64,000 bases of DNA. Source: Sumerlaeia bacterium. GTDB lineage: Bacteria > Sumerlaeota > Sumerlaeia > SLMS01 > JAHLLQ01. Position 1 is the first letter of the stretch, and each line of letters begins with the position of its first letter. Shown here one piece after another: positions 1-64,000 of the stretch. The position numbers and the translations under genes were made by a program. The notes beneath the pieces were generated by a model, which had not been told where the DNA came from, made no database searches, and saw only the letters and a list, made by a program, of their open reading frames with translations. The DNA lies in NCBI GenBank assembly GCA_040219255.1, contig JAVJSW010000046.1, forward strand, positions 96,001 through 160,000, read 5' to 3'.

Positions 1-707
1 CCGTCCGCCACGGGTCCGTCGAGGCCCTGACGGACGTCAGCGTCCATATTCCCTGCGGCGAGTCGGTGGCGCTCCTCGGCCCCAACGGCGCCGGCAAGAG
101 CACGCTCCTGCGGGCCATCATGGGCTGGCATCCGCTGGCCAAGGGCCGTATCCTGATCGGCGACGATCACGCCCATCATCACCTGCCTCGCTTCGCCTAC
201 CTGCCCCAGCGTAGCCAGGTCGATTGGGACTACCCCATCACGGTCCGCGATGTCGTGGCCCAGGGCCGCTTTCCGCTCCTCGGGCCCTTCCGCCGTTTTT
301 CGCGGGCTGACCACGCCTTGGTCGACGACGCGCTGGACGAACTGCACCTCGCCGAGTTGCAGAACCGCCGCATCCATCAGCTCTCCGGCGGTCAGCAGCA
401 GCGCGTTTTCCTCGCCCGCGCCCTCGCCCAGGAAGCCGACATTTTCCTCCTCGACGAACCCTTCACCGGCCTCGATCCTCAAGCCCGCGACGACCTCGCC
501 GCCACCCTCAAGACCTGGCACCGCCAAGGCCGCACCATTCTGACCGTGGTGCACGACCTGCAAATCGCCCGCGAGGCCCTCGGCCAAGCCATCCTCCTCG
601 ACCGCCGGTTGATCGCGGCGGGGCCCTGCGAGCAAATCCTGACGCCCGACAACCTGGAAGCCGCCTTCGGTGCCCAAGTCCGCAACCGCGAGGCCGCCCG
701 TGTCTGA
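1..707 (+). CDS. Metal (Zn/Mn) ABC transporter ATP-binding subunit, 5'-truncated by window edge
   Basis: Walker A GPNGAGKST, signature LSGGQQQR, LLDEP, YLPQR..DWDYPITV typical of ZnuC/MntA; frame is open back to position 3. Confidence 0.93.
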   Translation, partial: VRHGSVEALTDVSVHIPCGESVALLGPNGAGKSTLLRAIMGWHPLAKGRILIGDDHAHHHLPRFAYLPQRSQVDWDYPITVRDVVAQGRFPLLGPFRRFSRADHALVDDALDELHLAELQNRRIHQLSGGQQQRVFLARALAQEADIFLLDEPFTGLDPQARDDLAATLKTWHRQGRTILTVVHDLQIAREALGQAILLDRRLIAAGPCEQILTPDNLEAAFGAQVRNREAARV

Positions 708-1587
708 TCTCTGGGGCGCCATCGCCGAACCACTCAGCTATCCCTTCATGCGCCGCGCACTCGTCGCCTCGATGCTTCTCGGCACCAGCGGCGGCCTCCT
801 CGGCTGCTACATCGTCCTGCGGCGCCTCAGCCTCATGGGCGACGCCCTGGCCCACAGCCTCCTGCCGGGAATGGCCATCGCCTATCTGCTCTTCGGTACC
901 AGCGTCTGGTCGTTGTTCGCGGGCGCTTTGGGAGCCGGGATGCTGACGGCGCTTGGCAGCGGACTCATCACGCGACTGACCCGCATCAAGGAAGACGCCT
1001 CCTTCGGCGCTCTCTTCCTGCTCTTCTTCGGCCTTGGAGTCGCCATCGTCAGCGCCGCCCGCGAACGCGTTCAGGTCGATCTGCTGCATTTCCTGTTTGG
1101 CGACGTGCTCGGAATCGCCAGTAGCGATCTCTACCTCGCCCTCGGCACCACATCGTTGACATTGCTCGCCTTCGCGGTGTTTTACCGCAACATCGCCATC
1201 GAGTCCTTCGACCCCATTTTCTACCGCAGCACCGGCCGCAGCCCGCTCCTGGCGCACTTGGGGATGCTGGCGCTGGTAGTGCTGAATCTCGTATCCGCCT
1301 TGCAGGCCATGGGTGCCGTGCTGGCCCTCGGGCTGTTCCTTCTGCCCGCCGTCACGGCCTACATCCTGTGCAACCGTTGGAGCACCATGCTGCTCCTCTC
1401 CGCCGTCATCGCCGTCCTCGGCAGCACTGGCGGCCTCTACGCCAGCTACCACCTCGGCATCGCCAGCGGCCCCTGCATCGTGGTCACCCTGGGCATTGTC
1501 TTCCTCACCGCCGCCCTCCTCAGCCCACGGGGGGTGCTGGGGCTGGTGATTTCGCCGAAACGCCGACCGGATTATCCGAAGAGGTAG
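700..1587 (+). CDS. Metal (Zn/Mn) ABC transporter permease (ZnuB/MntB family)
   Basis: SLMGDALAHSLLPG, LLHFLFGDVL and SFDP motifs; multi-TM; GTG at 700 overlaps upstream gene end. Confidence 0.92.
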   Translation: MSDLWGAIAEPLSYPFMRRALVASMLLGTSGGLLGCYIVLRRLSLMGDALAHSLLPGMAIAYLLFGTSVWSLFAGALGAGMLTALGSGLITRLTRIKEDASFGALFLLFFGLGVAIVSAARERVQVDLLHFLFGDVLGIASSDLYLALGTTSLTLLAFAVFYRNIAIESFDPIFYRSTGRSPLLAHLGMLALVVLNLVSALQAMGAVLALGLFLLPAVTAYILCNRWSTMLLLSAVIAVLGSTGGLYASYHLGIASGPCIVVTLGIVFLTAALLSPRGVLGLVISPKRRPDYPKR

Positions 1588-1654
1588 GGGGGCGGCTGCC
1601 GAGGTCTTGAGGACCGGGCGGAAACCTTTTGCGCTGACTCTGGTTTAACGAGGA

Positions 1655-2011
1655 TCAGCCCAGTACAATCCTTGACCGCAGGACCTCGCGGAACCTCAAC
1701 GCCGGAGGACTGAGTTCGCTTTCCTCCGCCTCGCCGTATTCGATCCAGAGCATGCGGACTTGCTCCAGCAGCTCGGCCCAAAGAGCTTCCCGTGTCGGGG
1801 CAAAGACATCGATCTGGAGTTCGTCGTACTCCAGGGACAAAAGGTGGCCCGATTCGCTGAGAAGGGGCCTGAGCACCAGAGGTTCTTTGAGCCTCAATAC
1901 CCGGCCGCCGCAGGGAATTTCTTGCAGGTACATGGGGACCAAGTTCTTTTTTTTCAAATCTGTGGAACCCCTGTCCTCTGTGCCGCTCTGTGTTGAAGAT
2001 TTCTCAGTCAC
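1655..2011 (-). CDS. Small hypothetical protein, possible HicB-like fold
   Basis: GTG start overlaps stop of upstream GT4 gene (GTGA, 2008-2011); pattern ELQIDVFAPTREALWAELLEQV resembles HicB N-terminal 'vfa.T.eea...l.e.l' motif. Confidence 0.55.
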   Translation of the reverse strand: MTEKSSTQSGTEDRGSTDLKKKNLVPMYLQEIPCGGRVLRLKEPLVLRPLLSESGHLLSLEYDELQIDVFAPTREALWAELLEQVRMLWIEYGEAEESELSPPALRFREVLRSRIVLG

Positions 2012-3201
2012 CCAACCGCCTCCTCCCAAACCCGCACCATCGCGTCGCGATGCGCCTCGATCGAGAACTTCTCCGTCGCCAGACGCCGCGCCTTTTCGCC
2101 CATGGCGGGCAGTTCCCCACGGTTCCCCCACGCTTTTTCCAAAACGTCCGCCAGACCCTCCGCCGTCACGGGGGAATGGGGGGGAGTGGGGGAGGCGGCG
2201 CCGTTCCCCACAATCCACCCGGTTTCGCCTTCGGCGATCAATTCCGGGATGCCTCCGATGGCCGAACCGATGGACGGCACGCCGAGCGCTCCGGCTTCGA
2301 TGATGGTGCGGCCAAAGCCTTCCTCGTCTGAAATCAGAAGATTGAGATCACAGGCGTTATAGAGGTCCAGGATGTCGTCCTGAAAGGGCACCCAGTGCAC
2401 CTTGCCCCGCAAATCCCCCGCTTCGATGCGCGCGCGCAGCGCCTCGCCGTAACCTTCCGTGCTCTTAAAAGCGTCGCCCGCCAGCAGCAGCCTCGCCGGA
2501 ACCCCTCGCGCGTTCGCCAGGGCCACCGCCTCGGCTGCCAGCAATTGGTTCTTGCGCGGGGAAATCAGCCCAAAGAGCCCGGCGATCAGGCATTCCGCCG
2601 GCCAGCCCAGCTCCGCCAGGAGGCGCTCGCGGGCGGCCCGGCGCCGTTCGGCGGAGGCTTGGAATTGCGATAAATCCACTCCGTTATAGACCACCCGGAC
2701 CCGCTCTTCGAGACCGGAGCCATCGAACAGCCGGCGGCAGGCCTCGCTGACCGCCACGATTCGGCAGCAGTGGCCCATGCGGTAGTTGCGAATCTGGCGG
2801 GGACTGATGCCGAGCCGCACATGCCCCACCACGGGGATGGATTTCTCCCCCGGATTCCCCCGCCAACTCCCCCGGATTCCCCCCGAACCCACCCGGGTGC
2901 CCTGGGGCACGCTGTGGAATTCGTTGCAGTGGATAACTCGAGGCTGGAAGCGGCGCACTTCGCGGGCGATGGCGGGAAGTTGAAGAAGCTCGGCTCGGAA
3001 CCGGCCGCTCAATTTGCGATAGGCACCATGGGCTATGACAGAAACCGGAGCCCCGCGATGTCGTAGCTCCTCCTCCAGCCCTCCCTGACCGGGACAGATT
3101 GTCAGCGTTTCATGTTGATTCGAGAGGGCTTGGATCAGCGCCAGAAGCGACCGCCGGGCGCCCAGGAGACGCACGCTGGGAGTCAAAAAGAGGATGCGCA
3201 T
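2008..3201 (-). CDS. Glycosyltransferase family 4
   Basis: MRILFL start, VVYNGVD, RKNQ, EEGFGRTIIEAGALGVPSIGSAIGGIPELI (E-x7-E motif). Confidence 0.92.
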   Translation of the reverse strand: MRILFLTPSVRLLGARRSLLALIQALSNQHETLTICPGQGGLEEELRHRGAPVSVIAHGAYRKLSGRFRAELLQLPAIAREVRRFQPRVIHCNEFHSVPQGTRVGSGGIRGSWRGNPGEKSIPVVGHVRLGISPRQIRNYRMGHCCRIVAVSEACRRLFDGSGLEERVRVVYNGVDLSQFQASAERRRAARERLLAELGWPAECLIAGLFGLISPRKNQLLAAEAVALANARGVPARLLLAGDAFKSTEGYGEALRARIEAGDLRGKVHWVPFQDDILDLYNACDLNLLISDEEGFGRTIIEAGALGVPSIGSAIGGIPELIAEGETGWIVGNGAASPTPPHSPVTAEGLADVLEKAWGNRGELPAMGEKARRLATEKFSIEAHRDAMVRVWEEAVG

Positions 3202-3328
3202 CGCGATTTGAGAGGCTCCAATTGCCGAAAACCGGCGGAAGATCCGGGCCATTCAAACCCCCGAAACGCTTCAAACGCAAGCCTTCCAATGCCCCGCGTT
3301 TTCCGTTCCCCACTCTTCCGGAAATCGC

Positions 3329-3404
3329 TTGACGGCCAGCGGCCCGGGAAGCACCTTCAAGAAGTCCGGTGGGGAATTCGCCCAAGCCGTGGGGTAACCG
3401 GGGG
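3329..3404 (+). promoter_or_regulatory. Putative dcw promoter with MraZ-box-like TGGGG repeats
   Basis: TTGACG at 3329-3334; TGGGG at 3370 and 3390 and GGGGG at 3400 (10-bp phasing), directly upstream of mraZ; MraZ is known to bind phased TGGG(N) repeats. Confidence 0.6.
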
Positions 3405-3425
3405 AGACGATTTCAGGATGCCTCG

Positions 3426-3902
3426 ATGACTCAACTCTCCGGCATGATCGAATGCTCCGTCGACGAACGCCATCGCGTCGCGATTCCCGCCAAAATGCTC
3501 AAGTGCATGAAGGCCATCGCGGGTGTGGACGAGAGCGATAAGTCGGTCCCCATGACGGTTGTGGTGGGCCTTTCTCTCGGGCGAAACCTCGGGGTTTTTC
3601 CCAAAAACGTGCACGACGATCTCGTCGCGTTCTTGAACGGCAAACCCAAGCATGACACCGATTGGAATCGCATTCGAACCTGGATTATCGGCACCGCGGA
3701 GGAACAGACGCTTGACAAGCAAAATCGAATCCGCATCCCCGCTCTCCTCGCGAAGAAGCTCAAGCTGCAAGGCGAGGTGGTGGTCACCGGAGTAGAGGAC
3801 CACATCGAGTTGATTGGCAAGGACGATTGGGAGCGCGAGTTCGACGAGTACATGGACGAGTTCGAGTCGGTCTTCCAGCGGGCTTCCGGAACGAGGCCCT
3901 GA
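3426..3902 (+). CDS. mraZ: Division/cell wall cluster transcriptional regulator MraZ
   Basis: Two SpoVT/AbrB repeats VDERHRVAIPA and LDKQNRIRIP, GVEDHIEL; first gene before rsmH. Confidence 0.93.
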   Translation: MTQLSGMIECSVDERHRVAIPAKMLKCMKAIAGVDESDKSVPMTVVVGLSLGRNLGVFPKNVHDDLVAFLNGKPKHDTDWNRIRTWIIGTAEEQTLDKQNRIRIPALLAKKLKLQGEVVVTGVEDHIELIGKDDWEREFDEYMDEFESVFQRASGTRP

Positions 3903-3941
3903 CCCTAAGAAATACGAGACTTTTTGCAGGAACGCAGACCC

Positions 3942-4961
3942 ATGATTTCGACGAAGGAGGCTCTCATCGCAACGCGACCGACGCACCACGTGCCCGTCAT
4001 GCTCGACGAGGTCCTCGGCGGACTCGCTCCCGCCCCTGGCTTCGTAGTCGCCGATGGGACCCTCGGCACCGCCGGCCATGGCGTCGCCTTCCTGCGCGCC
4101 CTGCATGGCGCCGGGGTGTTCGTGGGGCTGGATCGCGATCCGGATATGCTCGAGATCGCCCGCGGGCGCATCATGGACCTTTTCGACGCGGAACCGGAAC
4201 TGGCCACCACCCGCGTCATCCTGGCCGCCGAACCCTATGAGAACCTCGGCCGTGTGCTCGCCCGCGAGGGCCTCTCCGGCGCCGACGCCATTTTGCTCGA
4301 CTTGGGCTTCAACAGCTTACAGGTGGACGATCCGGAGCGGGGGTTCAGCTTTACGAACGACGGGCCCTTGGACGGGCGCTACAACGCGAGCGACCCCAAG
4401 TGCCGCACGATCGCGCAATTGGTGAACGAAGCGGCGGAGCTGGACCTGGCCGATTGGATCCGCCTCTATGGCGACGAGCGCTATGCCCGGGCCATCGCCC
4501 GCCGCATCGTGGCCCGCCGTGAGCGCCAGCCTTTCGAGCGCACCGCCGACCTGGCGGAGGTCATCTCCACCGGCTATCCGGTCAAGGAGCGCTACCGCTC
4601 GCACATCCATCCGGCAACGCGTTCCTTCCAGGCGCTGCGTCTGGTGGCGAACGATGAACTGGGCGGGGTGAAGCGCGGTATCGCGAATTGCCTGGGGGCG
4701 CTGGCGCCCGGCGGCAGGCTGGCCGTAATCGCCTACCACAGCGGCGAGGATCGGATCGCCAAGGCTCTCTTCGACGAAGCGGGCGCTCCGAAGGCCGATC
4801 CGTCGAACCCTTATGCGGCGACCACCACCGCCGGGTTGAATTTCGAGTTGGACCGCCGGTCGTCGGCGAAACCGTCTGCCGCCGAGGTCGTGCGCAATCC
4901 GCGCGCCCGCAGCGCCCGGCTACGCCTGATTCGCCGCCGCATCGCGGGAGGTGATCAATGA
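3942..4961 (+). CDS. rsmH: 16S rRNA m4C1402 methyltransferase RsmH
   Basis: HVPVMLDEV, DGTLGTAGH, LDLGFNSLQVDDPERGFSF, HPATRSFQALR, NPRARSARLR. Confidence 0.97.
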   Translation: MISTKEALIATRPTHHVPVMLDEVLGGLAPAPGFVVADGTLGTAGHGVAFLRALHGAGVFVGLDRDPDMLEIARGRIMDLFDAEPELATTRVILAAEPYENLGRVLAREGLSGADAILLDLGFNSLQVDDPERGFSFTNDGPLDGRYNASDPKCRTIAQLVNEAAELDLADWIRLYGDERYARAIARRIVARRERQPFERTADLAEVISTGYPVKERYRSHIHPATRSFQALRLVANDELGGVKRGIANCLGALAPGGRLAVIAYHSGEDRIAKALFDEAGAPKADPSNPYAATTTAGLNFELDRRSSAKPSAAEVVRNPRARSARLRLIRRRIAGGDQ

Positions 4962-5416
4962 GCGCCCGGTCCGCCTCGAATCCCAAGTCCCGCCGCGGTG
5001 CTTGCGCCAAGAAGGCCGCGCCGGTGGAAACGCCCAAGCCGCTGACGGCCGGGCCGCTGTGCGTCATCGCCGCCTTCGCCTCGCTGGCGATCGTGCTCGG
5101 GATGGTTCAGGTGTCGGCGAGTTTCGCCGCCCGGGATTTCGAGATCGAGACGCGGCGTATGCAGGAGTTGGCTTCCGTCGAGCGCGACGAGGTCAAACGG
5201 CTGGAAGCGCGATTGAGCCGTCTGGGGCGCGACGATTCGTTGCGGGCCGTGGCTCAGGAAGAATTGAAGATGGTGGAACCGCCCTCGGAAACGATCGGTC
5301 AAATCGCCATCGATCCCGTCCGCAGGCAGGCGTTGAGCCACGCGGCGGACGAAAAACTTCGAGAACTGGAAGCGGAGCGCGTGGATCTGGCGCGCTTGGC
5401 GAAGGAGGCCGAGTAG
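4958..5416 (+). CDS. ftsL: Cell division protein FtsL-like
   Basis: Basic N-terminus, single TM, coiled coil ending AQEELKM; ATGA overlap with rsmH; canonical position. Confidence 0.75.
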   Translation: MSARSASNPKSRRGACAKKAAPVETPKPLTAGPLCVIAAFASLAIVLGMVQVSASFAARDFEIETRRMQELASVERDEVKRLEARLSRLGRDDSLRAVAQEELKMVEPPSETIGQIAIDPVRRQALSHAADEKLRELEAERVDLARLAKEAE

Positions 5417-5447
5417 AGAAACTAAGGACCCTCAGACAGTCCGGTCT

Positions 5448-5823
5448 TTTCGACAAGATAAGGCCAGACAGGGCTAGCAAGCTGGTGTGATGGAGTTTTT
5501 TCCCGTTCCGTTACAAAGAAAGCGAATGTTCCCGTTCCAGGAGTTGCCTTGTGCCGTTCCGCCGACTCGTTCCCGCTCCGAGACACTCGCGTGTCTCAAC
5601 AGAAAAGGCTCAGTGGAAGTACCCAACCTCCCATTCGAGCTAAAGTCAAAACACCACGGTCTCGTGACCGATCGTTTTTGACCGAGTCGCTCCCGTTCCG
5701 GTTCCCTTTCCCGCTCCGTTCCAGTGTTGTCCATCACTCCAGTGGAAGTTCCGCCGTCCGTCATTTGGCAACCGTCGTTCGGCGACTCTTCCCGCTTCCC
5801 TGTCTGGCCCTATCTTGACGAAA
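5448..5823. ncRNA. Putative large structured non-coding RNA element in the ftsL-ftsI gap
   Basis: 26-bp terminal inverted repeat (24/26; 5448-5473 vs 5798-5823), nested helices 5482-5494/5730-5742 and 5563-5569/5683-5689, internal hairpins, repeated TTCCCG(T/C)TCC linkers; no credible ORF. Confidence 0.5.
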
Positions 5824-5871
5824 CCCGAAGGCTCGCTTCTTGGACCCAACAGTTCGAACGCTCGTCTTGAA

Positions 5872-5911
5872 TACAGTCATCGACTGTAAACACGACTCTC
5901 ATGTCTTTCAA
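5872..5911 (-). promoter_or_regulatory. Candidate antisense sigma70-type promoter overlapped by a palindrome
   Basis: Minus strand TTGAAA (5911-5906)-N17-TACAGT (5888-5883); palindrome TACAGTC-N3-GACTGTA at 5872-5888. Confidence 0.45.
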
Positions 5912-6052
5912 CAAGGGCGGCACGGACGTCAAGGAAGATCTCTGACAAACGGAGTCACCGACCAGGACCGCCACTAAAGCTTCGCCCCAAAAAGCCGTGC
6001 AACCCAAGCCCACGCTCCCTCTCCCGCTGATACCCCGCTGAATTTCCCCAGG

Positions 6053-8107
6053 GTGGCCGACATGTTGAAAAAGCACCATCGCTTCCGCGTTTTACTCTTT
6101 GGCTTCGCCTTCTGCGTCCTCACCGCCATGGTGATCGCTCGGTTGGCGAACCTCCAGATCGCCCGTCACGAGCAGTATCTCGAACGGGCCGATCGCCAGC
6201 AGAACAAGCGCGTGGTGGTGCAAGCTCAACGGGGCGATATCCTCGATCGGCGGGGGAGGCCGCTCGCCAACAGCGCGGGCACATTGTCCCTCTACACGGA
6301 CAATCGCTATCTGCGGCCTCCCCACGCCGACCTGGATCTTGGTGCTCTCGCCTATCAGATCAGCCATTACGCCGACCAGGACCCCGACTCCGTCCGGCGA
6401 CGGCTCGCCCGCGAGGGCGTCGTGCCCGTCGCTCGCCAACTCCCCCCGGAAAACGCGCACCAGATCGGCAACATCCTCGATGACTACGGCATCGATGGCC
6501 GCGGCTATTGGCTCCATCGCGAGAGCAAGCGTCTCTATCCGCGAGGCCTCGCGCCTCACATCATTGGCTTCTGCAGCACCGATGGCGATGGCGACAACAA
6601 GGGGCAGTCCGGCTTGGAACTCGTCTACAATGAGGTCATTCAAGGCCAGCGCATCGAGGCCCGCAGCCGCCGCACCGGCATCAGTCAGACCATGGACCCG
6701 GTCGAGTACGAGGACCTCTTGAGCGCTCAGGGCCACACGCTCCTTCTGACGATCGACTCCGCAATCCAGGAAACCGCTGAGAAGGCTCTCGCCCGCGCCT
6801 GCGAGGAATGGCAGGCGGACTCCGGCGGCGTCGTCGTCCAGGACGCCCGCACCGGCGGTATTCTGACCATGGCGTCCTGGCCGACATTCGACAACCAGGC
6901 CCCCGGCGGCGCCGAAGCCGATTTTCTCCGCAACCGCATGCTCACCGATCCGCTGGAAACGGGCTCGGTGGTGAAACTCTATACCGCCGCCATACTTCTC
7001 GACACGGACAAGATCCGCATCGACTCGCCGGTCGATTGCGAGGGCGGCCGGGCATACATCGACGGACGCCGCGTCAGCGATTCGCCTGGCCATTACCTCG
7101 ACACCGTTCCGTTCTACGAAGTGCTCCGCCACTCCAGCAACATCGGCATCATCAAGACCGCCCTCGCGCTGGAAAACGAGGAGTGGTATCGATACTTGCG
7201 CGACTTCGGCTTTGGCCAGAAAACGGGCATCGATCTCCCCGGCGAGGGTGCCGGCCTGCTTTACCACCCGGACCGCTGGACCAAGTTCAGCCGCACGTCC
7301 CTGCCGATGGGTTACGAGATCGCCCTGACACCGATTCAGATCACCAACGCCATCACGGCGCTGGTCAATGGTGGCGAAGTACTGGAACCGTATGTTGTCG
7401 CCGAAGTCCGCGACGCCCGCGGCAACGTCGTCGAACGCCAGTCCCGCACCGTCGTCCGCCGAGTCATCCGCCCCTCCACCAGCTTGCAGATGCGGTACGT
7501 CATGGAGGATGTCGTGGTGAATGGCACCGGCAAGAAAGCCCAAGTGCCAGGTTTTCGCGTCGGTGGTAAGACCGGCACCACGCGCAAGAGCCACGTTCTG
7601 ACCCACCGCGAGTACATCGCGTCCTTTGCCGGCGCCCTCCCCATCGACGATCCCCGGGTGACGATCTACTGCTACATCGATAATCCCAAGGGTGCCTACT
7701 ATGCCTCGACGGTGGCGGCGCCGCTCTTTCAGGAAGTGGCCCAGGCCAGCGTCGTCCACCTCGGACTGGTGCCCTCGGAAACGGGTGGCGAAAAGGCCGC
7801 GCCGGTGCTGGAGGAGTACTTCGGCAAGTCTACCAAGACGATGGCCAAACCGAAGACTCTCGACGATCTGCCCGATCCGACGGACATGCCCAACTTGACT
7901 GGCCTGACGATGGCGGCGGCGCGCAAGGAACTACCCCCCACCGCCCGCAACGTGCGATTCATGGGCTCCGGGCGCCTGGTCGATCAGGTTCCCGCCGCCG
8001 GAGAAAGTGTGTCCGAATCGACCATGGTGGTCTTGACATTCTCCCCGCCCGCCCCGGCTTATGCGGATGTTTCCCCCTCGAACGCGAAAGGCCGCTCCCG
8101 CCGATGA
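6053..8107 (+). CDS. ftsI: Penicillin-binding protein FtsI/PBP3 with C-terminal PASTA domain
   Basis: N-terminal TM, RGDILDRRG, R.YP, GLE; transpeptidase SVVK / SSN / KTGT; PASTA-like MPNLTGLT...DQVPAAG. Confidence 0.95.
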   Translation: MADMLKKHHRFRVLLFGFAFCVLTAMVIARLANLQIARHEQYLERADRQQNKRVVVQAQRGDILDRRGRPLANSAGTLSLYTDNRYLRPPHADLDLGALAYQISHYADQDPDSVRRRLAREGVVPVARQLPPENAHQIGNILDDYGIDGRGYWLHRESKRLYPRGLAPHIIGFCSTDGDGDNKGQSGLELVYNEVIQGQRIEARSRRTGISQTMDPVEYEDLLSAQGHTLLLTIDSAIQETAEKALARACEEWQADSGGVVVQDARTGGILTMASWPTFDNQAPGGAEADFLRNRMLTDPLETGSVVKLYTAAILLDTDKIRIDSPVDCEGGRAYIDGRRVSDSPGHYLDTVPFYEVLRHSSNIGIIKTALALENEEWYRYLRDFGFGQKTGIDLPGEGAGLLYHPDRWTKFSRTSLPMGYEIALTPIQITNAITALVNGGEVLEPYVVAEVRDARGNVVERQSRTVVRRVIRPSTSLQMRYVMEDVVVNGTGKKAQVPGFRVGGKTGTTRKSHVLTHREYIASFAGALPIDDPRVTIYCYIDNPKGAYYASTVAAPLFQEVAQASVVHLGLVPSETGGEKAAPVLEEYFGKSTKTMAKPKTLDDLPDPTDMPNLTGLTMAAARKELPPTARNVRFMGSGRLVDQVPAAGESVSESTMVVLTFSPPAPAYADVSPSNAKGRSRR

Positions 8108-9693
8108 CCCCGCCGCCGTCCCCGCTCACGCCGCCCCAAAGCCTCCGCCGCCTCCTCACCGAAGCCAACCTGATGGTCGAGGACCTCACCGGCGATGCCG
8201 ATGTCCCGGTCACCGACCTGACCCATCGCGCCCAGCAAACGCAGCGCGGAGGGCTCTTCATCGCCATCAAGGGCCACAGCGCCGACGGGCACCTGATGAT
8301 CTCGGACGCGGTGCAGCGCGGTGCCCGATCGATCGTCACGGAGCGCGCCATTCCTCCCTATCCGGGCGTGACCGTCGTTCAGGTCAAGGATACACGGCAA
8401 GCCCTCGGGCGCCTGGCACAAGCCTTTCACGGCCATCCCTCCCGCGGCATGACCATCGCCGGCGTCACCGGCACCAACGGCAAGAGCACCGTCGTCGGCC
8501 TGATCCACACGATCTGGGAGAGCGCGGGCCTGAAGGCCGGGCGCGCCGGGACCCTTGGCACGGCGTGGGGCGAAAAGGATTTCGACCACGGCACCACGAC
8601 ACCCGACGCTTTGTTCCTGGCGCAAAGTATGGCCGCCATGGCCGCCGAGGGCGTCACCCATCTGGCCATGGAAGTCAGCAGCCACGCCATCGACCAGGCT
8701 CGCGTCGCGGGCGTTCCGATGCACGCCGGCGTCTTTACCAACATCAGCCAGGACCACCTCGATTACCACGGCGATTTCCCCACCTACATCGGGGTCAAGC
8801 GCCGCCTGTTCTTCGATTACGTCGAGCCTTCCGGCGGCGTGTCGGTCCTCAATATCGAGGACCCGGTGGGGGAGGAACTGGCCTTCAGTCTGCCGGGCCG
8901 GCGGATGACCTTCAGCCATCGCGACAACAACAGCGCCGCCGATCTGCGCGCCGAAAACGTCTTCATGAGCCCCGGTGGCACACGCTTCACGCTCCATCGC
9001 CGCCTGCCAAACGGCAAAGTGGAAACCGCCCAGGTGGCGACCAGCCTGATCGGCGAGTTCAACGTCAGCAACATGCTCGCCGCCGCCGGAGCCTGTCTGG
9101 GCCTGGGAATGGAACTGCCGCGGATCGCGAAGGGGCTCTCGCAAGCTCGCTGTGTCGCCGGGCGCTTCGAGCAAGTCCATGAAGGCCAGCCCTTCAGTGT
9201 GATCGTCGATTACGCCCACACGCCGGACGCGCTCGAGAAGGTTCTCCGGACCGCCCGCCGCATCACCGCCGGGCGCCTGATCACCGTGTTCGGCTGCGGC
9301 GGCGACCGCGACCGCTCGAAGCGCCCCCTGATGGGCCGGACGGCGGCCCGCTATTCCGATTACGTGATCCTGACCAGCGACAACCCCCGCACGGAAGATC
9401 CGGAAGAAATCGCCCGCCAGGCACTCGCCGGTCTGCAAGCGGAAGCCGAACGGCCGGGCCGCTATCAGGTCGTCCTGGACCGCGCCAACGCGATCGAACG
9501 CGCCATCCAACTCGCCCAGCCCGGTGACTGCGTCATGATCGCTGGCAAGGGTCACGAAACCTATCAGCAAATCGGCACCACCCGCCATCCCTTCGACGAC
9601 CGCCAGGCCGCCCGCGACATCCTGCAATCTTTGGCCGATTCCTGGCGCACCGCACCGCGTTCGTCCTGGCGCCCCGAGGAGGCGACGGGATAA
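8104..9693 (+). CDS. murE: UDP-MurNAc-Ala-Glu--2,6-diaminopimelate ligase
   Basis: GVTGTNGKST, TTP, MEVSSH, DHLDYH, DYAHTPD, GCGGDRD, DNPR (mDAP-specific), AGKGHE. Confidence 0.97.
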   Translation: MTPPPSPLTPPQSLRRLLTEANLMVEDLTGDADVPVTDLTHRAQQTQRGGLFIAIKGHSADGHLMISDAVQRGARSIVTERAIPPYPGVTVVQVKDTRQALGRLAQAFHGHPSRGMTIAGVTGTNGKSTVVGLIHTIWESAGLKAGRAGTLGTAWGEKDFDHGTTTPDALFLAQSMAAMAAEGVTHLAMEVSSHAIDQARVAGVPMHAGVFTNISQDHLDYHGDFPTYIGVKRRLFFDYVEPSGGVSVLNIEDPVGEELAFSLPGRRMTFSHRDNNSAADLRAENVFMSPGGTRFTLHRRLPNGKVETAQVATSLIGEFNVSNMLAAAGACLGLGMELPRIAKGLSQARCVAGRFEQVHEGQPFSVIVDYAHTPDALEKVLRTARRITAGRLITVFGCGGDRDRSKRPLMGRTAARYSDYVILTSDNPRTEDPEEIARQALAGLQAEAERPGRYQVVLDRANAIERAIQLAQPGDCVMIAGKGHETYQQIGTTRHPFDDRQAARDILQSLADSWRTAPRSSWRPEEATG

Positions 9694-11123
9694 TGGAGAA
9701 CTGGGCCTTCGATCTGACCCTGGCGGAAGCCGCCGAAGCCACCCGGGGCCGCATCCTGGCGGGGGACCCTTATTTGCGGCTGGGCGAGATCGGCACCGAT
9801 ACGCGCACTCTCGCCGCCGGCCAGACCTACCTGCCGATCGTGGGCGAGAATTTCGACGGCCACGATTTCTTGCCCCAAGCCGTGGCCGCCGGGGCCAACG
9901 CTCTGATCGCCCAGCACCCGCCCAACGATCCGCCATCACACATCGCCGTCCTCCAGGTCGAAGACACCACCCGGGCCTACGGTCACATCGCCCGCGCCCA
10001 TCGCCGGAAAATGGGAACGAGAATGCTGGCCCTGTCCGGCTCGAGCGGTAAAACTACCACTAAAGAAATGATGGCTTCCGTCCTGCGCCAGGAGGGGGAA
10101 GTGCTCGCCACGGAAGGTAACCTGAACAACCACATCGGCGTTCCGCGCACGCTGCTGCGCCTGACTCCGGATCACGATTTCGCCGTCATCGAGACCGGCA
10201 TGAACCACGCCGGTGAGTTGAACTGGCTGGTCGAGGTCGCCGAGCCGCACGCTGGCCTCCTGACCCACGTCGGCGACGCTCACATCGGAAACTTCGGCGG
10301 CTCGCGAGAAGGTATCGCTGCCGCCAAGGCGGAATTGATCCACGGCCTGCCCGCCGGGGCCCCCGCCATCCTGAACGCCGACTGCCCCTACGGCGTCCGC
10401 CTCGCGAACGAAATCGCCGGGCGCCGGGACGTGATTTTGTTCGGCGAGTCGCCAAGTACCGACGTCCGCGCGGCTAACATCGCGGCCCTCGCCGATGGCC
10501 GGGGCTATCGATTCGACCTGCAAATCGAGGGCGAATCGGCCCCCGTGGAACTGCAAGTCTTCGGCCTCTATCAAGTCAGCAACGCCCTCGCCGCCGCCGC
10601 CGGTTGCCATTGGTTCGGCCTCGGCGCCGATACCATCGCCCACGGGCTGAGCCGCTTCGCCGCCCCCAAAATGCGTTCCGAACGCGAAGTCATCGCCGGC
10701 GTTACCGTCATCGCCGATTGCTACAACGCCTCGCCGAGCGCCACCCGCGCCGCGATGAAGAGCTTCGCCACTCTCCCCGTCGAGGGCCGCCGCGTTTTGC
10801 TCCTCGGGGATCTGTTCGAACTCGGCGACGCCGCCGAGGAGCATCACCGCCAACTCGGCCGCGACGCCGCCGCGCTGCACTTCGACCGCTTCGTGTGCTA
10901 CGGCCCTCAGGCCCGGTGGATGGCGGAAAGCGCTCTGGCCGACGGGCTGCCCACCGATCATTTCCTCGACCCGGCGCTCGCGGCCCATCGGCTGCGCGAA
11001 CTTCTCGCCCCCGGCGACGCGCTGCTCGCCAAGGGCTCCCGCGGCGCCCGCCTCGAACGTGTTCTGGAAGAATACCGCGGACTCGTACAGCCTCCGCCCG
11101 CACCGGCGGAGGCCCACTCGTGA
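9693..11123 (+). CDS. murF: UDP-MurNAc-tripeptide--D-Ala-D-Ala ligase
   Basis: GSSGKTTTKE, NLNNHIGVP, E.GMNHAGE, DCYNASP, KGSRG. Confidence 0.97.
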   Translation: MENWAFDLTLAEAAEATRGRILAGDPYLRLGEIGTDTRTLAAGQTYLPIVGENFDGHDFLPQAVAAGANALIAQHPPNDPPSHIAVLQVEDTTRAYGHIARAHRRKMGTRMLALSGSSGKTTTKEMMASVLRQEGEVLATEGNLNNHIGVPRTLLRLTPDHDFAVIETGMNHAGELNWLVEVAEPHAGLLTHVGDAHIGNFGGSREGIAAAKAELIHGLPAGAPAILNADCPYGVRLANEIAGRRDVILFGESPSTDVRAANIAALADGRGYRFDLQIEGESAPVELQVFGLYQVSNALAAAAGCHWFGLGADTIAHGLSRFAAPKMRSEREVIAGVTVIADCYNASPSATRAAMKSFATLPVEGRRVLLLGDLFELGDAAEEHHRQLGRDAAALHFDRFVCYGPQARWMAESALADGLPTDHFLDPALAAHRLRELLAPGDALLAKGSRGARLERVLEEYRGLVQPPPAPAEAHS

Positions 11124-12253
11124 TTCCCTGGCTCGCCGACGTTCTCGGTTCCGAAAGCGACTCGTTTTTTCGAATCGGAACCTATATCACCGTGCGCTTC
11201 GCCGCGGCTCTTTTTACGGCTTTTCTCCTCTGTCTGCTCTTCGGGCCATGGGCGATCGCCGGCTTGCGACGTTTGAAGTTCGGCCAACCAGTTCGCGACT
11301 CGCAGGGCGAAAACGCCGTCAGCCTCCTCGACATGCATGCTTCCAAGGTCGGCACCCCCACCATGGGCGGCTTGCTGATGGTGGCTGCGATGCTGGTGGC
11401 CGTGCTTTTCTTTGGCGACTTGCGATCCCCGGCCCTCCTGCTCGGGCTCTTCGCGGCGGTCGGTTATGGCGCCATCGGGTTCGCCGACGACTGGCTCAAG
11501 GTCAGCAAGAAGAACTTCGCCGGACTCTCCGCCCGGGGCAAACTCCTGGCCCAGGGCGCCATCGGTCTCGTCTTCGGCGCCATTTGCGTTTATCTCCTGA
11601 CCGGGAACACTGTTTACGAACACGGTCAGACCGGCGGGGGAGACCTCGTCGCCCTTCCTTTCTTTAAAGACGCTTTTTTTCGCCTCGGAATCCTCTATTT
11701 GCCCTTCGCCGCCTTTGTCTTAATGGCGACCAGCAACGCCGTTAACTTGACCGACGGATTGGACGGCCTCGCCTCCGGCGTGACTCTCACGGTGGCCCTC
11801 AGCCTCGCCGTCGCGGCGTACCTGGTGGGCCGCGTCGACGCCAGCGCCTACCTCCTCATTCCCCACGTCGAAGGCGCCGGCGAATTGAGCGTCCTCCTCG
11901 CCGCGCTTTCCGGAGCCTGTCTCGGTTTTCTCTGGTTCAACGCCCCCCCGGCGAAAGTCTTCATGGGCGATACCGGATCGATGATGATCGGCGGACTTCT
12001 GGGTGCCGTGGCGCTTCTCATCAAGCAGGAGTTCCTCCTCGTCGTGGCGGGCGGGGTGTTCGTGGCGGAAGCGCTCAGCGTGATGATTCAGGTGAGCAGT
12101 TATAAACTCCGGAAGAAGCGGGTTTTTCTGATGTCGCCTTTGCATCACCACTACGAAAAGCTGGGGATCGCGGAGTCGCAAATAATTGTGCGTTTTTGGA
12201 TCATTTCCCTCTTGCTCTCGCTCGCTGCATTAAGCATTCTCAAGTTACGATAA
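11120..12253 (+). CDS. mraY: Phospho-N-acetylmuramoyl-pentapeptide transferase
   Basis: KVGTPTMGG, GFADD, NAVNLTDGLDGLA, FMGDTGS, PLHHHYE; GTG at 11120 overlaps murF stop. Confidence 0.97.
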   Translation: MIPWLADVLGSESDSFFRIGTYITVRFAAALFTAFLLCLLFGPWAIAGLRRLKFGQPVRDSQGENAVSLLDMHASKVGTPTMGGLLMVAAMLVAVLFFGDLRSPALLLGLFAAVGYGAIGFADDWLKVSKKNFAGLSARGKLLAQGAIGLVFGAICVYLLTGNTVYEHGQTGGGDLVALPFFKDAFFRLGILYLPFAAFVLMATSNAVNLTDGLDGLASGVTLTVALSLAVAAYLVGRVDASAYLLIPHVEGAGELSVLLAALSGACLGFLWFNAPPAKVFMGDTGSMMIGGLLGAVALLIKQEFLLVVAGGVFVAEALSVMIQVSSYKLRKKRVFLMSPLHHHYEKLGIAESQIIVRFWIISLLLSLAALSILKLR

Positions 12254-12472
12254 GGCGTTTGATAGCGCGAAATTCCGCCCCGCGAGGAGGTGCCGTCTTC
12301 TTTTTCGTTCGACATACCGGCCGAGTCCTTCCCCTCGACCGCATCCAAGCCCACTGAAACCGTTACCGTTCCACCCGCTGTTTCGTTCCGATCCGCTGAA
12401 CTCCCTGTTCGTTTCTCGAGCTGCCTTCGAGAAACCGCTCCCTTTCCTGATACGCTCCCGGAGGTCCCTCTC

Positions 12473-13864
12473 ATGCTGTCCCTGTCCCTGTCTCAACGAC
12501 CCAAGTTCCCCTACCAACGCGTCTGCGTCTTCGGTGCCGCCCGCTCTGGCGTCGGTGCCATGGCTCTTCTCCGCCACCACGGAATCGAAGTCGTCCTCTG
12601 CGACGAAAAACCGGCCATGGAGTTCCGCTCCCTCATCCGCCGGCTCCGCCGCTCCTACGTCACCTTCTACTTCGGCAACATCGACGCCTCCGTCCTCGAC
12701 GGATGCGACGCCCTCGTCACCAGCCCCGGCATCCCGCTCGAGCACTGGCTGAACCAGGAAGCCCTCAACCGCCACATTCCGATCATCTCGGAAGTCGAAC
12801 TCGCCTCCTATTACGCCGGCTCGCCCATCTGCGCCATCACCGGCACCAACGGCAAGACGACGACCACGACCCTGACTGGCCAGATCATGGCCGACGCGGG
12901 CCACAACGCCGTGGTCAGCGGCAACATCGGCCGCGCCTTCTCCGATGGCGTTCTCGCCAGCCAGGACCAGAGCCGCGACACGCTTCTGATCACCGAAGTC
13001 TCCAGCTTCCAGCTCGAGTGCGTCGAAATCTTCCACCCCCACGTCGCCACGATCCTCAATTTCAGCCGCGCCCACGAAGACCGCTACCCCGACATGCGCG
13101 ACTACGTGGAAGCAAAATATCGCATCACCACGAACCAGGACGAGAACGATTTCCTGGTGCTGAACGCCGACGATCCGCTGTGCGTGCGCCTGGCCGAGGA
13201 CTCCTGCGCCCAGGTCTTCTGGTTCTCCATGAAGAAGCCCGTCGAACGCGGCGCCTACGTCGATGGCGAGACGATCTATCTCGTCGAAGACGGCCAGAAA
13301 ATCCCCATGTGCACCGTGAAGGACGTTCCCATTCCCGGCACCCACAACATCGAAAACACCCTGGCCGCCGTCGTCATGGCGCGCCGCATGGGCGCCGAGG
13401 TGGACAGCATCCTGCGCACCCTGCGCAAGTTCAAAGGCGTCGAACACCGCTGCGAATACGTCGGTAAGAGCAAGGACGGCGTGCTGTTCTACAACGACAG
13501 CAAGGCGACCAACATCGACAGCCTGGAGAAAGCCCTCCTGTCCTTCGACAAGCCCATCGTGCTCGTCGCCGGCGGCATGGAGCGCAACGCGGGCTATGAG
13601 CGCCTGTCGTCCCTGATCCGCGACAAGGTCAAGAAAGTCGTCCTCATCGGCGAAGTGGCCCCCAAGATCCAGAAATCCTGGGGCTCCATCGTGGAATGCG
13701 AACTGGCCAAAGGAATGGACGATGCCGTGAAGCGCGCTTCCGCTTCCGCCAAGGAAGGCGATATCGTGCTCTTGTCGCCCGCCGCCCCTAGCTGGGATAT
13801 GTATAAGTCGTACGAGGAGCGGGGAAAGGAATATAAGAAGTACGTCCGCGCCGTTCTTCGTTGA
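12473..13864 (+). CDS. murD: UDP-MurNAc-L-Ala--D-Glu ligase
   Basis: TSPGIP, ITGTNGKTTT, GNIG, EVSSFQLE, NDSKATN, LLSPA..S.D; GGAGG RBS before ATG 12473. Confidence 0.96.
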   Translation: MLSLSLSQRPKFPYQRVCVFGAARSGVGAMALLRHHGIEVVLCDEKPAMEFRSLIRRLRRSYVTFYFGNIDASVLDGCDALVTSPGIPLEHWLNQEALNRHIPIISEVELASYYAGSPICAITGTNGKTTTTTLTGQIMADAGHNAVVSGNIGRAFSDGVLASQDQSRDTLLITEVSSFQLECVEIFHPHVATILNFSRAHEDRYPDMRDYVEAKYRITTNQDENDFLVLNADDPLCVRLAEDSCAQVFWFSMKKPVERGAYVDGETIYLVEDGQKIPMCTVKDVPIPGTHNIENTLAAVVMARRMGAEVDSILRTLRKFKGVEHRCEYVGKSKDGVLFYNDSKATNIDSLEKALLSFDKPIVLVAGGMERNAGYERLSSLIRDKVKKVVLIGEVAPKIQKSWGSIVECELAKGMDDAVKRASASAKEGDIVLLSPAAPSWDMYKSYEERGKEYKKYVRAVLR

Positions 13865-14022
13865 CATCGTGAAGCGTTGGGGGCGACCGGTTCGGTTGCT
13901 TCCCTTCTCGCCGATTGGCGGGCGGGTCGCCCCCAAACCTTTCCGCCGTTAAGGATCACTTCGTTCTCCCAGCGATTCGCTCTCCCCGTTCCCGCTTCCT
14001 TCCCGTCCCCGCTGAGGCCACC

Positions 14023-15210
14023 ATGCGTCTGCTCCCCGCCAACAGCACCGCGACCCTGATCGCCATTGTCACCGCCGCGCTCGTTTCTCTGGGCGTGGTG
14101 ATGGTTTATTCGGCCAGCGGCGCGCGGGCCGGGCTCGAGGAACGGCCCTCCGAATCGATCGTCGACGTCGAAACCGGCCTCTCCCACGAACGCGTTTATC
14201 ATCACAGTGCTTCCTACTTCGGCAAGCAGGTCTCCGGCGCCATCGTGGGCTTTCTTCTGCTCGTGGCGATCGTCCGCATGCCCCCGGAATGGATCGAACG
14301 CTCCGCTCCCTGGATCATGCTGGCGAGCCTCATCCTCATGGTACTGGTCGTGGCCACGCCCCTGGGCGTCACGGTCAAGGGCGCGAGGCGGTGGCTTCGC
14401 CTCGGGCCCATTGTTTTACAACCGGCCGAGTTCGCCAAGATCGGCCTGGTCGTCTTCATGGCTCACTTCCTGACCTCCCGGCGCGACCAAATCCAGGACT
14501 TCCTCCGCGGCTTCCTGCCCACCATGGCGATCTGGTGCGTTTTCGCCGGCCTGGTCGTGCTTCAGAAGGACCTCGGCACCATCATCCTCATGGGCGCCGT
14601 CATGCTCGGCATGTGGCTCATGGCCCGCATGCGCCTCAGCCACCTGGGCCTCCTGGTGGCCGCGTCGATCCCCGTGCTCATCTATCTGATCTTCCAGCAC
14701 ACCTACCGAATCAAACGCATCCTCGCCGTCTTCAACCCCGACGAGTACGCCATGACCTACGCCTACCAGCTCAACCAGTCGCTGATCGCCATCGGCAGCG
14801 GCGGGCTCTTTGGCCGGGGTCTCGGCGACGGGTTGCAGAAGTATCACTTCCTCAGCGAAGCCCACACCGACTTCATCTTCGCCATCGTGTGCGAAGAACT
14901 GGGCTTCATCGGCGCCGCCTCCGTCGTGCTGCTGTTCCTGGCGCTCGCGGTGCTCGGCTGCCGAGTGGCCTTCCGGGCGCCCGATTACTTTGGCAGCCTG
15001 GTGGCGGGGGGCCTGACGATGATGCTTTGCTGCGCGGCCTTTATCAACTTCTTCGTCGTCACCGGCATGGCGCCCACCAAAGGCCTCGCCCTTCCCTTTT
15101 TCACCTACGGCCGGTCGAGCATGATGGCCTCGTTGATCTCCATCGGGATCATTCTCAACATCGCCAACTACACGGCCATCAGCCGCGGGGGAGGGCGCGG
15201 GCCCTCATGA
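14023..15210 (+). CDS. ftsW: Peptidoglycan glycosyltransferase FtsW (SEDS)
   Basis: MVYSAS, GARRW, QPAEFAK, D.GT, EAHTDFIFA, P.KG..LPF..YG.SS. Confidence 0.96.
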   Translation: MRLLPANSTATLIAIVTAALVSLGVVMVYSASGARAGLEERPSESIVDVETGLSHERVYHHSASYFGKQVSGAIVGFLLLVAIVRMPPEWIERSAPWIMLASLILMVLVVATPLGVTVKGARRWLRLGPIVLQPAEFAKIGLVVFMAHFLTSRRDQIQDFLRGFLPTMAIWCVFAGLVVLQKDLGTIILMGAVMLGMWLMARMRLSHLGLLVAASIPVLIYLIFQHTYRIKRILAVFNPDEYAMTYAYQLNQSLIAIGSGGLFGRGLGDGLQKYHFLSEAHTDFIFAIVCEELGFIGAASVVLLFLALAVLGCRVAFRAPDYFGSLVAGGLTMMLCCAAFINFFVVTGMAPTKGLALPFFTYGRSSMMASLISIGIILNIANYTAISRGGGRGPS

Positions 15211-16400
15211 CGGCGCGGGATTTGGGCAAGACCAGGCGAGCGAAGCCCCGCGTGCTGATCGCGGCGGGAGGAACCGGCGGCCATGTGGCGCCGGCTCTTG
15301 CCGTTGGCGCGGCCCTCGTCGAATTGGGCGCCGAAGTGCGCTACCTCTCTGGCAATCGCCGCGCTGAGTTGCAGACCTATAGCTCGGAGAAGGTGAAGCC
15401 GGAAATCCTCGATCTCGAAGCCGCACCCCGCCTTTCCTTCACCTCGATCAAAGACTGGCGTAAGCTCTGGAAAGCCATCGGCGCCTGCAAATCCCTCTTC
15501 GCGGACTGGCAGCCCACGGTCCTGCTGGCCATGGGCGGCTACGTCTGTGTGCCCGCCATCATGGCGGCCAAGAGGGCGAAGGTTCCTTACTTCCTCCACG
15601 AGTCCAACGCCATCCCGGGCCGCGTGACGCGGAAGTACGCCGAGGGCGCCGCGAACGTTTTCCTGGGTATGGAAGGCGCCGCCGGGCACCTCTCGGCCAA
15701 GGCCCTGACCCAGGTCACCGGCACGCCCATCCGCCCCAGCCTGCTACACCGAGACCGTGCGCTGGCCTGCCAAGAGCTGGAGTTCGATCCCGCGAAACCG
15801 ACCCTGCTGGTTGTCGGCGGCAGTCAAGGCGCCCTGAAGCTGAACGACAATTTCGCGCAGGCCATCCCCTACATCTCCCGCGCCTTCAAGCAGGATGGAG
15901 CCTATCAGATTCTGTGGGCGACGGGTCCAACGCACCTGCTCGAAATGCAGCGCATGACCCGCGAGGACGTCATGGACGCGCGCGTCACCCTCAAAATAAT
16001 GGGCTACATCGAGGACATGGCGAGCGCCTACGCGGCCGCCGATGTGATCGTCAGCCGCGCCGGAGCCAGCACTCTGGCGGAGACGACCACCCTCGGCAAA
16101 GCCATGATTCTCGTTCCTTACCCGCACGCGAAGGACGATCATCAGCTCGAGAACGCCCGATTCCTGGCCGCCCGAGGCGCCGCTCAGGTCATCGAAGAGC
16201 GCTCGCTGCGACCCAAAGCCTTCGCCGAAGAGATTCTGGAATTGCTCACCGGCGACGAGCGCCGCGCCGCCATGGCGCAGGCCGCGAGCGAGCTGGGCCA
16301 GCAGAAGGCGGCTGAGCTGATCGCCGAATCCCTCCTTTCCTTTTGTCACACCGACGCCACCGTGCCTGCCAAACCCCCGACCGGAGCCCCCGAATCGTGA
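15207..16400 (+). CDS. murG: Lipid II N-acetylglucosaminyltransferase MurG
   Basis: GGTGGHV, GGY, HESN, GGSQGA, SRAGAST, HQLENA; ATGA overlap with ftsW. Confidence 0.96.
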   Translation: MTARDLGKTRRAKPRVLIAAGGTGGHVAPALAVGAALVELGAEVRYLSGNRRAELQTYSSEKVKPEILDLEAAPRLSFTSIKDWRKLWKAIGACKSLFADWQPTVLLAMGGYVCVPAIMAAKRAKVPYFLHESNAIPGRVTRKYAEGAANVFLGMEGAAGHLSAKALTQVTGTPIRPSLLHRDRALACQELEFDPAKPTLLVVGGSQGALKLNDNFAQAIPYISRAFKQDGAYQILWATGPTHLLEMQRMTREDVMDARVTLKIMGYIEDMASAYAAADVIVSRAGASTLAETTTLGKAMILVPYPHAKDDHQLENARFLAARGAAQVIEERSLRPKAFAEEILELLTGDERRAAMAQAASELGQQKAAELIAESLLSFCHTDATVPAKPPTGAPES

Positions 16401-17848
16401 TGACCCGCCCCTATACCATGGAATCGGCTCTGGACGGCCGGCTGCCCGCCTCGGCCCACTTGATCGGCATCGGCGGCGCCGGCATGAGCGCCATCGCCCG
16501 CGCACTCTTGGCGGCGAACGTCGTTGTCAGCGGCTCGGACGCGTGCGCGACGAGCGAATCTTGCCGCCAACTTAAGCTCCTAGGCGCCACCGTCTGGCAG
16601 GGCCACCGCGCCGAGAACCTCGCGGCGGAGGCCGACGTCGTGATCGTCAGCACCGCCATTCGGACCTCAAATCCGGAACTCGCCGCCGCCCGCGAGCGCA
16701 AACTTCCCGTCCTTCACCGCAGCCAGGGACTCGCCCTTTTCCTGCAGGGACGCGCGTCTTGTCTGGTGGCGGGAACGCACGGCAAGACCACCACGACAGC
16801 CATGCTGGCGCTCTGCCTAAGCGAAGGTGGCTTCGACCCACACGCCTTCGTCGGCGGTTCGGTACCCGCCTTCGGCGGCAACGTACGTCTGGGCAAGGGC
16901 AATTGGGCCGTGGCCGAAGCCGACGAAAGCGACGGCTCCTTCCGAAACCTGCCCGCCGATAACCTGATCGTCACGAACGTCGAGCCCGATCATCTCGACT
17001 ACTGGCGCACCGCCGAGCGCATGATGGGCGGCTACGTGGAGGTCTGCGAGCGCCTGCCCGCCAGCGGCACGCTGCTGATCTGCAGCGATGACCCCGGCGC
17101 CTGCGAGCTGCGAGAACGGCTCGACCGGCCGGCCCTGGCCTACGGGATCGAGCCGGGAATCGCGCACTACCACGCCGGCAATGTCGTTGAAGAACCCTTT
17201 CGCAGCCACTTCAACCTCTACGTCATGGGCAAGCGCGCCGGGCGGATCACCCTTGGCGTCCCCGGGCGCCAGAACATCCAGAACGCCGTCGGCGCCGCCG
17301 CCCTGGCTCTGCGCCTGGGGGCGAGCTTCAGCGCCATCGCCCGCGCCCTGGAAAACTTCCATGGGGTCGAGCGCCGGTTTCAGATCAAGGGCACGGAGGG
17401 CGGTGTCACGGTGATCGACGATTATGCCCATCACCCCACGGAAATCCGCGCCACGCTGGCCGCCGGGCGCCAGGCCCTGCGCGGCACGGACGGTCGTCTC
17501 ATCGCCGTTTTCCAGCCGCATCGCTACACTCGCACCCGCGATTTCCTGACCGAGTTCGCCGATTCCCTGACCGCCGCCGACCGCGTGATCCTGACGGACA
17601 TTTACGCCGCCAGCGAAGACCCCATCCCGGGTGTCGGCATCGATCGCCTGGCGGCCGATGTGGCGGCGACCCTTGGCGAACGCTGCCAATTGATCCGCGA
17701 CCGCTCGGCCATCGCCGAGGCGCTCGCGCCCGAACTTTCCGGGGGCGATCTCGTCCTGACCCTCGGCGCCGGTGACAACTGGCGCACCGCGGACGAACTC
17801 CTTTCCCAACTCGCAACCCTCTCTCTTCCCGCTGAACCCGCTGATTGA
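16400..17848 (+). CDS. murC: UDP-N-acetylmuramate--L-alanine ligase
   Basis: HLIGIGGAGMS, AGTHGKTTTT, EADESDGSF, DDYAHHPTEI, FQPHRYTRT. Confidence 0.97.
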   Translation: MTRPYTMESALDGRLPASAHLIGIGGAGMSAIARALLAANVVVSGSDACATSESCRQLKLLGATVWQGHRAENLAAEADVVIVSTAIRTSNPELAAARERKLPVLHRSQGLALFLQGRASCLVAGTHGKTTTTAMLALCLSEGGFDPHAFVGGSVPAFGGNVRLGKGNWAVAEADESDGSFRNLPADNLIVTNVEPDHLDYWRTAERMMGGYVEVCERLPASGTLLICSDDPGACELRERLDRPALAYGIEPGIAHYHAGNVVEEPFRSHFNLYVMGKRAGRITLGVPGRQNIQNAVGAAALALRLGASFSAIARALENFHGVERRFQIKGTEGGVTVIDDYAHHPTEIRATLAAGRQALRGTDGRLIAVFQPHRYTRTRDFLTEFADSLTAADRVILTDIYAASEDPIPGVGIDRLAADVAATLGERCQLIRDRSAIAEALAPELSGGDLVLTLGAGDNWRTADELLSQLATLSLPAEPAD

Positions 17849-17889
17849 TCCCGCCGATCGATTCCGCTGCCAGGAGGCCAACCCCGCCC

Positions 17890-18849
17890 ATGTCCAAAGT
17901 TCGCTCCAACCCTTACGTGACCGCGCTCAAGACCATCCCGGGTCTGCGCGTCACCCAGAACGCCAACCTGTCAAAGCGCACGTCGATGCGCATGCGCGCG
18001 CGCTGTGCCGCGCTGGCCGAGCCCCAGACGCCGGAAGCCCTCATGCGCACGGTGATCATGGCGCGCGATCTGAACTGGCCGCTGCTGATGCTCGGTCTCG
18101 GCAAGAACACCATCTTCGCCAACAGCTACTTCGACGGCATCGTGGTCATTCTTCCGATGAGCGGCTTCGGCCACTTCGAACGCCTCGATCGCAACGTGAT
18201 CAGTGTCGGCGCCGGCATGTCGCTGGGCGGGCTGCTGACCAAGATCAAGCGCGAGGGACTGATGGGGCTGGAGTTCATGACGAAAATCCCAGGCACTGTG
18301 GGCGGCTCGCTGGCGGGTAACGCCGGCGCGGGCGAGTTCGGCCTCTGCGATTTCGCCGAGCGCGTCCTCCTCATGACCCGCGACGGCGAGCTGGTCACCC
18401 TCCACCGCGGCGAGTACGAGTACGGCTATCGTAAGAGCGAACTGGCCGACTACATCGTCCTGGAAGCGGATTTCTACCTCGACCGGCTGGACCTGGACAA
18501 GTCGGAGAAGTTGGCTCAATATTACGCGGACAAGAAAAAAGGCCAGCCTTACAACGTGCCGTCGGCCGGCTGTATTTTCAAGAACCCGAAGAATCCCGAT
18601 TCGGGCGATCCCATCAGCGCCGGAAAGCTGATCGATCAACTCGGACTGAAGGGCTATCGCCTGAACGGCGTCGAAGTCAGCCCCGGACATGCGAACTTCC
18701 TGACGAATCCCGAGTCATGCGCCCGGGGCGAAGACCTTCTCGCCGCGATCCGCCTGCTCCAGGACTTCGTGCAGGACAAGTTCGGCATCGAACTCGAAAT
18801 CGAAGCCCGCATCGTCGGCGGCGGCATGACGACCTGCCGGATTCACTAA
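17890..18849 (+). CDS. murB: UDP-N-acetylenolpyruvoylglucosamine reductase
   Basis: GLEF...IPGTVGG...NAGA, YGYRKS, QP...PSAGCIFKNP, HANFL.N; AGGAGG RBS at 17872. Confidence 0.95.
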   Translation: MSKVRSNPYVTALKTIPGLRVTQNANLSKRTSMRMRARCAALAEPQTPEALMRTVIMARDLNWPLLMLGLGKNTIFANSYFDGIVVILPMSGFGHFERLDRNVISVGAGMSLGGLLTKIKREGLMGLEFMTKIPGTVGGSLAGNAGAGEFGLCDFAERVLLMTRDGELVTLHRGEYEYGYRKSELADYIVLEADFYLDRLDLDKSEKLAQYYADKKKGQPYNVPSAGCIFKNPKNPDSGDPISAGKLIDQLGLKGYRLNGVEVSPGHANFLTNPESCARGEDLLAAIRLLQDFVQDKFGIELEIEARIVGGGMTTCRIH

Positions 18850-18895
18850 GGCCCGCGGTTTCCGCGCCGCACAACCCCCGAAAGGACTCCGGCCC

Positions 18896-19789
18896 ATGGC
18901 GATGATTCCCGGCGTATTGCGAAACCGCCTCTTTCCCCTCCGCGAAGCGGTCAGGCCCGCCTCCGGAGGCCGCGCCATGCCGGGCCGCAGCCATCGCGAT
19001 CCCGTGCCCCGCGATCTTGGCCCAAGGCTCCTCCATTACCTTCGGAAAATTCCCGCCGGTCTCCCACTCCTGATGGCGCTCGCCTGCATCGCCGTCGTGG
19101 TCGCCGTGTTCGTACAGTTTGTCCAGTCCTCGGGTTACTTCCTGGCGCAGGACTACGAAGTCATCGGCGCCGACCGCGTCGCCAGCGCCGACGTCATCGA
19201 ACTCATCACGCGGGGCGAACCCCTCCACCTCTTCCAAATGAACGTGCCGGCGGCTCAGGCCCGGCTGGCCAGCCACCCCGCCATCCACCACGCGGAAATC
19301 CGCCGCGCCTGGCCCAACCGTCTCGACGTCATGATCGAGGAACGGCAGCCACAGGCTCTCCTCCTCAGCGATGGGGAAAACTTGCTTGTCGACGGCGAAG
19401 GTGTGATCCTCGGCCGCGCCACGCCGGACGACCTGCTTCGGAGCAATCTGCCGCTCCTCACTGGGCCCTTGGGCAAGCGCTACGAACCGGGCGGCGAACT
19501 CGAGCCCCCTTTCCGCCGCGCGGCCTTCTCCTACATCGGTGCGCTCGACTCGGGCCTTTTTCCCGCCCTTCTGGCCGAACTCCATTGGGAACCGGGCACC
19601 GGCGTCACGCTCTACACCGAGGCCGGAACCCAACTCCTCTGCGGGCACCTGGAACCGGGCGAGGCGCTGGCCAAGGCGGAAGCGCTCTCGCGAGCCCGAA
19701 ATGGACTTGACGGTGTTGGCGCCGCCGACCTCCGAATAGCCGACCATCTTCCGTGGAGCCCCCAGGCGGTGCTCGTAACTTCGCGATAG
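18896..19789 (+). CDS. ftsQ: Cell division protein FtsQ/DivIB (start uncertain)
   Basis: Single TM, POTRA domain ending RRAWPNRLDVMIEERQP, C-terminal DLR; directly before ftsA. Confidence 0.85.
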   Translation: MAMIPGVLRNRLFPLREAVRPASGGRAMPGRSHRDPVPRDLGPRLLHYLRKIPAGLPLLMALACIAVVVAVFVQFVQSSGYFLAQDYEVIGADRVASADVIELITRGEPLHLFQMNVPAAQARLASHPAIHHAEIRRAWPNRLDVMIEERQPQALLLSDGENLLVDGEGVILGRATPDDLLRSNLPLLTGPLGKRYEPGGELEPPFRRAAFSYIGALDSGLFPALLAELHWEPGTGVTLYTEAGTQLLCGHLEPGEALAKAEALSRARNGLDGVGAADLRIADHLPWSPQAVLVTSR

Positions 19790-19878
19790 CCGCGTTCCCG
19801 CAGCGCCGCGGCGGGTGGCTTCGCTAGCTGCTTCCCACTGCTCCCATTCCCCCCGTTCCCGCAGGAGTCCCGCTGTCC

Positions 19879-21240
19879 ATGTCCCGCTCGCCCTCCGAAT
19901 TTGGTTCTTCCGACGCCCAACCGATCGCCGTTTCCCTCGGAAAATCGATCGATTTGCCCATTCTTCCGGCCGACTCCCTCGCTCCGCGCGCGCCCGGTGC
20001 CATCGACTTTCAGCCCCCCAAGAAAACCCGCCTCTTCACCGGGCTCGACATCGGCACCACGAAAGTCTGCGCCATCATCGGCGAGATCGACCCCAGCGGC
20101 CAGACCACAGTCAAGGGCCTCGCCAGCACGCCCAGCCAAGGCCTTCAGCGCGGCGTCGTCATGAATCTCGACGAGACGATCCACTCGATCCGCTCAGCCA
20201 TTCAGCACGCCGAAGAAATCGCCCGCGTCAGCGTCCGCGACGTCCTCGTCGGCATCGCCGGCAGCCACATCCAGACCCACAACGTCCTGCACACCATCAA
20301 GATTCAGAACCCCGAGCGCGGCATCAGCAAGAGCGACGTCAAGAAAGTCGTCGACCGGGCCGTGGCCAGTGTTGCCAGCGCCGACCGCGAAGTCGTCCAG
20401 GTCGTCACCCAGCGGTTCCTCATCGACGACGGTGAAGTCTCGCGCCCCGTCGGAGTCTCCAGCCACGAACTCTCCGTCGAGGTCCTCGTGGTCACCGCCG
20501 CCATGTCCAGCGCCCAGAACATCGTGCGCGCCGTCAAGCAGGCGGGCTATCACACCAGTGGCATCTACCTCGAACCGCTCGCGTCGTCCCTCGCCGTCCT
20601 CACACCCGAGGAGCGCAACCTCGGCGTCCTCGTCGTGGACATCGGCGGCGGCACCTCCGACATCGCCCTGTGGGCCCACGGGGCGGTGCGGTTCACGGGC
20701 AGCGTCCCCTTCGGCGGCGACAGCATCACCGAGGATATTTCGAGCGTCCTGAAGATCAGCCGCTACGACGCCGAGAATCTGAAAAAGCGCTTTGGAGGTT
20801 GCGATCTGGACTCGCCGAACCTGGACCAGGAAATCGAGGTCCCCCTCGCCGTCACCGGCGCCATGACCAAGGTCAACCGCCGCCTGCTCTGCGAAATCAT
20901 CGAGTCGCGCCTCGCGGAGATCATGGAGCTGTGCGTCGAGAACTGCCGCCGCTCGCGCTACTTCGACCCGAACAACCTGGGCGGAATCATTCTCACGGGC
21001 GGCGCGGCGCTTACCGATGGCCTCGCCGGCCTGGGTGAACGGACCTTCCAATTGCCCTGCAAAGTCGGCGTCCCCATGGGCCTCAAGGGCCTCGCCAGCA
21101 TCGCCGATTCGCCGATCTACTCCACCGGCGTCGGCCTCGTTCGCTACGGTCTCAAGCACGAGCACGACCTCGATTTCAGCGAGGCCAACCTCTTCTCGCG
21201 GCTTATGGGCTTCTTCAAACGCTCGATCGAGTGGTATTGA
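19879..21240 (+). CDS. ftsA: Cell division protein FtsA
   Basis: GLDIGTTKV, VDIGGGTSD, GG..IT.DI, AE.LK, ILTGG.A, C-terminal amphipathic helix LFSRLMGFFK. Confidence 0.97.
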   Translation: MSRSPSEFGSSDAQPIAVSLGKSIDLPILPADSLAPRAPGAIDFQPPKKTRLFTGLDIGTTKVCAIIGEIDPSGQTTVKGLASTPSQGLQRGVVMNLDETIHSIRSAIQHAEEIARVSVRDVLVGIAGSHIQTHNVLHTIKIQNPERGISKSDVKKVVDRAVASVASADREVVQVVTQRFLIDDGEVSRPVGVSSHELSVEVLVVTAAMSSAQNIVRAVKQAGYHTSGIYLEPLASSLAVLTPEERNLGVLVVDIGGGTSDIALWAHGAVRFTGSVPFGGDSITEDISSVLKISRYDAENLKKRFGGCDLDSPNLDQEIEVPLAVTGAMTKVNRRLLCEIIESRLAEIMELCVENCRRSRYFDPNNLGGIILTGGAALTDGLAGLGERTFQLPCKVGVPMGLKGLASIADSPIYSTGVGLVRYGLKHEHDLDFSEANLFSRLMGFFKRSIEWY

Positions 21241-21276
21241 GGCCGTTCAACTTACGGGGTTCAACGTCGCGGGTTC

Positions 21277-22701
21277 TCACTCCTTTGTCCGCGTCGGCTC
21301 GAACAACACCTGCTCGATCACCCATTCTTCGCCCTGCTTGCGCAGGGTCAGCACCGCTTCCATGAACATGTCGCCATTCTCGCCTTTCAGGTCCACGTTG
21401 GCCTGGCGGACTTCCGCGTGCGAACCGGAAACCTGCGGCACGGCGGTGGTGAACTTGCTGGCCAACTCCTCGTTTTCCATACGGCGGATGTCGGCCAGGA
21501 GCATATCGGTGTGCATTACGCCGCCGCCGCTGGCGTAGGTTTTCGCTTCGTCCGCGTCGCCGTCTATCAGCGCGTCGAAGTACAGGTTGACCACACCGTA
21601 GGGCGTTCCGGTGGTGTTGGTTGGAATGACGAGTTTCTTCACATTGAGAATCACCACGATAAGGAGAATCACCGAGGCTAGGGCGATGCCGCCCTTGATG
21701 AGCAAACCACGGTTTTCGTAGAGCTTCTGCTGCGCGGGCGAGCGCCCCTCGGCAGCCCGTGCCGCCAGGACTTCCGTGGCGTCTTCGTCCGCCTCCTTCT
21801 TCGCATAGCGGTCCGCCGCCAGCCGCGTCATTTTCGGATCCGGGTATTGGCCGTTGCGGGGCGTGATGCCGCCCTCCAGGATCGTGACCAGCCGTTTGAA
21901 CGGAACGGCGTTGCGCAGCGCCTGGGTCTTGCGCGGCAGTTCGAAATTTCCCGCGGCGCATTCCGCCCAGATCCAACTGATCGCGTACACGTCGGCGTGA
22001 ACTTCGTCCGGGGCTTTGGCGGCCGCCAGCTCCGGCGCGGTATAACGCCCGCCGCCCAGCAGCGCTGCCTCCCGGGACACGCCGGGTGCCACCGGGATCA
22101 GGCGCCAGCGATTCTCCGCGTCCGCCGGACCGACCTTCGAGGGATCTTCCACGATGGTCAGCGGCGTCAGGTTCACCGGCCCCAGCCCATGGCTCAGCGC
22201 GTCGTAGGACGCCTTGGCGGCACTTTGCGCCATGCGAGCTTCCTTCTTGAGGGAAAACGTCTTGGCCGCCTGCGCTTCCAATTCCCCGGCCTGGCCCTTC
22301 AGCCCCTTCGCCTCCGCGCCCTTCAGCGTGTTCGCCTGGGCCTTCAGGCCCGCCGCCTTGGCCTTTAGATTCATCGCTTCTTCGGCCAGAGACTTGACGA
22401 TCGGACCGCCCGGATCCTCCACCAGAAGATGCGGAACCTCGGCGTCGCCGTGCATCGCCCGGATGTTCAGCAGGCCCGGCGCGGAGAAGGTTTCCGCCAG
22501 CACTTTCCACCGTTCCAGATGGGGCGCCGCTTCCGCGTAAAGCCGCCGCCCCGCCTCGGTGGCGTAAACGACCAGGAACGCCGGGTCCGCCTCCTTGAGC
22601 TGGCCGCGCCAGATTTCGCCCCAGGCCTCGGCCAGGACCAGAGTCTCCGGCACAAAGCCGTCCGGTCCCCAGGCTTCTCCCGCTTTCAGAAAGCTTGTCA
22701 T
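21277..22701 (-). CDS. Membrane-anchored Ser/Thr kinase-like pseudokinase with C-terminal extracytoplasmic domain (paralog A)
   Basis: Degenerate kinase subdomains (WGEIWRG, HLLVE, PVNLTP, YTAPE, ADVYAI), TM at IALASVILLIVVIL, C-terminal alpha/beta domain ending GEEWVIEQV; GGAG RBS before ATG 22701. Confidence 0.7.
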   Translation of the reverse strand: MTSFLKAGEAWGPDGFVPETLVLAEAWGEIWRGQLKEADPAFLVVYATEAGRRLYAEAAPHLERWKVLAETFSAPGLLNIRAMHGDAEVPHLLVEDPGGPIVKSLAEEAMNLKAKAAGLKAQANTLKGAEAKGLKGQAGELEAQAAKTFSLKKEARMAQSAAKASYDALSHGLGPVNLTPLTIVEDPSKVGPADAENRWRLIPVAPGVSREAALLGGGRYTAPELAAAKAPDEVHADVYAISWIWAECAAGNFELPRKTQALRNAVPFKRLVTILEGGITPRNGQYPDPKMTRLAADRYAKKEADEDATEVLAARAAEGRSPAQQKLYENRGLLIKGGIALASVILLIVVILNVKKLVIPTNTTGTPYGVVNLYFDALIDGDADEAKTYASGGGVMHTDMLLADIRRMENEELASKFTTAVPQVSGSHAEVRQANVDLKGENGDMFMEAVLTLRKQGEEWVIEQVLFEPTRTKE

Positions 22702-22799
22702 CGTGGCACGCTCCGTCTGGATTACCGGGCCAAAGCCCGCCGATTTTCCGAATCGCGTGCAAATTGCCATGAAGGAGCAAGCGGCACAAGCCAGTTCCG

Positions 22800-24170
22800 C
22801 TAATTGGCCGCCGGGCTCGAACTCACCCTCGAAACCTTGTAAGTTCCGTCGCCCTGCTTCTCAAGTCCCACGCGCACCGATAGAACCTTCTTGCCCGCCG
22901 CATCGCGCAGCAAGCCTTGCCCTTCGTAGAAGTCGCCCTTCTTTTCCGCGACGATCGGGCTAAAGGCCCCCCGCTTGGCCATCTTGCCCGACGATTCCAT
23001 CTCGGTGATATGTTTCAGCAGATCGGTGGTGTCCTGCTGCGCATTGCCGACCGCCATCTTGGCGGCGCCGCTGCCGCTGCCTTTCAGGACCGCCGAGAAA
23101 TACCGGTCCGCCGCGCCGATGGGAGATTGCAGCGCCGTGCTCGGAGCCGTCTTGTCCGTGTAGATCTTCGCGCCCACCAGCCCTCCCGCTGTCAGCAGGA
23201 TGGTCAGCAAGATCGTCCCCACCAAGGTCAGAATCTGCTTCTTGCCCATCTTCTTCTCATAGGACTTGCCGAGCGTCTTTTTCTTGATGGCCTCGACGGA
23301 AACCGGCGCGGGAGCCTTCTTTCCGGTGCGCTTCTTATAGTCGGCGGTCAGTTCCTTGCGCCACTTCTTGACGTCCTTGTCCGCCTCATTGCGCAGCCAC
23401 CGCTTGAGCCCGCCCTCCACCACGGCCGGTTCCAGGCAACGGCCACTGCGCAACGCCAAGCCGTTGGCCAAGTGTTTGCCCAACAGCGGCGCCGGAATCG
23501 TTTGCTCGAAAGACGCGGCGGAAATCTCCAGGTCCCAGTTGCGCATCAGCGCCTGCGCGGACACCGCCACCAGCGACCACGTGTCCGGATGCAGCATCCG
23601 CGGATCGCAGGTCTGGTCCTGCAACGGTGGCGGGCTGTAGCGCCCGCCCGCCAGGTAAAGGGCCTGCATCGCATTCGACGGTGCCACGGGCAGCACGCGG
23701 AATGGGTGCGTCCTGTTCTCGGCCCCGCAGTAAAACAGGGTGTCGGGCGTCACGCCGATGGGCTGCAAGTCCAGCAACTCCACCTCCGCGAGCGCCTTGA
23801 GCGTCTTCACCAGATCGTAGATAAAATCCTGCGGATCGTAGAAGAAACTCTCGTCCGCCATGGCCTGCCGCAGCGTCGGCGCCCGCTGATCTTCTGCCAG
23901 GACGTAGGGGATGGCCGAGTCGGGCGAAACGTGCAGGATCGGGATCAGCATCGGGGCGCTGAAGTTCCCGCGCTCCTTCCACCGATCCAGGTGTGGCCGG
24001 CTCTTCTCGAAAATCCTCAGCCCCTCGGTGGTCGTGTAGGCGATGAACAGCACCTGGCCGAGGCGCTCGTGCGTGGCTTTCCAGACCTCGCCCCAGGCGT
24101 CCTCGAAAATCAGCTCGTGTGTGGTGATTCCCTGATCGGGCACTTCCCGGCCCGGCTGGCACATGGGCAT
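22800..24170 (-). CDS. Membrane-anchored Ser/Thr kinase-like pseudokinase (paralog B)
   Basis: WGEVWKA, YVLAE, PIGVTPD, GGRYSPP, PDTWSL; TM; C-terminal domain ending GTYKVSRV; alignable by eye to the downstream paralog. Confidence 0.7.
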   Translation of the reverse strand: MPMCQPGREVPDQGITTHELIFEDAWGEVWKATHERLGQVLFIAYTTTEGLRIFEKSRPHLDRWKERGNFSAPMLIPILHVSPDSAIPYVLAEDQRAPTLRQAMADESFFYDPQDFIYDLVKTLKALAEVELLDLQPIGVTPDTLFYCGAENRTHPFRVLPVAPSNAMQALYLAGGRYSPPPLQDQTCDPRMLHPDTWSLVAVSAQALMRNWDLEISAASFEQTIPAPLLGKHLANGLALRSGRCLEPAVVEGGLKRWLRNEADKDVKKWRKELTADYKKRTGKKAPAPVSVEAIKKKTLGKSYEKKMGKKQILTLVGTILLTILLTAGGLVGAKIYTDKTAPSTALQSPIGAADRYFSAVLKGSGSGAAKMAVGNAQQDTTDLLKHITEMESSGKMAKRGAFSPIVAEKKGDFYEGQGLLRDAAGKKVLSVRVGLEKQGDGTYKVSRVSSSPAAN

Positions 24171-24363
24171 AATGTTCGAGGCCTCTCCTGAATCCGCGAC
24201 TTCCTGACCGCATCAGCCCAAAGCCTCCGCCACGGCGCAAGATCAAGCGTGAAGTATTGCAGCCTTTTCCATTGGGGGGAAAAACGCGCCGGGATTTCAG
24301 ACTCTACCTGCGGAAGTGGAGCGATATTCACCGCTCGCCGCGCCTCCATGGCGGACTCCGATC

Positions 24364-26208
24364 CTACCCTTTGTTCCCGAGCCGCCGGTCCAGATCGAAC
24401 GCCGCGCTGATCAGCCCGAGGTGCGTGAAGGCTTGCGGGAAGTTCCCAAGGTGCTCGCCGCTCCGGCCCAACTCCTCCGCATACAGCCCCAGGTGGTTCG
24501 CATACCCCTGCATTTTCTCAAAGTAGAAGCGCGCTTTTTCCACGTCGCCGGCCCGCGAGAGGCATTCCACGAACCAGAAGCTGCACATGGAAAACGTCCC
24601 TTCCGTCCCGTGCAGCCCGTCCGGGCTGTGCAGGTTGTGGTAACGATACACCAGCGAATCGTCCACCAACTGCTTTTCGACCGCCTTCATGTGCGAAAGC
24701 CACCGCGGATCCTTGGGGCTGATGAACTTGATCAGTGGCATCAGGAGCGAGGCGGCGTCCAGCGCGTCCGAGCCTTCGAACTGCATGAAGGCCCCCACCT
24801 GTGGGTTCCAGAACTTCTCGAACACATCGAAGTACATGCGGTCGCGGGCCTTCATCCATCGGTCCATCGGTGCCGGCAGCGAGCGTTTCAGCGCCAGCCG
24901 AATCCCGCGATCCACCGCCACCCAGCACATCACGCGCGAGAACAGGAACTTCTGCCGTCCGCCACGCACTTCCCAGATGCCCTCGTCCGGCTGATCGTAA
25001 TTCTCGCAAACCCAATCGATCAGCTTCCTCAGGTTCATCCACAGATCGTATGAGATCGGCTCGGCGAACTTGTCGTACATATAGACCGAATCCATCAGCT
25101 CGCCATAGATGTCGAGCTGGAGCTGATCGTAGGCCCCGTTGCCGACCCGCACCGGCCGCGAGCCCCGATAGCCTTCCAGGTGCGACAGGTCCTCCTCCTT
25201 CAAATCATGGCGGCCGTCGATGCCGTACATGATGTTGAGCGACCGGCCATCGGCCAGCTCGCGGCAGCGGGCCTCCATCCACCCCATAAAGTTCTCCGCT
25301 TCCTTTGTGTAACCCAGGCGGATCAGAGCGTAGAGCGTGAACGACGCGTCGCGAATCCAAGTGTAGCGGTAGTCCCAATTGCGCGATCCGCCGATTTCCT
25401 CCGGCAGCCCGAAAGTCGGCGCCGCCACGATGGAGCCGTGGGGCTCGGAGACCAGCAGCTTCAGCGTCAGCGCCGAGCGCTCCATCATGTCGTGCCAGCG
25501 GCCCGAGTACTTCATGCGCGACAGCCACGATCGCCAATAGTTCACCGTTTGCTTGAAGGAACTGGAGACAAAATCCTCCGAGGTGGAGGGCGAGTCGGCG
25601 CATTCGTCGCCGAGCGCTTCCATTACGAAGGCGACGTTTTCTCCGGCGCAGAGGCGGAATTCGGCACACGCCGCGCCCTCCTTCAAAGTGATAGGAACCC
25701 CGTCCTCGCAGCCGGAAAAGATCCTCAGGCGCAACGCGGTGCGGTCCGGCCCGCGCGAGAGGAAGTGGAACTCGCTGTCCGAAATCTGGCGAATCTCATG
25801 ATCCGCCCGGGCGTAATCGAACCGCGGCGCGAAGACCATCCGGAACACGATTTCTCCCCGCACGCACTTCGCCCGCCGCACCAGATCGTTTTTCGGACAG
25901 GTCTCGGTGATCGGCATGAAGTCGGAAACCTCGCCCACCCCATCGTGCGACAGAAACCGCGTCAGCAGGATGTTGGATTCCGGCAAGTAGATTTGCTTAT
26001 GATTCGCATCGTTCAGCAGTGGCGCCACAAGAAACCGCCCGCCCTTTTTTCGGTCCAGCAGCGACGCGAAAATCGTCGGCGAATCGAATCGGGGGAAGCA
26101 CATGAAGTCGATGGAGCCATCCATTCCCACTAAAGCCACCGTGTTCAAATCGCCCACGACTCCGTAGTTCGCGATCGGCTGATAGTCCTCTTGAATCGGC
26201 AGGGGCAT
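24364..26208 (-). CDS. Glycoside hydrolase family 15 (glucoamylase/trehalase-like)
   Basis: AAPTFGLPE..GG.RNWDYRYTWIRD, QLDIYGE, DEGIWEVRG, EG.F..CSFW, GNFPQAFTH. Confidence 0.95.
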   Translation of the reverse strand: MPLPIQEDYQPIANYGVVGDLNTVALVGMDGSIDFMCFPRFDSPTIFASLLDRKKGGRFLVAPLLNDANHKQIYLPESNILLTRFLSHDGVGEVSDFMPITETCPKNDLVRRAKCVRGEIVFRMVFAPRFDYARADHEIRQISDSEFHFLSRGPDRTALRLRIFSGCEDGVPITLKEGAACAEFRLCAGENVAFVMEALGDECADSPSTSEDFVSSSFKQTVNYWRSWLSRMKYSGRWHDMMERSALTLKLLVSEPHGSIVAAPTFGLPEEIGGSRNWDYRYTWIRDASFTLYALIRLGYTKEAENFMGWMEARCRELADGRSLNIMYGIDGRHDLKEEDLSHLEGYRGSRPVRVGNGAYDQLQLDIYGELMDSVYMYDKFAEPISYDLWMNLRKLIDWVCENYDQPDEGIWEVRGGRQKFLFSRVMCWVAVDRGIRLALKRSLPAPMDRWMKARDRMYFDVFEKFWNPQVGAFMQFEGSDALDAASLLMPLIKFISPKDPRWLSHMKAVEKQLVDDSLVYRYHNLHSPDGLHGTEGTFSMCSFWFVECLSRAGDVEKARFYFEKMQGYANHLGLYAEELGRSGEHLGNFPQAFTHLGLISAAFDLDRRLGNKG

Positions 26209-26282
26209 AAAGGCGTCCTCTCCTGGGGGGCCGTGAGTCGATCGTTCAGGTCAGCCAATTGAAACGAAAAGGATGCCTGAGT

Positions 26283-28511
26283 CTATTCAGCCTGCCGGTC
26301 CACCGCCGCTAGGTCCACCACAAAGACCCCATCGCGCGGCCGGAAAACCACCCCCGTCAGGAGTCGCTCGACCAGCGCCCGGTATCGCGGCCAGAGGGCG
26401 TCGGGGAATCGGGGCTTGAAGAACATGTCCTCGTAGAGGGCCAGCTCCGCGTAATTGATCAGCACGTATCGGATGCCGCGCTTTCGCCAGTTTTCCAGCA
26501 GCGCCGCGTTCGAATCCGCCGCCTCCAACTCGACCAGGATACGGGGCCGGTCGAACCAGTCGGACAGGATCACCGGATAATCCGCGTAAAGGCCCCGATG
26601 CTCGCCGATATAAAAAACCTTCTCGCCCGGCTCCACTTCCGCGTTCAGCCATTGCACTGCGGTGTAGGCGTTGAAGCGGCTTGCCAGCACCGTTTCCTCG
26701 CCGATCAGCCCCAGTCCCGCCGCCACCGGCCGCGATGGCGCCCGGAACAGCGTGTAGGCGCCATGCCAGGCCATTCCTCCGATCGCCAGCGCCACCACCG
26801 ATCCCGCCGCCGTCCGGCGAAGCCAGCGGCCCGTGGGCTGCACCGCGAATCCCAGCGCCGCCACCCCCAGCACCGCCACCAGCGCCAGCGGCAGCATGCC
26901 GAAACGCACGCTCTGATACGTCAGGAACCAGAACGCCCAGCTTCCGAACAATAAAAGCCCAAGCATCAGCGCCAGCACCCTCCTCTCGCGACCCCGGCCC
27001 TTGGCGAGCAGCGCCAGCGCGAAGAGCGCCGCCGGCAGCAGCGCCAGCAGCACCGGCCCCGGATTGTGGGCCTCGAACGCCACCCAGTTCCACGACGCCT
27101 CGAACGGCGCCCGGATCAGATCGCCCGGCAACCCATGTCCTACGCCCTTGTCGGCGAGGCGCCCCTTGTAGAAGGCGTCCGTCGCCGCATCCCACTCCGG
27201 TCCCCCGAACAATCCGTAACCCGCCGGATAGACTGGGTTGCGATGATAAATCCAGTTCCGCACAAACCAGGACATCGGTACCAAAGCCGCCGGCAACGAA
27301 AACCGCACCGCGTCCAACAAGACCGTCTTCCAGTTCCAACCACTCCCCTTCCCCCGCTCCCAAGCCTGGACGTGGCTGGCCGCACGTTGCACGCCCCCCA
27401 CCACGACGATCGTCCCCAGCATGCCTCCGGTGACTACCGCCGTCAGCTTTGTCCCGACCGCCGCCCCGGCGAACAGGCCCGCCAGTATGACCCGGTCGCG
27501 GCGGCACCGCAGGCTGCCGGGCGCCAACGCCCAGACCGCCGCAAGCGTGAACGCCAGCGTACTCAGGTCCACGAACGGCCACGCCGCCAGCACCAGCACC
27601 ACCGGCGCCGAAACCGCCATCACACCCGCCAGTGCGGGCCACGGCCCGGCTTCCAGCGGACCTTCCGCGCGCCGCTGTCCGGCCCACAGTTGCCTCAGCA
27701 CCACCCGTCCCAGCGCCGCGCAGAGCACCGCCACCACCGGCAGGTAACTCCAGTGCAGCAGTTGACTCGCCCGCGCTCCGCCCAGCGGCATTGCCGTCAT
27801 GTACAGCATGTTTGTCTGGAACGGCAAATTCGTGAAGGAGTTGTAGGGGAGCGCCGCCAGCGAACCCTGCTTCAGGAACTCCTGGATGCCGAAGAGGTGG
27901 TAGCGCAGCCCATCGCTCTCGACCGCCGGAGCGAGTGCCGCGATGAACGCGATCGTCACGGATGGCACCGCCAGCCACCACGGCCAGCGCGCCCCCGGCC
28001 GCGCCGCGCCGCTTTCCGATTTCCAGTACCTCCAGAGCCCCGGCGCGAAGACCGCTCCGCCCAGCACCACCAGCAACCCCCACGGCAGCAGCCCCACCGC
28101 CCCCGCCGCGAACGCCAGAAGCGCCACCGCCACGTGGCCCGTCAGCAGGCAAACGGCCAAGCCCTTCGCCCGGCCCAGGCCCCGCAGATCGAGCCCCCAT
28201 CCCGCCAACCCATGGCCCCAGCAAACCGCCAGGGCCGAGAGCAAACCCGCCGCCAAGACCGCCCGGGCCTGTGCCACCGGCACTTCCGGTTCGTACACCG
28301 GCAGGAACGGGCCGAGGTTTCGCCAGGGCATGTCCCAGCCCTCCGCCAGCCACATCAGGCAGCCCGCCGCCGCGGCCGCCAGCAATAAACCCGGCGGCAC
28401 CCACCGCCCAGCATCAGTTCTCAACGCGGTTCGCTCCTTACAAAAGGTTTCCGCAACGAAACGGCGGGATTGGAGTTGCGACGCCCGGCATGCCACGCGA
28501 TAACTCGCCAT
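26283..28511 (-). CDS. Polytopic membrane protein, GT-C (ArnT/PMT-like) glycosyltransferase; start uncertain
   Basis: Many TM helices; SDGLRYHL, N.P, VDL, GTK, W..RNW...NPVYP, Q..RF motifs typical of GT-C-like proteins. Confidence 0.75.
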   Translation of the reverse strand: MASYRVACRASQLQSRRFVAETFCKERTALRTDAGRWVPPGLLLAAAAAGCLMWLAEGWDMPWRNLGPFLPVYEPEVPVAQARAVLAAGLLSALAVCWGHGLAGWGLDLRGLGRAKGLAVCLLTGHVAVALLAFAAGAVGLLPWGLLVVLGGAVFAPGLWRYWKSESGAARPGARWPWWLAVPSVTIAFIAALAPAVESDGLRYHLFGIQEFLKQGSLAALPYNSFTNLPFQTNMLYMTAMPLGGARASQLLHWSYLPVVAVLCAALGRVVLRQLWAGQRRAEGPLEAGPWPALAGVMAVSAPVVLVLAAWPFVDLSTLAFTLAAVWALAPGSLRCRRDRVILAGLFAGAAVGTKLTAVVTGGMLGTIVVVGGVQRAASHVQAWERGKGSGWNWKTVLLDAVRFSLPAALVPMSWFVRNWIYHRNPVYPAGYGLFGGPEWDAATDAFYKGRLADKGVGHGLPGDLIRAPFEASWNWVAFEAHNPGPVLLALLPAALFALALLAKGRGRERRVLALMLGLLLFGSWAFWFLTYQSVRFGMLPLALVAVLGVAALGFAVQPTGRWLRRTAAGSVVALAIGGMAWHGAYTLFRAPSRPVAAGLGLIGEETVLASRFNAYTAVQWLNAEVEPGEKVFYIGEHRGLYADYPVILSDWFDRPRILVELEAADSNAALLENWRKRGIRYVLINYAELALYEDMFFKPRFPDALWPRYRALVERLLTGVVFRPRDGVFVVDLAAVDRQAE

Positions 28512-28556
28512 GGACTGTTTCGCGGATCGCGAAGCCGACAACCGGACCAGGAACTC

Positions 28557-30119
28557 GTGCTCAATTCCCTTCCCGCCAGCCTACATTCCGCGACCCCTCA
28601 GTCAGGCGCAACGACGGACCTGTCGTTTGCGCCGCTCTTCCTTTTGGGCCAATCCACACTGACTCAGTTCTCCTCCGTCTTCGTTACCATCCTTCTCCTC
28701 GCGCTCGCCTGGTCATTCGCATATAACGTCAAGCTGAAGCGACGCCTCTGGTTCGCCAACTACCTGATCCAGAACCGCGATCGCGAACGCCAGACCGTCT
28801 TCACTTTTCTCAACGAACTCGGCGAACGCATCACCCGGCGCTTCGACATCGACGAAACCCTGGAACTCGTCGTCGATTTCTGCATGAACGCCACCCGGGC
28901 CGACGCCGGCGCGATCTTTATCCGCGATGACGACGACCCCGATCTGCTGCAAGCCCGCGTCGTTCAGGGTCTCTTTCCGCCGCTGCATGAGACCAAGCTG
29001 GACAAACTCGCTTCGAAGCGCCGCTTCCTGGTCGAGAAAATCAAGAAGGACAAACTCAAAATCGGCGAAGGCATCATCGGCTACGTCGCCAAAAACGCCG
29101 AAGCGATCCTGATTCCGGACGCCTCCTTGGACGCGCGCGTCCCCCAGAGCGCCGGGGAAATCGTCCCTCTGGAAGGCCTCATCCTCTCGCCCCTCGTCGT
29201 GCGCGGCACCGTTCTTGGCGTTCTCGTGCTGGTCAACAAGCGCGCCGAGGGCCAGACCTTCAACGAGTCCGATCGCGACCTGGTCACCGCCCTCGCCGAT
29301 CAGGCGGCGGTCATGCTCGAAACCGTGCGGCTCTACGAGGAACTCGCCAACAAGCAACGCATCGAGCAGGAACTCAAACTCGCCCACGACTTCCAGAAAC
29401 TCCTCCTGCCCCGCGAAGTCCCCAACTTCCCCTCCATCGCCATCGCCGGCTTCAGCCAGCCCGCCCTGGAAGTGGGCGGCGATTACTTCGATTTCATCCC
29501 GGTGGACGAGGGCCATGTGGGAATCGTCATCGCCGACGTCTCGGGCAAGGGCATGCCCGGCGCCCTGGTCATGGCCACCCTGCGAAGCACCATGCGCGCC
29601 GAGGCCCCAGGCGACCTCTCGCCCAAGGCCGTTCTCTCCCGCGTCAACGAACACATCCTCCGCGACACCAAGGAAAGCGTCTTCATCACCGTCACCTACG
29701 GAATCCTGGACCTCGAAACGGGAGCCTTCCGCTTCGTTCGCGCCGGCCACGAACCCGTCGTTTGCTGCGAACATTGCCTGGATGGGAAATCAGCGGAGTT
29801 GACGCTCCACTCGCCCAATGGCATTGTCGTCGGACTGGTGGGGGGAGACTCCTTCGGGATCACCGAAGAGCAGGAAATCGACCTCTCGCAGTGCGGACTG
29901 ACCGTCCTGTATACCGATGGAGCGACAGAGGCCATGAATTCCGACCGCGAAGAGTATGGCGAAGACCGCTTCCACGACGTCGTCCGCCAGAGCTCCATGG
30001 CGGCCCCGCAGGCTTTGATCGAACGAATCATGGACGACATTTCGGATTTCACTGGCGGAATCCCGCAACATGATGACATTACGCTTGTGGTGCTCAGGTG
30101 GAGGCGCCAGGATGGTTAA
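28557..30119 (+). CDS. Membrane-anchored GAF + PP2C (SpoIIE/RsbU-type) phosphatase
   Basis: N-terminal TM, GAF (GEGIIGYV, GVLVLVNK, F...D), EVGGDYFD, IADVSGKG, YTDG.TEA, HDDIT. Confidence 0.92.
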   Translation: MLNSLPASLHSATPQSGATTDLSFAPLFLLGQSTLTQFSSVFVTILLLALAWSFAYNVKLKRRLWFANYLIQNRDRERQTVFTFLNELGERITRRFDIDETLELVVDFCMNATRADAGAIFIRDDDDPDLLQARVVQGLFPPLHETKLDKLASKRRFLVEKIKKDKLKIGEGIIGYVAKNAEAILIPDASLDARVPQSAGEIVPLEGLILSPLVVRGTVLGVLVLVNKRAEGQTFNESDRDLVTALADQAAVMLETVRLYEELANKQRIEQELKLAHDFQKLLLPREVPNFPSIAIAGFSQPALEVGGDYFDFIPVDEGHVGIVIADVSGKGMPGALVMATLRSTMRAEAPGDLSPKAVLSRVNEHILRDTKESVFITVTYGILDLETGAFRFVRAGHEPVVCCEHCLDGKSAELTLHSPNGIVVGLVGGDSFGITEEQEIDLSQCGLTVLYTDGATEAMNSDREEYGEDRFHDVVRQSSMAAPQALIERIMDDISDFTGGIPQHDDITLVVLRWRRQDG

Positions 30120-30209
30120 GTGTCCTAGACTCCGCCCCAACCCGAGTGAATCATCCCTGAACCTCAGCGCCTCCCGGGGCGCTTCCGTAGAAAATCAAAG
30201 GAGACGGTT

Positions 30210-30581
30210 GTGAAGAACTACGACCTCACTATCCACCCCGCTGATTCCTCTCACAGCTTCCGTCGGGTCGATGTGATTGGCTGCCTCGACAGCCATACGG
30301 TGGTGGGATTTGAAAAATCCCTTCACAACCTGCTGGACGAAGGCGTCACACGCCTTCTCATCGACCTGTCCGAACTCAGCTACATCTCCTCCGCCGGCAT
30401 CAGTGCCCTCATGGGTCTGACTCATCGCCTTCGCAAGAACAACGGCGACCTGGTCCTTCTCAAACCCACGGAAAAAGTGCATCGCGTTTTCCGCACCCTC
30501 GGCTTCACCAACATCTTCAAAATCGTCGAAGACGAAAATGAAGTGGAAGCCTCCTTCACCGGAACCGGGTCCGAGTCCTGA
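30210..30581 (+). CDS. Anti-sigma factor antagonist (STAS, RsbV/SpoIIAA-like)
   Basis: G.LD, IDLSELSYISSAGI with conserved phosphoacceptor Ser; GGAG RBS. Confidence 0.93.
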   Translation: MKNYDLTIHPADSSHSFRRVDVIGCLDSHTVVGFEKSLHNLLDEGVTRLLIDLSELSYISSAGISALMGLTHRLRKNNGDLVLLKPTEKVHRVFRTLGFTNIFKIVEDENEVEASFTGTGSES

Positions 30582-30653
30582 CCCCACCCTCGCCGCGAAT
30601 TTTCGGCTCCTGCCGCCACGGTCCGCGTCCCCTTGATTTCCCTGATCGCCTCC

Positions 30654-31181
30654 ATGCACAACCTCGATCTGGAAATCCGTTCCACTATTGAGCCCCACGT
30701 CCTTGGCGTGCTCCGGGCCATGGTCACTTCTGTCTCCACCCAGGCCGGCTTCGACGAAGAAGCCGTCGCTCAGATCGAAATGGCCGTCGACGAAGCCTGC
30801 GCCAACGTCGTCCGCCATGCCTATAAGCACCTTGGCTATTCCTCCGACTTCGCTGGCGAGGAGCAATGTGACGCCGCACTGCCCCGCCTCTTCAATCCAC
30901 AAGACGAATCGGACGTTCACCTCACCTTGCAAATCTGCGTCGATGAAGAAGCGATCTGCTTCCGCATCATCGACTCCGGCGCCGGACTCGAAAGTCACAC
31001 CCACTCCCGCATGGGCGTCGAGAGCCTGGAAGAATACATCGAAAAGGGCGGCACCGGTGGCCTCGGCAGTCTCATCATCCGAAACTTTATGGACAAAGTG
31101 GAGTACGACACCGCTCCCAACGGCGGCACCATCCTCACGATGACCAAGTACCGCCAGCGGACCACCGCCTCCTCCACATGA
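30654..31181 (+). CDS. Anti-sigma factor / Ser kinase (RsbW/SpoIIAB-like HATPase)
   Basis: AVDEACANVVRHAY, D.G.G, GGLG..II..FMDKVEY. Confidence 0.92.
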   Translation: MHNLDLEIRSTIEPHVLGVLRAMVTSVSTQAGFDEEAVAQIEMAVDEACANVVRHAYKHLGYSSDFAGEEQCDAALPRLFNPQDESDVHLTLQICVDEEAICFRIIDSGAGLESHTHSRMGVESLEEYIEKGGTGGLGSLIIRNFMDKVEYDTAPNGGTILTMTKYRQRTTASST

Positions 31182-32662
31182 CCGGAGAAAACCACCTCGC
31201 TCCGCACCGGGTCGAGCGCCTCATGGCGCAAATCCGTTGGATCACCCGCATCTCCGTCGCCCTCACGTCCACGGTCCATGTCGAGGACGTCTACTCCGTT
31301 CTCATCTCCGGCCTCATCTCGCCCCTCGGCATGGGCTTCTCCCACGTCAGCCTCTTCGAGATTGGCGCCATCGACCAGATCGCCACCGGCAAGTACTCCC
31401 TCGGCATCGACTCGCCCGAGGAAGCGGAAGAATTGCGCGCCGAACTCCTCGACGAAATGGACTTCATCGAGCGGCGCCGCGAGGAACTCTACTCCCGATC
31501 CCCCGATCCGGAAGTCGAGCAGGAGCTGCGCACCCTCGAACTCGGCGCCCAATGGGTCACCCTCTTCCAACGCCTGGGACCCGACAACCCCCGCACCCAA
31601 GAAATCTCGCGCCTCTCCTTCAGCATCGTCCCCGATCCCGGTTTGCCCCTCGACCTGTTTCAGCAGGCCTCCGTCAGCAAAGCCCCCTTCGCCCTCACCA
31701 AATCCAAGGACCTGGACCGAATCCCCGACGAACTGCTCGAGTTCCTTCCCGAACACTTCGCCATCGTTCCCCTCCGCACCAGCCAAGGGCTCCAAGCCCT
31801 TCTTATCGTGGACATGCGATGGAAAGACGAACCCATCGACGAGCAGGTCCTCGAAGCCTTCGACTGGTTCGGCACCCAGGGCGCGCTCGCCATCCAAAAC
31901 GCCCGCCTCATCGAAGACCTCGAAAAAGCCTACAACGAACTCAAAACCGTCGATCAGCTGAAATCCAATTTCCTCAGCATCGTCAGCCACGAACTGCGCA
32001 CACCGCTCACCGCCATCACGGGATTCGTCGAGCTTGTCCTGGGCGAAAAGGCCGGCGCCGTCAACGATGCCCAGCGCAACCTTCTCGGCCGCGTCGCCAA
32101 GAACACCGGTCACCTCAACAACATGGTCAACGACCTGATCGAAATCGCGGAGATCGAAGCCGAAGGCCTCCACGACGTCCAAATGGAAGCGGTCGATCCT
32201 CTCGACACCTTGTTCAAAACCATCCCCAAACTCGAGTATCGCCGCCGGGACAAAAAAGTCCATGTCGATCCGATTTTCGACGACATCGTGCCCCACATCC
32301 TCACGGACGCGCGCGCCCTCGAACGCATCTATTTTCATCTCCTCGACAACGCGGTGAAGTTCTCCGAGAGCACCGACCAGGTCGTCGTGCGCTTCGAACG
32401 CCGGGGCCAAAACCATCTGTCCATTTCCATCGAAGACCAGGGCGTGGGTATCCCCGCCGACAAGCTCCAGCGCATCTTCGAGCAGTTCTATCAGATCGAA
32501 AACAGCCTGACCCGCTCGCGCGAGGGCCTTGGGCTGGGACTTGCCGTGACCCGCATGCTCGTGCAAGCCACCCGCGGCGAGATCGAGGTGGAGAGCACCG
32601 TGGACAAAGGCTCGACTTTCCGCCTGATCTATCCGATCGCGCCGAATTCCTATTCCGTTTAA
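31178..32662 (+). CDS. Cytoplasmic GAF-domain sensor histidine kinase
   Basis: SHELRTPLT H-box, LLDNAVKF N-box, DQGVGI, GLGLGL; ATGA overlap with upstream gene. Confidence 0.93.
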   Translation: MTGENHLAPHRVERLMAQIRWITRISVALTSTVHVEDVYSVLISGLISPLGMGFSHVSLFEIGAIDQIATGKYSLGIDSPEEAEELRAELLDEMDFIERRREELYSRSPDPEVEQELRTLELGAQWVTLFQRLGPDNPRTQEISRLSFSIVPDPGLPLDLFQQASVSKAPFALTKSKDLDRIPDELLEFLPEHFAIVPLRTSQGLQALLIVDMRWKDEPIDEQVLEAFDWFGTQGALAIQNARLIEDLEKAYNELKTVDQLKSNFLSIVSHELRTPLTAITGFVELVLGEKAGAVNDAQRNLLGRVAKNTGHLNNMVNDLIEIAEIEAEGLHDVQMEAVDPLDTLFKTIPKLEYRRRDKKVHVDPIFDDIVPHILTDARALERIYFHLLDNAVKFSESTDQVVVRFERRGQNHLSISIEDQGVGIPADKLQRIFEQFYQIENSLTRSREGLGLGLAVTRMLVQATRGEIEVESTVDKGSTFRLIYPIAPNSYSV

Positions 32663-32667
32663 AGAAC

Positions 32668-32694
32668 GTGGCACGGGCGTCGCCGCCCGTGCCA
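32668..32694. repeat. REP-like GC-rich hairpin between convergent genes (possible bidirectional terminator)
   Basis: Perfect 11-bp stem TGGCACGGGCG-tcgc-CGCCCGTGCCA. Confidence 0.6.
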
Positions 32695-32726
32695 AACAGA
32701 GATTGTTGGGCTTCTAAGAAAAAGCC

Positions 32727-33725
32727 CTAGATGCTGACCGCGCTTGAATCGCCGATGTTGATCGATTGCGGGTGACCTTCCACCTGGGCTTTGTCGCCGA
32801 TCAGCGAGTTGTCCAGGAAGACGTTCTTCAACTGAGCCTCCGCCCCCACAATCGTGTCCCTCAGGATCGAGCCCTTCACCGAAGTGTTCTCTCCGAGGAC
32901 GGCGTAAGGTCCAACCACCGAGTCCTTGATCGCGCAGCCCTTGGCGATGAACACCGGGGGCACGATGACACTGTCGGGGTATTTGGCCTGATAGGACTTC
33001 TGCTGCTCGGCGGGGGAGAGATCGAGCAGCGTGCGGTTCGTTTCGAACAGCGTCTCCGGCTTGCCGCAATCCAGCCAGCCGTCGATCTGAAACGGCTTCA
33101 TCACGTGACCCCGCTCCAGCATCCCGGCCAGCGCGTCGGTCAGTTGGAATTCGCCCTTGGTGCGCTTGCCCGATTCCATCAAACTGTCCAGTTCGGAAAA
33201 GAGCAGCGCCGGGTCGTTGATCTTGTAGACGCCGACGATGGCTTCGTTGCTGGGCGGATTCTCCAACTTCTCGTGCATCGCGACGATACGGCCCGATTTG
33301 TCCGTTTCCACCACGCCAAAACGCCGCGGATCTTCCACCGCCTTCACGCCGATAGCCGTGTCGGGGGTCGAGAAAAGCGCCTTGAAATCAGCCTGGAGGA
33401 TCGTGTCGCCCAGGATGATCAGCAAGTCGTCGTCGTCCTTGTGAATCGATTTTCCGAGGCTGATGGCATGACCGAGGCCGAGCATCTGGGGTTGGGGGAC
33501 GCAGTTGATCTCGATGTTCGAGTACTTCTTGCGGGCGTGTTCTTCGATCACATCGCCCAGATAACCCACAATCAGAGTTACGCCCGTAATGCCCGCTTCC
33601 ACCAGCGAGTCGATGATGTGATCGAGCATCGGCTTGCCCGCCACGTTCATCAGAACCTTGGGCACGGTGTAGGTGTGGGGGCGCATCCGGCTGCCGAATC
33701 CGGCGACTGGGATAATGGCTCTCAT
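32727..33725 (-). CDS. Sugar-1-phosphate nucleotidyltransferase (glucose-1-P thymidylyltransferase-like) with beta-helix tail
   Basis: AG.GSRMRP.T...PK, Q...LGLGHA, LGD, GE.QLTDA, WLDCGKPE, hexapeptide repeats. Confidence 0.9.
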   Translation of the reverse strand: MRAIIPVAGFGSRMRPHTYTVPKVLMNVAGKPMLDHIIDSLVEAGITGVTLIVGYLGDVIEEHARKKYSNIEINCVPQPQMLGLGHAISLGKSIHKDDDDLLIILGDTILQADFKALFSTPDTAIGVKAVEDPRRFGVVETDKSGRIVAMHEKLENPPSNEAIVGVYKINDPALLFSELDSLMESGKRTKGEFQLTDALAGMLERGHVMKPFQIDGWLDCGKPETLFETNRTLLDLSPAEQQKSYQAKYPDSVIVPPVFIAKGCAIKDSVVGPYAVLGENTSVKGSILRDTIVGAEAQLKNVFLDNSLIGDKAQVEGHPQSINIGDSSAVSI

Positions 33726-33776
33726 GCGATATGTTCCTTAAGTATCGGGATGGACTGGCGATAACTCTCCCGCGCG

Positions 33777-35048
33777 TCAGCCTTCCGCCGCGCGCATCGG
33801 GAAGCCGCTGGCCAACTCCTCCACTTGGGCGCGCACCTGGGCAACCACGGATTTGTCACCCGTGTTTTTCACCACCTCGGCAATCCACTTTCCGATGGTG
33901 CGCATTTCCGCCTCGCCCATGCCGCGGCTCGTCAGCGCCGGCGTCCCGATCCGAATGCCGCTGCACTCGGTCGGCTTGCGCTTATCATAGGGAATCATGT
34001 TCATGTTGATCGTGATGCCCGCTTCCTCCAGCGCATCGCTCGCGGCCTTGCCAGTCACGTCTCCCAGCGGCGTCAAGTCCACCAGAATCAAGTGTGTATC
34101 CGTTCCGCCAGAGACCAGTCGCATGCCGTTCTCGACCATCACCTCGCCCAGAGTTTTCGCGTTGGCGATGACCTGCTTCGAGTAGGTCTGGAAGCTGGGG
34201 CGCTGGGCCTCGCCAAAGGCCACCGCCTTGGCCAGCACGATGTGCATCAGCGGTCCGCCCTGCAAACCCGGGAACACGCACCGGTTAAGGTCTTTAGCGA
34301 ATTTTTCGTTCGCCAGGATCAAACCGCCCCGCGGACCCCGCAGCGCCTTGTGCGTCGTCGTCGTGCAAATGTCGCTGTAGGGCATCGGGTTCGGGATGGC
34401 CTTGCCCGCCACCAGGCCGCTGAAGTGCGCCATGTCCACCAGCAGCACGGCGCCGATTTCGTCGGCGATCTCGCGGAACTTCGCGTAATCGATGAGCCGC
34501 GGATAGGCACTGCCGCCGGTGATGATCATCTTCGGCTTATGCTCCTTCGCCAGCGAACGAACCTGATCGAAATCGATCTCCTCCGTGTCCTCGCGCACGC
34601 CGTACTGGACGATGTTGTAGATCTTGCCCGCCATGTTCACCTTATGGCCGTGCGACAAGTGACCGCCGTGCGCCAGCGCCAGGCTCAGCACCGTGTCGCC
34701 CGGGTCGCACACCGCCATGAAAACCGCCTGATTCGCCGTCGTCCCGCTGTGGGGTTGGCTGTTGGCATATTCGGCGTCGAACAGAGCCTTCGCGCGCTCG
34801 TTGGCGATCGTCTCCACCGCATCGTACTCGGCGCAGCCATGGTAGTAGCGCTTACCCGGATAACCCTCCGCGTACTTGTTCGTGAACACCGAACCGGCCG
34901 CCTCGCGCACGGCGTCACTCGCGATGTTCTCGCTGGCGATCATTTCGAGGGTCGTCAATTGACGGTGCCGCTCCGCTTCGATGTGGCGGAACAGGTCCGG
35001 ATCCTGGGTGGCGATGGCGCTGCTGGTGGGGGCTTCGGCAAGAGTCAT
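33777..35048 (-). CDS. glyA: Serine hydroxymethyltransferase
   Basis: [55 protein letters not shown]. Confidence 0.98.
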
Positions 35049-35128
35049 GGAGGTCGTGTCCTTCTCTTCGAGTGAATAGGTGCGGCAGTTTGGAAAGCGG
35101 AGCGGCCCTCGCCGCTCAACTCATTTCA

Positions 35129-35163
35129 ACATATCATGATATGTGTCGAACGAGGCAAGTCAA
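35129..35163 (-). promoter_or_regulatory. Putative glyA promoter with overlapping 16-bp palindromic operator
   Basis: Minus strand TTGACT (35163-35158)-N16-TATCAT (35141-35136); perfect palindrome ACATATCATGATATGT at 35129-35144. Confidence 0.6.
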
Positions 35164-35218
35164 ATCCTCGGTCCCGGGCAGTCAGCCCCATCGGCGGCGG
35201 CGGTTCAAAGGAAAAGAA

Positions 35219-35381
35219 TTCACCGCGGAGGCGCGGAGGGCGCTGAGAAGTTCAAGAGCCCCAAATTTCAATTGATCGACAGGTGAATCGCTAGCTCAGA
35301 GGCTCAAACTCTCTTCTCGCGCCAAACCAACAGCAACAGAACCCAGCGAATCCTCTGCGTCCCCTTCGCCTCTGCGGTGAA
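35219..35381. repeat. ORF-less element bounded by ~34-bp imperfect inverted repeats
   Basis: TTCACCGCGGAGGCGCGGAGGGCGCTGAGAAGTTC ... GAATCCTCTGCGTCCCCTTCGCCTCTGCGGTGAA. Confidence 0.65.
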
Positions 35382-35542
35382 ACCTGAATCCCGGCCCCCC
35401 CGAGAAAAAACCGCTTTCTCTATGTCTCGCGCCAGCGGCGATTTTCCCCTCGCGTCCCATGCGAGGGGGCTGTTTGCGTTCCTACGTCCGAATCAGTTCG
35501 GTCCTCTAGACTCTAGTCATTCGAAACGCGTAGGGAACGATT

Positions 35543-36511
35543 ATGCCTCGTACACTCGTCACCGGCGGTGCGGGATTTCTTGGAAGCCATCTTTGCGAGC
35601 GTCTGCTCGGGATGGACCACGAAGTCCTGTGCATGGACAACCTCTCGACCGGAAAGACGGATAACATCGCTCATATCCGTGACGAGCGGTTTACCTTCAT
35701 CAAGCAGGATGTGACCAATTACATCTACGTCGACGGCCCCGTCGACTACATCCTGCACTTCGCCTCGCCGGCCAGCCCCATCGATTATCTCGAACGTCCC
35801 ATCCCGACCCTCAAGGTCGGCTCCCTGGGCACCCACAAGGCCCTCGGTCTCGCGAAGGAAAAAGGCGCCCGTCTGCTTCTCGCTTCCACCAGCGAAGTGT
35901 ACGGCGATCCCCTGGTTCACCCCCAAAAGGAAGACTACTGGGGAAACGTGAACCCCATCGGTCCCCGCGGCGTTTACGACGAAGCCAAGCGTTTCGCCGA
36001 GGCCATCACCATGGCCTATCAGACCTTCCACGGTCTGGAGACCCGCATCGTCCGCATTTTCAACACCTATGGCCCGCGCATGCGGCTTCATGATGGCCGC
36101 GTCGTCCCGACCTTCATCCGCCAGGCGCTCCTCAACGAGCCCATGACAGTCTTCGGCGACGGCTCACAGACCCGCAGCTTCTGTTTCGTGGACGATTTGG
36201 TGGAGGGCATACTGCGCCTGCTTTTCTCCGACGAGCCCCTGCCCGTCAACATCGGCAACCCCCGCGAAATGACGATTCTGCAGTTCGCAGAAGCTATCAA
36301 GGCCGCCACCGGTTCGACCGCCGATATCATCCACAAGCCTCTGCCGACGGATGACCCCAAGGTCCGCCAGCCCGACATCACCAAAGCCAAGCGCGTTCTC
36401 AACAACTGGGAGCCCAAGGTCACGCTTGATCAAGGTCTGGAAAAAACCATCGCCTACTTCCGCGACCGCCTCAACAAGTACCCGGAATTGGCCCTCGCCG
36501 AGAACGAGTAA
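35543..36511 (+). CDS. UDP-glucuronate decarboxylase (UDP-xylose synthase family, extended SDR)
   Basis: [62 protein letters not shown]. Confidence 0.93.
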
Positions 36512-36540
36512 GTCCATCGGTTTGCGCCAAACGATACACG

Positions 36541-36578
36541 CAAGAAGGCCGCTCTCGGTTTGAGAGCGGCCTTCTTGC
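36541..36578. terminator. Intrinsic (probably bidirectional) terminator
   Basis: CAAGAAGGCCGCTCTC-ggttt-GAGAGCGGCCTTCTTG between convergent genes. Confidence 0.8.
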
Positions 36579-36610
36579 TGTCGAGGGATCATCAGATCGG
36601 CGTTCGATCG

Positions 36611-37234
36611 TCAGGCAGGGGCGGCGCCTGAGATGTCCGGCTTCTCCTTCACCCCGAACAAGCCCCGGAAAACGGTCTTGGCCAGCTTCCAGAAGGTCAT
36701 CAGCACGAAGACGCAGAAAGTGACAAGCAGGCCCAGCAGAATGAAGAGGCCGATGGGGCTGATGGCGGCGACGACAGTTGTGGTCGTGGCGACGACGTCC
36801 TCGAAGAGGCTCGCGATGGGTCCGAGCACCGGCGACGTTCCGGTCGAATGCGCCGCCAGCCGCGTCGTCGCCTTGGTGGCGTGCGACGTCGTCGCCAGCG
36901 TCCCGCCGATCAGGCCGGACATGATCTGGAATTCCATCGGCACATCGCCCAGCGCCGTGGCCGCGATGATCACGCCCGCCGGGATGCGGATAAAGGTGTG
37001 AATCGCATCCCAGGTGGAATCCACCGCGGGGATCTTATCCGCGAAGAATTCGACAGTGTAGAGCCCGGCGGAAACGGCGAGAACGCCGCCGTGCTCAAGG
37101 ATCAGCAAATCCGCCGGCAGGTCGAAACCGGTCCAGCGGCTCAACGCGCCCAGCACGAATACGGTCGCGTAAAGGTTGATGCCCGCCGCGAAGCTGGCAC
37201 CCAGGGCAACGGATAGGGCGGCAAGAACGTCCAT
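36611..37234 (-). CDS. DUF4126-like membrane protein
   Basis: AAGINLYA, EFFADKIPAVDS.WD.IHTFIRIPAG, SL.ED motifs. Confidence 0.85.
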   Translation of the reverse strand: MDVLAALSVALGASFAAGINLYATVFVLGALSRWTGFDLPADLLILEHGGVLAVSAGLYTVEFFADKIPAVDSTWDAIHTFIRIPAGVIIAATALGDVPMEFQIMSGLIGGTLATTSHATKATTRLAAHSTGTSPVLGPIASLFEDVVATTTTVVAAISPIGLFILLGLLVTFCVFVLMTFWKLAKTVFRGLFGVKEKPDISGAAPA

Positions 37235-37304
37235 GTCTCTTGAGGTCGCCTCCTGTGAAGTGTCACAATTCGTACCTGACCTTGGCGGAGATATTCAATC
37301 CCTG

Positions 37305-39044
37305 ATGCGAAAAAATGCTGACGAAGCCGCTACGGACCTCGAGCCATCCGCCCTCGCCTCACCCTTGTGGGCAGAGGCGCGGCCTATTCCGCTCGCCTGG
37401 GAACTGGCCGCTGTCGCCCTCCTGCTTGTGGCCGGGGCGATCTTGCGGTTCGCCCAGCTCGACACGGTGCCGCCCGGGCTCTGGTACGATGAAGCCATCA
37501 ATGGCCTGGATGCGTTGACAATCTGGCGCGAGCCCGGGTTCCCCCTCTTCTTCATGACCGAGGGTCACCCCCGCGAGCCCCTCTATATGTACCTGGAGCT
37601 GCTTGGCGTCTGGACCGCCGGCACCACCGCCGAGGCCATCCGCGGCGTCAGCGGTGTCATCGGTCTGCTGACCATTCCGCTGATGTGGCTTTTCGGGCGC
37701 CAGCTTGGCGGGTGGCGGCTGGGGCTGCTGAGCGCCTTCCTGCTCACCTTCATGCGCTGGCACGTACACTTCTCGCGGCTCGCTTTCCGCACCATTCTTA
37801 GCCCCATGTTCTGCCTTCTTGGCGCCATTCTGCTGGTGCGGGTCATTCGGAAACGGCGGCCCCTCGATGCGGCGCTCTTTGGCGCGCTGCTCGGTCTTTC
37901 GCTCTACACCTACCTGAGTATGCGTCTCTTCCTCGTCGCGGCGGGGCTGACCTTCGCGGGCGGGCTGCTTATCACGAAGACCCCGCGCGCTCTCTTCGCC
38001 AAGCTCTCCGCCGCCGCCGCCATTGGGTTCTTCGTGGTTTTCGCGCCGCTGGGGATCAACTACCTCAGCCACCCGGAGCACTTCTCCGGCCGCCAGGGCG
38101 AGATTTCCCTGATCGGCGGAGGAGCGGAAGGCTGGGCCCGCATCGCCATGCAAACCCGAGACGTTGCTCTGATGGGACTGCTGCGCGGCGATCACGAGGA
38201 CAAGCACAACATCCCCGGCCCGCCCCGCTTCGCCCAGCCCGTCCTCTGGGGGTCGGAAACCGCCGACGCCGCCGCCCGCTGGGAAGACCTGCGCCGAACC
38301 GCCCCCGAGGCCGTCCCCGATGAGCACGGCACCGGCCTCGCCACGTTCGATGTCGTCACAGGCCTTTTGTTCTATCTCGGCTTGGGAGCCGTGATCTGGC
38401 GGTTCTTCCGCGAGCGCAACCTCTGGGCGGCGTTTCTTCTGCTGTGGCTGGGTCTGGGGGCGCTGGCGTCCATTCTGTCCTTCGGCGCTCCGAACCTGTT
38501 GAGGCTGCTGATGTTATCGCCGTTGGCGGCGCTGCTGATCGCGGTGGCGGTGCTGACGCTCAACGATCGCCTTGCCCTTCCCCGAACTCTCCGCGCCGCC
38601 CTCGTGACCGCTTTCCTTCTCTGGTTCGCGGCCGGCGAGAGCTACCGCTACTTCGCCGTCTATCCCTCTCATCCCGGAGTCTGGTGGAGCTACAACAGCA
38701 ACTTCGCCGAACTCGCCAAGACGCTCGCCGAGTCGTCCACACGCCCCGAGCAGATCGTCGTGCCCGATTACGTCGCGACCGCACCGACCTTCGCCTTCCT
38801 CGCCGACTCGGTGGAAGGCGTCGTGCCGTGGCCGCCCCGCGGCGACAACGCGCCCGCTTTGTCTGGCCGGGTCTGGCTCGTTTTGACACAGCCACCCTTC
38901 CCTCCTCTACAGACAGAAGGCCTGGCCAATAAAGACGTGTCGCCCATCGAGTCCCTGGAAACGCCAGAAGGACTGCGATGGGCGGTGATTGTGGAGGGGG
39001 ATTTGGATTCCGAGGACTGGGGTTCGCCCAAGCCTAAGCCTTGA
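37305..39044 (+). CDS. GT-C membrane glycosyltransferase (GT39/ArnT/PMT-like)
   Basis: LRF..L...PPGLWYDEA, P.Y.Y, WHVHFSR, YTY...R; multi-TM with periplasmic C-terminal domain. Confidence 0.85.
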   Translation: MRKNADEAATDLEPSALASPLWAEARPIPLAWELAAVALLLVAGAILRFAQLDTVPPGLWYDEAINGLDALTIWREPGFPLFFMTEGHPREPLYMYLELLGVWTAGTTAEAIRGVSGVIGLLTIPLMWLFGRQLGGWRLGLLSAFLLTFMRWHVHFSRLAFRTILSPMFCLLGAILLVRVIRKRRPLDAALFGALLGLSLYTYLSMRLFLVAAGLTFAGGLLITKTPRALFAKLSAAAAIGFFVVFAPLGINYLSHPEHFSGRQGEISLIGGGAEGWARIAMQTRDVALMGLLRGDHEDKHNIPGPPRFAQPVLWGSETADAAARWEDLRRTAPEAVPDEHGTGLATFDVVTGLLFYLGLGAVIWRFFRERNLWAAFLLLWLGLGALASILSFGAPNLLRLLMLSPLAALLIAVAVLTLNDRLALPRTLRAALVTAFLLWFAAGESYRYFAVYPSHPGVWWSYNSNFAELAKTLAESSTRPEQIVVPDYVATAPTFAFLADSVEGVVPWPPRGDNAPALSGRVWLVLTQPPFPPLQTEGLANKDVSPIESLETPEGLRWAVIVEGDLDSEDWGSPKPKP

Positions 39045-39048
39045 TGAT

Positions 39049-39699
39049 TCAGGCGCTTGCGGGTTTCTTGTTGGCGGGCTTGGAGCTGCGCCGGCCCCGC
39101 TTCGCGGGCTTCTTCGGCTCCTCAGGCTGGGCCTTTTCGAGCTTCTCGCCCTCCCAGCGCTCATGCTTCAGCTCTTCGGTCATGGGCGCGTGGATCACGT
39201 CCATCTCCGTGAGCTTGTCGATGGCGAGTTTGATCTCGCGGTAAACGCGCTTGTAAACTTCCAGAGTCGCCCCCATCGGGTCGTTGATCTGGTAGTTCTT
39301 CATGTCGCTCTTCGTGTATTCCTTCAGGAGGAAGGTCTTGTCGTTCACGCCGTCGACGCCCCATTCGACGGCCTTGCGCTTGGCGTCCTGGACGTGGAAG
39401 GGGGTCATGCCAAGGACCAGGTCGGCCTTCTTGAGCAACTCCGGCGTCAGCCGGGCGCTGCGATGCTTGTCGATCTCCACACTCGCCGACTCCATGACTT
39501 GAACCGCTTCCGCCGTTGGCAGAAGGCCGTCGATCGTCATCACGCCCGCGGTGCGGACCTCGATGTGCTTGATCCCGTTGCGGTCTAAATAGTCCTGGAG
39601 CAGGCCTTGAGCCATGGGGCTCCGGCAGGTGTTGCCGGTGCAAAGAAAGACGATGATGCGCTTCTTCTTGCGCTTGGCGAGGAGCATGATGGCCTCCAT
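39049..39699 (-). CDS. Low-molecular-weight protein phosphatase, YwlE-like (arginine phosphatase signature)
   Basis: P-loop CTGNTCRSPMA, H.S..LT, D..L.M, I.DP.G; basic C-terminal tail. Confidence 0.88.
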   Translation of the reverse strand: MEAIMLLAKRKKKRIIVFLCTGNTCRSPMAQGLLQDYLDRNGIKHIEVRTAGVMTIDGLLPTAEAVQVMESASVEIDKHRSARLTPELLKKADLVLGMTPFHVQDAKRKAVEWGVDGVNDKTFLLKEYTKSDMKNYQINDPMGATLEVYKRVYREIKLAIDKLTEMDVIHAPMTEELKHERWEGEKLEKAQPEEPKKPAKRGRRSSKPANKKPASA

Positions 39700-39829
39700 A
39701 TCCTCTCGGGGCAGCAGTGAATCGACGGAAGCCGAGTTGACTGCCGGTTATGCGATCCGCTTGAAAACTGGACTGACGTCCCCGGCTTGCAAATCAATGA
39801 ACTAAGCAATTCCCATGCAGGGTGGGAAC

Positions 39830-40948
39830 TCAAGAGCCTTTCAGCAACTTAAACGCCCCTATGATACCAAAAACGACATTGGGAAACCAGACCAGCGGCG
39901 CGACCGGAATTCCCGAGCCGTACTCCGCCAATTGCCGGCAACCGATCATCACCAGATAAAAGGCGACGACCCAGATCAATCCTCCGCCCAGACTGTACAC
40001 GAAGCCCTGGGACCGGGGCTTCATGATGTGGCCGCACATCAACAGCGCGATCACAAAGGAAGCCAGAGGCAGGACCAACTTCGAGTGAAGCCGTGTGCGG
40101 AACTCCGCCGTGTCCTTCTTCTGCGCCTCCATCAGGCGAATGTACTCCCGGAGTTGGAGAAAATTCATCGCGTCCGGGTCATCGAACTTGCTCAGAAGCA
40201 GCCGCAGATTTACTTCCATCTTGCGGGCTTCCAATTCCGGCTCCCGCAGCCGCTCGTGCAGCGTGAAGGAGACCGGACGCCCGGAAGTATCGAACTTGCG
40301 GATCGAAGCGTTCTGGAACTCCCAGCCGGTGTAGTCCGCCCGGTCCACATAGCTTCCTGTTTCGGCTCGCAACTCCCACTCCGGCAGGTGCGTTCTCGGC
40401 TGCAAGTCGATCAGCACCGGGCTTTTCATCACTTCGTTGGCCGAGTCGTAAGCCTCGATGATGTACAGTCGCCGGTCCGCCCCGCGTTGGTAGATGTTCT
40501 CGTTGCGGGTGATCGCGCTCATGTCGCGTTCCTGCAACCGCACCTTCTCGATGATGACCGCCTTGCGCTCGGCCTTCGCCACCAGCGTCTCATTGATGCC
40601 GATGGCGCCCAAGCTGACCAGGAACGCGCCGATCAAAAAAGGCAGCGACAGGCGCTGGGGGCTGAGACCACCGGCCAGATAGGCCAGGATCTCGTTGTTC
40701 CGCGATTTCGTCATCACCACCCACAAAACCGAGGCGGCGACGGCGAAGGAAACCACGAGGACAAGTTTGCCCGGCAGCGAGCACAGGAAGTAGAGGAAAA
40801 GCCAATAGGCGCCGAAATCGACGCCGCCGAAAATCTTATCCGTGAAATCCAGGATGGTTTCGATCAGAATAATGAACGTGATGAAAACGAGGATCATCAC
40901 GAAGGCGCGAAAAAAATCGCCCAGAAATTCTCGATCAATGAGGTTCAT
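39830..40948 (-). CDS. LPS export ABC transporter permease (LptF/LptG family)
   Basis: M..IDR, SRNNEILA..AGG.S..RL..P, periplasmic beta-jellyroll region, K..LP, W.PN. Confidence 0.9.
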   Translation of the reverse strand: MNLIDREFLGDFFRAFVMILVFITFIILIETILDFTDKIFGGVDFGAYWLFLYFLCSLPGKLVLVVSFAVAASVLWVVMTKSRNNEILAYLAGGLSPQRLSLPFLIGAFLVSLGAIGINETLVAKAERKAVIIEKVRLQERDMSAITRNENIYQRGADRRLYIIEAYDSANEVMKSPVLIDLQPRTHLPEWELRAETGSYVDRADYTGWEFQNASIRKFDTSGRPVSFTLHERLREPELEARKMEVNLRLLLSKFDDPDAMNFLQLREYIRLMEAQKKDTAEFRTRLHSKLVLPLASFVIALLMCGHIMKPRSQGFVYSLGGGLIWVVAFYLVMIGCRQLAEYGSGIPVAPLVWFPNVVFGIIGAFKLLKGS

Positions 40949-41054
40949 GGAAGTCAGCGGGAGCTTTCAGGTCTGGATGGTGAACAACCGCCCCCCGCCA
41001 CCGTGAATGGTCGTTTTCCGTGCCGCCAGGCGGCACGGAAAACATGGGAGGGCC

Positions 41055-41702
41055 TTACTGGGCCGGAGTCTCCTCCGGAGCCTGCTCTTGAGAAGCGGCC
41101 TCTTCGACGGCTTCTTCGTCCTGAACGTCCGCATCGGGGCCGGCGGCGGCTTCCGCCTCCTGAGCCTTCGCAGCGGCCTTGTCCTTGGCGGCCTTGCGCT
41201 CCGCTTGCTCGCGGGCGCGCTCTTCCGCCTCTTCCATGGCGCGGATTTCATCCGGCGTGCGGAAGCGTTCCACAATCACCTTCAGATTCGCGTACACTTC
41301 CGTGTAGAGACGGATCTTGACGGGGAATTCGCCGAGGGTGCGGATGTTTTCGCCGATTTCAATCTTGCGGCGGTCCACATCGAAGCCCTTTTCCGCCAAG
41401 GCGGCGGCGACGTCGGTGGTGGTCACCGAACCGAAAAGCTGGCCGTTGTCGTTGGCGCGATGCTTGAACTCGAGGCGGATGCCGTCCATGTCGTTGGCAC
41501 GGACTTTGGCTTCCTCGCGTTCGCGGGCGACGACGGCTTGCAGCTTCTTGCTTTGTTGCTCCATCAGGGCCACGTTGGCCTTGCTGGCTTCGCGGGCGAA
41601 ACCGCGGGGACCCAGGAAATTGCGGTAGTACCCGCGCTTGACGTCCACGAGCTCGCCGGCCTGGCCCAGGTTATCGACGGATTTGAAAAGAACGACTTTC
41701 AT
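41055..41702 (-). CDS. rplI: 50S ribosomal protein L9 with acidic C-terminal extension
   Basis: MKVVL...V.NLG..G..V.VK.GY.RNFL.P.G, GQLFGSVT. Confidence 0.96.
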   Translation of the reverse strand: MKVVLFKSVDNLGQAGELVDVKRGYYRNFLGPRGFAREASKANVALMEQQSKKLQAVVAREREEAKVRANDMDGIRLEFKHRANDNGQLFGSVTTTDVAAALAEKGFDVDRRKIEIGENIRTLGEFPVKIRLYTEVYANLKVIVERFRTPDEIRAMEEAEERAREQAERKAAKDKAAAKAQEAEAAAGPDADVQDEEAVEEAASQEQAPEETPAQ

Positions 41703-41739
41703 GTTCTGACCTTGTGCGATGGAATGGGTGAGGCCTGGC

Positions 41740-42159
41740 TTAGCCCTCGGTCGAGTAGGGGAGCAGGGCGAGATGACGGGCGCGCTTGATCGCCAGCGTC
41801 AGCATGCGCTGATACTTGGCGGAGGTGCCGGTCATGCGCCGGGGCAGAATCTTGCCCTGCGGCGTGATGAACCGCTGCAGCGTCTTCACGTCCTTGTAGT
41901 CGATATACTCGGCGCCGATCAGCGTGAAGTAGCACACCTTGCGGCGCGGGAAGCGCCGGCGGGGCCGGCCACCTCCACCGCCACCGCGGCGGTCGCCACC
42001 GCGATCGCCGCGATCTCCGCGGTCGCCACGATCACCGCCGCGGTCTCCGCGGTCACCGCCGCCACGGCGTTCGCCGCGATCACCACGATCGCCGCGATCA
42101 CCCCGGTCGCTGTTGCCTTGATAGCCAGAATGGCTGCGTGTTTGTTGCATGTCGCTCAT
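41740..42159 (-). CDS. rpsR: 30S ribosomal protein S18 with GDR-repeat N-terminal extension
   Basis: IDYKD, GKILPRR.TG, QR.L..AIKRAR.LALLPY. Confidence 0.96.
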
Positions 42160-42183
42160 GGGAAAAACTTCCTCCGGATGATG

Positions 42184-42717
42184 TTAGAAGGGGAGATCAT
42201 CCTCGGTTCCTCCGTCGCCGTCGTACGAATCGCCGGGGCCGGAGGAGGAGGGATGGGAGTATTGAGAGCGGCTCTCAGGGCCGCTGTCGTATGACGACGG
42301 AGCACCACCACCTCGGTAGCCTCCGCCGGATTGACCGGGATTGCCGCCACCGCCGGAGCGCGGCTGATAACCGCCACCTCCGCCGGGTCCGCCATCGCCG
42401 CCGCCCGCCCGGGCGCCAAACTGCACCGCTTCCGCCACGATCACGAACTTCGTGCGTTCCTCGCCGGATTGCGTCTTGTACGTATCCATCTTCAGGCGGC
42501 CTTCGACGAGAATCTGACTGCCCTTCTGAAGGAACTGACTGCAAAGCTCCGCTGTGCGGTTCCATGCCTCCACGTCAATGTAGAGGACTTCTTCTTTTTG
42601 GGCACGGCGGCGGCTCGTTGCGAGACGGAAACTACAGACAGTGGAGCCAGTGGAAACAGTTCGAGACTCCGGGTCGCGGGTCAGATTTCCGATCAGGATG
42701 ACTTTGTTCAGTTCCAT
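42184..42717 (-). CDS. ssb: Single-stranded DNA-binding protein
   Basis: NKVILIGNLTRDPE, KG....VEGRL, Gly-rich linker, C-terminal DDLPF. Confidence 0.97.
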   Translation of the reverse strand: MELNKVILIGNLTRDPESRTVSTGSTVCSFRLATSRRRAQKEEVLYIDVEAWNRTAELCSQFLQKGSQILVEGRLKMDTYKTQSGEERTKFVIVAEAVQFGARAGGGDGGPGGGGGYQPRSGGGGNPGQSGGGYRGGGAPSSYDSGPESRSQYSHPSSSGPGDSYDGDGGTEDDLPF

Positions 42718-42803
42718 GGGGAACGTCAGCCTTTGCGTGGTCGATCAGGGGTTGCGGTACGGGTGGCGCGGTTCTGGGGGTTACGGTTTGGCGGTTGCGG
42801 GAT

Positions 42804-43451
42804 TCAGGACTCGGGAGCCTTGGGAGCGGCCTCGGCCTCTGGAGCAGCCTCTGGAGCGGTCTCGGGGGCCGCTTCGGGGGCTTGGGGAGTTGCTTCCGCG
42901 GCCTCGGGGGACGCCTCGGCGGGGGCTGCGGCGGCTTGTTGGGCGGCCGTGGCGGCGGCGAAATCGGCGCGCTCGCGCTCACGAGCGGCTTCCCGCTCCT
43001 TGGCCTGCTCGCGCTTGGTTTCTTCCAAAGCGGCGGTCGGGCTGTCGACGGGGGCTTCCGCTTCCTGGCCACGGCGGGTTTCCGCGTAGGAACGGCCACC
43101 GAAGGAGAACCGGCGGTCACCCTTCTGGATGGCCTCCGGAATTTCGCCGCGGGTCTTGGCTTCCACAGCCTTCGTCACCAGGAACCGCAGCACGTTTTCG
43201 TCGATGCGAAGCGCGCGGTTGAGTTCCGGAAGGCACTTGCCTTCCGACTCGCAGGTGAAATGGTAAAGGGTGTAGCGGCCTTCACGGCGCTTGTTGATCT
43301 GGTAGGCGAGACGGCGCTTGCCCCAGATGTCTTTGTCCAACACTTCGCCACCGTTGGCGGTGATGACTTTTTCAACAGCTTCAAGTTCGCTGTTGTACTG
43401 GTCTTCCACGAGATTGGGCTCGTGAACGACGACAAGTTCGTACTTCGACAC
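42804..43451 (-). CDS. rpsF: 30S ribosomal protein S6 with long Ala/Glu/Pro C-terminal tail
   Basis: YE, WGKRRLAYQI.K..EG.Y, VLRFL; GTG start with AGGGAG RBS. Confidence 0.95.
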   Translation of the reverse strand: MSKYELVVVHEPNLVEDQYNSELEAVEKVITANGGEVLDKDIWGKRRLAYQINKRREGRYTLYHFTCESEGKCLPELNRALRIDENVLRFLVTKAVEAKTRGEIPEAIQKGDRRFSFGGRSYAETRRGQEAEAPVDSPTAALEETKREQAKEREAARERERADFAAATAAQQAAAAPAEASPEAAEATPQAPEAAPETAPEAAPEAEAAPKAPES

Positions 43452-43525
43452 GATTGTCTGTCTCCCTGTGGTCTTGCGGCTCTCGGGGCGTTCGGGGAAC
43501 ACGGGAACGAGAGCAGGGGGTGTGA
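43452..43525 (-). promoter_or_regulatory. Possible S6:S18 ribosomal leader
   Basis: Minus strand: CCCCCT, stem CTCTCG/CGAGAG followed by CCG, then AGGGAG SD; resembles the known S6:S18-binding leader (CCR motif plus SD-sequestering stem). Confidence 0.45.
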
Positions 43526-44015
43526 CCTTCGCGGAAGGCGCCAAGGCATGGCGCTCCTCTGCGAAGGGCTGAGGATTGAGCGGCAATGGCGCGGCGCAAG
43601 TCAAGGTGAAAGGCGGATGATTTGAGAGCAAAAGCGAAGGTCCGGGAAGCTTCCCCGTCCTCTTCGACCCTCCTGCGGATCGCGAACTTCGCGAGAGCCG
43701 AACCGGCGCGCCAGGGTAAAATGCGCCCGGAACGGCGTTTTCTCTTGATAGCCGCGCGCCTTCCTCGCTAGGCACTCCCCCTCTGATGGCGCCGCCCCGC
43801 GTTTTTCGCGGGACCACCTTGTGCTTGGGTCCCGGGCGCGCGCCGGATGTGAAGCTTCCCTCCCTGGCATTCCGGACCCTCTCGGTTGGCGGTCTCGACC
43901 GCGGGCCCCGCGAGGGAAGCGAGACCGATGAATTCTATTTCCCCCGACGCTGCCAATGCTGGAGATAACAGCTCCCCTCAACGTGCAGCGGGACAAGTCA
44001 GGAAAGGAGTCCGTA

Positions 44016-45428
44016 GTGACTGACCAGCAGGAAACCCACGAGTCCGCCCTCTCGACGGTTCTCGAGAAGAAGAACGAGCGCATCGCCTATCAGGTGGATG
44101 AAGGTGAAGGCCGGCCCGGGTCGCGCGTTCGCTACGCCGTGAAAGTGGCCGAAGAGGACTTCGCGCCCAAGGTGGACGAGGTGCTCGAGGACTTCCGCAA
44201 GCACGCGGCCATCCCCGGTTTCCGCCCCGGCAAGGCGCCGGTCAAACTGGTGCGCAATCGCTACGCCAAGGCCGCCCGCGACGAAGCCGCCAAGCGCCTC
44301 GCGCCCAAGCTCGCCGAGCAGTTGACGGAAGACAAGAAGCTCGAAGTCCTCGCCGATCCTGGCTACGAGGGCTCCTCCTCCACGCCCGGCGAAGGCGTCG
44401 AACTCTACCTGATCCTGGAAGTCCGCCCGGAAATCAAAGTCACCGACGAAACCCTCAAGGACCTCAAGGTGGAAGTCACCGAGGAGCCTGTGACGGACGA
44501 AAAGGTGGCCGCCGAAATCGAAGCGCTCCGCGAAAAAAACGCGGTCTTCGAAGCCCAGGGCGACGATGCGGTCTTCGCCAAAGATGACGCTTTGACCCTC
44601 GACATGGTCGTCGTCGGCGAGGGCGGAGAGCCCCACGCCCACGGCGGAATCGCCAACGAGTACATCGAAGACGTGAAGCAGATGCTGCCCGCGGAAGTCG
44701 CCGACGCCCTCGCCGGCAAGAAGAAGGGCGACATCTTCGACGTGGAAGACGTCGGTCATGGCGATCACAGCCACACCTACCGCGTCACCGTCGGCGAAAT
44801 CAAGAAGCGCGTCCTGCCCGAACTCGACGATGAATTCGCCAAGGACATCAGCGACGAGCACGAGACGCTCGAGGACCTCCGCAAGTCCATCCGCGAGGAC
44901 CTGGAGAAGCAGGAAGAGAACCGCAAGCGCGCCCAGATCCTGCAAGGGCTGTTCAGCCTGCTGAACGAGCGCGTCGATTTCGAAACGCCCGCCTCCCTGG
45001 TCAATCAGTTGGCCAACCGCAACCTGTCACGCACCGAGCAGCAGATGCGCCAGTACGGCCTGACGCTGAAGAGCTTCGGCAAGGAGCGCCTCGACACGTT
45101 CATCAGCAATGCGCTGGCGGAGTCGGCCGAGCAGGTGAAGACCTTCCTGATCCTGGATCAGATCGGCCGGAACCTGGGGATCGAGGCGAGCGAAGAGAAA
45201 ATCGCCGAGGAGATCGAGAAGATCGCCGAGTACCAAGGCCGCAAACCGCTGGCGATTCGTGCTCAGCTGGAAGCCAACAAGCAGTTCGACGATTTTGTGC
45301 AGGATATTCGCTTACGGGCGGTGCAGGATCGTCTCGCCGAAATGGCCGAGACGGTCGTCGTGGAAGCCAAGGCGGACGAAGACGAAGCCGCCGGCGCTTC
45401 CGGGGAAACTCCACAAGAAGGCGAGTAA
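44016..45428 (+). CDS. tig: Trigger factor
   Basis: IPGFRPGKAP ribosome-binding motif, LPELDDEFAK; AAGGAG RBS before GTG 44016. Confidence 0.95.
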   Translation: MTDQQETHESALSTVLEKKNERIAYQVDEGEGRPGSRVRYAVKVAEEDFAPKVDEVLEDFRKHAAIPGFRPGKAPVKLVRNRYAKAARDEAAKRLAPKLAEQLTEDKKLEVLADPGYEGSSSTPGEGVELYLILEVRPEIKVTDETLKDLKVEVTEEPVTDEKVAAEIEALREKNAVFEAQGDDAVFAKDDALTLDMVVVGEGGEPHAHGGIANEYIEDVKQMLPAEVADALAGKKKGDIFDVEDVGHGDHSHTYRVTVGEIKKRVLPELDDEFAKDISDEHETLEDLRKSIREDLEKQEENRKRAQILQGLFSLLNERVDFETPASLVNQLANRNLSRTEQQMRQYGLTLKSFGKERLDTFISNALAESAEQVKTFLILDQIGRNLGIEASEEKIAEEIEKIAEYQGRKPLAIRAQLEANKQFDDFVQDIRLRAVQDRLAEMAETVVVEAKADEDEAAGASGETPQEGE

Positions 45429-45434
45429 AGCCCT

Positions 45435-46151
45435 ATGGCCCGCTATCACCTCAGGCCTGCCGATCTGCCCGCGGAACTCCGCCGGGCCGTCCTCGAGCAG
45501 GAAGAACGCGCCGCGGCGCAACCCTTCGCCAACGATGACGATGACGACATTTACTACATCCCCGTTCCGCGAATCTGGCACCAGACCGAGCGCAGCGAGC
45601 GGATGCTGGACCTGTTTACCCGGTTGTTGATGGACCGGATCATTTTGATCCAGCGCGCCTTCGACGACCGGCTCGCCAATCTCGTCACGGCCCAGCTTCT
45701 CTTCCTGGAAAGCCAGGACCCGGAAAAGCCCATCAGCATCTACATCAACTCGCCCGGCGGCGTCATCACCAGCGGCATGGCCATCTACGACACCATGCAG
45801 CTGATCAAGGCCCCGGTCGGCACCACCGTCATCGGCCAGGCCGCCAGCATGGGGGCCGTGATCTTGCTCGCAGGGGAGAAAGGCATGCGGTACGCTCTGC
45901 CCCATTCCCGCATCATGATCCACCAGCCCAGCGGCGGTTCGCGGGGGACCTCGATCGAAATCGAAATCCAGACCCGCGAAATGATCCGCGTCCGCGAATC
46001 CCTTTACGAGGTCATGGCCCGCCACACCGGCAAGACCGTGGACGAAATCATCAAAGCCTGCGACCGCGATTATTTCCTGGGACCCAAGGAAGCGATCGAC
46101 TTCGGAATCATCGATGAAGTCGTGGCGAACAAGAAGGCGTCCGCCGCCTAA
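45435..46151 (+). CDS. clpP: ATP-dependent Clp protease proteolytic subunit (copy 1, N-terminal extension)
   Basis: YINSPGG, AASMG (Ser), MIHQP (His), DRD (Asp). Confidence 0.96.
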
Positions 46152-46203
46152 CCCCCCTCCGACCCACTCTGACCCAACGCACAAGGAAGGACACGGCCAC
46201 ACC

Positions 46204-46815
46204 ATGGACGTCCCCTACATTCTGGAGCAAACAGAGCGCGGCGAGCGCGGGATGGACATCTTCTCCCGCCTTCTGATGGACCGCATCATCTTCATCGGAA
46301 CGCCCATCAACGATACCGTCGCCAGTCTGGTCACGGCCCAGCTTCTCTATCTGGAGAGCGCCGACCCGGACAAAGACATCAACATCTACCTGAATTCCCC
46401 GGGCGGCAGCGTCACCGCTGGCCTGGCGATCTACGACACCATGCAGTTCGTCAAGCCCGACATCACCACCACCTGCGTCGGCCAGGCGGCCAGCATGGGC
46501 GCCGTGCTGCTGGCGGCGGGCACCGCGGGCAAACGCTTCTGCCTGCCCAATTCCCGCGTCATGATCCACCAGCCCCACATCATGGGCGGCCTCGGCGGGC
46601 AAGTCACCGACATCGAAATCCAGGCCAAGGAGATGATCCGCATCAAGCGCACGCTGAACGAAATCCTCTCCAAGCACACCGGCAAGACCTTCGACGAAAT
46701 CGAGCACGACACCGACCGCGACAAATTCCTCACGGCGGAGGAAGCGCTCGAGTACAAGCTCGTGGACAAAATCGTCGAGCACAAGCGGGCCGGCGAAAAG
46801 AACGGCAAATCCTAA
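46204..46815 (+). CDS. clpP: ATP-dependent Clp protease proteolytic subunit (copy 2)
   Basis: [33 protein letters not shown]; AAGGAAGG RBS. Confidence 0.97.
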
Positions 46816-46861
46816 AGATTGTTCCTGAAGAATCAAGCTCGACACTGAGAACACAGAACTT

Positions 46862-46893
46862 GCGGCCGGAGGGAACTCCGGCCGCTTTTTCTT
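46862..46893 (+). terminator. Intrinsic terminator after the clpP pair
   Basis: GCGGCCGGAG-ggaa-CTCCGGCCGC followed by TTTTTCTT. Confidence 0.85.
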
Positions 46894-47068
46894 GTCTTAT
46901 CCTTCGGGCACCGGGCGTTTTCATTTGCCTCCCCGCAGGGGCACTTATAGCGTTGCAAACCCGGCATAAAGTGTTTTAGTCTGACCTTTGACACTGACGG
47001 AATCTTGACGCAAGACCCCCGTCGCCAAGCCCTTGGCTCAAGTATTTCCGAAGGAGGACGAGAGGCCG

Positions 47069-48295
47069 ATGACGCGCCCCTTCCCTTCCATAAAACAACT
47101 CCCCGCTTTTCTGCGAATCGCACTCTGCCTCGCCCTCATGGGCCTGGCGGCGGGCCCGGCGCTCGCCGCCGAAGCACTCCCGCTCATCTACACCCCCACC
47201 GGTGTCCTCTTCCGGGTCAAAGCACCCGACGCCAGCTCGGTGTACATCGCCGGCACCTTCAACGGCTGGGCCAACTCGGACGGCTACACCGTCTCCGACC
47301 CGGAATCCAAAATGTTCGGTCCCGACGAAAACGGCGTCTTCGAACACTTCTACACCCTCACCCCCGGCGTTCACGTCTTCAAGTACTGTGTGAACGGCAC
47401 GCATGACGGCTGGATGCCTGGGCCGCCCGACCTGGAGCGCCGCAAAGACGATTTCGACGTTACCGCGGGTCAAGGGGGCACCATGGGCTCGGCCTTCGAG
47501 TTCTCCCTGGAAGAGCCCCCGTGGCCGGGCTACATCCCCAACGGCTCGATGCGCCCGCGACTGCTGGTCAGCAAGATGGACGGCAAGCCCTACCTGCGCG
47601 TGCGCTTCTTCAGCCGCCAGGCCAACATCGTTCACATCGTGGGCAGTTGGGACGGCTGGGCCGGCATCTCCGACCGCGGCGTCTATGACGAATACCACGC
47701 CGCCGCCGTCGCCAGGCGCTCCGACACCAGCGAGGAAGTCCCCTATGTCTGGGAGAAGTACATCGGACCGTTGGAAGAAGGCACCCTCGAATACAAGATC
47801 GTCGTGAACAACCGCCAGTGGCTCGCCGACCCCTCCGTGCTCCAGGCCAGCGAGGACGGCAACTCCGTCGTCGGAATCCGGCGCCTCAATGAAAGCTGGG
47901 TCCCGGTGTACACGCCCCGTTTCCCCGACAACCAGACTCGCGAGGATATCAAGAAGCGCTGGGGACCGAATCTGGAATGGGAAATCGGGTTGAAGGAAGG
48001 TTTCGACCTGGCCCGCGCCAACCGCAAACCCATGATCTGGGTGATCACGCTGCCCGGTTCGGCCTACAGCGAACGCTTCATGAAGGGCATCAACAGCGAC
48101 CCAGCGGTCGTGCAGACCCTGAAGAGCTTCGTTTGCCTCGAAACGCCGGCCAACGAAGTGCGTAATCTGCTGCGGAAATACCAAATCTACCGGGTGCCCT
48201 ACGTGGCCATTTTCGACTCGGCGGGCCAAGTGAAGTGGCGCGGCTTCAACCCCAGCGAGCAAACGCTCAAGCAGCAACTCGCGGGCATCTCCTGA
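47069..48295 (+). CDS. Secreted protein with two CBM48/AMPK-type glycogen-binding domains and C-terminal thioredoxin-like fold
   Basis: Signal peptide ..PALA-AE; APDASSVYIAGTFNGW...FKYCVNG; VHIVGSWDGW...EYKIVVN..W.ADP; W...LKEGFDLARA..KP....V + YRVP (no CxxC). Confidence 0.75.
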   Translation: MTRPFPSIKQLPAFLRIALCLALMGLAAGPALAAEALPLIYTPTGVLFRVKAPDASSVYIAGTFNGWANSDGYTVSDPESKMFGPDENGVFEHFYTLTPGVHVFKYCVNGTHDGWMPGPPDLERRKDDFDVTAGQGGTMGSAFEFSLEEPPWPGYIPNGSMRPRLLVSKMDGKPYLRVRFFSRQANIVHIVGSWDGWAGISDRGVYDEYHAAAVARRSDTSEEVPYVWEKYIGPLEEGTLEYKIVVNNRQWLADPSVLQASEDGNSVVGIRRLNESWVPVYTPRFPDNQTREDIKKRWGPNLEWEIGLKEGFDLARANRKPMIWVITLPGSAYSERFMKGINSDPAVVQTLKSFVCLETPANEVRNLLRKYQIYRVPYVAIFDSAGQVKWRGFNPSEQTLKQQLAGIS

Positions 48296-48436
48296 CCCCG
48301 GGGGCCTTTCCCCGGCCCCTTCATCTTTTCCTTTCAACACAGGCTTGCGCCGCCGGGTTCCGGCGGCGCATTGTCATTTCGAGCACAATGCGCTCTCAAA
48401 GCTAGACGTCCCGCGCATACGAGGAGGATCGCCCTT

Positions 48437-49540
48437 ATGGCTATGGATATGAATGAAATGTTGAAGATCATGGTGGAGCGTGAAGGGTCCGACCTTCACC
48501 TGGCCGTTGGCAAGGTCCCCGTCATGCGCAACAACGGCACCCTGGAAGTCGTGGACCCGGACATCCTGACCCCGGAAGACACGGAACGGCTGATGCGGGA
48601 AATCTCCCCGCCGCGCTACATCCAGATGCTCCAGGAGCATGGCTCCTCCGACTTCGCCTACTCGTACTCCGAGCAGGCCCGTTTCCGCGTGGCCTGTCTT
48701 CGCGCCCGAGGCAACATCGGCATCGTCATGCGCCTGATTCCCTCGCGCCTCCTACCCTTCGAAGTCCTCGGCCTGCCGACCGCCGGCATCATGGAACTGC
48801 TCAATTCGCCCCGCGGCATGTGCATCATCACGGGCCCGACCGGTTCGGGCAAGACGACTACCCTGGCGACGATGATCGACTGGATCAATTCCAACCGCTA
48901 CTCGCACATCATCACCATCGAAGACCCCATCGAATACACCCACCCCCACAAGAAGTGCATCGTCACCCAGCGCGAAGTCCACGTCGACACGCCTTCATTC
49001 GCTTACGCGCTGCGTGGCGCCCTGCGCCAGGACCCGGACATCATTCTGGTCGGCGAAATGCGCGACTTGGAAACGCTCGAAGCCGGTCTCCACGCCGCGG
49101 AAACGGGCCACTTGTGCTTCGGAACGCTGCACACCATCAGCGCGTCGGCCACCATCGACCGTATCATCGACGCCTTCCCGGTGAACCAGCAGGAGCAGAT
49201 CCGTACCGTCATCTCGGTGGCGCTCAAGACCATCATCGCCCAGACGCTGCTGCCTCACGCCTCGGGCAAGGGCCGACTCGCCGCCTACGAACTGATGCAC
49301 AACACGCCCGCCATCGCCAACCTGATCCGCGAAGCGAAGACCAACCGCATCATCTCAACGATCCAGACGTCGAAGAAGCAGGGCATGGTGACGATGGACG
49401 AGTTCCTTCTCAAGCTCTACAAGGAAGGCAAGATCACCGGCGAAATCGCTCTCGAACGCGCCCACTATCCGGAAGAACTGCGCGTCAACATGATGGCCCA
49501 TGTGGCCCCGGGCGAGGACGACGATGAGCCGATCGTGTAA
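48437..49540 (+). CDS. pilT: Type IV pilus retraction ATPase (PilT/PilU family)
   Basis: SDLHL, GPTGSGKTTTL, TIEDPIE, ALRQDPDIILVGEMRD, AETGHL..TLHT, NLIRE, GM.TMD. Confidence 0.93.
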   Translation: MAMDMNEMLKIMVEREGSDLHLAVGKVPVMRNNGTLEVVDPDILTPEDTERLMREISPPRYIQMLQEHGSSDFAYSYSEQARFRVACLRARGNIGIVMRLIPSRLLPFEVLGLPTAGIMELLNSPRGMCIITGPTGSGKTTTLATMIDWINSNRYSHIITIEDPIEYTHPHKKCIVTQREVHVDTPSFAYALRGALRQDPDIILVGEMRDLETLEAGLHAAETGHLCFGTLHTISASATIDRIIDAFPVNQQEQIRTVISVALKTIIAQTLLPHASGKGRLAAYELMHNTPAIANLIREAKTNRIISTIQTSKKQGMVTMDEFLLKLYKEGKITGEIALERAHYPEELRVNMMAHVAPGEDDDEPIV

Positions 49541-49551
49541 TCGGCTTTGTT

Positions 49552-50029
49552 TTTAACGCAAAGCAGCAGAGAGGCAAAGGTGCAAAGGATGGTTCGAAAA
49601 GAGTTGTCCGAGAATGAGATTAGCCAGCTCATTGTCGGAGCGGCTATCGAAGTTCATAAGACCTTAGGTGGACCGGGACTCTTGGAGTGTGTTTATGAAG
49701 AAGCTTTGGGTTGGGAGATAGAAAACCGTGGTCTCTTCGTACAAAGGCAGTTGGAAGTTCCCATCGCCTACAAGGGGAGAGAATTGAGTTTTCCCCTGAG
49801 ACTCGATTTACTTGTCAATAGGCTGGTCATCGTTGAATGCAAGGCCGTGACTCAGTACAATTCCATCTTTGAGCCACAGACTTACACGTACCTCAAGTTG
49901 ATGAATCTGAGGTTGGGACTCGGAGTCAATTTCGGTGAAAAACTTTTGAAGAACGTCATACATCGCGTTGTGAATGGCATGTAACCCTCTCTTCAAACGT
50001 CCTTTGCACCTCTGCTGCTTTGCGTTAAA
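49552..50029. mobile_element. Inverted-repeat-bracketed GxxExxY cassette
   Basis: Left TTTAACGCAAAGCAGCAGAG(aggcaaag)GTGCAAAGGA; right TCCTTTGCACCTCTGCTGCTTTGCGTTAAA; AT-richer interior; mobility is inferred. Confidence 0.55.
49589..49984 (+). CDS. GxxExxY protein (PD-(D/E)XK nuclease-like fold)
   Basis: AIEVH..LG.GLLECVYE, RLDLLV...VIVECK, Q...YLK, G...NFG. Confidence 0.93.
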   Translation: MVRKELSENEISQLIVGAAIEVHKTLGGPGLLECVYEEALGWEIENRGLFVQRQLEVPIAYKGRELSFPLRLDLLVNRLVIVECKAVTQYNSIFEPQTYTYLKLMNLRLGLGVNFGEKLLKNVIHRVVNGM

Positions 50030-51572
50030 TAAACTCCGCCAGCATCGCCAGGCTCGCCCCATAAATGCACGCATTGCGTTCCAGCGCCGCCACGGTGATT
50101 TGTTCGTTGGGCTGGTGGGCCATCTCGTCTTCGTCGGGCGTCAAGACGGGGCCGAAGGCGCAGCAGTTGGGGATGGCTTTCGAGTAGGTGGTGCCGGCGG
50201 TGGAGCGCAGTTCGCAGGGCCGGCCGGTGACGGCTTCGAAGCCGGCGCGCAGGGCCGCGAAGTAGCCCGCGATGGCTGGGTTCTCGGGGTCGAGGAAGAT
50301 CGCTTCCTTGACCTCGCCCTTGGCGCGGGCGCTCACCTTCATGCGCGAGGCGGAGGCCAGTTGGTCGGCGGCGGCGCGCGATTGCTCCAACACCTTGTTG
50401 GTCGTCATGCCCATGGTCGGCCGGATGTTCACCGAGGCCCGGCCGGTGTTCGGGCGGATGTCCACGATGGAGAGGTTCACCGACGTGCCGCCGATGAAGT
50501 CGTGGTGCGCGTCAATCCCGAGAGCTTCGCCGTTCATGTCCTGACAGAGGAAGTAGAGAAACGCCGCGAAATGGCGGACGCCTTCGGGGAACGTCTCGAT
50601 GTCTTTGACGAAATCGAAGGCGTCGAGGATGGCGTTGTGGCCTTTGCGCGGGGTCGAGGCGTGGGCCGCTTTGCCGATGAAGGAAATCGTCAGTTCGTAG
50701 AGTTCCGCCTCCGGATTGCGGGCTTTGCTGGGCAGGACGGTGACGTTGGACTTCTGATTGTCTTCGGCGGTATAGCGGGTCGTTTCGCGGATCAGCTCCT
50801 TGGTCAGCTCTTTCTCCGCTTCGCGAGGAAAACGGATGCCGATTTCGGTGCGGCTGGGCACGATGTTGTCGCGTTCACCGCCGGCGATGCGGGTGAATTC
50901 CAGCCCCGTTTCGGCGTGGGTGGCGGGCGAGTCCCATTCCGCTTCGAAGAGCACCGTCACCATGCCCTTCTCGCCGTTGATGATCGGGAAATCGGCGTCC
51001 GGCGTGAAGGCGAAGTCGGGTTTCCGGGAGGTCTCGAAGTAGGCGAGCATATCGCTCCAGTTGCCCGTTTCCTCCAGTGTCCCGATGACGATGGCGACGT
51101 CACAGGGCAGCTCGATCCCGCACTCCTTCACAGCCCAGAGGCCGTAGAGCGACTGCATCAGGGGGCCCTTGTCGTCCTGGGTGCCGCGCGCGATCAGCAC
51201 GCCGTCGACAATTTCCGCGGCGAAGGGTGGCGAGGACCAATCGCCCACCGGCGTAACGACGTCGATGTGGCTGGCGACGACCACGAGCGGGGCGTTTTCT
51301 TTGTCGCTCTTCCAGAGAATTTCCCCCACCAGCCCGGCGCCGTGGATGTCGCCGGTGACGCGGAACCGGAAGCCCATGCGGGTGGACAGCTCGCCCAGCC
51401 ATTCAAGGCACTTGGGGATTTCCGTTTCATACTCCGCCTGCTGCTCCGGCGAACCGCCGCTGACGGTGCGAAAGCGCAGCAGCTTCTGGGTGTCGGCGAT
51501 CAGGTCCTGGCGGTGGGTGGCGATGAAGTCGGTAATTTTGAGGGCAGTGGCCTGGGCGGTCGAAGTAGTCAC
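50025..51572 (-). CDS. M20 family metallopeptidase (PepV/Sapep dipeptidase-like)
   Basis: SHIDVV, ARG.QDDKGP, EETG, PDADFP.INGEKG, GK.AHAS.P..G.NAI, GTTY, HQPNE. Confidence 0.92.
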   Translation of the reverse strand: MTTSTAQATALKITDFIATHRQDLIADTQKLLRFRTVSGGSPEQQAEYETEIPKCLEWLGELSTRMGFRFRVTGDIHGAGLVGEILWKSDKENAPLVVVASHIDVVTPVGDWSSPPFAAEIVDGVLIARGTQDDKGPLMQSLYGLWAVKECGIELPCDVAIVIGTLEETGNWSDMLAYFETSRKPDFAFTPDADFPIINGEKGMVTVLFEAEWDSPATHAETGLEFTRIAGGERDNIVPSRTEIGIRFPREAEKELTKELIRETTRYTAEDNQKSNVTVLPSKARNPEAELYELTISFIGKAAHASTPRKGHNAILDAFDFVKDIETFPEGVRHFAAFLYFLCQDMNGEALGIDAHHDFIGGTSVNLSIVDIRPNTGRASVNIRPTMGMTTNKVLEQSRAAADQLASASRMKVSARAKGEVKEAIFLDPENPAIAGYFAALRAGFEAVTGRPCELRSTAGTTYSKAIPNCCAFGPVLTPDEDEMAHQPNEQITVAALERNACIYGASLAMLAEFI

Positions 51573-51661
51573 GGGAGAATCCTTTGGCGTGTTATTGAGA
51601 GGGAGACTATACGAGATGGCTGGGGGGAACAAGGGCCTAAGGGCGGTTAAACCCGTGGGTT

Positions 51662-52372
51662 TTAACGGTCCGCTTCGCCGGTGTCGAAGAGGGCGGTGCC
51701 GACGCGGACGATGGTGGCGCCTTCCTCGATGGCGACTTCGAAATCGCCGGTCATGCCCATAGAGAGGGCCGGGAGAGCGAGGCCCGACTCGTCCTGAAGC
51801 CGGTCGCGCAACTCGCGCAGTTGGCGAAAAACGGGCCGGACTTCCTCCGGATCGTCCACATAGGGCGCCATCGTCATCAGCCCGGCGAGGCGAAGCGATT
51901 CCCGCGACGCCACATCCCGCACGAACGCGGCGGCGTCGGCGGCGGAAACACCGGCCTTCTGATCTTCACCGGAGATGTTGATCTGGGCATAGACTTCGGC
52001 CATTTCGCCCTGCTTCGCATAGGCTTTGTTCAGGGCCTCCGCCACATCGGGCCGGTCGACAGAGTGAACGGTGTGAAAGAGACCCGGGAGGTACTTGGCT
52101 TTGTTGGTCTGGAGGCGGCCGATCAGATGCCAGCGGATGCCGGAGGGCAGGTCCGGGATTCGGTCGCGGCCGTCCTGGACGCGGCTCTCGGCAAACTCAC
52201 GGAGGCCGAGATCGTAAAGGGTTCGGACGTGTTCGATGGGGCGGTACTTGGACACGGCAAGGAGCGTGACCTCGGCGGGGTCGCGTCCGGCCTGTTCACA
52301 GGCGCGGGCGATGCGCCGTTGGATGGATTGCAGATTGTCCGCGAGGCGCTCCGCAACAGTGCTGGGGGTCAT
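51662..52372 (-). CDS. yggS: PLP homeostasis protein YggS
   Basis: LLAVSK, WHLIG.LQTNK, HSVDR, K.G, GLMTM, LSMGMTGDF..AI.EGAT.VRVGT..F. Confidence 0.96.
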   Translation of the reverse strand: MTPSTVAERLADNLQSIQRRIARACEQAGRDPAEVTLLAVSKYRPIEHVRTLYDLGLREFAESRVQDGRDRIPDLPSGIRWHLIGRLQTNKAKYLPGLFHTVHSVDRPDVAEALNKAYAKQGEMAEVYAQINISGEDQKAGVSAADAAAFVRDVASRESLRLAGLMTMAPYVDDPEEVRPVFRQLRELRDRLQDESGLALPALSMGMTGDFEVAIEEGATIVRVGTALFDTGEADR

Positions 52373-53004
52373 TGGGACTCCGGGCCACGAGAGGGAGCAT
52401 TGCGGCTGCGGCATTCGTCGCAGATGCCGCCGGGCAGGGGCACCATGCAGACGGTCTTGCACTGACTGCAGACGTAGCGCTTGCTGTAAGTTTTCTTCTG
52501 CTGGCCGTTTCGCAGGTTGTGGAACTCGCGGAACATGACGGTCGCGGTTTCCTTCAGGTTGTCTTCCCAGATGCCGAAGATGTTGGGGGCGACCAGGTAG
52601 GGGTATTTTTTCTTGAAGACCTCGAGCTTGTTGGCGGCGGTGTTGACGTGGCTGAGGATATCGGACAACTCGTCGAAGACGAGCTTGTCGTCGTCCTTCA
52701 TGGTCATCGAGGGCTTCTTGCAGATTTCCTCGTACTTGCGTCGTCGCTCGTCCTTATCGGCCTTTTCCTCGGCGGTGAGGGGGCGCTGGGGCGTGGGCAG
52801 GGCGGCCTGGGGTTTGGATGGCGCTTTGGCGGGTTCGGGTTGGGGAGCAGGCTGTTTGGCGGCGGGTTCCGGTTCCGCGTCCGGTTCGGCGGTGGAGAGT
52901 TCCTCCAGCGCCTTCGTCCAGTCCACCGGCCCTTCGTCGCCGAGGCGAATTTCATACTTGTTGGCGGTGGTTTCGGGTTCTTGATCGGGGTCCATGGCTG
53001 ACAT
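52369..53004 (-). CDS. Hypothetical protein with C-terminal Zn-ribbon
   Basis: Pro-rich linker, helical core, CSQC...CDEC; ATGA overlap with yggS. Confidence 0.75.
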   Translation of the reverse strand: MSAMDPDQEPETTANKYEIRLGDEGPVDWTKALEELSTAEPDAEPEPAAKQPAPQPEPAKAPSKPQAALPTPQRPLTAEEKADKDERRRKYEEICKKPSMTMKDDDKLVFDELSDILSHVNTAANKLEVFKKKYPYLVAPNIFGIWEDNLKETATVMFREFHNLRNGQQKKTYSKRYVCSQCKTVCMVPLPGGICDECRSRNAPSRGPESQ

Positions 53005-53084
53005 AGGGGCGCTGGCAATCCTTCCGGCCGTTTGTTACAAAACAACTAACATCGACCGGGCCAAGATGGGAACGGTTTTTTCGC

Positions 53085-53654
53085 TTACCGGCCAAGTCCG
53101 AGGAGTCGGTCGAGCGTAATCGCCGCCGCGGCCCGCACCGAAAGGTGGTTCCAGTCGGTCGGTCCGTTGATCGGTTCCAGGACGTAATCGACTTCCTGCA
53201 TGACTTCCGGGTGCAGACCGTACCCGGTGCCGAAGAGGATACAGTAGACTTTCCCGGAGTCGGGCGCTTCGAGCCACTGGCGCATGGTCGAGAAGGGAAT
53301 GCGCTGCTTGCCCTGGCGGGCGCTGGTGGCGACGAAGAGGACCTCGTGCCCGGGGTAGAGGGCTTCCATGCGGCGGGCCACCTCGCCGAGATCGCTGACG
53401 ACGACGGCGCCTTCGAGGGCCTGTTTGCGGGTGGGGTTGTAGGCCGCGCCCCAGCCCTCGCGCCAGTGGCTCATGACGCGTTCGACATAGCGCTGCATAC
53501 CTTCGAAGGGATGAACCAGCCAGTAGCCTTCCACCCCGTAGGTGCGGCCCGCGCGAGCCAGATCGTGTAGATCCAGGTTGGTCACGGAGGTGGCGGTGAC
53601 GGCGCCTTGCTTATCGACGGTGGGGAAGTGAACGAGAGCGATGTGAAGGGGCAT
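53085..53654 (-). CDS. SPOUT-class RNA methyltransferase (type often found beside trmD)
   Basis: ALVH.P, TN.DLHD.AR..RTYG, W..G.G..YNP.R..AL, LFGTG.GL, NHLSVR.A.AI.LDRL. Confidence 0.88.
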   Translation of the reverse strand: MPLHIALVHFPTVDKQGAVTATSVTNLDLHDLARAGRTYGVEGYWLVHPFEGMQRYVERVMSHWREGWGAAYNPTRKQALEGAVVVSDLGEVARRMEALYPGHEVLFVATSARQGKQRIPFSTMRQWLEAPDSGKVYCILFGTGYGLHPEVMQEVDYVLEPINGPTDWNHLSVRAAAAITLDRLLGLGR

Positions 53655-53671
53655 TGGAGGGGGCCGGGTCC

Positions 53672-54016
53672 TTATCCGTCTTGCGGTTCGCCGGGAAGGA
53701 CGATGCGGCGTTTTTTCGGGGTGGCGGCCCCGGTGTCGAGGCTTTCCGGCGTGGCTTCCGCCGGATCGGTGTAGGGCGCCAGGGCTTGCGCCAGCGCGCC
53801 GATGGATTCGGAGAGGAGGCGCTGCTCCTCGGGTTCGAGGTTGCCGCGGGTTTTCCGCTCCAGGATCCGGAGGAGGCTCAATTCGTGGCGCGCCACCGCG
53901 GGATTGGGTTCGCGGGGCTCGCCAGTCATCGGATCGGGAATCAATCCGAGGTTCAGAAGCGCCTGAATCTGATGGATTTGCAGGATGGAAACGAAGGTCG
54001 GGGGAGGGATATTCAT
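53672..54016 (-). CDS. DUF1844-like protein
   Basis: LG.IPDP.TG, A...L..L..KTRGNL..EE...L. Confidence 0.85.
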   Translation of the reverse strand: MNIPPPTFVSILQIHQIQALLNLGLIPDPMTGEPREPNPAVARHELSLLRILERKTRGNLEPEEQRLLSESIGALAQALAPYTDPAEATPESLDTGAATPKKRRIVLPGEPQDG

Positions 54017-54073
54017 AAGCCGTTTTGAGGAGAAGGTGGGGGAGAGGGTTGTGGGCGAAGACTGGGAAGGCGG

Positions 54074-54538
54074 TCAGGTGATGCCCTCGGGCGGGGGTTC
54101 GGGTTCGTCGAAGCGGGGCGTGGGAATGGGCTGGCGGTCGCTCTCGCCGGGGTCTTGCGGGGTGCGGTCATGGAGAAAGCGAAGAGCATCGACGGTGGCT
54201 TGGGCACGGGACCGGGAGTAGGAGTCGGCGATGTCGCGCACGTCCCGCAAGGCGATCAGAAGCAGCCAGATCAGCAGAATGAAGCAAACACCGATGAAGG
54301 CCATCTGATGCCGCGGTTCGGGGAACGGAAGGATGTGAAGCAGGTCATAGCCAAGGGCGAGAAGAACGAGCACGACGAGGCCCAGGGTGCGCCGGCGAAA
54401 GCGCCGAAGTTCCGGCTTGGCGGCCTCCAGGTCCTCGCCGTGATGGCGCAACGCCTCGCGCAGGCTCAGGATCTCGCGGATCCAGAAACCCGTCAGGGTT
54501 GCGAGAAAGAGCGGCCAGACGATGAGACGAATCCACAC
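54074..54538 (-). CDS. Small hypothetical membrane protein (3 TM); start uncertain
   Basis: Hydrophobic helices, RFRRR motif, IALRDVR; co-oriented with the DUF1844-yggS gene string. Confidence 0.65.
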   Translation of the reverse strand: MWIRLIVWPLFLATLTGFWIREILSLREALRHHGEDLEAAKPELRRFRRRTLGLVVLVLLALGYDLLHILPFPEPRHQMAFIGVCFILLIWLLLIALRDVRDIADSYSRSRAQATVDALRFLHDRTPQDPGESDRQPIPTPRFDEPEPPPEGIT

Positions 54539-54630
54539 GGGGCGGGGAGGCTCCGGAACAAGGCATTGGTGGCGGGAGACGCTTTTCTCTCGCAACCGGT
54601 TCGGGGGAAGTCTAAATAGAGTGGCCTCGC

Positions 54631-56046
54631 TTGGCAACCCATCCCATAGCCCGACCGGCCAGAGGACGTCTGAATTTGCCCGCCGTTCCCCCGGAGAGTC
54701 TGCGCCCCTTCCTGTCGGCCCTGAGCCACCTGGGCTGGGGCATCAAGAAGTTCGCGAAACCCGAACCGGTGCGGGCCAAGGGCAAATCGCTGGTGGCCCG
54801 CACGTGGTGGGTGGCGCTGCCGCTGCCCAACGGAGAGGCGCTTGTTTGCGCCGCCTTGCCCGCGGACCTGGAGGGGCAAGGCCAGCACTTCAACGCTTTT
54901 GAAGATCAAACGCGGCAGTACCGCGAAATCGGCGAAGGCCTGCGCGCCGAAGGCATCGCCGGCCGCTATCTTCTCATGATGGGAGAAAATGGCGCCTTCT
55001 CCCTGGCCGACTGGCGCGACGACGAGGTGCTTCTGGTGACGCGCACCCGCGGCGAGCGCGACGACCGCCTGCTGCCGCTCCTGAACATGCAGGCCCTGGC
55101 GCGCAACACGCTGGCGTCCTACCCGCGCAAATCCATCCGCCAGCACGCGCAGGAACTGCAAAGCTGGGTGAACATCTGGAGCGCCCGGCTTGGCTCGGAA
55201 AGCCAAAGCACGCAAGGGATGATCTGGCGCTTTTTCGACGCCTTGCTGACAGCCCGGATGGCGGAACGCTATGGCTTCGGCGGGGGCGAGGAGAGCTTCG
55301 AATCGATGGCCTTCTCCGGTGCCACCGCCAAAGACCTGGTGCGGCGATTGAATCGGCGGTTCGAGACCTTGGCCCGGCAGAACAATCTGCTGCAGAACGC
55401 GACGCTCTCGTCCCTGACGCAACTGACCGAACTCCTCGGGGCGCGGGCGCCGTTGACGGAATGCGTGCGGAGTTTCGCGCTGCTCAGCCGCGCCAAGTTC
55501 CGGCCGGAGGTCCTGGCGGAAGCCTTCGCCGACCCGGAACTGCGCCTGCTTTCCTGGCGAGCCAGTGTCATCGCGCCGCCGCTGGCACCGGGCGAGGGCG
55601 AGCTGGCGCCGGGGCACTGGCTGACCCATGAGCTGGACGTGGTTCTCGACGAAGTGGGAACCTTGGTGATGCTCGGCTGGTTCGACGAACTGGCGGAGGC
55701 GTTGGCCCAGCACGCGCGGGGTCAGGAAACGGCGCTGGAGCGGGGCGAACGGCCAGGGTTCCAGCTCGACCTGCTGGGCGACGCGCCGGAGCAGGACCTG
55801 GAACTGAAAACCGTCGTGCGGCACATCGCCGGTCAGGTGCTGAGCGTGCGGACCTGCTACGCCGAGCGCGGCTGGCTGGCGCGGATGCTTCTGGCGGGCA
55901 AGGCGTGCGAGTGGACGCGGCGGCTCGATGTTTCGCTGGGGGCGTTGCCTCAACTGCGGGTGCGCATAGAAAAACCGCCCGCTCAGGAGGCCGAACTGGC
56001 TCCCCCGCGGGCGGTCGATTTCGAGGCGGCTTATCAGGCGAACTGA
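54631..56046 (+). CDS. Hypothetical protein resembling a degenerate type IIG restriction-modification / N6-methyltransferase scaffold
   Basis: Long ORF with host-like codon usage; colinear but eroded RM-like motifs (see findings); start uncertain. Confidence 0.6.
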   Translation: MATHPIARPARGRLNLPAVPPESLRPFLSALSHLGWGIKKFAKPEPVRAKGKSLVARTWWVALPLPNGEALVCAALPADLEGQGQHFNAFEDQTRQYREIGEGLRAEGIAGRYLLMMGENGAFSLADWRDDEVLLVTRTRGERDDRLLPLLNMQALARNTLASYPRKSIRQHAQELQSWVNIWSARLGSESQSTQGMIWRFFDALLTARMAERYGFGGGEESFESMAFSGATAKDLVRRLNRRFETLARQNNLLQNATLSSLTQLTELLGARAPLTECVRSFALLSRAKFRPEVLAEAFADPELRLLSWRASVIAPPLAPGEGELAPGHWLTHELDVVLDEVGTLVMLGWFDELAEALAQHARGQETALERGERPGFQLDLLGDAPEQDLELKTVVRHIAGQVLSVRTCYAERGWLARMLLAGKACEWTRRLDVSLGALPQLRVRIEKPPAQEAELAPPRAVDFEAAYQAN

Positions 56047-56059
56047 GGCGGACTACGAA

Positions 56060-57991
56060 TTAGTCCTTGTTCGCCTTTTTCTGGGCTTGCTGGATCATTT
56101 CGCCGAGGTTCAGGCCGGTGCCTTCCGATTCTTTCTCCGCCTGCTTCATGTAGGCTTTGATGTTCTCGCGTTCGGCATGCTTGATGGCGGCTTTGCGCGA
56201 CAGGCTGATCTTGCCCTTCTTCTTCTCGATCTTGGTGATCTTGACCTGGACTTCCTCACCCACGGTCAGGACCTTCTCCGGCAGCTCGACGCGCTTCTCG
56301 TCGATCTGGCTGATGTGGATCAATCCTTCGACGCCAGGGGTCAGCTCCACGAACGCGCCGAAGGGCGCGAAGCGGGTCACTTTGCCGGTGACGACCGAGC
56401 CTTCCGGATGATCGTCCAGGTAGGCGGAGATCGGCGACTTGGTCATCTGCTTGACGCCAAGGCTGATCCGCCGGGCCTTCATGTCCACAGCGAGGACCTT
56501 GGCTTCGACTTCCTGGCCCACCTTAAGAATTTCCTTCGGGTGGTTGATGTGCGTGTCCCAGGACAGGTGCGAGACGTGCACCATGCCTTCGACGTACTCG
56601 TCGAGGCGGACGAAGGCACCGTAGTTCGTCAGCGAGGTGACCTCGCCCTTTACGACGCTGCCCTTGGGGAACTTCTCGTTCACCTTTTCCCACGGATCGC
56701 CCATGATCTGCTTCAGGCCAAGCGACATGCGGCGCCGTTCGTGGTCGAGTTCGAGGACCTGCGAAGTCACCGTTTCGCCGATGGCGACGAAGTCGTGAGG
56801 CTTCTTGCTGCCCGGGGCCCAGCTCATGTCCGAGGCGTGGATCATGCCGGTGACGCCCTCTTCGAGGTGAACGAAGGCGCCGTAGCTCTGGATGGCGATG
56901 ACTTCGCCCTGGACGATGGCGCCGATGGGATAGCGGCCGTCGATGTCTTCCCACGGGTCGGTGGAGAGGCGCTTGCGCGACAGGGTGACTTTGCCCTGAT
57001 CCATGTCGATCTTGATGATCTTGAACTCGCACTCCATCCCCTTCTTGAGGATGTCGGAGGGCGGGGTGCCGCGATCGTAGGAGATTTCCTCACGTGGCAC
57101 GAACCCGTCGATCACGCCGAGGTCGATGAACGCGCCGAAGTCCACCGTGTTCTTCACCTTGCCCATGATCATCTGATCGACGGCGAGGCCGGAGAGGAAC
57201 TCTTGGCGTTTGGATTCACGCTTCTCGAAGAGCATGCGGCGGCGCGAGAGGACGGCGCGCTTGCGGCGCGGGTCGAACTCGATGACGAGCGCTTCGATTT
57301 CCTGGCCCACAAGGCTGTTCAGGTCCGGGATCTTGAACAGGTCCACCTGGCTGGCCGGCATGAAAGCGGGCAATCCGATATCCACCATGAGGCCGCCCTT
57401 GACCGTCTGGGTGATGAGACCCTTGACCGAACGTCCCTCTTCCTTGGCGAGGCGAATGGCGTCCTCGCTTTCGCGGACGCGGGCTTCGCGGTGCGAGAGG
57501 CGGGGAGTGCCATCGGCCGAGCGGCCCACATGGACAGCTTTGATGACATCGCCGATTTTGACGTTGGGCTGGCCGTCGATCTGGGGGAAATCGCTGGCGG
57601 GAATGCGAGCCTCCGCCTTGCCGCCGAAGTCCACCAGGACCACGTCGGAGGAGACGGAAACGACCGGCACCTCGATGATTTCGCCGCGGGGCGCCTCCTC
57701 CGCCGCACCGGGCAGGTGCATGTCGAGCAGTTGGTCGAACTGCTCGATTTCGGATTGGAGGTCGGCCTCGTCGTCTTCCTCGTCCTCGGGGTTGGCGGGA
57801 TACTCCTCGGCGGGAGAGGGGGCCGCGGGTGAGGGCGAGGGCTGGGCGGCGGCTTGGGGTGCGGCGTTGCCTTCAGGCCCCGGGGTCTGCGCGGTGTCTT
57901 GAGCCTGGTCTTCGACGGCGGACGTGATGCCGGCGTCGTTGACCTCTTGGGGCTCTTGCTCGCCCTGGGGGTGGCTCGGTTCAGGGTTCAT
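56060..57991 (-). CDS. rpsA: 30S ribosomal protein S1 with acidic N-terminal extension
   Basis: Multiple S1 repeats (FGAFIDLG, YGAFVHL, YGAFVRL, FGAFVEL; GL/MIH.S; SLG.KQ...DPW). Confidence 0.96.
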   Translation of the reverse strand: MNPEPSHPQGEQEPQEVNDAGITSAVEDQAQDTAQTPGPEGNAAPQAAAQPSPSPAAPSPAEEYPANPEDEEDDEADLQSEIEQFDQLLDMHLPGAAEEAPRGEIIEVPVVSVSSDVVLVDFGGKAEARIPASDFPQIDGQPNVKIGDVIKAVHVGRSADGTPRLSHREARVRESEDAIRLAKEEGRSVKGLITQTVKGGLMVDIGLPAFMPASQVDLFKIPDLNSLVGQEIEALVIEFDPRRKRAVLSRRRMLFEKRESKRQEFLSGLAVDQMIMGKVKNTVDFGAFIDLGVIDGFVPREEISYDRGTPPSDILKKGMECEFKIIKIDMDQGKVTLSRKRLSTDPWEDIDGRYPIGAIVQGEVIAIQSYGAFVHLEEGVTGMIHASDMSWAPGSKKPHDFVAIGETVTSQVLELDHERRRMSLGLKQIMGDPWEKVNEKFPKGSVVKGEVTSLTNYGAFVRLDEYVEGMVHVSHLSWDTHINHPKEILKVGQEVEAKVLAVDMKARRISLGVKQMTKSPISAYLDDHPEGSVVTGKVTRFAPFGAFVELTPGVEGLIHISQIDEKRVELPEKVLTVGEEVQVKITKIEKKKGKISLSRKAAIKHAERENIKAYMKQAEKESEGTGLNLGEMIQQAQKKANKD

Positions 57992-58083
57992 GGTGAAGCG
58001 GATCTCCTGATGTCTTCCTCAAAAAAAAATGTCTGCGGGATTCGAAGGACGCGTCCACAGGCGCGCATGCGGACGCCCCGGAA

Positions 58084-58782
58084 TCATAGCGCGGAAAGCC
58101 TGGAAAGCATTTCGTCAGCCAAAGCGCGATACAAGGACTTTTTTTCAGCCGGTAACCCCTGCAAATCATTTACCCGGAAGGGCTTTCCGATCGTTACGCT
58201 GATCTTGGCGGGGCGCGGGACCGCGGCGCCCTTCGGCAGAGCCTTCTCGCTGCCCCGGATTCGCACCGGAACGATCGTCGTCTCAGGGTTCGACAGCGCC
58301 AGCATGGCCACGCCCGGGGTGAATTCCCGGATCGTCACGCCATCGCCCCGCGTGCCTTCGGGAAAAATCAAGACGCCTTGGCCCTGATCCAGATAGTTCA
58401 TCGCGCGGCGCATCGCCGCCCGGTCTGCACCGCCGCGCTTCACCGGAAAGGCCCCGATGCCGCCCAGAAAATGGCCGAACAGGTTGTCCTTGTCGTCCTT
58501 GCCGAAAAGTTCGCGCTTCGCCATATAGCGGATGAAACGGCGGATGCGCGTCCCCACCAGCGGCGGGTCGTAAAGACTCAGGTGGTTCGCGTAGAGCAGC
58601 ACCGGCCCTTCCTTCGGGACGTTTTCCGCCCCGGTGGTCGAGCAGCGATTGTAGAGATTGTAGAGCAGCCACGCGACGGACTTGGTCAGCGCCGCGCAGA
58701 CCCGGCCGCGAAGGCTGAGAAACTGGCGGTTGTAGGGATCATCGACAGGAGCCGGGATGGCGGTGGCGGGTTCTTCGGCCAT
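58084..58782 (-). CDS. plsC: 1-acyl-sn-glycerol-3-phosphate acyltransferase
   Basis: NHLSLYD (HX4D), MAKRELF, GAFPVKRG, IFPEGTR. Confidence 0.92.
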   Translation of the reverse strand: MAEEPATAIPAPVDDPYNRQFLSLRGRVCAALTKSVAWLLYNLYNRCSTTGAENVPKEGPVLLYANHLSLYDPPLVGTRIRRFIRYMAKRELFGKDDKDNLFGHFLGGIGAFPVKRGGADRAAMRRAMNYLDQGQGVLIFPEGTRGDGVTIREFTPGVAMLALSNPETTIVPVRIRGSEKALPKGAAVPRPAKISVTIGKPFRVNDLQGLPAEKKSLYRALADEMLSRLSAL

Positions 58783-58881
58783 GAGTCGCTTCTCGTCGTG
58801 GAGCACGGGAGGTGGGATCGGCTTCCCCTCTGCGGGGAGGGACTCTTGGCCCAAGATCACGGGGCGGCGCAAGAGCTGTCG

Positions 58882-61677
58882 CTACTCGAAAGCCTCCCAG
58901 TCTGTCACCGAGCTGGTTTGGAAGCCCATGAACTTCTTGCACTTCAGCTCCGTCTCCGTCGCCAGCGTGTTGCCCTGACTGTCCGTTACCGTCTGGGAAA
59001 CGGTCAGGATATAGCTCTGGCCAGGGTTTTGAGGCGCCGTGGTCAAGACCACGCTGTCGCCCGCGATCCCGTCGACACTCAACACATCGACCGTGGCAGG
59101 GCCTTTCGAGCCCTTGATGGAGGCGACGATGGAGAAGGCGTCCGGATTGAGCACGGAGCCGGGGCCGCCTTGCGCCATCGCGGAGTCGAAGGTGACGCGC
59201 ACTTCCGTCGGGGAAAGCGCAACGGCATCCAGGAGCGTGGGGACATTGAGCACTTCCACGGTCAGATCGTGGCTTGTGGAGGCGGCGGGCGAGCCGTCGT
59301 CCGTGGCCGTCACCGTGAGCAGCCAGGAGCCCTGGGAGTGGAAATCGGGAGCGAGCGCCATACTCGCGGTCGCCGGATTTCCGGCGGAGGCTCCGCCGAT
59401 GGAAGCGAAGTCCGGCGCCCCGGTGGTCGAAAACGTCAGTTGCTCGGGCAGGTTGCCGTCGCTGGCGGAAAGCAGCGTCTCCGTCGTCTCGCCTTCCTTC
59501 AACGTCAGCGACGCGGGAAGCGCGTTCAGCACGGGAGCGAGGTTGTTCACGAAGACGGCGTTGGACAGGGTCGCACTCTGTCCGTCCGGATTGGAAACAA
59601 TCATGTCATAGAAGCCGGAGCGCACGCCCGTCAGGTCCGCTTCGCCGGCGAGCAGGCGCGGGGAGCCCGCCTCGCCCTCGCAGAGAATGACGTCGCCGCT
59701 GACGCTATGCACCAGGGTGACTTGAGCCCCGAGCTGAAAGCCGCCGCCGCTGGCTTCGATGACCGCTTTCCCGTTGGGATCGTAAGAGGGAGCGACGGCG
59801 GGAGGCAGAGACGGCGCGGGCGCGGCGGCGTCCTCTTGGCCAGAGACGATCAGCGAAAACCACTGCTCGCCATAGGCCAGGGTGCCTTTGTGGCTGACCT
59901 GGATCGTGTAGGCGCCCGCTGGCGCGGAGAGGGCCGCGATGCGGACTTGTTCCACGTTATCGACGACGTTATCGCCAGTCGTGGCCAGGGCCCCAGGGTC
60001 GCTCTTGTCGAGGCGATAGGGATAGTAGGTGGTGGAGCCGGGGCCCACGATGCGCAAGTCCAGGTCGTGGACGAGAGCCGGAGTGGGGTTGTCCACCATG
60101 GTCATGAGCTTGGGCGAGGGCGGATCGGTCCAGACGATGGTTGCCCGCAGTTCGGAGGTCCCATCCCAGTCCACCGCGAAGGCGCTCTGCGGATTGGCGG
60201 GCTCCAGCAAGTCCTCCACAATGCCGTTCGCCCCGGGAGAGAGGCTGAAGCTGGTTACCTGATCCAGCGCGTTGATGGCGTCCACGTGTCCCCAACCGGA
60301 TTTGTAGTCGGGGCCGGCATTGCCGACGTCGTAGGCGCTGTGGAGAAGGATCGCTTTGAGAGTGCTGGCGCGAACCCATGTGCCATCGAGCAGCTCTTCG
60401 ATTTTTTGCAGCACCAGCATGGCCACACCGGCCACGCTGGGAGAGGAAAACGACGTGCCGTTGGACGTGCCGGAGGAATAGGACGCGTCGTCGATCGCGA
60501 CCGCGAGGACCACCTTGTAGCCGTTGGCCGTGATGTCGGGTTTGATGCGCCCGTCGTCGACCGGCCCCCAGCCGGAGAAGCTTGTGAAGGCGGCGGCGGA
60601 GAAATCGCGCTCGCCGGCCGTCACCGCATCGGTCATGGCGCCGACGGCGAGGATGTTCTTGGCGCTCGCCTCCTCGATCAAAGTGTCCCAGTTGTTGTCG
60701 TACTTGTCGTCGTAAGGGGCCTCGCCCACCACGTAGGGTTCGGGACCGGTCCATTGGGTCCCATTCCAGTAGAAGAAGGTGCCGGTGCTCTTGCTGCCCT
60801 TGTAGTTGTCGCTGCGGTCGTTACCCGCCGAGCGCACGTGGAGATAGTATGGCGCTTCGTATGCCAGGGTGTCCCAGAAGACCGAATTGTCGCCGTAGCC
60901 GCCGAAACCCATGTCTTCGCGATTGCCGGCGCCGCCCGGCAGCCAGCCTTCGCCGACCCAGTACCAGCCATAGCCGCCGCCGAGATTCGTCTGAGTCGTG
61001 ATCCAGCCGCGGAAGTCGCCGTAGGAGTGGTTCGAAACCCTGAGCTTCATCGTGTCGGTGGTCGAGGTGGCGGCGTTGGCGAGAGCCTCGGGTTCGTCGA
61101 AATCGTAGCAGAAGCTGCGGAGCAGGCCCTGCGGCGCCATGCCGAGAGCGGCGCTGTTGGCTCCGGCGGCGATCATGACGCCCGCGGTCGCCGTGGCGTG
61201 GTGGCCCGGCATGGTGATGGAGTCGCCGAGGGTCACGCGAACGCCAGACGGCCCGGCGAATTCCTGATGCGTCAGCAGGGGCACATACTGATCCCAATGG
61301 CCCCCGATGATTCCTTCCCCTTGCGCATGATACGGCGCCTGGTGGACGAGGTTGGCCCCGGCGGAAATGGCGACGTTCGCCGAGAGGGGTTGATAGAAAA
61401 CCGGTTTGCCGGTGGGGGAGAGCCGCTGGAGGTCGGCCCGCACCTGAAGGCCGCCATAGTCGAGGTAGGCGGTGGCGGGGAGGACGTTATTTTTCGTGCG
61501 GCGGTGGGCGGCTTTCGTCAGTTCGATGCTTTGGGCGGCCAGTTCGGCGGCCGAGGGAGACGGGGATCTGGACAATCCGGAGACAGGTAAGCCGAGAATT
61601 GTTAGGAGAATGCAGGTGCCTTCAATGGAATGGGAAGCCAATCTCGCAACCGGAGACTTCGTGATGGCTTGTGACAT
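58882..61677 (-). CDS. Secreted S8 (subtilase) serine peptidase with C-terminal Ig/cadherin-like domains
   Basis: Triad: HWD, HATATAG, GTSFSSPSVAG; SAGND oxyanion Asn; SAKN...VGA; GP.DDGRIKPD; TIVWTD..DLDL beta-domain; start uncertain. Confidence 0.9.
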   Translation of the reverse strand: MSQAITKSPVARLASHSIEGTCILLTILGLPVSGLSRSPSPSAAELAAQSIELTKAAHRRTKNNVLPATAYLDYGGLQVRADLQRLSPTGKPVFYQPLSANVAISAGANLVHQAPYHAQGEGIIGGHWDQYVPLLTHQEFAGPSGVRVTLGDSITMPGHHATATAGVMIAAGANSAALGMAPQGLLRSFCYDFDEPEALANAATSTTDTMKLRVSNHSYGDFRGWITTQTNLGGGYGWYWVGEGWLPGGAGNREDMGFGGYGDNSVFWDTLAYEAPYYLHVRSAGNDRSDNYKGSKSTGTFFYWNGTQWTGPEPYVVGEAPYDDKYDNNWDTLIEEASAKNILAVGAMTDAVTAGERDFSAAAFTSFSGWGPVDDGRIKPDITANGYKVVLAVAIDDASYSSGTSNGTSFSSPSVAGVAMLVLQKIEELLDGTWVRASTLKAILLHSAYDVGNAGPDYKSGWGHVDAINALDQVTSFSLSPGANGIVEDLLEPANPQSAFAVDWDGTSELRATIVWTDPPSPKLMTMVDNPTPALVHDLDLRIVGPGSTTYYPYRLDKSDPGALATTGDNVVDNVEQVRIAALSAPAGAYTIQVSHKGTLAYGEQWFSLIVSGQEDAAAPAPSLPPAVAPSYDPNGKAVIEASGGGFQLGAQVTLVHSVSGDVILCEGEAGSPRLLAGEADLTGVRSGFYDMIVSNPDGQSATLSNAVFVNNLAPVLNALPASLTLKEGETTETLLSASDGNLPEQLTFSTTGAPDFASIGGASAGNPATASMALAPDFHSQGSWLLTVTATDDGSPAASTSHDLTVEVLNVPTLLDAVALSPTEVRVTFDSAMAQGGPGSVLNPDAFSIVASIKGSKGPATVDVLSVDGIAGDSVVLTTAPQNPGQSYILTVSQTVTDSQGNTLATETELKCKKFMGFQTSSVTDWEAFE

Positions 61678-61774
61678 GATGAGTTTAACCCCTCATCTTC
61701 TTTTTCGAGCGATACGCCTACGTGGCGGAGACAAAACTTACAAGTGTAAAACGGAGGCATGAGCGAAAAATCGT

Positions 61775-63124
61775 ATGTCAACTATCTCAAATATCCCATC
61801 TGATTCGAATTTAGACCGGGCTCGAAAATTCGTCGATAAAGACGCCGCCGTGGCTGTTATTGGACTCGGGTACATCGGCTTGCCGCTGGCCATTCTGTTC
61901 CATTCCGCCGGGTTCGACGTCGTTGGCGTGGATACCGACCCAGCAAAAATCGTGGCTCTCAACGCCGGCCGTTCCTACATCCAGTACATTCCAAATGAGC
62001 CACTCCAACGCCTCGCTCAATCGGAAAAGTTTACTCCGACACCGGATCATCGTCAAGTCTCCCGCTGCGACGCGATCATCCTGTGTGTACCGACGCCGCT
62101 GACGCCCAACCGCGAGCCCGATCTGCGGTTCATCACTCAGACCGCGGAGGCCATCGCCCCCCATCTCAAGCGCGGCGCCCTCGTCTCCCTCGAATCGACC
62201 ACTTATCCCGGAACCACCGACGACGTGCTGATCCCGATTCTGGAGAAGGGCAGCGGCATGAAAGCCGGCGTGGACTTCCTGGTGGCCTACTCACCCGAGC
62301 GCGAGGATCCCAACAACCCGGACTTCTCCACCTCGCGCATTCCCAAGGTCGTCGGCGCCCTGAACGAGGAAAGCCTCGCCGCCGCCTGCGCCCTCTACTC
62401 CGCCGTCGTCGAACGCGTCGTACCCGTCTCGTCCTGCGCCACGGCGGAAGCCGCCAAACTGGTCGAGAACATTTTCCGCAGCGTCAACATCGCCATGGTG
62501 AACGAACTCAAGCTGGTCTTCGAGCGCCTGGGCATCGACATCTGGGAAGTGATCGACGCGGCCAAGACCAAGCCTTTCGGCTACATGCCGTTCTATCCCG
62601 GGCCGGGTCTGGGCGGGCATTGCATCCCCATCGATCCGTTTTATCTGACTTGGAAAGCCCGCGAGGTCGATCTGCCGACGAAGTTCATCGAACTGGCCGG
62701 CGAGATCAATTCGACCATGCCCTACTATGTGGTCCAGCGCACCGCCGACGCCCTCAACACGATGAGCAAGCCGCTCAAGGGCAGCCGGATTCTCCTGGTG
62801 GGCATCGCCTACAAGAAGGACGTGGACGACGTGCGGGAGAGCCCGGGGCTGAAACTGATCGAACTCTTCGAGGAGAAGGGCGCCCTGGTGGACTTTCACG
62901 ACCCGCATGTGCCGGCCATTCCGCCGACGCGGCGGCACGCGGCGCTCACCGGCCGGGAAAGCGTTTCCTTGGATGAGGCGTCCGGCGCGGACGCAGTGGT
63001 GATCTGCACCAACCACAGCCGCATCGATTATGGGAAGTTGGCCAATGACGCGGTTTTGATCGTGGACACCAGGAACGCGCTTGCGGGCGTTGGGAAGGCT
63101 CGGTCAAAGGTCTGGAAAGCCTGA
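61775..63124 (+). CDS. Nucleotide-sugar dehydrogenase (UDP-GlcNAc/UDP-ManNAc 6-dehydrogenase, WbpA/WecC family)
   Basis: GLGYIGLPLA, CVPTP, ESTTYPGTT, SPEREDP, KL.EN.FR.VNIA, GPGLGGHCIP.DP, YK.DVDD.RESP. Confidence 0.94.
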   Translation: MSTISNIPSDSNLDRARKFVDKDAAVAVIGLGYIGLPLAILFHSAGFDVVGVDTDPAKIVALNAGRSYIQYIPNEPLQRLAQSEKFTPTPDHRQVSRCDAIILCVPTPLTPNREPDLRFITQTAEAIAPHLKRGALVSLESTTYPGTTDDVLIPILEKGSGMKAGVDFLVAYSPEREDPNNPDFSTSRIPKVVGALNEESLAAACALYSAVVERVVPVSSCATAEAAKLVENIFRSVNIAMVNELKLVFERLGIDIWEVIDAAKTKPFGYMPFYPGPGLGGHCIPIDPFYLTWKAREVDLPTKFIELAGEINSTMPYYVVQRTADALNTMSKPLKGSRILLVGIAYKKDVDDVRESPGLKLIELFEEKGALVDFHDPHVPAIPPTRRHAALTGRESVSLDEASGADAVVICTNHSRIDYGKLANDAVLIVDTRNALAGVGKARSKVWKA

Positions 63125-63200
63125 ACGCACGCGTTCCACGCGGCCCGCAGGTGGCCGGCGCGTTCGGCGAACTCGATCAGGAGCAGACCGACAGACTGCT

Positions 63201-64000
63201 ATGAACATTCTCGTTACCGGTGCCGCGGGTTTCATCGGCTACCACCTCTGCGAAGCCTTGCTGGCCGAGGGCCATCGCGTCGTGGGCGTCGATTCCTTCA
63301 ACGACTACTACGCTCCGCTGCTGAAAACCCGGCGCCACGCCCAGCTCGAAGGCCGCGACGGCTACCGCGGGGTGAAGCTGGACGTGGCGGAGTACGAGCC
63401 GCTGCGGGCGCTGGTGCGGGATGAGAGCATCGAACTGATCTGCCACCTGGCCGCCCAGGCCGGCGTGCGCTATTCCCTGGAAAACCCCTTCGCCTACCAG
63501 CAGGCCAACCTCCAGGGCTTCCTCAACATCCTGGAAACCTGCCGCCATGAAGGCATCGAGCGCCTCGTCTATGCCTCCAGTTCGAGCGTCTACGGCGGGA
63601 ACGAAAAGCTGCCCTTCAGCGAAACCGACGACGTTGGCCGGCCCGTCAGCCTCTACGCCGCCACCAAACGCAGCAACGAACTGATGGCCCACTGCTACAC
63701 GCACCTTTACAAATTCCAGACGGTGGGCCTGCGATTCTTCACAGTCTACGGGCCCTGGGGCCGGCCCGACATGGCCTATTGGCTCTTTACCGAGGCGATC
63801 AGCGACGGCCGGCCGATCTCGGTCTTCAACCACGGCAAGATGATGCGCGACTTCACTTATGTGGACGACATCGTGGCGGGCGTGAAGGCGAGTCTGTTCG
63901 CCGGCTCGCTCGACAGGCACGAAATTCTCAACCTGGGCAACCACCAGAGTGAGCCGCTGCCGGAACTCATCGAAGCGATCGCGGCGGAATTGGGAGTTGA
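63201..64000 (+). CDS. NAD-dependent epimerase (UDP-glucuronate 4-epimerase-like), 3'-truncated by window edge
   Basis: MNILVTGAAGFIGYH, HLAAQAGVRYSLENP, YASSSSVYG, SLYAATK, RFFTVYGPWGRPDMA; read directly from sequence (absent from ORF track because no stop in window). Confidence 0.93.
   Translation, partial: MNILVTGAAGFIGYHLCEALLAEGHRVVGVDSFNDYYAPLLKTRRHAQLEGRDGYRGVKLDVAEYEPLRALVRDESIELICHLAAQAGVRYSLENPFAYQQANLQGFLNILETCRHEGIERLVYASSSSVYGGNEKLPFSETDDVGRPVSLYAATKRSNELMAHCYTHLYKFQTVGLRFFTVYGPWGRPDMAYWLFTEAISDGRPISVFNHGKMMRDFTYVDDIVAGVKASLFAGSLDRHEILNLGNHQSEPLPELIEAIAAELGV

What the first reader, a model, noticed from the sequence alone, without database searches (positions are those of the whole stretch)
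5448..5823. Large nested structured RNA-like element embedded in the dcw operon, with CsrB-like GGA density on the minus strand
Seen: ftsL and ftsI, normally closely spaced, are separated by ~640 bp with no credible ORF. A 26-bp helix (5448-5473/5798-5823, 24/26) closes a 376-nt unit. Inside are nested helices 5482-5494/5730-5742, 5563-5569/5683-5689 and 5645-5651/5676-5682, hairpins 5580-5597 and 5657-5670, and a direct repeat CAGTGGAAGT (5611, 5740). The linkers are repeated TTCCCG(T/C)TCC units. I count 20 TCC on +, i.e. 20 GGA on the minus strand (GGAACGGGA, GGAGCGGGA). Segment 5684-5690 can alternatively pair with 5782-5788, which suggests switching. Known: CsrB/RsmZ sponges are GGA-rich sRNAs, CsrB being of similar length. 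Inference: an undescribed ncRNA, either an antisense protein sponge or a cis-regulatory insert controlling ftsI-mur expression. Wobble pairs do not settle the strand.
Basis: partly seen in the sequence, partly recalled or inferred. Interest (0 to 1): 0.85.

Follow-up and report, generated by a model that had tools for sequence, protein, structure and literature searches.

The report
Conserved structured RNA in division operon
The unusually long gap between the cell-division genes ftsL and ftsI holds an undescribed, evolutionarily conserved folded RNA element studded with short pyrimidine repeats; it is probably cut out of the operon's messenger RNA and probably binds a factor that is still unknown.

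Summary
The element is single-copy in its genome and has no Rfam match.

The key new result comes from synteny. A 297-909 nt ftsL-ftsI gap occurs in all 23 of 30 related loci where ftsL could be placed. In 40 of 57 loci from 9 families of one class, the gap holds the same architecture:
- a 12-40 bp closing helix with different sequences in different genera;
- arrays of G-Y-U-C-C-N hexamers in a 6-nt register inside the helix.

On 20 aligned sequences the helix has 21 pairs, 18 of them with compensatory changes. It is 90.1% paired, against 72.6% in shuffles and at most 48.5% when slid. No ORF is conserved.

The CsrB reading fails. CsrA is not found in the own genome or in 29 genomes that carry the element.

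Best reading: a sense-strand spacer RNA of the dcw operon. RNase III probably excises it at the long helix, and it displays a multivalent single-stranded pyrimidine array for an unidentified binder. The strand (sense favoured: G.U 33 vs A.C 14) and the function are inferred. No RNA data exist.

The parts
4958..5416 (+). FtsL-like ORF, upstream neighbour. The element begins 31 nt after its stop codon.
   Evidence: ORF list. No Pfam hit. tblastn relatives between rsmH and ftsI in 23 of 30 loci. Atlas neighbours carry FtsL/DivIC in a minority of members (lead only).
5448..5473 (+). P1 5' arm of the closing helix. The core AAGGCCAGR is shared with relatives.
   Evidence: I1, 24 of 26. MFE fold. 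Homologous arms in 40 loci. Covariation on alignment A1.
5798..5823 (+). P1 3' arm of the closing helix. The core YCTGGCC is shared with relatives.
   Evidence: Same as the 5' arm.
5481..5494 (+). P1b, 5' side: inner extension of the closing helix. Pairs with 5730-5743.
   Evidence: I3, 12 of 13. MFE fold. A G/U-rich segment follows the 5' arm in several relatives (alignment, seen by eye).
5730..5743 (+). P1b, 3' side.
5498..5581 (+). Array A: six YUCC(C)G units at 5500, 5506, 5529, 5557, 5570 and 5576. Mostly unpaired in the fold.
   Evidence: (D1-D3). 6-nt register across 40 elements.
5563..5689 (+). Central domain, specific to this lineage. Contains helix 5563-5569/5683-5689, hairpins 5580-5597 and 5657-5670, and helices 5607-5619/5628-5641 and 5645-5651/5676-5682.
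   Evidence: Not alignable with relatives.
5689..5723 (+). Array B: five consecutive units at 5690, 5696, 5702, 5708 and 5714, exactly 6 nt apart.
   Evidence: Register.
5744..5797 (+). 3' hairpin next to P1 (GGAAG/CUUCC and CGCCG/CGGCG), followed by CUCUUCCCGCUUCC. In relatives this position holds a hairpin capped by GCU-UGCC-GGC or CUUCCCGG.
   Evidence: The U.G pair of the cap is present in 13 of 13 aligned sequences. The window's own version differs.
5922..5939 (+). Conserved box ACGGACGTCAAGGAAGAT downstream of the element. Relatives have cAGACCGTCAAsnACGAA. Its reverse complement contains TTGACG.
   Evidence: f1 loci L006-L009, L012, L029; f2 loci L020, L021. Compared with the mraZ promoter-like TTGAC boxes. 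Role unknown.
5971..6048 (+). C-rich, G-poor leader directly upstream of ftsI (36 C, 11 G in 78 nt).
   Evidence: Only 0.36% of the genome's 78-nt windows reach this C-G excess.
6053..8107 (+). ftsI (class B PBP with a PASTA domain), downstream neighbour. The likely start is the ATG at 6062.
   Evidence: The Atlas record starts at residue 4.

Best explanation
The ftsL-ftsI spacer encodes a conserved structured RNA, about 376 nt here and 195-453 nt in relatives. It is transcribed on the sense strand as part of the dcw (mraZ-rsmH-ftsL-ftsI-murE...) messenger RNA.

A long, nearly perfect closing helix (P1, 12-40 bp) brings its two ends together. A duplex of this length is a substrate for RNase III, which the genome encodes. 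I infer that P1 is cleaved. Cleavage would separate the upstream and downstream halves of the operon transcript. It would also release, or at least insulate, the enclosed RNA.

The enclosed RNA has little conserved internal structure. It always carries arrays of G-Y-U-C-C-N hexamers in a 6-nt register that have no complementary partner in cis. I read these as a multivalent single-stranded binding platform for an unidentified sequence-specific factor, most likely an oligomeric protein. The binder is not CsrA, an RRM protein or Ro, and Hfq was not found in the own genome.

Because the RNA is made one-for-one with dcw transcripts, it could titrate or recruit that factor in proportion to expression of the division genes.

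Shown: the anatomy, conservation, covariation, register, absence of coding and absence of CsrA. Inferred: the sense strand, RNase III cleavage, protein binding and any regulatory outcome.
For: 1. Conservation by synteny. The gap is 297-909 nt in 23 of 23 loci with an ftsL hit (of 30 loci examined).
2. Long-range stem. It scores above the maximum of 342 shuffles in 24 of 57 loci and above their 99th percentile in 28 of 57. A further 12 loci have shorter perfect stems with a homologous core, (G/A)CCAGAYCGGC. That makes 40 of 57 loci on my hand-made list, in families f1, f2, f4, f5, f7, f8, f12, f13 and f16.
3. Covariation of P1 on 20 order-level sequences: 21 pairs, 18 with changes on both sides. 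90.1% of cells are paired against 72.6% in shuffles (0 of 500 reach it) and at most 48.5% when the partner is slid by 1-3 columns.
4. Hexamer register. YTCC start-to-start spacing is 6 nt in 88 of 359 intervals against about 2 in shuffles, with further peaks at 12-13 and 18-19 nt.
5. Phased pairs. YTCCNNYTCC occurs 112 times on the sense strand against 8 on the antisense strand in 39.6 kb upstream of ftsI. The genome background is 0.22 per kb. At least 1 pair is present in 45 of 57 loci and at least 2 in 33 of 57.
6. Not coding. Only 7 weak cross-genus peptide hits at E<1e-3, on both strands. The 83 same-genus hits fall in all frames, which is DNA similarity.
7. Sense strand:
   - G.U 33 against A.C 14 in P1 defined without regard to strand (40 loci), or 29 against 12 with one locus per genus pair.
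   - Repeat positions are less paired than the rest in 39 of 40 elements on + and in 28 of 40 on -.
   - The element sits inside a co-oriented operon, and no TTGAC-type promoter was seen on + between the element and ftsI (by eye).
8. RNase III (PF14622) is present in the genome.
9. The array is unique in the genome, as expected for a single dedicated locus.
Against: - No transcript data of any kind exist. No RNA run holds the locus (this says nothing about expression).
- Strand evidence is modest. Whole-element folding energy is lower on the minus strand in 23 of 40 elements. Structure-conservation indices differ little between the strands, with + higher in 7 of 10 groups.
- A conserved box whose reverse complement reads TTGACGG lies 35-100 nt beyond P1. 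It could be an antisense -35 element.
- RNase III cleavage is inferred from helix length alone.
- No binding protein was identified. The double unit TTCCCGYTCCCG is not enriched elsewhere in 57 genomes compared with the backwards control, so no regulon of targets is visible.
- Strictly Watson-Crick local stems inside the element are no more frequent than in shuffles (422 paired positions against 2207 in 5 sets of shuffles). The interior is therefore largely unstructured. That fits a display loop but also fits a passive spacer.
- The list of 40 loci was chosen by eye.
Confidence: 0.45

Rival explanations
1. Cis-acting attenuator. The untranslated, pyrimidine-rich interior acts only in cis, setting how much transcription or messenger RNA reaches ftsI-murE. 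One route is as a Rho loading region; another is as a site where a bound factor blocks or permits read-through. P1 would serve to fold or insulate it. No trans-acting product is made.
For: - Rho is encoded (PF07497).
- A 636-nt untranslated stretch inside an operon is exposed to Rho, which is established knowledge of polarity.
- The arrays are C-rich and largely unpaired.
- The strongest C>G segment of the spacer lies just upstream of ftsI (5971-6048).
- No promoter-like TTGAC box was seen on the + strand between the element and ftsI, so ftsI probably depends on read-through.
Against: - The conserved unit has a G every 6 nt. G is its best-conserved periodic position (0.64).
- The C-G excess of the arrays is moderate: the median maximum is 15 per 78 nt, about 1.7 sd of genome windows. 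Rho needs only YC dinucleotides in G-poor RNA.
- Sequence-specific hexamers kept across a class point to a specific binder.
- A long covarying closing helix is not a feature of known rut sites.
Confidence: 0.2
2. Antisense RNA. The functional transcript is the minus strand. It would start from the conserved TTGACGG box downstream of P1 and carry (C)GGGAAC repeats. It would act as an antisense regulator or as a GGA-type sponge, which is the reader's CsrB idea.
For: - The box cAGACCGTCAAg is conserved in f1 and part of f2. Its reverse complement matches the -35-like cTTGAC(G/C) found upstream of mraZ in 10 of 10 genomes examined, including an 11-nt identity within one genome.
- Its position, 35-100 nt outside P1, would place a start just before the element.
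- The minus strand folds more stably in 23 of 40 elements (z = -9.87 here).
- One promoter-like and several terminator-like matches lie on the minus strand in the window.
Against: - The hexamers 17 nt after the box (GATTGA, GTTTCT, GTTTGT, TTTCCT, CGAAAT...) do not fit the NANNTT seen at that distance in the mraZ promoters (read by eye).
- The minus-strand terminator-like hairpin of the window is not seen in relatives (by eye).
- G.U against A.C favours the plus strand. The 3' hairpin cap cannot form on the minus strand.
- For the CsrA version specifically: there is no CsrA in the own genome or in 29 genomes that carry the element, and no Rfam CsrB/Rsm match.
Confidence: 0.1
3. DNA-level array. 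The hexamers, read on the minus strand as CGGGAAC, are binding sites in double-stranded DNA for MraZ, the operon's own regulator. They would give MraZ a second point of control in front of ftsI.
For: - mraZ is the first gene of this cluster.
- The putative MraZ boxes upstream of mraZ here and in 9 relatives are (G/C)(T/G)GGGGAA-like direct repeats. They resemble CGGGAAC.
- A single TTCCGTTCCCC copy also sits upstream of the mraZ promoter-like box (window 3302-3312).
Against: - The promoter boxes repeat every 10 nt, while the arrays repeat every 6 and 12-13 nt. That puts successive sites on different faces of the DNA.
- In f2 genomes the promoter boxes are of the GTGGT type, yet the hexamer stays GTTCCC, so the two do not change together.
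- MraZ is found in 48 of 57 genomes, including families without arrays (f14, f17), so its distribution does not discriminate.
- A DNA array does not explain compensatory changes in a helix whose arms lie about 300 nt apart.
Confidence: 0.07
4. Mobile-element remnant or neutral spacer with no function (a MITE-like foldback).
For: - Terminal inverted repeats with a fast-evolving interior. Identity is 53% even within one genus.
Against: - One copy in the genome.
- The same position and orientation across 9 families.
- The arms differ between genera yet stay complementary.
- The repeat register is maintained.
Confidence: 0.02

Closest known systems
CsrB/RsmZ-type protein-sponge RNAs
   Same: Many copies of one short motif sit in a scaffold whose sequence and copy number drift quickly between relatives. 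There is a single dedicated locus per genome.
   Different: - The motif is a pyrimidine hexamer (G-Y-U-C-C-N) in a 6-nt register on the sense strand, not GGA in hairpin loops.
- There is no cognate CsrA.
- It is embedded between two genes of an operon and closed by a 12-40 bp helix.
- There is no Rfam match.
Repeat-binding sites of ring-shaped RNA-binding proteins (TRAP with its (G/U)AG repeats in the trp leader; recalled, not from a call)
   Same: Short repeats occur at a fixed 5-6 nt register in single-stranded RNA, in variable number. This suggests one repeat per subunit of an oligomer.
   Different: The motif and context differ. No TRAP-like protein was sought or found, and the arrays are split into blocks.
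RNase III processing stems that bracket RNAs inside polycistronic transcripts (rRNA operon stems, phage T7 early messengers; recalled)
   Same: A long-range duplex of 20 bp or more is formed by sequences that flank an RNA within a longer transcript. RNase III is encoded.
   Different: The enclosed RNA is not rRNA or tRNA. Cleavage has not been shown.
UpsM, the sRNA from the extended 5' leader of the dcw cluster in Rhodobacteraceae (PMC5089854, abstract read)
   Same: A lineage-specific non-coding RNA physically joined to the dcw operon transcript.
   Different: - UpsM lies upstream of mraZ and arises by Rho-independent termination and RNase E cleavage with Hfq.
- This element lies between ftsL and ftsI, has no terminator, and Hfq was not found in the genome.
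mraW RNA motif, RF01746 (Actinomycetales; table in PMC2864571)
   Same: A conserved RNA motif associated with the dcw cluster.
   Different: It lies in the 5' UTR of mraW in Actinobacteria. No match to it here or in 20 relatives' loci.
Y RNAs bound by Ro/Rsr (recalled)
   Same: The 5' and 3' ends form a long stem with a conserved core, closing a pyrimidine-rich loop.
   Different: No TROVE-domain protein in the genome. No Rfam Y RNA/YrlA match. The element is three to four times larger and lies inside an operon.

Membership tests
CsrB/RsmX/Y/Z sponge RNAs | Matches an Rfam covariance model of the family | tested here: not met
   No such match at E<=10 in window 4000-8000. No match at gathering score in 20 relatives' loci.
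CsrB/RsmX/Y/Z sponge RNAs | A cognate CsrA/RsmA protein is encoded in the genome | tested here: not met
   PF02599 is not found in the own genome (92% complete). It is in 0 of 31 genomes of f1, f2, f4, f5 and f7. 29 genomes on my element list have no match. The control genomes E. coli, B. subtilis and T. maritima were detected.
CsrB/RsmX/Y/Z sponge RNAs | GGA motifs presented in the loops of short hairpins on the transcribed strand | tested here: inconclusive
   On the minus strand, repeat positions are only slightly less paired than the rest (0.47 against 0.42 unpaired; higher in 28 of 40 elements). The best-conserved periodic base is the one complementary to sense G, not the GGA. The transcribed strand is unknown.
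MITE / foldback transposon | Multiple dispersed copies in a genome | tested here: not met
   One BLAST match in the own genome. The repeat array is unique in the genome.
MITE / foldback transposon | Variable insertion sites with target-site duplications | tested here: not met
   Always between ftsL and ftsI in the same orientation. Target-site duplications were not looked for.
mraW motif (RF01746) and other described dcw-linked RNAs | Match to the family model | tested here: not met
Y RNA / Ro system | A TROVE-domain Ro protein is encoded, and the RNA matches a Y RNA model | tested here: not met
   PF05731 not found (the controls D. radiodurans and B. thetaiotaomicron were detected). No Rfam match.
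RNase III processing stem | A continuous duplex of about 20 bp or more in a transcript, and RNase III encoded | tested here: met
   24 of 26 pairs here. The median arm is 22 nt over 40 loci. PF14622 is present. Cleavage itself is not testable with these tools.
Rho utilisation (rut) site | About 80 nt of C-rich, G-poor, unstructured RNA | tested here: inconclusive
   The arrays are unpaired but have a G every 6 nt. The maximum C-G excess is 15 per 78 nt in the element, against a genome 99th percentile of 21. The segment 5971-6048 outside the element reaches 25.
MraZ operator | Direct repeats of the MraZ box at a 10-nt period | tested here: not met
   The period is 6 and 12-13 nt. The promoter boxes in 10 genomes repeat every 10 nt.
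Protein-coding gene / small ORF | A reading frame conserved between genera | tested here: not met
   No Pfam hit for the two longest ORFs.

The most novel reading that the evidence does not exclude
This is a new class of large bacterial non-coding RNA that is excised from the division-and-cell-wall operon. A long processing helix releases a stable RNA of about 200-450 nt. Its hexamer arrays (G-Y-U-C-C-N, 6-nt register) wrap or titrate an oligomeric RNA-binding protein of a kind not yet described in bacteria. The clade has the best-developed form of the RNA precisely where CsrA and RRM proteins are missing (Hfq was sought, and not found, only in the own genome). The RNA would thereby couple the level of dcw transcription to a post-transcriptional regulon.

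A bolder sub-variant (about 0.04 on its own): the repeats UCCCGU and the downstream box CCGUCA imitate the 16S rRNA site GCCCGUCA (sequence recalled, not from a call). That site's C1402 is methylated by RsmH, the enzyme encoded two genes upstream. The RNA would then be an RsmH-binding decoy, which could explain why an rRNA methyltransferase sits in the division operon.
Probability: 0.25. Interest if true: 0.85.

Novelty: new variant of a known kind. Interest (0 to 1): 0.72.

Why it matters
The dcw operon is one of the most conserved and most studied gene clusters in bacteria, and ftsL and ftsI are normally adjacent. In one whole class of a little-known phylum, a 200-450 nt structured RNA has been kept between them. 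Its closing helix is maintained by compensatory changes, and its repeat array has a strict 6-nt register.

If it is excised and binds a factor, it would be a new family of multivalent RNA. Its expression would be tied directly to the division genes, and it would point to an unrecognised RNA-binding regulator in lineages that lack CsrA and RRM proteins (Hfq was not found in the own genome either).

Even in the minimal reading, as a processing and insulation element, it shows that the operon's expression is split at this point. The motif is well enough defined for an RNA family model, and it makes concrete, cheap predictions: transcript ends inside P1, and a protein pulled down by the hexamer array.

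Tried and rejected
- BLASTN of the spacer against 40 relatives found only the own genome. The element is too diverged for DNA search, and synteny was needed.
Two Atlas look-ups gave no usable taxonomy.
- Sequencing runs: no RNA holder is listed.
- MAFFT plus RNAalifold on whole elements predicted only P1. On the 3' parts it predicted nothing or only the 3-bp cap. The flanking stems exist in single-sequence folds but in shifted registers, so their covariation could not be counted.
- A strand-neutral search for local Watson-Crick stems was uninformative: 6 G.T against 9 A.C, and no excess over shuffles.
- Structure-conservation index on the two strands gave no decision.
- I built no covariance model. 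The element exceeds the 400-column and calibration limits, and a hand-made alignment cannot be supplied.
- The 12-mer TTCCCGYTCCCG is not enriched in 57 genomes compared with its backwards control, so no regulon is visible.
- A second small array at G000:C70:13096-13129 lies upstream of an ORF without a Pfam hit. This led nowhere.
- Candidate binders tested by presence:
  - CsrA, RRM_1 (0 of 18 in f1, f2 and f4), Hfq and TROVE were not found where the element is best developed.
  - MraZ is found too widely in these genomes to discriminate.
- Literature: five searches found no description of an ftsL-ftsI spacer RNA. I read passages of PMC12283558, PMC5737381 and PMC2864571 and the abstract of PMC5089854. 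Supplementary tables of the motif-discovery papers were not seen and might list a related motif.
Full report
**Context.** The window is contig C46:96001-160000 of a 5.35-Mb, 63.6% G+C draft genome (83 contigs, 92% complete). The region holds these genes, all on the + strand:
- mraZ, with a Pfam MraZ match at window 3687-3884;
- rsmH, 3924-4961;
- an FtsL-like ORF, 4958-5416;
- a 636-nt gap;
- ftsI, 6053-8107 (transpeptidase, PBP dimerisation and PASTA domains);
- murE.

The FtsL-like ORF has no Pfam hit. Its assignment rests on its position, on tblastn relatives at the same position and on Atlas neighbours (a lead only). The genome belongs to a small phylum: only 57 genomes of at least 85% completeness, in 18 families, were available. 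I could not name it.

The count of 20 TCC in 5448-5823 is right.
- Both strands fold far better than dinucleotide shuffles: z = -6.58 on + and -9.87 on -.
- All the nested helices appear in the + strand minimum-free-energy fold.
- TCC density alone is only moderately unusual (0.097% of genome windows reach 20; the maximum is 28).
- The cluster of the specific unit is unique in the genome (8 per 250 nt; no other window reaches 7). That unit was defined from this locus.
- No Rfam family matches here at E<=10, apart from eight sub-threshold matches of the kind the tool calls mostly chance, none inside 5448-5823. None matches at gathering score in 20 relatives' loci.
- The element is single-copy and BLASTN finds nothing in 40 relatives.

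**Synteny shows it is conserved.** I located FtsI in relatives and placed RsmH, FtsL and FtsI by tblastn in 30 loci. RsmH was found in 27 of 30 and FtsL in 23 of 30. In all 23 loci with an FtsL hit, the FtsL-FtsI gap is 297-909 nt. Reading the gaps showed a shared plan:
- a 5' arm with core AAGGCCAGR;
- runs of GTTCCC/GTTCCCGYTCC;
- a 3' arm with core YCTGGCC;
- in part of f1 and f2, a box cAGACCGTCAAsnACGAA further downstream.

I fetched 29 more upstream regions and analysed 27 of them. One was too short (L061) and one could not be anchored (L063). That gave 57 loci in all.

**The closing helix.**
- A strand-neutral search for the best long-range ungapped stem (Watson-Crick pairs score positive; G.T, A.C and all else score equally negative) gave a stem above the maximum of 342 shuffles in 24 of 57 loci. 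It was above their 99th percentile in 28 of 57.
- Twelve further loci, mainly in f7, f5 and f16, have perfect stems of 12-16 bp built on a homologous core ((G/A)CCAGAYCGGC, GCCAGACTGAC). In these, changes in one arm are matched in the other.
- From those outputs I chose 40 loci by eye as carriers: f1 11, f2 9, f4 2, f5 2, f7 9, f8 1, f12 1, f13 2, f16 3.
- Over these 40, element length is 195-453 nt (median 307) and arm length is 12-40 nt (median 22).
- Of the other 17 loci, nine have hexamer runs but no convincing long stem (L026, L033, L050, L053-L056, L062, L065). L031 has one phased pair and no convincing stem. Seven have no phased pair at all (L028, L044, L045, L057-L060).
- In L059 and L060 an uninterrupted reading frame appears to run up to about 50 nt before ftsI (by eye, not checked).
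- On a MAFFT alignment of 20 order-level elements, RNAalifold predicts exactly this helix: 21 pairs, 18 with compensatory changes.
- Counting on that structure gives 90.1% of cells paired, against 72.6% in shuffles (0 of 500 reach it). It gives at most 48.5% when the 3' partner is slid by 1-3 columns, a control that keeps relatedness.
- A.C oppositions cluster at three adjacent positions (columns 24-26, 7 of 13). This hints at a conserved weak spot in the helix.

**The interior.**
- It diverges fast: 53-96% identity within genera and about 35% within families. It is not alignable beyond P1.
- Strict local stems are no more common than in shuffles.
- There is no conserved reading frame. Peptide hits occur in all frames and on both strands between same-genus pairs. 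Only 7 weak hits link different genera.
- What is kept is the repeat. The spacing of successive YTCC is 6 nt in 88 of 359 intervals (shuffles about 2), with secondary peaks at 12-13 and 18-19 nt. The unit is G(0.64)-Y-U-C-C-N.
- The phased pair YTCCNNYTCC occurs 112 times on the sense strand against 8 on the antisense strand, in 39.6 kb upstream of ftsI. The genome background is 0.22 per kb.
- The repeats have almost no complementary partner in cis (4 GGA in the window's element). They are predicted to be less paired than the rest in 39 of 40 elements on the + strand.
- In f2 and part of f1, a hairpin next to the 3' arm is capped by GCU-UGCC-GGC or CUUCCCGG. The U.G pair of the cap is present in 13 of 13 aligned sequences. 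The window's own version differs: there the CUCUUCCCG segment lies on the 3' side of a stem.

**Which strand?** There are no RNA data.

For the sense strand:
- G.U 33 against A.C 14 in strand-neutrally defined P1 helices, or 29 against 12 with one locus per genus pair. The naive binomial p is about 0.01. Relatives are not independent, and transcription-linked mutation bias could contribute.
- The hairpin cap can form only on +.
- The operon context.
- I saw no TTGAC-type promoter on + between the element and ftsI, so ftsI probably depends on read-through.

For the antisense strand:
- Whole-element folding energy is lower on the minus strand in 23 of 40 elements. This is expected for the G-richer strand.
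- The downstream box has the reverse complement TTGACGG. That equals the -35-like box upstream of mraZ in 10 of 10 genomes examined. However, the hexamer 17 nt further on does not fit the NANNTT seen in those promoters.

I put the sense strand at roughly three to one.

**Function.**
- The CsrA-sponge idea fails on its defining partner.
- RRM proteins are absent from the whole order (0 of 18). Hfq and Ro were not found in the own genome.
- Rho and RNase III are present.
- A 22-40 bp near-perfect duplex in a messenger RNA is, by established knowledge of RNase III, likely to be cut. I therefore read P1 as a processing stem that splits the operon transcript and releases or insulates the enclosed RNA.
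- A strict 6-nt register of a specific hexamer, in variable copy number and unpaired, is what repeat-binding oligomeric proteins recognise. I read the arrays as a multivalent binding platform for an unknown factor.
- A purely Rho-based reading is weakened by the conserved G in every unit and by the only moderate C-G excess.
- A DNA-level MraZ reading is weakened by the wrong period, by the lack of co-variation with the promoter boxes and by the RNA-type covariation of P1.

None of these steps is shown experimentally.

**Comparison and novelty.** The element works most like a sponge or display RNA of the CsrB kind joined to an RNase III processing stem, but it fails membership of every family tested (see the membership table).

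Two RNAs linked to the dcw cluster are described. Both lie in the 5' leader and are unrelated:
- UpsM in Rhodobacteraceae (PMC5089854, abstract);
- the actinobacterial mraW motif (PMC2864571, table).

Five literature searches found nothing on an ftsL-ftsI spacer RNA.

I rate it a new variant of a known kind. It is real and conserved with high confidence (about 0.9). Its mechanism is known with moderate confidence only.

Noticed in passing
window 3329-3409: Promoter-like TTGACG (3329-3334), then 17 nt, then CACCTT (3352-3357) upstream of mraZ. It is followed by three G-rich direct repeats: GTGGGG at 3369, GTGGGG at 3389 and CGGGGG at 3399. In 9 relatives the same layout recurs, with (G/T)TGGGGAA-type boxes every 10 nt. 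These are probably the Pmra promoter and the MraZ operator of this phylum, and the -10 element appears to be NANNTT.
   Followed up: partly
window 5922-5939; relatives L006-L009, L012, L029, L020, L021: A conserved box cAGACCGTCAAsnACGAA lies 35-100 nt downstream of the closing helix and 45-200 nt upstream of ftsI. Its reverse complement carries TTGACGG, like the mraZ promoter box. Its role is unknown: an antisense -35 element, a regulator site or an RNA motif.
   Followed up: partly
window 5971-6048: The segment directly upstream of ftsI is strongly C-rich and G-poor (36 C, 11 G in 78 nt; top 0.36% of genome windows). It lies outside the structured element and is a candidate Rho loading region or an unstructured leader.
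   Followed up: no
G000:C70:13096-13129 (locus L066 about 1597-1630): A second, short run of the same kind of unit (GCTCCCGCTCCTCCCGTTCCTGTTCCCGCTCCTG) sits about 100 nt upstream of a 139-aa ORF without a Pfam hit, in a C-rich intergenic stretch.
   Followed up: partly
phylum-wide: The order that contains the window (f1, f2, f4) lacks detectable CsrA and RRM_1 proteins: 0 of 18 genomes each, plus the own genome. Hfq was not found in the own genome. Other families of the class have CsrA, RRM proteins or both. The spacer element is best developed where these global RNA-binding proteins are missing.
   Followed up: partly
window 5864-5896: A hairpin-forming inverted repeat GTCTTGAATACAGTC / GACTGTAAACACGAC (12 of 15) lies between the element and the conserved box. 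It overlaps the only sigma-70-like match of the region, which is on the minus strand (TTGAAA-17-TACAGT).
   Followed up: no
loci L059, L060 (two genomes of genus g28, family f13): The FtsI homologue found there appears to be preceded by an uninterrupted reading frame instead of an FtsL-spacer arrangement (by eye, frame not checked). The dcw order is therefore probably rearranged, or the hit is a paralogue.
   Followed up: no
alignment A1 columns 24-26 with 590-592: A.C/C.A oppositions in the closing helix cluster at three adjacent positions just outside the GGCC core (7 of the 13 A.C cells). This may be a conserved non-canonical spot in the helix.
   Followed up: no
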